Shown one piece after another: positions 1-24,000 of a stretch of DNA of 24,000 nt (position 1 is the first letter of the stretch; the number at the start of each line of letters is the position of its first letter). The notes beneath the pieces are model-generated. The model did no database searches. It had not been told where the DNA came from and worked only from the letters and a program-made list of their open reading frames with translations. Position numbers and translations under genes: made by a program. The stretch is from contig JBBRSR010000001.1 of the NCBI GenBank assembly GCA_038245175.1, forward strand, positions 191,744-215,743. Reading direction: 5' to 3'. Source of the stretch: Mycobacteriales bacterium (GTDB lineage: Bacteria > Actinomycetota > Actinomycetes > Mycobacteriales > Nakamurellaceae).

Positions 1-1361
1 ACAACTGCGGTAACCAGCTGGATGCCATCGACCTGATCAACCCGCACTCCCGGATCAACGGCGAGACGCCGAAATTCGTCGAGTCGGAGCACTATTTCCT
101 GGACCTGCCGGCCCTGGCCGTGGCCCTGGGCGACTGGCTGCAGACCCGCACGGACTGGCGCCCGAATGTGCTCAAGTTCTCGCTCAACCTGCTCGACGAC
201 GTCCGGCCGCGCGCGATGACCCGCGACATCGACTGGGGAATTCCGGTACCGCTGGACGGCTGGCGCGATCGCGGCGACAAGAAGCTCTACGTCTGGTTCG
301 ACGCCGTGATCGGCTACCTGTCCGCTTCCATCGAATGGGCACGCCGGTACGGTGTGGACGCCGATCAGTGGAAGCAGTGGTGGGCCAACCCAGAGGCGCA
401 CCAGTACTACTTCATGGGTAAGGACAACATCACCTTCCACTCGCAGATCTGGCCGGCCGAACTGCTCGCGTACGACGGCAAGGGCAAGAGTGGCGGCGAA
501 CCGGGCACCCTGGGCGCACTGAACCTGCCGACCGAGATCGTGTCCAGCGAGTTCTTGACGATGAGCGGTTCGAAGTTCTCGACGTCGCGACGCAATGTCA
601 TCTACGTCGGCGATTTCCTGCGCGATTTCGGGCCAGACGCGCTGCGTTACTTCATCTCGGTGGCCGGCCCGGAGAACCAGGACACCGACTTCACCTGGGA
701 CGAATTCGTCCGGCGCACCAACTTCGAGCTCAACAACGAATGGGGCAACCTGGTCAACCGCTCGATCGCGATGGCCCACAAGAACTTCGGCGCCATCCCG
801 CCGGCGGCCATGCTGACCGACGCCGATGCGGAGTTGCTCAGCACCTCGGCCGGCGCCTTCGACACGGTGGGCGACCTGCTGCAGCGGAGCCGGTTCAAGC
901 TGGCGATCAGCGAAGGTATGCGGATCGTCTCACTGGCCAACAAGTATCTCTCCGACCACGAACCGTGGAAGCTCGGCGGCGACCCGGAGCGGCAGGGCAC
1001 CGTGCTGCATACCGTCCTGCAGGTCGTGGACGATGCCAAGACTTTGCTCACCCCGTTCCTGCCCCATTCCAGCCAAGGCGCCTTCGAGGCGATGGGCGGC
1101 GTCGGTATCTGGGCCGCCCAACCGCGGATCGACGAGGTCGAGGATCTGGGCGACGAGATCGAGGGCGACCGCGGCTTCGAGGTCGGCGGCTACCCGGTGA
1201 TCACTGGCGACTACCAGACCCAGCAGGCTGTGTGGGCGCGGCGGGAGATCACTGCTGGGGTGCCGCTGGCCAAGCCGGTTCCGCTGTTCAGCAAGCTCGA
1301 TCCGAAGCTGGGTGAGACCGGGCCCACCTGGTCGCCGGTCATCTCCGTCGCGAGCGACTGA
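1..1361 (+). CDS. metG: Methionyl-tRNA synthetase, C-terminal part; 5' end lies outside the window
   Basis: The frame is open from the window edge ([37 protein letters not shown]...), so the track Met at 120 is internal. Class I aaRS KMSKS-type motif ([11 protein letters not shown]) and an anticodon-binding helical region are present. TGA at 1359-1361. Position upstream of tatD matches actinobacterial synteny. Confidence 0.93.
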
Positions 1362-1377
1362 GCGCGCGACCACCGAA

Positions 1378-2250
1378 ATGCAGCCGACGCCGTGGGTGGA
1401 GCCGCGGGAGTGGAAGGCCGTCCAGCCACCCCCGCCGCTGGCCAGCCCGCTGCTGGACGCCCACACCCACCTGGATGCCTGCGGTTGCGTCACCGCAGGC
1501 GACGTCGCCGCAGCGATGAGCCGGGCCCGGGCGGTCGGCGTCACCGGCGTGGTCACCGTGGCCGACGACCTGCCCGCCGCCCGCTGGGCGGCATGGGCCG
1601 CGAGCAAGCATCCCGACGTCTATGCTGCCGTCGGCCTGCACCCGACCCGAGCGGACACCCTCGACGCGGCGGCCCGCGTCGAGCTGACGGCGCTGGCGGC
1701 GCAGCCCCGGGTGGTGGCCATCGGTGAGACGGGCCTGGACTACTACTGGGCGGCCGCGTCGCACGCCGCTCAGCGGGAGGCGTTCGCCTGGCATATCGAT
1801 CTGGCCAAGCGGTTGGACAAGCCACTGATGATCCACGATCGCGAGGCCCACGAGGACGTCCTCGACGTCTTGCGCGCCGAGGGTCCGCCGCCGACGGTGA
1901 TCTTCCACTGCTTCTCCGGCGATGCGGCGATGGCTCGCAGCTGTGCCGATCAGGGCTTTGTACTGTCCTTCGCCGGACCGGTGTCGTTCCGAAACTCGGC
2001 CGATCTGCAGGAGGCCGTTCGGGTGATTCCGCAGGATTCGATCATGATCGAGACGGACGCGCCGTTCCTGGCGCCGCATCCCCAGCGTGGCCGCAAGAAC
2101 GAACCGTATGCGCTGCCATATACCGCCCGGGCCATCGCTGAGCTGCGCGGGATCCGCCTGGAGACGCTGTGCGCGGCTGTGATGGTGACCACCTCGGCCA
2201 CCTACAGACTGGCTGAGATTCCACTGGTTGACGCTGGAAACGGCCAATAA
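1378..2250 (+). CDS. tatD: TatD-family metal-dependent hydrolase/DNase
   Basis: N-terminal DAHTHLD metal-binding motif, then GETGLDYYW, PLMIHDREAHEDV, IFHCFSG and ETDAPFLAP, all TatD signatures. The track ORF starts at 1312 inside metG. ATG 1378 lies 17 nt after the metG stop; GTG 1396 is an alternative start. Confidence 0.88.
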   Translation: MQPTPWVEPREWKAVQPPPPLASPLLDAHTHLDACGCVTAGDVAAAMSRARAVGVTGVVTVADDLPAARWAAWAASKHPDVYAAVGLHPTRADTLDAAARVELTALAAQPRVVAIGETGLDYYWAAASHAAQREAFAWHIDLAKRLDKPLMIHDREAHEDVLDVLRAEGPPPTVIFHCFSGDAAMARSCADQGFVLSFAGPVSFRNSADLQEAVRVIPQDSIMIETDAPFLAPHPQRGRKNEPYALPYTARAIAELRGIRLETLCAAVMVTTSATYRLAEIPLVDAGNGQ

Positions 2251-2306
2251 TCGTCCGAAGAACTGCGGTTCTGCCCGGTCGTGATGCCTGTCTCAACGTC
2301 GACGGG

Positions 2307-2373
2307 TTGTCACCCGCCGGAATCCCCGTTACCGTAATGTGATATCAGCCGGGATGGTAAACCCCCCGGATGC
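2307..2373 (+). promoter_or_regulatory. Predicted sigma-A-type promoter plus conserved 5' leader hairpin, copy 1 (upstream of rpfB paralog 1)
   Basis: TTGTCA (2307-2312), 17-nt spacer, TACCGT (2330-2335, fits TAnnnT). It is followed by CAGCCGGGATGGTAAACCCCCCGGATGC (2346-2373), where CCGGG and CCCGG can pair around a GAUGG-containing loop. The block recurs at 4110-4177 and 5828-5892. Confidence 0.5.
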
Positions 2374-2446
2374 GGGGCGCAGCAAGTCGCCTAACTCGTG
2401 TAATCGCTCGTGGACCCTCCGTGGAGGGAACTGTGGTGAGCGCTAA

Positions 2447-3922
<1,476 letters not shown>

Positions 3923-3948
3923 CCCGTTCAGCCTGCAACGCAGACCGC

Positions 3949-3994
3949 AACGCGCATCGGCCCTCATCCAGATGGATGGGGGCCGATGTGCGTT
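3949..3994 (+). terminator. Long stem-loop, likely intrinsic terminator after rpfB paralog 1
   Basis: AACGCGCATCGGCCCTCATCC (3949-3969), loop AGAT, GGATGGGGGCCGATGTGCGTT (3974-3994). This gives 21 bp including two G-U pairs. It begins 27 nt after the stop codon and is followed by GTTGTTGCG. Confidence 0.6.
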
Positions 3995-4109
3995 GTTGCG
4001 TGAATCCGTTGTCACCTGAGTGCTTCCTCGCGCTCCGTGGCCGGAATCGGACGAATACGCGCATCTGGTTGAAACCTGAGGGAGCTGGGTCCAATCCAAC
4101 ACGCGCTCA

Positions 4110-4177
4110 TTGCTGAAGTTGTGATGCATCCGTTATCGTCCCGAGATAACAGCCGGGATGGGGAAGTCTCGGGTGTG
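4110..4177 (+). promoter_or_regulatory. Predicted promoter plus conserved 5' leader hairpin, copy 2 (upstream of rpfB paralog 2)
   Basis: TTGCTG (4110-4115), 18-nt spacer, TATCGT (4134-4139), then CAGCCGGGATGGGGAAGTCTCGGGTGTG (4150-4177). CCCGAGA (4140-4146) can pair with TCTCGGG (4167-4173). Confidence 0.45.
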
Positions 4178-4272
4178 TCCAACTGCTGGCGCGACGTCCT
4201 GCGCTGACGGCTGCGCGCGCCTGCCCGCCACACCCCATCAAGCCGGGCTCGTCCACAGTTGGGTATTCGGTC

Positions 4273-5763
4273 TTGACCATCGCTGAGCGTGTTGACACCC
4301 CGCTGGAACCGGCCGAAGCCGATGCCGCCGCGATCGACCCGATACCGGCCAGGCAGGCGACGGGGCGTTGGCGACGGCCGTTGGTCGTCGGGGTCGTCGT
4401 GGCGCTGGCCCTAGTGGCTGCGGTCGGCGGCGGTGTGCTCGCGATGCGCAAGACCGTCACCGTCACCGTGGACGGGGTCTCCACTCCGGTGACCATGCTG
4501 GCTGGAACCGTGCGCGGCGCGTTGGATGCGGCCGGCCTGCAGGTGGCGGACCACGACACGCTGGCTCCGGCCGCCAACGCGATGGTCTCCGACGGCGACT
4601 CCATCGTGCTCAACCGGGGCCGGCACATCACGCTCACCCTGGACGGTGAGCCGTTCAGCCTCTGGACGACCGCCCGCACCCTTGATGCGGCGCTCGCCGA
4701 GCTGGGTCGCAGTCCCGATGCCTACCAGCTGTCCGCCGACCGCTCCCGACCGATTCCGGTCGACGGTCTCGCCGTTTCCGCCGACACCCTGTACCCGGTC
4801 ACAGTCCATGACCGTGGGGTCAGCCGCACCGTGAAGACCACCTCGACGACGGTCGGTCAGTTCCTGGCAGCCCAGGGCATTGTGATGGGCGTGAACGATC
4901 GGGTCAGTCCGGCCGTCGGCGCCAAGATCGCTGGTGCGAGCACCGTCAACATCGTCACGCTGCCCACGGTCACCGTTCTGGACGCGACAGCGCCGGGCAG
5001 GCTCATCGTCAGCGGCGCGGTGGACGTGGCCGGTCTGCTGGCCGGGGCGGGCATCGCGCTGGGGGCGCAGGATGTCGTGTCGGTCCCGCTCAGCACCCCG
5101 CTGTCGGCCGGTTTGCAGATCGGGATCACCCGGATCAGCACCACCAAGGCCAGCGAACTGGTGCCGATCGAGCAGCCCGCGGACCAACAGGTGGACGACG
5201 GCGCCCTGCTCAAGGGCGACTCCAAAGTGGTGCAACAGGGGCAGCTCGGTCAGGCCCAGGTCATGTACGACATCGTCACAACCAACGGGCTCGAAACCTC
5301 GCGGACCGAGACGGGCCGCGTCACCACGGTCGAAGCACTACCGAACGTCATCCACGTCGGCACCAAGGTGATTGCACCGGCTCGTGCGCCGGCACCGGTG
5401 GCGGCCCAGGCGCCCTCGGTCGCAGCGCCGGTGACCCCCCAGCCCACCCCCACCGTGAGCACCAATCCTCCGGTCGCCGCCACCGGAACCGTGGAACGGG
5501 TCGGCAATCAGGTGTTCTTCCACGATTTCGAGTTCGGCGTCAACTGGGACGGCCTCGCGCATTGTGAATCAACTAACAACCCGCGAGCGATCAATGCAAG
5601 TGGAAAATACACCGGCCTGTTCCAGTTCGACGATCAGACCTGGCGAAGTGTTGGTGGCAGCGGTCGGGCGTACGACGCTTCGCCCGAAGAACAGCTGATG
5701 CGGGCCAAGTTGCTCTTCCAGTCCAGGGGCCTCGCACCGTGGGCTTGCGCCTGGGCGGCCTAG
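4273..5763 (+). CDS. RpfB-architecture muralytic protein, paralog 2: TM, four DUF348-like modules, G5, Pro/Ala linker, variant transglycosylase-like domain
   Basis: Same module order as paralog 1. A P/A-rich linker (APARAPAPVAAQAPSVAAPVTPQPTPTV) is inserted before the C-terminal domain VNWDGLAHCESTNNPRAINASGKYTGLFQFDDQTW...[24 protein letters not shown]. The track start is TTG 4273 with no clear SD, so the start is uncertain. Confidence 0.85.
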   Translation: MTIAERVDTPLEPAEADAAAIDPIPARQATGRWRRPLVVGVVVALALVAAVGGGVLAMRKTVTVTVDGVSTPVTMLAGTVRGALDAAGLQVADHDTLAPAANAMVSDGDSIVLNRGRHITLTLDGEPFSLWTTARTLDAALAELGRSPDAYQLSADRSRPIPVDGLAVSADTLYPVTVHDRGVSRTVKTTSTTVGQFLAAQGIVMGVNDRVSPAVGAKIAGASTVNIVTLPTVTVLDATAPGRLIVSGAVDVAGLLAGAGIALGAQDVVSVPLSTPLSAGLQIGITRISTTKASELVPIEQPADQQVDDGALLKGDSKVVQQGQLGQAQVMYDIVTTNGLETSRTETGRVTTVEALPNVIHVGTKVIAPARAPAPVAAQAPSVAAPVTPQPTPTVSTNPPVAATGTVERVGNQVFFHDFEFGVNWDGLAHCESTNNPRAINASGKYTGLFQFDDQTWRSVGGSGRAYDASPEEQLMRAKLLFQSRGLAPWACAWAA

Positions 5764-5794
5764 CCGTTTGCCCAGATCAGCAAGTTGTGGGCAG

Positions 5795-5820
5795 GGTCAT
5801 ATGTGACCTTTCTATTTCCT
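5795..5820 (+). terminator. Weak hairpin plus T-rich tract after paralog 2
   Basis: GGTCA (5795-5799), TATG, TGACC (5804-5808), followed by TTTCTATTTCC. The stem is only 5 bp, so support is weak. Confidence 0.3.
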
Positions 5821-5827
5821 CGCATGA

Positions 5828-5892
5828 TTGCCGTGCATTCATTTCACCGTTATTGTTCTGTTATACAGCCGAGATGGGGAAGTCCCGGATGC
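5828..5892 (+). promoter_or_regulatory. Predicted promoter plus conserved 5' leader hairpin, copy 3 (upstream of rpfB paralog 3)
   Basis: TTGCCG (5828-5833), 17-nt spacer, TATTGT (5851-5856), then CAGCCGAGATGGGGAAGTCCCGGATGC (5866-5892). Confidence 0.5.
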
Positions 5893-5986
5893 CCTTGATT
5901 TGACAGAGCGAACGCCGTCGTCGCCGACGGCCGCTAGCGACGGCATCCAGCCCCCTGCTCGGAAGACCGAGTAAATTTGGAGCATC

Positions 5987-7216
5987 GTGAGCCTGCCCGA
6001 AGCGCAGACCGAAGATCTACGTGAATCGCCTGAAGAATCTGCCACAGACATCGCATCATCTGCTACCCCTATTTCAGGCCGGTCCGGCTGGACCCGGCTA
6101 CGCAAGCCCGTGCTGATCGCCGGCGTCTGCACCCTCGTCGCCGCGACGGCCTTGTCCGGAATCTGGGCGGCCAGCGGCAAGACCGTCACCATCGAGGTCG
6201 ACGGCCAGAGCCGTGAGGTCAGCACGCTGTCCGGATCGGTCAGCGGCGCTCTGGCGTCCGCCGGGATCGCCGTGACCGAGCACGACACCGTCGCTCCCGC
6301 CGCCGACGCGGCAATTTCCGACGGGTCCAGGATTGCGATCAATCGCGGTCGCCAGTTGACCGTCACCATCGACGGCGTCTCGCATGTCATCTGGACCACT
6401 GCACTGACCGTCGATCAGGCGCTGGCCCAGCTCGGGCAGGGTCAGCAGAGCCTGGAGCTGTCGGCAGACCGATCGCGGGCGATTCCCCTCGAAGGGATGA
6501 CGCTGACGGCCGATACTCTTCACGTAGTGTCGCTGACCGACGGCACCGGCCTTCCGACGACGTCCGCCTCCAGTGCCGTCAACGTCGGAGCCATGCTCGC
6601 CGAGAAGCAGATCGTCCTCGGCCCGAACGACACCGTCGCACCGGCCCCGACCACGCCCATCACCGACGGACTCGCGGTCAGCATCACCCGCACCGTGATC
6701 ACCTCCGCGGTGGCCGACGAGGCGGTGGCGCAGCCCGCCGACGTTCCCACCGAGGATCCGAATCTGGCCCGGGGCACCAGCACCGTGACCATCGCCGGGT
6801 CGGCCGGCACCGCCGCGGTGACGTACCAAATCACCATGGTCAACGGGGTGCAGACCGACAAGCACGAGGTCAGCCGCACCGTCACCGTCGCCCCGGTCGC
6901 CTCGCAGATCTCGGTCGGTACCAAGTCGTCACTCACCTACGTCGGCAACCAGGTGTTCTTCAACGACACCGAGTTCGGCGTGAACTGGGATGGCCTGGCC
7001 AACTGTGAGTCCACGCACAACCCGCGGGCGATCAACGGGAACCCGTCCGCCGGCCTGCCGACCTATGGCTTGTTCCAGTTCGACCTGCCCACCTGGGCGT
7101 CGGTCGGTGGATCCGGCAATCCGATCGACGCCACCCCCGAAGAGCAGATCTTGCGCGCCAAGCTGCTCTTCCAGTCGCGCGGACTCGAGCCGTGGGCCTG
7201 CCGGTACGCGGCGTAG
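5987..7216 (+). CDS. RpfB-architecture muralytic protein, paralog 3: TM, three DUF348-like modules, G5, variant transglycosylase-like domain; sits directly upstream of rsmA
   Basis: GTG 5987 is preceded by GGAG (5979-5982). It shares an identical 26-nt stretch with paralog 1 (2750-2775 = 6224-6249, encoding TLSGSVSGA). C-terminus is [39 protein letters not shown]...[27 protein letters not shown] at 7214-7216. Confidence 0.88.
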
Positions 7217-7238
7217 CACACCTGACGAACATGTCAGG

Positions 7239-8111
7239 ATGAACAGTGTGAACAATCCGGGCGGCATCCAGCAGGTATCTCTGCTGGGGGCCGCCCGGAT
7301 TCGTCAGTTGGCGGCCGAACTGGACCTCAAGCCGACGAAGACGCTCGGCCAGAACTTCGTTCACGACGCCAACACAGTCCGCCGGATCGTCGCGACAGCC
7401 GCGCTGACCCGCGAGGACCATGTGCTCGAGGTGGGGCCGGGCCTCGGTTCGCTCACGCTTGCCCTGCTCGATGCCTGCGCGGCGGTGACCGCGGTGGAGA
7501 TCGACCCGCGGTTGGCCGGCCGACTGGCGCAGACGGTCGACGAGCAGGCCCCCGAGTTGGCGGATCGATTGACGATCGTGACCGCTGACGCGATGACCGT
7601 TTCCGCGGCCCAACTCGGCGCACCCACGGCGCTGGTCGCGAATCTGCCGTACAACGTGTCGGTGCCGGTATTGCTGCACCTGCTGGCCGAGCTGCCCAGT
7701 TTGCGTCGGGTACTGGTGATGGTGCAGGCCGAGGTGGCCGACCGGTTGGCGGCCCCGCCGGGATCTCGGACCTACGGATCCCCGTCGGTGAAGGCTGCGT
7801 GGTACGGCGCCGTCAAACGGGCTGGATCGATCGGTCGCCAGGTCTTCTGGCCGGCGCCGAACGTCGACTCGGCGCTGGTCAGCCTCGACTGCCACCCGGT
7901 TCCCACGGTGGGGGACCGCGCCGCGGTCTTTGCCGTAGTCGACGCCGCATTCGCGCAACGTCGCAAGACGCTTCGAGCGGCGCTGGCCGGCTGGGCCGGG
8001 TCGCCGGCCGCCGCCGAGGACGTGCTGGTCCGGGCCGGCATAGATCCCTCTCGCCGTGGCGAGACCCTCGATGTCGCCGACTACCGCGCGATCGTCCGGG
8101 CCGCCTCGTGA
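7239..8111 (+). CDS. rsmA: 16S rRNA (adenine1518/1519-N6)-dimethyltransferase
   Basis: [16 protein letters not shown] and SAM-binding [12 protein letters not shown] motifs, plus NLPYNVS. The track ORF (6990) runs back through paralog 3. ATG 7239 is the first start after the 7216 stop; GTG 7248 is an alternative. Confidence 0.92.
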
Positions 8112-9031
8112 TCTCAGTGCTGCCCGGCGTGGCTGTTCGGGTGAGAGTGCCCGCCAAGATCAATCTGCATCTGGCTGTCGGTGATATACGTCCAGACGGC
8201 TACCACGAGTTGGTCACCGTGTTCCACGCGGTCAGCCTCTACGACGAGCTGACCATCTCCCCGGCCGCCCAGCTGAGTGTGATCACCCCCGGCATATCCG
8301 GCGTGCCGGACGGCGCCGACAATCTGGCCGGACGCGCGGTCGAGCTGCTCGCCGACCACGCCGGGGTCGCGCCACACGTGGCCATCCGAATCGACAAGAA
8401 CATTCCGGTGGCCGGCGGTATGGCCGGTGGCAGCGCCGATGCCGCCGCCGCCCTCCTGGGTTGCGCGACCCTGTGGCAACTCGACCTCACCCGCGAGGAG
8501 CTGGCGGAGCTGGCCGCGGAGCTGGGTAGCGACGTGCCGTTCGCCCTCACCGGGGGCACCGCGGTGGGAACCGGGCGTGGCGAACGGATCGTGCCGGTGC
8601 TCAGCCGCCACCAGTGGCATTGGGTGCTGGCGATCGCCGCCGATGGTTTGTCGACGCCGGCGGTGTTCGTCGAGTTGGATCGCCTGCGAGCGCAGGGCAA
8701 CCCGGCCGTGGTCGGTCCGGTCGAAAGCCTGCTGACCGCCCTGGCGACCGGGCAACCGGCAAAACTGGCCGCCTGCCTGGGCAACGACCTGCAGGCCGCG
8801 GCGGTTTCACTGCAGCCAGGGCTTCGACGGGTGCTGTACTCGGGCACCGACGAGGGTGCGCTGGCGTGTGTGGTTTCCGGATCGGGTCCGACAGTGGCCA
8901 TGTTGTGTGCAGATGAAAAGGCGGCAGCCCGGGTGGCGGCAAGTGTGGCAGGACTAGGCGTGTGCAAGGCAGTCCGGGTGGCCGGCGGACCGGTTCCCGG
9001 GGCGAAGATCATCAGCGGTCACCATGGCTAA
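8108..9031 (+). CDS. ispE: 4-diphosphocytidyl-2-C-methyl-D-erythritol kinase
   Basis: [24 protein letters not shown] and the GHMP-kinase loop [21 protein letters not shown] 8108 overlaps the rsmA TGA (GTGA at 8108-8111). The track start at 7799 lies inside rsmA. Confidence 0.92.
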
Positions 9032-10832
9032 TCTGGTCAACCTGGAAGCGGTCACGGTCGAGGTCGGCCACCGGGTGCTGCTGTCCGACATCTCGCTCGG
9101 TGTGCAGGCCGGCGACCGGATCGGCGTGCTCGGACTCAACGGCTCGGGCAAGACCACCCTGCTGTCCGTACTGTCCGGTGAGAGCAAGCCGACGGCAGGC
9201 CGGGTGGCCACCGCTCGGGGCACCGAGATCGCCGTGGTGTCACAGCGTTCCGAGCTGGCGCCGGGGCAGACGGTCCGGGATATCGTGCTGCACACATTCG
9301 GCGGCGGCGAGCACGTCTGGGCCTCGGATTCCTCGGTCCGGCAGGTACTGGACGGTCTCGGCTTGGGCGGAATCGGCCTGGACTCGTTGGTGGACAGGCT
9401 CTCTGGCGGCGAACGGCGCCGGGTCGCCCTCGCCGCGGCGCTGGTCACCGACGCCGGCCTGCTGATCCTGGACGAGCCGACCAACCACCTGGACATCGAA
9501 GGTGTGGCCTGGCTGGCCGCCTATCTGATCGCCCGCCGCGGCGCGTTGGTGGTCGTCACCCACGATCGCTGGTTCCTGGACGCGGTTGCGACGTTGACCT
9601 GGGAGGTCGTCGACGGCTCGGTATATATCCGCGAAGGTGGTTACTCGGACTGGGTTTTCGCCCGTGCCGATCGTCTGCGACTGGCGTCTGCGGCCGAGGA
9701 GCGACGAAAGAACCTGGCGCGCAAGGAACTGGCCTGGCTACGGCGGGGTCCGCCGGCGCGGACGGCCAAGCCCAAGTATCGGATCGAGGCGGCCGAGGCA
9801 TTGATCGCCGATGTTCCGGAACCGCGAAACACCGTGGAACTCCACGCCTTTGCCCGCCGCAGGCTCGGCAAGGATGTGCTGGATGCGGAGAACGTCACGG
9901 CCGTCGTGCGAACCCAGGACGGTACCGAGCGCACGTTGCTCGATCACGTCACCTGGCGGCTGGGAGCAGGTGATCGCTTGGGCATCGTCGGCGTCAACGG
10001 CTCAGGCAAGTCGACATTGCTGCGGGTGCTGCTCGGCCTGCACCCGGTCCTGACCGGTCAGGTCAAGCGCGGGCAGACGGTGCGGATCGGCTACCTGTCC
10101 CAGGAGGTCACCGAGCTGCCACCCAACCTGCGGCTCCTCGAGGCCGTCACCGAGGTGGCGCGGGTGGTCAACCTCGGCGGTAAGGACTTGACCGCCGGCC
10201 AGCTGTGCGAGCGGTTCGGCTTCACCAACGAACAGCAATGGACGATGGTGGGTGAACTGTCCGGCGGCGAGCGACGGCGTCTGCAGTTGCTGCGCATCCT
10301 GATGGACGAACCGAACGTGCTGATCCTGGATGAGCCGACGAACGACCTGGACACCGACACGCTGCTGTCCCTGGAGGACCTGCTGGACTCCTGGCCGGGG
10401 ACCCTGCTGATCGTCTCCCATGATCGCTACCTGATCGAGCGGGTCTGCGACAACGTGGTAGCGCTGATGGGCGATGGCCAGATCAGCCAGCTGGTCGGCG
10501 GGGTGCCGGAGTATCTGGCCCGACGGCTTGCTGCCGTGGAGCAGACGCCCGCGACGGTGGTCGCGCCAGGCACGAGTTCGCCGGTATCGCCGGAGCTCCG
10601 CGCGGACAACATCGACAAACGGCTGCTGCGCAAGGACTTACAGCGGCTGGAGAAGCGGCTGGCGGCGCTGGACCGCAAGGAATCCGAGCTGCACTCCCAG
10701 CTTTCCGGCGTCGGCGGCGACTACGGCAAGGCATCCGCGCTGGACACCGAGCTTAAGGGCGTCCGGGCCGAGAAGGAGGACGTCGAGCACGAATGGCTGG
10801 CGCTGGCCGAGCAGCTGGAGGGCTCCGCGTGA
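9024..10832 (+). CDS. ABC-F family ATPase: two ABC domains, no TM domain, C-terminal coiled coil
   Basis: Two Walker A motifs (GLNGSGKTT, GVNGSGKST), two signatures (LSGGERRR twice), two Walker B motifs (LLILDEPTNHLD, VLILDEPTNDLD), an inter-domain linker and a charged C-terminal helix. The ATG overlaps the ispE stop by 8 nt (ATGGCTAA, 9024-9031). Confidence 0.9.
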   Translation: MANLVNLEAVTVEVGHRVLLSDISLGVQAGDRIGVLGLNGSGKTTLLSVLSGESKPTAGRVATARGTEIAVVSQRSELAPGQTVRDIVLHTFGGGEHVWASDSSVRQVLDGLGLGGIGLDSLVDRLSGGERRRVALAAALVTDAGLLILDEPTNHLDIEGVAWLAAYLIARRGALVVVTHDRWFLDAVATLTWEVVDGSVYIREGGYSDWVFARADRLRLASAAEERRKNLARKELAWLRRGPPARTAKPKYRIEAAEALIADVPEPRNTVELHAFARRRLGKDVLDAENVTAVVRTQDGTERTLLDHVTWRLGAGDRLGIVGVNGSGKSTLLRVLLGLHPVLTGQVKRGQTVRIGYLSQEVTELPPNLRLLEAVTEVARVVNLGGKDLTAGQLCERFGFTNEQQWTMVGELSGGERRRLQLLRILMDEPNVLILDEPTNDLDTDTLLSLEDLLDSWPGTLLIVSHDRYLIERVCDNVVALMGDGQISQLVGGVPEYLARRLAAVEQTPATVVAPGTSSPVSPELRADNIDKRLLRKDLQRLEKRLAALDRKESELHSQLSGVGGDYGKASALDTELKGVRAEKEDVEHEWLALAEQLEGSA

Positions 10833-10854
10833 GGGTCCAGCCAACCGCGTTCGC

Positions 10855-11742
10855 TCAGAACGTTCGCCGGACGAGCTCGTCGATGGCCACCCGAGCCGGG
10901 GCTGAGACACTGGCGCCGGCAACGGTTGTCGCCAATGCCCCGGCCGCGCAGGCCCACTGAACGGCGCTGAGCGCAGGCTTTCCCTCGACCCAAGCGACGG
11001 CCAGCGCACCGGTGAACGCGTCGCCCGCCCCGGTGGTGTCAACGGCGTCCACGGTCGGCGCCGGGACGGCGAACTGCTCCCCGGCCGGCCCCCGGTAGTG
11101 CGCCCCGGCCGCGCCGAGAGTGGTGATCACATGGGGCACCGCCGCCATCGCGGCGCCGCCGATCGCCTCCGCCTCACCCTCGTTGAGTACCAGCAGCGCC
11201 GTGTCGGCGAGCAGCGACGGCGGTAGCCGGCGCACCGGCGAAGGGTTGAGCAGCAACGCCTTCCCGGCCCCGGCGGCGGCTTCCGCGCCGGCCAGGACGG
11301 TCGCCAGCGGGATTTCCAACTGGCAGATCAGCATCGCCGAATCCGCGATCATCGCGCGGTCGGCGACGGTCAACTCGATGACCCAACCGTTCGCTCCGGC
11401 CACGACCACGATGAAGTTCTGGGCGTGATCGTCGACCATGATGCCGGCCACCCCGCTGGCCCCGGGCACCTGACGCAGCGCTCGGTCGTCGACCCCGCTA
11501 CCGACCAGATTGGCTCGCAGTTGGTCACCGAAAGCATCGTCACCGACGGCGCCGATCAGGTGCACCCGCCCACCCGCGGTGGCCGCGGCGATAGCCTGAT
11601 TGGCGCCCTTCCCGCCCGGGATGGTCCGGAAGCCCCGACCGAGCAGCGTCTGACCGGGCTTGGGCAGCACCGCGGAGGTGAACACCAGGTCCATATTGAT
11701 GGAGCCGAGCACGGTGATCGCCGCTGCGCTGGGGCCGGTCAT
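10855..11742 (-). CDS. rbsK: Ribokinase (PfkB family sugar kinase)
   Basis: VLGSINMDLV, TIPGGKGANQAIAAA, NEGEAE and C-terminal DTTGAGDAFTGALA, which are classic ribokinase/PfkB motifs. Confidence 0.85.
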   Translation of the reverse strand: MTGPSAAAITVLGSINMDLVFTSAVLPKPGQTLLGRGFRTIPGGKGANQAIAAATAGGRVHLIGAVGDDAFGDQLRANLVGSGVDDRALRQVPGASGVAGIMVDDHAQNFIVVVAGANGWVIELTVADRAMIADSAMLICQLEIPLATVLAGAEAAAGAGKALLLNPSPVRRLPPSLLADTALLVLNEGEAEAIGGAAMAAVPHVITTLGAAGAHYRGPAGEQFAVPAPTVDAVDTTGAGDAFTGALAVAWVEGKPALSAVQWACAAGALATTVAGASVSAPARVAIDELVRRTF

Positions 11743-11780
11743 GGCCCCATCCTATGGAGTCGGCATCTCATGTCCGTCGA

Positions 11781-12467
11781 TCAGAGGTCGCGCTGGACCT
11801 CGGGCAAATCGAGGTAGCCGTCCTGGACCGCCGCGCGGACAGCGTCCTGCGGGCTGCTGACCTCCCGGCCTGAATCGCGGTAGCGGGTACAGACCCGATT
11901 GAAGTAGGTGACCACAGTGGCGAGTCCGACCGGCGGGTTCATCCGACTCCCGATGAGTTTGCGCGGCACCCCGTCGGCCAGCAGTTCCAGGGCTTCCAAT
12001 TCCCTGGGCGCCAGCCGGGGAGCCAGGCTCCTGTCCGTGACGAGCAGGAACGCAAGGTCGCTCGAGACGGCGAATTCACCACGGGCCGCCGACCTGACCA
12101 CATCGACGATGCGGTCAACCGCATCGGATTTCAGGACTACACCGGCGGCTCCAGCCTGCACCGCACGCCGGATGGGTACCGGCCGCAGCTCCGACGTCAA
12201 TACCACCACGGTGACGCCGTGGGCGACCAGCCAGGCGATCCCCTGCTCAGGCTTTGACCCATCGTGGAGGTGCAGGTCATAGAGGATCAGATCAGGCGGG
12301 TCGTCCCACAGCGTCATCCGCTCGGCGAGCTCCTGCCAGGAGGCCGACCTGCCCATCCATTCGACGTCGGGTGCCGAGCGGGTGATCAGCGAGGCCAGCC
12401 CCTCGACCACGATGGGGTGGTCATCCACCGCCGCTAGGCGTAGCGCCGGCAGCGGCACAGTGTTCAC
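11781..12467 (-). CDS. NarL/LuxR-family response regulator (REC plus divergent HTH)
   Basis: Receiver residues are AAVDDHP, the LILYDLHL phospho-acceptor Asp, VVVLTS and VLKSD. C-terminal LAPRELEALELLADG... is a LuxR-type HTH with a divergent recognition part. GTG 12467 is preceded by AGGAAAG; GTG 12509, 2 nt after the kinase stop, is an alternative. The track start at 13004 lies inside the kinase gene. Confidence 0.8.
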   Translation of the reverse strand: MNTVPLPALRLAAVDDHPIVVEGLASLITRSAPDVEWMGRSASWQELAERMTLWDDPPDLILYDLHLHDGSKPEQGIAWLVAHGVTVVVLTSELRPVPIRRAVQAGAAGVVLKSDAVDRIVDVVRSAARGEFAVSSDLAFLLVTDRSLAPRLAPRELEALELLADGVPRKLIGSRMNPPVGLATVVTYFNRVCTRYRDSGREVSSPQDAVRAAVQDGYLDLPEVQRDL

Positions 12468-12511
12468 TCGGCCAGTCTTTCCTGTCCGGGCCTTCGGAAC
12501 CAGTCCCACGA

Positions 12512-14815
12512 TCAGAGGACCTCCGCGGTGATTCGATGCACCAAGTGCACATGGTCGGTTCCTTCTTCGAAGGCCCAGCCCGCGGTTCGGGCAAATTGTG
12601 CTAATGCGTCGCGGACCTGCGGGGGAGGTGAATTCACCCGCAGCGAGGAACGCCAACCCGCGCCGGAGGCAGCGGCCGTGGCCGTGGCCGAAGCCGCCGC
12701 CGGCCATGACTGCTGGTCGGCCTGGGCGGCGATGAGGGCGGCGGTCAGCGACTGCTGAGCCGGCTCGGATATTTCGGGAGCAATCCGCACGGTCACCTGG
12801 CAGCCGAGCTCGGCCAGTCGATCGAGTTCGCCCTGGATGTCGGCCGGCAGCTGTTGAAACACCTGCTCGCGAACCTGCCGCTCCAACTCGCCGGCGCGAG
12901 CCTGAACGCTGGGGTCGGACACATCCAGCCGTTTGCCGGCCACCCCCTGAACGAATTCCAGGACCAGATTGTGCCGCAGGCTCATCCGTCGGGTGAGCTC
13001 CCATTCGAAGTTGGCACGGCGCAGATCGGTGGTCTGACTGCGCACGGTGTATTCCTGCGAGCGAAGTACGTCCCAGGACAGGACGTCCACCGTCCGGCGA
13101 ACCAGCACCCCCACCACGACGGCCATCACGGGAGCCAGGATGCAGGCGGAGTAGGTCGGCAGCAGGGTCGGGTCACCCAGCAATCGCCAGCACATTCCGA
13201 CGGACATGGCCACCAGACCCACACCGCAGATCACCGCCTCCAGGACGGGGCGAAACAGCGCCTGGACCAGCACGATGGATGCCGCTCCGCCGGAGAGCCA
13301 ATAGAGCGCGGTGTTGTGGAAGCCTGGTGGCAGGACCAGCCCGTTGGTAGCGGAGCCTCCCCAGGCGATGATCGTCAGCACCGCGGACTGGCGGCCGCGC
13401 AGCCCCCGGCGAATGCCAGCCGCGCAGGCCACCAGGCCGGCGACCACGATAATGAGGGAAACCGCCGAGATCAGGATCGGTCGGGTCACCAACGGCGCCA
13501 TCCACACTGCCGCCCAGACATTCACCAATAGCGGGGGCAGGCACATCTTCACCGCCGCAGGAAAGAAGTCGGCGACCGCCCCGGACGCTGCTCCCGTGAC
13601 GTAGGCCGACCGAGCGTAATGACGGGGAGCCCAGGTCAGCGTGACGGTCGATCCGGCGCCCGGCTCTGACCGGACCGCCGCAGACCCGCCGATGTCATGC
13701 ATCCGGTCAGCAATGGATGCGCTGACTCCGCGCCGCTGGTTGTGGACTGCATCAGGGTCGAAACCACATCCTCGGTCGGTGACCGTCACGACCACATGCA
13801 GCCCGGCGCGATGCAACCGGACCCAGGCGCGAGCGGTCCCGGCATGCCGCACCACGTTGCGTAGCGCCTCGGTGACCGCCCGGGCGAACGAATCCTCGAC
13901 GTCGGGCGGGACGTCAATGGTTCGGGAACCGCTGACCGCCAACGTGACGGTCAGCGGCAAGCGAGCCGTGACCTGGGCCAGACGTGCCCCGAGACCGGAT
14001 TCGCCGGCCGGCGCCCGACCATCGACGTCTTCCCCGAGCATCGAGTTCGCCAATTGGCTGGCACCTTCAATGGCCACGTCGGCAGGCACGGCCCGCCGAT
14101 CCAGTGCCACGATCCGCAACGTGTGCAGGACGTCGTCATGAATGAAGCGATCGAGCTCCCTGGCCCGGGTGGTACGCGCGTTGGCAATGAATTCTGCGGT
14201 GCGTTGCCGGCGGACGGCGTTCAGTGCGTGGTCTGCGGTTCGGGCTGCGCTCAGGAGCGCCTCGACGGTGAAGTAGGTCATCGTGATGATCAGCGCGGCC
14301 TGCCCCGCCTCATATCCAACCTGTCGGACGAGCAGGTCATGGGACGCGCCCGCGGGCCAGGTCAGAATTCGGGCAGTTCCATTGAGGATGAGCAGGCAGC
14401 CCGCGACCCACCAGCGATGCCAGGACCGCTCGATGTACACGACAAAACCGATGAGGGTGAACACGAACTGGGACGGCCACCAGTCCGCCGGCCGATCGGC
14501 CAAGGAAAATGCCGGTAGCGCCAGCGCAATGCCCAGGACAGACGTCAGCACGATCAGCCCGGTGGCCCAGCGCGACACCAGCCGGAGCACCAACACCGAA
14601 ATGATGGCTGCCTGAGCGGCCACAGTGAGGGACAAACCCACCGGCCCCAGCCGTGACGCTCCGGCGCCCAGCCCGAAGATCATCGCCAGCCCACTAATCG
14701 CGGTGATCAGGCAGACGGTGATCCCGGCCCGTCGCAGTGCCCGTTGGATGCTGTCGGTCCAGGTCCGCTGGGAGCGGGCGGATTCGTGTGCCGGTGTCAC
14801 GCCGCGAACTGACAT
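12512..14815 (-). CDS. Sensor histidine kinase, HisKA_3/NarX-DesK type, with a second polytopic membrane block and a degenerate kinase-like C-terminal half
   Basis: About 6 N-terminal TM helices, H-box ELDRFIHDDVLHTLRIV, N-box EALRNVVRHAG, G1 DRGCGF and G2-like GGSAAVRSEPGAGSTVTLTW, ending near aa 395. About 6 further TM helices follow, then a cytoplasmic tail (ELTRRMSLRHNLVLEFVQGV...) with no G-boxes. Confidence 0.85.
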   Translation of the reverse strand: MSVRGVTPAHESARSQRTWTDSIQRALRRAGITVCLITAISGLAMIFGLGAGASRLGPVGLSLTVAAQAAIISVLVLRLVSRWATGLIVLTSVLGIALALPAFSLADRPADWWPSQFVFTLIGFVVYIERSWHRWWVAGCLLILNGTARILTWPAGASHDLLVRQVGYEAGQAALIITMTYFTVEALLSAARTADHALNAVRRQRTAEFIANARTTRARELDRFIHDDVLHTLRIVALDRRAVPADVAIEGASQLANSMLGEDVDGRAPAGESGLGARLAQVTARLPLTVTLAVSGSRTIDVPPDVEDSFARAVTEALRNVVRHAGTARAWVRLHRAGLHVVVTVTDRGCGFDPDAVHNQRRGVSASIADRMHDIGGSAAVRSEPGAGSTVTLTWAPRHYARSAYVTGAASGAVADFFPAAVKMCLPPLLVNVWAAVWMAPLVTRPILISAVSLIIVVAGLVACAAGIRRGLRGRQSAVLTIIAWGGSATNGLVLPPGFHNTALYWLSGGAASIVLVQALFRPVLEAVICGVGLVAMSVGMCWRLLGDPTLLPTYSACILAPVMAVVVGVLVRRTVDVLSWDVLRSQEYTVRSQTTDLRRANFEWELTRRMSLRHNLVLEFVQGVAGKRLDVSDPSVQARAGELERQVREQVFQQLPADIQGELDRLAELGCQVTVRIAPEISEPAQQSLTAALIAAQADQQSWPAAASATATAAASGAGWRSSLRVNSPPPQVRDALAQFARTAGWAFEEGTDHVHLVHRITAEVL

Positions 14816-15117
14816 TCACCAAATTTACCGATCGGCGCGTCAATTCGCCCCAGAGGGCCCAAAAGGGACGGCCGTGGCGTCGCTCCGACACCCGAACTCC
14901 CCTGTCCCCTCGAGGAATGACAGCAGAAGAGTGGACTGGTTCTGGTTGTTGGGGCTGCTTAGCGTTGCCCCGAGGCAGTAACCACTGCCGACATGGCAGT
15001 GGACTTGCCCAGGCAAGACACTCCGAGCAAAGGATGCCCATGAGCCTGCTTAGTCGCTACCACTCGCTACTAGCCGGACCCGCCAAAACGGATCCACAGC
15101 CGAAGGAGGAAACACGC

Positions 15118-15900
15118 ATGTCCAAGATTCCGACCACACCAACACGACTCCGCCGGCCGCTGCAAGTCCTATCAGCAGCGCTACTGATCGTTGCCTCGGC
15201 CGTCCTATCGCTATTCACCGCAGGTACGGCGTCCGCATCAACATTCAACGACACCGTAATGGTGCAGACACAACGAATGGCCGCAGCCACACTGAACTCC
15301 ACCCAACTCGGCTGGTACCCCAGTGGCAGCCATTTGACACTGAACTGCTGGGTCACCGGCCAAGCAGTGAAAGGGTTCTACAGCCCGTACATCCCGGGTG
15401 GCTGGGACAACCTCTGGTACCAAACCAGCGACGGTGCGTTTGTAGCAGACATCGACCTACAGACTTACACCAATGGTCCAGCAGCGGGCACCTCAGCATG
15501 TGCAGCATCGCCCGCAACATCTCGGGGCGACAAAGCAGTCGCCTGGGCCCGGAGCCAAGTCGGGTCCATGGCTTACCCAGCGCTGTGCGAACTGTTCGTC
15601 GAGCAGGCGTACAACACGTCCGGTCGATCCGTCTCCGCGATCGCCGCATACTACAGCCTCAAAGCAGCCGGGCAAATCCACACCAACAACACCGGCATCC
15701 CAGCCGGCGCTCTCGTATTCAGCAGCAACCCCCGCTACGACTACGGGAACGGCCACGTCATGATTAGTAATGGTGACGGCACGTACACATCCGGTGGCGT
15801 AAGCACCAGCTTAGGCAATCACTCCACCGTGCAGATCCTGGGACTCCAGAGCACTTATCTCGGCTGGGCCTACGCGCCCGATAGCTGGGGCAGCCGCTAA
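15118..15900 (+). CDS. Secreted papain-like Cys-His hydrolase (CHAP/NlpC-P60 superfamily-like) with a possible N-terminal SH3b-like domain
   Basis: Strong SD GAAGGAGGA (15102-15110) lies 7 nt before ATG 15118. Signal peptide MSKIPTTPTRLRRPLQVLSAALLIVASAVLSLFTAGTASA|S includes an RR pair. Candidate catalytic Cys is in YPALCELFVEQAY and candidate His in GALVFSS..YGNGHVMISNGDG. The track start at 14737 is an upstream extension. Confidence 0.65.
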   Translation: MSKIPTTPTRLRRPLQVLSAALLIVASAVLSLFTAGTASASTFNDTVMVQTQRMAAATLNSTQLGWYPSGSHLTLNCWVTGQAVKGFYSPYIPGGWDNLWYQTSDGAFVADIDLQTYTNGPAAGTSACAASPATSRGDKAVAWARSQVGSMAYPALCELFVEQAYNTSGRSVSAIAAYYSLKAAGQIHTNNTGIPAGALVFSSNPRYDYGNGHVMISNGDGTYTSGGVSTSLGNHSTVQILGLQSTYLGWAYAPDSWGSR

Positions 15901-15911
15901 CCACCAACAAC

Positions 15912-15957
15912 GGGTTCCCCCAGGTTGGTCCGTCGAGCCTGGGGGAAGACCCTTTGT
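15912..15957 (+). terminator. Stem-loop terminator after the hydrolase gene
   Basis: TTCCCCCAGG (15915-15924) pairs perfectly with CCTGGGGGAA (15938-15947) across a 13-nt loop. The stem is extendable by GGG/CCC with a bulge and is followed by CTTTGTC. Confidence 0.55.
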
Positions 15958-16085
15958 CAGGGCTGATGGCAAGGGGTTTAGCGATCGAAGGCCTACAGGT
16001 GGCCGCTGCTGGCGAAGCCGTCTCACATCGGCCTCATCGGTTGACCGTCCTGCACGCAGACTGGTGCGCACCCCATACTGCCATC

Positions 16086-17726
16086 ATGAGCGCATTCATC
16101 ACGGCGGTGGCTTCGGCGTCCCGCGGCGACGCCGGAATGGTCACCGGAGAGCCGGTGGCTCCGCTACGGACCACCTGGAGCCAGGTTCACGACGACGCCC
16201 GCCGGGGGGCCGCCGTCCTGGTCGACGACGGACTGCAGCCACAGGATGCGGTGGCCATCCTCGCGGCGGCGCCCGCCGAGGTGGCGCCGATCGTGCAGGC
16301 CATCTGGTGGGCCGGCGGCTCGGTGACGATGCTCCACCAACCGACCGCACGCACCGATCAGGCGCACTACGCGGCCGAGACGGCGCAGGTGCTGCGGGTG
16401 ATCAGGGCCCGGCGAATCGTGCTCGGCGCCCAGTTCGCCGGCGTCGCCGCGATGCTGGCCGGATCCGGTATCCGGGTGCACCACGCGGCCGACTTGTTCG
16501 CCGGCACCGACTCGCTGGACGAGCCGATCGTGGTGAACGAGGACGACACATTGCTGCTGCAGCTGACTTCCGGGTCGACGGCGAGTCCGAAGGCGGTCCG
16601 GATCTCTCACCATAATGCGTGGAACAACCTGCAGGCTCTGCGATCTCGCGCCGGGCTGACGCCTGGTCAGGATGTCATGGTGTCCTGGCTGCCGCTGTTC
16701 CACGACATGGGGATGGTCGGATTTCTCACGCTTCCGATGACCTTCGGCATCGAACTGGTCAAGATCACGCCGGCCGATTTCCTGCGTTCTCCGCTGCTCT
16801 GGTTTGAGCTGATCACCAAGTATTCGGGCACCCACACCGCCGCTCCGAACTTCGCATATGCGTTGGCCGCCAAGGCATTACAGCACGCGCAAGGGCTCGA
16901 TCTGAGTACGCTGCGGTTCGCGTTGAACGGCGCCGAGCCGATCGATGTGCCTGCGGTGCAGGGGTTCCTCGCGGCCGGAGCACGATTCGGGCTGCCGTCC
17001 ACCTCGATGATCCCGGCGTACGGCATGGCCGAAACGACCCTCGGTGTGAGCATCCAGCACACCGGCCAGCAGTTGCGGATCGATGTACTGGACGCGATCT
17101 CCCTGGAGCATCAGCGGCTTGCAGTGCCGGCCGGGCCCGAGTCCACCGGCACCCGATCGTTTCCGACCCTGGGTCCGCCGCTCGATGGAATCGAGGTGCA
17201 GGTCCGCGACGATCTCGGTGACGTGCGCGGTGAACGCGAGGTCGGCACCCTGTTCATCCGGGGCGAGGCGGTGACCGATCGATATCTCACGATGGACGGC
17301 GAGGTACCGACGCAGGCCGCCGACGGCTGGCTGGACACCGGCGACATCGGCTACCTGGTCGATGGCGAGGTGGTGGTCTGCGGCCGGGTCAAGGACGTGA
17401 TCATCATGGGTGGCCGCAACATCTATCCGACCGACATCGAGCGGGTGGCCGCGACGGTCGAGGGCGTCCGCGCCGGCAACGCGATCGCTGTCCGGTGGAG
17501 TACCAGCGGTGGCCGGGAGTCCTTCGCCATTGCGGTGGAATCCCGATCGGCCGACGACGGCGACGTCGCCGCCGCGATCGCCAAGGCGGTGCGGGCGGCG
17601 GTCACGGCCGCCATCGGTGCACGCCCGTCGCAGGTGGTGGTGTTGCCGGTCGGCTCACTGCCCAAGACACCGTCGGGCAAACTCAAGCGCGCTGCTGCCA
17701 TCGACCTGGTGATCAGTTCGCTGTAG
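16086..17726 (+). CDS. Adenylate-forming fatty-acyl-AMP/CoA ligase (FadD / Mtb Pks16-like)
   Basis: AMP-binding motifs LTSGSTASPKAV, AYGMAETT, DTGDIGYL, GRVKDVIIMGGRNIYPTDIE and LPKTPSGKLKR. ATG 16086 gives 546 aa, close to my remembered length for Rv1013. Its position before a convergent pth matches Mtb synteny. Confidence 0.85.
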   Translation: MSAFITAVASASRGDAGMVTGEPVAPLRTTWSQVHDDARRGAAVLVDDGLQPQDAVAILAAAPAEVAPIVQAIWWAGGSVTMLHQPTARTDQAHYAAETAQVLRVIRARRIVLGAQFAGVAAMLAGSGIRVHHAADLFAGTDSLDEPIVVNEDDTLLLQLTSGSTASPKAVRISHHNAWNNLQALRSRAGLTPGQDVMVSWLPLFHDMGMVGFLTLPMTFGIELVKITPADFLRSPLLWFELITKYSGTHTAAPNFAYALAAKALQHAQGLDLSTLRFALNGAEPIDVPAVQGFLAAGARFGLPSTSMIPAYGMAETTLGVSIQHTGQQLRIDVLDAISLEHQRLAVPAGPESTGTRSFPTLGPPLDGIEVQVRDDLGDVRGEREVGTLFIRGEAVTDRYLTMDGEVPTQAADGWLDTGDIGYLVDGEVVVCGRVKDVIIMGGRNIYPTDIERVAATVEGVRAGNAIAVRWSTSGGRESFAIAVESRSADDGDVAAAIAKAVRAAVTAAIGARPSQVVVLPVGSLPKTPSGKLKRAAAIDLVISSL

Positions 17727-17732
17727 CGGCGG

Positions 17733-18302
17733 TCAGTGCCAGCGGTTCTGTGCCTCGACCAGGCCGAGTTCGAGGAGTAGCTCGGTGGCGTCGGCGGCCC
17801 GTTCCAGTTCCACCGCAAGTTCTTTGCGCTCTGTCCCAGAGAAATCCTTGAGTACGTAATCGGCCGGGTCCTGCCGACCGGGTGGCCGGGAAATGCCGAA
17901 CCGGACCCGGGCGTAGTCCTTGGTGCCCAGGCTGCTGGAGATCGACCGCAGGCCGTTGTGGCCGCCCTCGCCGCCGCCGGATTTGAGTCGGATGGTGCCG
18001 AACGGCAGATCGAGCTCGTCGTGGACGACCACCACGTCGGCCGGTTCGATCTTGAAGAATCGGGCCAGTCCGGCAGTCGCGCCACCGGCCAGGTTCATGT
18101 ACGACCGCGGTTTCCCGATAACCACGCGGGTCTGGCCGATCCGTCCCTCAGCGATGTCGGCGCCGGCTTTGTGGGCCTTGAATCGGCTGCCGATCCGGCC
18201 GGCGAGCACGTCGGCCACCATCGCGCCGGCGTTGTGCCGGTTCCCGGCATAGCCGGGACCAGGATTGCCGAGCCCGATGATCAGTGTGAGTTCTGCTGTC
18301 AT
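17733..18302 (-). CDS. pth: Peptidyl-tRNA hydrolase
   Basis: [40 protein letters not shown] and RVRFGI are canonical Pth motifs. ATG at 18302 gives 189 aa. The track start at 18470 is an extension into rplY. Confidence 0.93.
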
Positions 18303-18339
18303 CGGGGCCCGGCATCCACACATCCGTCGGTGCGGACGG

Positions 18340-18936
18340 CTACTTCTCCTCTTCGACTTCGGCTTCGGTCGTGTCGGCGACCGCATCGACCTCTTCCTCG
18401 GTCTCGTTCGCGACGCCGACGACCAGCGCCTCGGGATCGGAGGCCAGGGTTGCGCCTTCGGGCAGGACAACCTGACCGGCCAGGATCTGAGTGCCGGCCT
18501 CGAGGCCCTCGACGGAGACCTCGATGTGGTCCGGGATGCTCAGCGCGTCCACCTCGATGGACAGGCTGGTCTGGTCGTTGAGGATCATGGTGCTGGGAGC
18601 GGCTTCGCCGGTGACAACGATCTGGACGTCGACGGTGACCTTCTCGCCGCGGCGGACCAGCAGCAGGTCGACGTGCTCGACGTAGTCGCGCAGCGGGTGC
18701 TTGACGACAGCCTTCGGCAGCGCCAGCTCGTCACCGGTCGGCAGTTCCAGGGTCAGCACGGTGTTCGCGCCGCCCTTCATCGCGCGGGTGAAGTCGCGGG
18801 CACCGAAGGTGAAGTGGCGCGGGTCGCTGCCGTGCCCGTACAGCACGGCGGGGATCTTGCCGGCGGCGCGGGCGCGGCGCGAGGCGCCCTTGCCGAACTC
18901 GGTGCGGGCTTCGGCGGCGATTCGGACTTCGGACAC
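18340..18936 (-). CDS. rplY: 50S ribosomal protein L25 / general stress protein Ctc
   Basis: [26 protein letters not shown] matches the L25/Ctc N-terminus. Two-domain length with an acidic C-terminal tail. GTG 18936 is preceded by AAGGAG 7 nt upstream on the minus strand. Confidence 0.92.
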
Positions 18937-19180
18937 GGGAACTCCTTGTGTTGAATTCGGTGGTTCTGTGCTGGTGATCAGGCGGTGGGTGGCGCGCGTC
19001 ATCCCGGCATACGTCACGGGGGAAAAAGGACCCACCGCGTCGATTACGGCAAACCCGGTGGTGCGGAGCCTTCGCTCCATCCGGGCCGCCCTCGCCGAGG
19101 CAACCCCGCCAGCTTACCGGGGTGCCCGGCCGATACCAAACTCCTATCAAACTGTGGGCCGGATATGACACCCTCGAGGA

Positions 19181-19999
19181 ATGCCAGCGCCGATCGTGAT
19201 CGATCGCGACAACCCGACTCCGCTGTACGCACAGATCGCCGCCCAGTTGCGCGCGCAGATCGATACGGGCGCGCTGAAGCCGGGGGACCGGATCGACAAC
19301 GAGGAAGTACTGGCCGCGCGGCTCGCATTGTCCCGGCCGACGATAGCCAGGGCGATCAACGAACTGGTGGCACAGGGGCTGGTTGTGCGCCGGCGCGGGT
19401 TCGGTACCGAGGTGACCAATTCGGTGCAGCACCGGCGGCTGGAGCTGACCAGCCTCTACGAGGATCTGGTGCGCAACGGGCGGCGACCGAGCACCCAGGT
19501 GTTGGCCATCGAGCAGGTCCTCGATGGCCGGGCCGCGATCCTGCTGGGGCTGTCCCCGGTGACCCCGCTGGTCCACCTGCGAAGGCTGCGGTCCGCCGAG
19601 GCGGTACCGATCGCGTTGATGGAGAACTGGCTGCCCGGCGGCTTTGCGGACCTGACCCAAGCGGAGCTGGTCGCTGATGGGTTGTACGGGGTGCTGCGCG
19701 CCCGCGGCGCCGGCCCGGCGGCGGCCCGGCAGCAGCTCGGTGCCAAGGCCGCCGGTGCGATGGAGGCGCGGTTACTGCAGGTTCGCCGCGGCACTCCGCT
19801 GATGACCATGGCCAGCCTGGCGTACGACGTCGACGGCGTGCCGGTCGAGTGCGGCACCCACGTGTACCGGGCCGACATCTACTCCATCGAGGTTCTGGTC
19901 CACTCCCTGAGCGCCGCGACGAATGAGTCGACGTCGCCCTCGGTGGTGTCCCATGAGCACATCCAGCGGACCTCGCCGGTGGCGACATCCCAGTCGTAG
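19181..19999 (+). CDS. GntR-family transcriptional regulator, HutC subfamily (wHTH plus UTRA-like effector domain)
   Basis: N-terminal PLYAQIAAQLRAQIDTGALKPGDRI..EEVLAARLALSRPTIARAINELVAQGLVVRRRGFGTEV is a GntR wHTH. The C-terminal part ending ..THVYRADIYSIEV resembles UTRA. GAGGA abuts ATG 19181, so GTG 19196 may be the real start. The 3' end overlaps the convergent aldolase gene. Confidence 0.82.
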   Translation: MPAPIVIDRDNPTPLYAQIAAQLRAQIDTGALKPGDRIDNEEVLAARLALSRPTIARAINELVAQGLVVRRRGFGTEVTNSVQHRRLELTSLYEDLVRNGRRPSTQVLAIEQVLDGRAAILLGLSPVTPLVHLRRLRSAEAVPIALMENWLPGGFADLTQAELVADGLYGVLRARGAGPAAARQQLGAKAAGAMEARLLQVRRGTPLMTMASLAYDVDGVPVECGTHVYRADIYSIEVLVHSLSAATNESTSPSVVSHEHIQRTSPVATSQS

Positions 20000-20937
20000 A
20001 ACCGGAATTGCTCGCGAACCTGGTCGGCGACGCCGTCCGGCAGGATGGCGAAGACCGCGTTGGCCTGGGTACTGCGGGTGATCTTCACCTGGTCGAGAGC
20101 GGCGGCGCCTTCGGTGAGTCGCTGGGCCATCGAGTTCGCATGAGTCGCCGACCGGAGCCACAGGTCACCCTCGAACAGAGCGATCAGCTGGGCGGAGATG
20201 AACCGCATCTTCGAGGCCAGTTGCATGTTCATTTTGCGCAGGTACTTCAGGCCGGCGCCGGCGGCCGGGTTCAGCACCACCACAGCCTCGCCGCCGAGCA
20301 GTCCGTTCTTCGTGCCGCCGAGGGAGATGATGTCGACCCCGGCGTCAGTTGTGAAGGCGCGCATGGGTTCGCCCAGGGCGGCCGCGGCATTGGCGATCCG
20401 TGAACCGTCCAGGTGCACCAACAGGCCCAGGCCGTGCGCGTGGTCGCAGATGGCCCTGATCTCCGCGACGGAATAGATCGTGCCGAGCTCCGTGGACTGG
20501 GTGATTGACACAACCGCCGGTTGCGCCCGATGCTCGTCGCCGAATCCCCAGGCCTGCTTGTCGATCAGCCCCGGGGTCAACTTGCCGTCCGGGGTGGCGA
20601 CGGTCAGCAGCTTGATGCCCGCCACCCGCTCCGGTGCGCCGTTTTCGTCGGTGTTGATGTGCGCCGTCTCGGCGCACACCACCGCCCCCCACGGCGCCAA
20701 CATCGATTGCAGCGCAAGGACATTCGCTCCGGTCCCGTTGAAAACCGGGAATCCGACAGCCCGCTCGCCGAAGTGTCCGCGGAGCACCTCCTGCAGGCGC
20801 GCGGTGTAGACGTCGTCGCCGTAGGCGATCTGATGGCCGCCGTTGGCCGCGGCCAGCGCGGTCAGGATCTCCGGATGAACCCCGGCGTAATTGTCGGAGG
20901 CAAAGCCGCGAATTTCGGGATCGTGGAGAGTGGTCAC
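19879..20937 (-). CDS. ltaE: Low-specificity threonine aldolase-like PLP enzyme (beta-eliminating lyase family)
   Basis: FASDNYAGVHPEIL, YGDDVYT, FNGTGANVLAL, AHI.TDE, HLDGSRIANAA and SLGGTKNG (PLP Lys) motifs. GTG 20937 overlaps the upstream gene's TGA (GTGA). 352 aa. The track start at 21276 is an extension. Confidence 0.85.
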   Translation of the reverse strand: MTTLHDPEIRGFASDNYAGVHPEILTALAAANGGHQIAYGDDVYTARLQEVLRGHFGERAVGFPVFNGTGANVLALQSMLAPWGAVVCAETAHINTDENGAPERVAGIKLLTVATPDGKLTPGLIDKQAWGFGDEHRAQPAVVSITQSTELGTIYSVAEIRAICDHAHGLGLLVHLDGSRIANAAAALGEPMRAFTTDAGVDIISLGGTKNGLLGGEAVVVLNPAAGAGLKYLRKMNMQLASKMRFISAQLIALFEGDLWLRSATHANSMAQRLTEGAAALDQVKITRSTQANAVFAILPDGVADQVREQFRFYDWDVATGEVRWMCSWDTTEGDVDSFVAALREWTRTSME

Positions 20938-22655
20938 ACCACTGATTCTGGCATTGTTTGCGGCATCGATCCGCTGCCGGTGATCCCGGCCGTGGAGACC
21001 ACCACATCGGAGAGCTTGCGGGACAGTGCCTCGTAGAACATCGACAACGGGAACTCGTCCGGCAGGACCGCGTCGGTGAGTCCCTTCGGTGGCCCATTCA
21101 ACGGCAACGCCGACGGTCCCTTCGCCCAGACCGAGGCGGGGTGCGGGGTCAAGATGCCACTGATGAGTTCGTAGGCCGCGAGCCAGTGCGAAATCTTCGG
21201 CCGGTCGATGGAACGCCAGTACAGGTCCTCGATCTGACGGTGCAGGTCCAGCACCGCTTCGGTGACATGCTCCCACTCGATCGAGAGCCGATTGTCTGTC
21301 CAGTGCAACACATGTCGCTGGTGCAGATGGGCAAAAAGCAGCTGCCCGCCGAGCCCGTCATAGTTGCGAACGCGGCCACCGGTGATGGCGAAGCGGAAGA
21401 TCCGGTCGAACAGAATCGCATACTGCACCAGGCGGGCCTGGCCGACCCCGGTGCCTTCCAGTCGAACCGACTCCCGGAAAGCGGTCAGATCGCAGCGCAG
21501 TTCCTCCAGTGAGTACAGGAAGTACGGCATCCGCTGCTTGATCATGAACGGGTCGAAGGGCAGGTCCCCGTGCATGTGGGTGCGGTCATGGATCAGGTCC
21601 CACATGACGAACGTCTGCTCGGCCAGCTCCTGGTCATCGAGCAGTCTGGCCGCCTCGGGGGGCAGGGTCAGCCCGGTGGTAGGCGCGGCGGCGCCGGCCA
21701 CCCGGCGGAAGCGGGCAGCCTCTCGGTCGGCGAAAATGGCGCCCCAGGTGAACTTCGGGACCTCCCGCATGGCAACGGTTTCCGGGAACAGCACCGCGGA
21801 ATTGGTGTCGTAGCCGGCGGTGAAGTCCAGGAAGCGGACCGGCACGAACAGCTTGTTGGAGTAGTCGCCCTGTTCCAGCGCGTCGACGAATTCCGGCCAG
21901 ATCACTTCCAGCAGTACGGCTTCGACTCGCCGATCTGGACTGCCGTTCTGGGTGTACATCGGGAATACCACCAGGTGTTTCAGGCCGTCGATCCGGTTCT
22001 TCTCGGGATGGAAGGCGTTGAGAGAGTCCAGGAAGTCCGGCCTTTCGAATCCGCCGTCGGCCCAGCGGGTGAAATCCTTTACCAGGGACTGCAAGTAGTC
22101 CGCGTCATGCTCGAAATGAGTTGCCAGCGCTTCGATGTCGGTGATTAGTTGTTGGGTCAGGCGGGCCGCGGCCGAGTGGCTGGCGGTTTCGGGTACCGAG
22201 CCGTCGGCCGCTTGCAGCAGGGCCAGGTCGGTGGCCGCCTGCTTGAGCGACTGCCAATGCTGATCGCCGGCCGGCGAATCCGTTACTTCCCGTGGCCGAC
22301 GAGCGCCGGTCGGCGCCGCAGCCCAGCTGATCATGTTGACGATCAGTTCGGCGTGCCCGACGTCCGTCGGATCCAGGTCGAGATCGGTGGCAGCGCGTCG
22401 GTTGCCGTCGGTGGTGAGTTCGAGGTGGGTGGTGCCGGGGTTCAAGCCCGTGCGGGCGAAAAGGTCATAAGCGATCGGTGAGCGGGCCGGGTAGTCGTCG
22501 GTGCCGGTGACCGTCAGGGCGCCCGCCGAGCTATCGATTACTACGTCCGCGGCGGCGGCATCGCCGGTCCTTCGGTAGCCCCGGCTGGTGAGCAGAGGTG
22601 CCCACACATCGGCTGCGTCCTGCGCCCAGTACACCTGCGGAAATCCCGTCATCAC
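20934..22655 (-). CDS. Conserved hypothetical protein (573 aa), function unknown; HDxxH...EE motif
   Basis: Long ORF with gene-like, GC3-rich codon usage and no recognisable characterised domain by eye. Contains WDLIHDRTHMHGDLPFDPF...LYSLEELRCD. GTG 22655 is immediately followed by ATG 22652, and GGAG lies 6 nt before the ATG, so 22652 may be the true start. Confidence 0.7.
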   Translation of the reverse strand: MMTGFPQVYWAQDAADVWAPLLTSRGYRRTGDAAAADVVIDSSAGALTVTGTDDYPARSPIAYDLFARTGLNPGTTHLELTTDGNRRAATDLDLDPTDVGHAELIVNMISWAAAPTGARRPREVTDSPAGDQHWQSLKQAATDLALLQAADGSVPETASHSAAARLTQQLITDIEALATHFEHDADYLQSLVKDFTRWADGGFERPDFLDSLNAFHPEKNRIDGLKHLVVFPMYTQNGSPDRRVEAVLLEVIWPEFVDALEQGDYSNKLFVPVRFLDFTAGYDTNSAVLFPETVAMREVPKFTWGAIFADREAARFRRVAGAAAPTTGLTLPPEAARLLDDQELAEQTFVMWDLIHDRTHMHGDLPFDPFMIKQRMPYFLYSLEELRCDLTAFRESVRLEGTGVGQARLVQYAILFDRIFRFAITGGRVRNYDGLGGQLLFAHLHQRHVLHWTDNRLSIEWEHVTEAVLDLHRQIEDLYWRSIDRPKISHWLAAYELISGILTPHPASVWAKGPSALPLNGPPKGLTDAVLPDEFPLSMFYEALSRKLSDVVVSTAGITGSGSMPQTMPESVV

Positions 22656-22788
22656 CAGCTCCGTTCACTCATTCACCGGGCCAAATCCCAGTAGAAAGTT
22701 CGATCTTCGGTCCAGGCTACCGTAAATTATCCGGTGACTGGGGGGATTGACCGGAAATAGTGAGGAGGTCGACCGGTGGCAGTTTCGG

Positions 22789-24000
22789 TCAGCCGAGCGG
22801 GTCGACACTGCGCTGATCGTTGTCCAGCACGAACTCGGCCCAGCGATAGCCATCCCACCAGCGATGGTGATGGCGGCCGGACGGGTCCGGGTAGAAGGCC
22901 GGCTGCAGATACGGGGCAGGGATGGTGTCGGCTGTCGCGGGAAACGGCGTCGCGGTTGGCAACTGGGTGGCGGGAAACGTCGGTGCAATGGGGAACTGGG
23001 TGCCGGGGAACTGGGTGTTGGGGAACTGGGTGCCGGGGAACTGGCCCTGCCCCGGGAACTGCCCGACGGCCGGGAACTGGGTGGTCGGCACCGGCGCCGG
23101 CGCCTGCCACAGCGCCGTGGTCTTGGCCAGCCCCCGGAAATCGAACTGGCACTTGGAACACTCGCGCAGTGCCGCCTCGCCGCGTTGGTCCCCGCACTGC
23201 GGGCAGAATGTGATCAACGAGTTCTCGGCATGCAGGCCCTGGCAGCGTGGGCAGACGAATTCCGGATCCAGTTGGTTGAGCTGAGCCAGTTTGCCGATCA
23301 ACACGAACGGCGACACGCCCTGCGAGCTGACGAAAAGGCCGACGCTGCTTTGCAGGGTCCGGATTTTGCTGGTGCGGCTCTTCAACCGCGCATAGTCCGG
23401 GTTCACCACCTTGGCCAGCCGGCAGGTGACGCAGACCTGCAACGAGCGCAGCGGGACCGTCTCCCGAATGCGCGCCTGCTGGACCAGGAATTCCACCACC
23501 GGGACGGCGGCCGGTTCGAGTTGGATCCAGGAGTTGCCCGCCCACGATCCCGCGGTCTGCAGCAACCCCTCCAGGCGGCCGACCAGCTGCTCCACCTGTG
23601 AGACCAGCTTCGCCGGCATCGGTCCGGGCCGGGCGGCGACCAGGGCACCGGCGGTCACCATGCCGTAGACGGTTTCGATAGGCAGGGTGGCGACGCCGCG
23701 CGGCGTCATCACGGCGACGTTGCCGGTGTCCCGCCACCCCTTCGGCGCCTCTCCCTGGTCATTGTCCAGGTATCGGTTCGCGACCTGGGTCACCTTCGCG
23801 GTGGTCCGCCCGGCGGCGCCGTTGGCCGCGACGCCGACGTGGGTGCTCCGGGTCGGCGGCGGGAACTCGGCGGCCGACGGGTCAACCCGGCGCAACGCCG
23901 CATCAACGCCGTCCAGAACGTCGGCGATGATCTCCTGATACACCGCGATCGGGCGGGCGATCGGCAATTTCCAGCCGTCCCGGACCTCGATCCACAACGA
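22789..24000 (-). CDS. Hypothetical protein with Zn-ribbon-like CxxC pairs, QFP-repeat linker and a DUF2510-like C-terminus; 5' end probably outside the window
   Basis: The frame stays open to the window edge, and the track start at 23997 is only a TTG. CxxC pairs: CVTC, CPRC...CPQC, CSKC. Repeat TQFPAVGQFPGQGQFPGTQFPNTQFPGTQFP. C-terminal FYPDPSGRHHHRWWDGYRWAEFV resembles the DUF2510 signature (YPDP..G...R.WDG..W). Confidence 0.7.
   Translation of the reverse strand, partial: SLWIEVRDGWKLPIARPIAVYQEIIADVLDGVDAALRRVDPSAAEFPPPTRSTHVGVAANGAAGRTTAKVTQVANRYLDNDQGEAPKGWRDTGNVAVMTPRGVATLPIETVYGMVTAGALVAARPGPMPAKLVSQVEQLVGRLEGLLQTAGSWAGNSWIQLEPAAVPVVEFLVQQARIRETVPLRSLQVCVTCRLAKVVNPDYARLKSRTSKIRTLQSSVGLFVSSQGVSPFVLIGKLAQLNQLDPEFVCPRCQGLHAENSLITFCPQCGDQRGEAALRECSKCQFDFRGLAKTTALWQAPAPVPTTQFPAVGQFPGQGQFPGTQFPNTQFPGTQFPIAPTFPATQLPTATPFPATADTIPAPYLQPAFYPDPSGRHHHRWWDGYRWAEFVLDNDQRSVDPLG
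22939..23086. repeat. Coding tandem repeat with a 15-bp core period (GGGAACTGGGTGYYG)
   Basis: Three adjacent near-identical 15-mers at 22991-23005, 23006-23020 and 23021-23035, flanked by degenerate GGGAACTG / GGGAAAC units. On the minus strand these encode the xxQFP pentapeptide repeats. Confidence 0.85.

What the first reader, a model, noticed from the sequence alone, without database searches (positions are those of the whole stretch)
19879..22655. Uncharacterised 573-aa protein with start/stop overlap to a threonine-aldolase-like PLP enzyme, next to a HutC-type regulator
The large ORF (20934-22655) ends in a GTGA overlap with the aldolase start (20934-20937), suggesting a functional pair. 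I cannot assign it to a characterised family. It contains IHDRTHMHGD followed about 24 residues later by LEELRCD. This is reminiscent of an HExxH...E gluzincin-type metal site with Asp replacing the catalytic Glu, but that comparison is speculative. A metal-dependent enzyme paired with a beta-hydroxy-amino-acid aldolase under a GntR/HutC regulator would fit an undescribed small catabolic or salvage module for a hydroxy-amino-acid-containing substrate. I think it may match an actinobacterial DUF family, but I cannot name one reliably.
Basis: partly seen in the sequence, partly recalled or inferred. Interest (0 to 1): 0.6.

Follow-up and report, generated by a model that had tools for sequence, protein, structure and literature searches.

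The report
PolE-family iron oxidase paired with threonine aldolase
The "uncharacterised" 573-aa protein is a typical member of the actinobacterial DUF6421 family, whose one studied member (PolE) is an iron- and pterin-dependent amino-acid oxidase. Its coupling to a threonine aldolase is conserved across Actinomycetes, the link to the HutC regulator is not, and the reaction the pair catalyses is still unknown.

Summary
ORF 20934-22655 (-) is real and coding over its whole length. It ends in a GTGA overlap with a 352-aa L-threonine-aldolase-family gene and carries HDRTH-x23-EELRCD.

It is not an orphan. It matches Pfam DUF6421 at 768 bits. An AlphaFold model (pLDDT 92) is closest to the solved PolE structures ("Fe2+/pterin-dependent"), then to M49 DPP III peptidases. 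PolE is the only characterised member, an Fe(II)/tetrahydropterin-dependent L-Ile desaturase with the motif HE/DxxH-x(21-23)-E.

The aldolase link is strongly conserved. All 72 other DUF6421-positive genomes in a sample of 295 good-quality genomes of the class have the aldolase, about 68 of them within 3 kb downstream on the same strand. An SDR gene usually lies between the two. This genome lacks it.

The aldolase also occurs without DUF6421. The HutC/GntR gene is convergent and is not a conserved neighbour.

Best reading: an O2-activating amino-acid oxidase or hydroxylase whose beta-hydroxy product the aldolase cleaves to glycine plus an aldehyde. The substrate is unknown.

This scan has flagged the same operon several times on other DNA. 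Verdict: a new member of a known, barely studied family; moderate interest.

The parts
20934..22655 (-). DUF6421 (PolE-family) gene. The ORF runs from GTG 22655; the likeliest start is ATG 22652 (572 aa).
   Evidence: Pfam PF19985, 767.8 bits, E 3.6e-231, residues 132-560. GC3 profile and RBS. AF2 pLDDT 92.3. Foldseek top hits are PolE structures 9j3g/9j2e.
22263..22652 (-). N-terminal ~130-aa alpha/beta domain. It is a reduced remnant of the DUF4350/ThuA/GIFT-like (class-I glutamine-amidotransferase-like, non-catalytic) domain carried by the ~700-aa forms.
   Evidence: No Pfam hit of its own. Residues 78-113 align with the tail of the N-domain of the 702-aa homologue P0127 by BLASTP; phmmer extends this to 21-551 vs 159-695. 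Long forms carry PF14258/PF09822/PF06283/PF23355. Modelled at pLDDT 72-95.
21489..21593 (-). Predicted metal site: H356-D-R-T-H360, x23, E384-E385-L-R387-C-D389.
   Evidence: Coordinates. H356, D357 and H360 are nearly invariant; E384, E385, R387 and D389 are invariant in 37 diverse homologues. They align with H-E-x-x-H and L-E-E-L-R-V-D of SnPolE. The published motif is HE/DxxHx(21-23)E, and mutating it abolished activity (PMC12614342).
21354..21410 (-). Further family-invariant core: FDRIFR (D417, R418, R421) and RNYDG...Q (Y432, D433, Q438).
   Evidence: invariant columns. One search aligns Y432 with SnPolE Y280, a residue the depositors mutated (PDB 9j30). Coordinates.
20934..20937 (-). 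GTGA stop/start overlap between DUF6421 and the aldolase.
   Evidence: In relatives, 4- or 8-nt overlaps join DUF6421 to the next gene in 20 of 77 loci.
19879..20937 (-). L-threonine-aldolase-family PLP enzyme, 352 aa.
   Evidence: PF01212, 163.7 bits. PDB L-threonine aldolases 7w0i and 5vye and the P. putida aldolase 1v72, E 1e-72 to 1e-82, aligned end to end.
20308..20310 (-). Codon of K210 in GGTKNG, the presumed PLP Schiff-base lysine.
   Evidence: GGTKNG is conserved in the alignments with 7w0i and 5vye. Coordinates. The assignment as the Schiff-base lysine rests on my knowledge of the family.
22656..22788 (-). 133-nt intergenic region upstream of DUF6421, the likely promoter region. No riboswitch.
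   Evidence: Sequence and RBS. No Rfam family at gathering score in the window or 7 related loci. No consensus sigma-70 site there.
19181..19999 (+). GntR/HutC-type regulator. It is an adjacent gene, convergent, and probably not part of the module.
   Evidence: PF00392 + PF07702. Its last ~40 codons are antisense to the aldolase 3' end. It is not a conserved neighbour.

Best explanation
The 572/573-aa protein belongs to the core clade of the DUF6421 (PolE) family. It has a DPP III-derived fold in which the old zincin site has become a 2-His-1-Glu site (H356, H360, E384). By analogy with PolE, this site binds Fe(II) and, with a reduced pterin as co-substrate, activates O2 to oxidise an unactivated C-H bond of a free alpha-amino acid. 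The gene is translationally coupled to an L-threonine-aldolase-family PLP enzyme. The most economical pathway is hydroxylation at C-beta to give a beta-hydroxy-alpha-amino acid, followed by retro-aldol cleavage by the aldolase to glycine plus an aldehyde or ketone. Where the SDR is present, it would then reduce that carbonyl or otherwise process it. This is the same logic as trimethyllysine hydroxylase plus HTML aldolase in carnitine biosynthesis. Shown here: family membership, fold, conserved site, conserved operon. Inferred: Fe and pterin dependence (from PolE only), an amino-acid substrate, beta-hydroxylation, and the direction of the aldolase reaction. My odds: DUF6421 membership about 0.97; O2-activating Fe oxidase acting on an amino acid about 0.6; the specific hydroxylate-then-cleave route about 0.3. 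The substrate is unknown.
For: Family: PF19985 at 768 bits against a cut-off of 25; single copy in the genome. Fold: AF2 pLDDT 92.3; Foldseek best hits are PolE structures titled 'Fe2+/pterin-dependent' (9j3g, 9j2e, 9j33; E about 1e-12, TM to target 0.76-0.80), followed by DPP III. Site: HDRTH-x23-EELRCD fits the published HE/DxxHx(21-23)E motif. Soluble PolE mutants in the motif lost all detectable activity, and PolE activity strictly needed Fe2+, O2 and BH4 (PMC12614342). The blocks H..H, EELR.D, (D/E)R..R and NYD..Q are shared with SnPolE and are invariant or nearly invariant in 37 homologues. Coupling: GTGA overlap. In the genus, 15 of 15 DUF6421-positive genomes have the aldolase. In the class sample, all 72 other DUF6421-positive genomes have an aldolase at 56% identity or more, about 68 of them within 3 kb downstream on the same strand. 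The aldolase lay downstream on the same strand in most of the 80 named loci from Microbacterium, Leifsonia, Cellulomonas, Arthrobacter and Streptacidiphilus. Junctions are tight. The aldolase is full-length with an intact GGTKNG. An Lrp/AsnC regulator, typical of amino-acid operons, lies divergent in 23 Microbacterium-type loci.
Against: Only one family member has been assayed, and it is remote: 16-18% identity in the structural alignments, phmmer E 1e-11 over 140 residues. PolE desaturates rather than hydroxylates and has no aldolase partner. The aldolase orthologue also occurs without DUF6421. Examples are glmU-prs-aldolase-rplY-pth in two well-assembled congeners and about 25 genomes in the class sample, so it may simply be the housekeeping threonine aldolase. 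No pterin gene is linked to the operon. PCD is near-universal in the class (247 of 295) and is missing from four complete DUF6421-positive genomes. The SDR is a generic FabG-like SDR with no affinity to dihydropteridine reductases. Metal identity cannot be read from sequence.
Confidence: 0.55

Rival explanations
1. Biosynthetic direction. The aldolase condenses glycine with an aldehyde to make a beta-hydroxy amino acid. DUF6421 (with the SDR) then tailors it, or supplies a desaturated or hydroxylated amino acid, to make an unusual amino acid or small metabolite, as PolE does in polyoxin biosynthesis.
For: PolE works in a biosynthetic pathway, and its authors propose that DUF6421 enzymes produce unusual amino acids. 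Threonine aldolases are reversible (established knowledge). The NCBIfam hit to the GntG guanitoxin aldolase subfamily is weak, 70.8 bits against a cut-off of 230.
Against: There are no NRPS, carrier-protein, ligase or export genes in this locus. The genus array sits among housekeeping genes, glmU-prs-[...]-rplY-pth. The gene is single-copy and present in 20 of 20 genomes of one large-genome genus and in 28 of 141 genera sampled, which looks more like primary metabolism than a natural-product cluster. Gene order puts the aldolase last.
Confidence: 0.15
2. Hydrolase reading. DUF6421 is still a zincin-type Zn hydrolase with Asp as the general base. It releases a beta-hydroxy amino acid from a peptide or N-acyl conjugate for the aldolase to cleave.
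For: The fold is related to M49 DPP III (Foldseek E 4e-8 to 1e-3). EELRCD resembles the second M49 motif EExR(K)A(E/D), which I cite from my own knowledge. His-His-Glu is also a classic Zn site.
Against: No peptidase family scores at E <= 0.1. The catalytic Glu is replaced by Asp in almost the whole core clade. According to PMC12614342, the HExxGH motif and the catalytic His of DPP III are not conserved in DUF6421, and PolE showed Fe2+/O2/BH4-dependent oxidation. TM-scores to DPP III are only about 0.35, against 0.76-0.80 to PolE.
Confidence: 0.12
3. The adjacency carries no pathway meaning. The aldolase is the lineage's ordinary threonine aldolase, and DUF6421 (+SDR) is an independent module that settled upstream of it and is inherited with it.
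For: The aldolase occurs alone at the same locus in congeners and in about 25 other genomes. In many Microbacterium loci an antisense MFS gene, or 1.4-6 kb of other genes, separates SDR and aldolase. The tightest coupling is DUF6421-SDR, not DUF6421-aldolase.
Against: DUF6421 was never found without the aldolase in 15 + 72 genomes from many families. The two stay within 3 kb and on one strand despite rearranged flanks. When the SDR is lost, DUF6421 abuts or overlaps the aldolase (L111; G188, G323, G044, G080 and G106). That pattern is not expected from drift alone.
Confidence: 0.12

Closest known systems
PolE of the polyoxin pathway (DUF6421; PDB 9j2e, 9j2m, 9j2p, 9j3g): Fe(II)/tetrahydropterin-dependent L-isoleucine 3,4-desaturase (PMC12614342)
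   Same: Same Pfam family and same fold (Foldseek prob 1.0, TM to target 0.76-0.80). Same H-x3-H-x23-E site and shared EELR.D, (D/E)R..R and NYD..Q blocks.
   Different: Only 16-18% identity. Ours has HDxxH rather than HExxH. It is about 200 aa longer, with an extra N-terminal remnant domain and a larger N-lobe. PolE's partner PolF (DUF6202) was not searched for. Ours is instead coupled to a threonine aldolase, usually with an SDR. It sits in a housekeeping region, not an antibiotic cluster. PolE-like paralogues score only 50-64 bits on the Pfam model, against more than 500 bits for the core clade.
M49 dipeptidyl-peptidase III (e.g. 5zum, 6eom, 3t6b)
   Same: Ancestral fold, and a His/His/Glu site carried on two helices with an EExRxD-like second motif.
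   Different: No HExxGH. Asp replaces the catalytic Glu. No Pfam M49 hit. TM only about 0.35. The characterised relative is an oxidase, not a peptidase.
Aromatic amino-acid hydroxylases (Biopterin_H, PF00351)
   Same: Proposed chemistry: a 2-His-1-carboxylate Fe(II) site using a tetrahydropterin to activate O2 on an amino acid (per PMC12614342).
   Different: Unrelated fold and sequence. No PF00351 gene in this genome.
Trimethyllysine hydroxylase + HTML aldolase step of carnitine biosynthesis (from my own knowledge)
   Same: Pathway logic only: beta-hydroxylation of an amino acid, then PLP-dependent retro-aldol cleavage to glycine plus an aldehyde, then a dehydrogenase.
   Different: The hydroxylase there is Fe/2-oxoglutarate-dependent and unrelated. 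Nothing here points to trimethyllysine.
Pseudomonas-type L-threonine aldolase / phenylserine aldolase (5vye, 7w0i, 1v72)
   Same: The partner enzyme aligns end to end at E 1e-72 to 1e-82, with GGTKNG conserved.
   Different: It is below the NCBIfam cut-offs for LtaE and GntG. Its substrate range in Actinomycetes was not found in the searched literature.

Membership tests
DUF6421 / PolE family (PF19985) | Pfam HMM score above the gathering threshold over the full model | tested here: met
   767.8 bits against 25; model positions 2-436 of 437.
DUF6421 / PolE family (PF19985) | Motif HE/DxxH-x(21-23)-E (PMC12614342) | tested here: met
   H356-D-R-T-H360, then 23 residues, then E384. Conserved in 37 homologues.
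DUF6421 / PolE family (PF19985) | Fold of the solved PolE structures | tested here: met
   AF2 pLDDT 92.3. Foldseek hits 9j3g, 9j2e and 9j33 at E about 1e-12, TM to target 0.76-0.80.
DUF6421 / PolE family (PF19985) | Fe(II)-, O2- and tetrahydropterin-dependent oxidation of an amino acid | not testable with these tools
   Known only for PolE. Needs a biochemical assay.
M49 dipeptidyl-peptidase III | HExxGH / HExxxH zinc motif with a catalytic Glu | tested here: not met
   The sequence is HDRTH; Asp357 is nearly invariant in the clade.
M49 dipeptidyl-peptidase III | Sequence-profile membership | tested here: not met
   No peptidase family at E <= 0.1 in Pfam or NCBIfam. Structural similarity is only distant (TM about 0.35).
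L-threonine aldolase family (partner gene) | Beta_elim_lyase / threonine aldolase profile and full-length alignment to solved L-TAs | tested here: met
   PF01212 at 163.7 bits. 7w0i at E 2.4e-82 and 5vye at E 3.2e-79, residues 10-345.
L-threonine aldolase family (partner gene) | PLP-binding lysine | tested here: met
   K210 in GGTKNG aligns with the same motif in 7w0i and 5vye. The Schiff-base role is assigned from my knowledge of the family.
   No GntR within 8 kb in the 80 loci. Absent from L105-L108. Genus homologues are only 42-49% identical, and only G015 has one adjacent.
Dihydropteridine reductase (role considered for the SDR of relatives) | Closest sequence or structure neighbours are QDPR, PTR1 or FolM | tested here: not met
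   Best PDB and Foldseek neighbours are FabG and glucose/ribitol dehydrogenases. No NCBIfam family above its cut-off.

The most novel reading that the evidence does not exclude
The DUF6421-(SDR)-threonine aldolase operon encodes an undescribed, widespread actinobacterial route of primary metabolism. An O2- and pterin-dependent beta-hydroxylase makes an ordinary amino acid cleavable by a threonine aldolase, yielding glycine plus an aldehyde. That would be a new oxidative side-chain-cleavage route for amino-acid catabolism or glycine supply, and the first physiological role for reduced pterins as oxygenase cofactors in Actinomycetes that lack aromatic amino-acid hydroxylases.
Probability: 0.25. 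Interest if true: 0.75.

Novelty: new member of a known kind. Interest (0 to 1): 0.45.

Why it matters
DUF6421 is a large family. Its authors count about 10,000 homologues, and only one enzyme, from an antibiotic pathway, has been studied. The clade found here makes up most of the family. It is single-copy, 60-78% identical across actinobacterial orders, and present in about a quarter of the genomes sampled in the class, including every genome of one large-genome genus. It is always accompanied by the same aldolase.

Working out its substrate would assign a function to thousands of genes. It could also reveal a new oxygen-dependent amino-acid pathway, and a use for reduced pterins in bacteria that have no aromatic amino-acid hydroxylase.

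For this window in particular, the result corrects the proposed regulator link and shows a reduced two-gene version of the operon.

Tried and rejected
1. SDR-aldolase "Rosetta-stone" fusion. A 654-aa ORF in L097 with both domains turned out to be a frameshifted SDR in a MAG. It is not evidence of a fusion.

2. SDR as a dedicated dihydropteridine reductase. Neither the sequence searches (PDB, NCBIfam) nor the AF2 model plus Foldseek showed any affinity to QDPR, PTR1 or FolM. It looks like a generic FabG-like SDR. The idea is not refuted, but it is unsupported.

3. Co-occurrence with pterin recycling. PCD (PF01329) is in 247 of 295 genomes of the class and is missing from four complete DUF6421-positive genomes, so it is uninformative. 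The own genome has 2 PCD homologues, 1 PTPS/QueD homologue and no Biopterin_H.

4. Riboswitch or leader upstream. No Rfam family at gathering score in the window or 7 related loci. No convincing sigma-70 or terminator pattern.

5. HutC/GntR as the operon regulator. Rejected.

6. An SDR orthologue elsewhere in this genome. The best match is 32% identical, so the SDR is lost here rather than relocated.

7. Literature on the core clade. Only PMC12614342 mentions DUF6421. No paper was found for the SnPolE/SmPolE PDB entries or for the aldolase operon.

8. A phenylserine idea (Phe beta-hydroxylation, then phenylserine aldolase and an SDR dehydrogenase). It came from my memory, I could not test it, and it remains speculation only.


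Full report
**Observation**

The minus-strand ORF 20934-22655 is present. Third-position GC stays at 0.8 or more from about codon 22 onward, so the poorly conserved N-terminal ~130 residues are translated. The best start is ATG 22652, with GGAG 6 nt upstream, which gives 572 aa. Congeners begin the same way, MTxFPxV.

The TGA stop (20936-20934) overlaps the GTG (20937-20935) that opens a 352-aa ORF. That ORF's N-terminus (xTLHD...GFASDNYAG) matches relatives from residue 1.

**What the large protein is**

It matches Pfam DUF6421 (PF19985) at 767.8 bits over the whole model. NCBIfam has no model for it. It is single-copy in this genome.

The only paper in the library that mentions the family (PMC12614342, Nat Chem 2025) shows the following:
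- PolE, a DUF6421 member from the polyoxin cluster, is an L-isoleucine 3,4-desaturase.
- Its activity strictly needs Fe2+, O2 and tetrahydrobiopterin.
- Soluble mutants in the HExxHxnE motif lost all detectable activity.
- The family has a DPP III-like fold but lacks the peptidase's HExxGH motif and catalytic His.
- The family shares the motif HE/DxxHx(21-23)E.

Our protein has H356-D-R-T-H360-x23-E384. In an alignment of 37 homologues down to 26% identity, E384, E385, R387, D389, D417, R418, R421 and Q438 are invariant, and H356, D357, H360 and D433 are nearly so. phmmer against the PDB finds the PolE structures (SnPolE, SmPolE) at E about 1e-11. In that alignment H..H, EELR.D, (D/E)R..R and NYD..Q line up, and our Y432 matches SnPolE Y280, a residue the depositors mutated.

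An AlphaFold2 model (pLDDT 92.3, pTM 0.93) is closest to those PolE structures, which are titled "Fe2+/pterin-dependent" (E about 1e-12, TM to target 0.76-0.80). Next come M49 DPP III structures (E 4e-8 to 1e-3, TM about 0.35). The family's known chemistry, however, is oxidative rather than hydrolytic.

**N-terminal region**

Many orthologues are about 700 aa and carry a DUF4350/ABC_transp_aux/ThuA/GIFT-like N-domain. Ours keeps only its last part. Residues 78-113 align with the end of that domain in a 702-aa homologue, and phmmer extends the match back to residue 21. The region has no Pfam hit of its own.

**The partner**

The 352-aa protein is a full-length threonine-aldolase-family PLP enzyme. 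It hits PF01212. It aligns end to end with L-threonine aldolases 7w0i and 5vye and the P. putida aldolase 1v72 (E 1e-72 to 1e-82), with GGTKNG conserved. It is below the NCBIfam cut-offs for LtaE and GntG.

**Conservation of the pair**

The organism is a Nakamurella, judging by the names attached to the best hits.
- In the genus, 15 of 24 genomes have DUF6421, and all 15 have the aldolase.
- In every fetched genus locus long enough to show it, the aldolase is downstream on the same strand.
- The genus array is glmU-prs-[DUF6421-(SDR)]-aldolase-rplY-pth.
- In 80 named loci from other Actinomycetes (Microbacterium, Leifsonia, Cellulomonas, Arthrobacter, Streptacidiphilus and others), the aldolase (64-75% identical) is downstream on the same strand in most.
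- In an even sample of 295 good-quality genomes of the class, 72 genomes from 28 of 141 genera have DUF6421, including 20 of 20 genomes of one genus with 6-10 Mb genomes. The core-clade gene scores above 500 bits and is almost always the only such gene in the genome.
- Excluding this genome, 72 genomes of that sample carry DUF6421. All 72 have the aldolase. By my comparison of coordinates, about 68 have it within 3 kb downstream on the same strand, three have it 13-25 kb away, and one has it on another contig.

The dependence runs in one direction only. The aldolase orthologue occurs without DUF6421 in two well-assembled congeners, at the same locus (glmU-prs-aldolase-rplY-pth). It also does so in about 25 genomes of the class sample.

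The class tallies include four genomes that the tool flags as unpublished (G059, G064, G071, G282). None of the four has a DUF6421 hit, and no conclusion depends on them.

**A third gene that this genome lacks**

In most loci a ~245-aa SDR (adh_short, catalytic YAA[AV]K) lies between DUF6421 and the aldolase. It overlaps the DUF6421 stop by 4 or 8 nt in 20 of 77 loci.

This window has no SDR, and the genome has no orthologue elsewhere; the best match is 32% identical. Several other lineages have also lost it, and DUF6421 then abuts the aldolase (L111). The SDR is therefore dispensable or replaceable. It is a generic FabG-like SDR by sequence and by AF2 plus Foldseek, with no affinity to pteridine reductases.

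**Regulator**

The GntR+UTRA gene (19181-19999, +) converges on the aldolase. Its last ~40 codons are antisense to the aldolase 3' end, a 121-nt overlap.
- No GntR homologue lies within 8 kb in the 80 loci.
- Congeners go straight from the aldolase to rplY.
- Genus homologues are only 42-49% identical. One (G015) lies beside the aldolase; the rest are 5-30 kb away or elsewhere.
- In Microbacterium-type loci the recurrent regulator is a divergent Lrp/AsnC gene. An MFS gene often lies antisense between the SDR and the aldolase.

**Mechanism**

Family membership, the fold, the conserved 2-His-1-Glu site and the operon are shown here. Fe and pterin dependence and an amino-acid substrate are inferred from PolE alone.

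Because DUF6421 never occurs without a beta-hydroxy-amino-acid aldolase, the simplest pathway is C-beta hydroxylation followed by retro-aldol cleavage to glycine plus an aldehyde. The SDR would act on the carbonyl product. The logic parallels trimethyllysine hydroxylase plus HTML aldolase in carnitine biosynthesis, which I cite from my own knowledge.

I give about 0.6 to "Fe-dependent O2-activating amino-acid oxidase" and about 0.3 to the specific route. The rivals are a biosynthetic direction, a residual hydrolase, and adjacency without pathway meaning. They are set out separately with their tests.

No pterin genes are linked to the operon, and PCD is too widespread in the class to be informative. 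No riboswitch was found.

**Novelty and verdict**

The protein is a typical member of a family that has been named and has one characterised, distant member. The authors of that work already noted that family members sit next to amino-acid-modifying enzymes. This scan has flagged the same DUF6421-SDR-aldolase operon several times on other DNA.

What this window adds is a clear two-gene (SDR-less) version with a truncated N-domain, evidence that the aldolase is the obligatory partner, and rejection of the HutC link. I rate it a new member of a known kind, with moderate interest (0.45), because the physiological reaction of a very widespread operon is still unknown and is directly testable.

Noticed in passing
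window 19879-19999: The GntR/HutC ORF and the aldolase ORF converge and overlap by 121 nt. The regulator's last ~40 residues, after the UTRA domain ends near aa 234, are encoded antisense to the aldolase C-terminus and even match the antisense of a distant aldolase gene in tblastn.
   Followed up: partly
window 2561-7216: Three tandem paralogues with RpfB-like architecture (DUF348 repeats, a G5 domain and a transglycosylase-like domain) lie in the metG-tatD-...-ksgA region, where Mycobacterium tuberculosis has a single rpfB (the synteny comparison is from my memory).
   Followed up: no
window 22789-24000: The upstream neighbour is a 403-aa (5'-open) protein with only a C-terminal DUF2510 hit. 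It takes the place that prs/glmU occupy in congeners. An earlier first-stage note on this window reports 15-bp tandem repeats in it.
   Followed up: no
window 18340-18470: The listed Pth ORF (17733-18470) overlaps the 3' end of the L25 gene by 131 nt. The Pth domain starts only at aa 63, so the true pth start is probably further downstream.
   Followed up: no
L097:9439-11403: An apparent 654-aa SDR-aldolase fusion in a MAG is really an SDR with a frameshift (frame 1, then frame 2) followed by the aldolase. It is a sequencing error or a pseudogene.
   Followed up: yes
G293:C18:52690-54000 (genome search): The DUF6421 gene is broken into pieces with an internal TAG while the downstream aldolase is still present. 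This looks like a decaying copy.
   Followed up: no
G043:C1:938370-939677 and G043:C17:172508-173815: One genome has two full-length core-clade DUF6421 genes. Only the first has the aldolase beside it.
   Followed up: no
L029:2444-2505: A guanidine-III riboswitch and a cluster of four tRNA genes lie about 6 kb upstream of the Arthrobacter DUF6421 gene. Probably unrelated.
   Followed up: no
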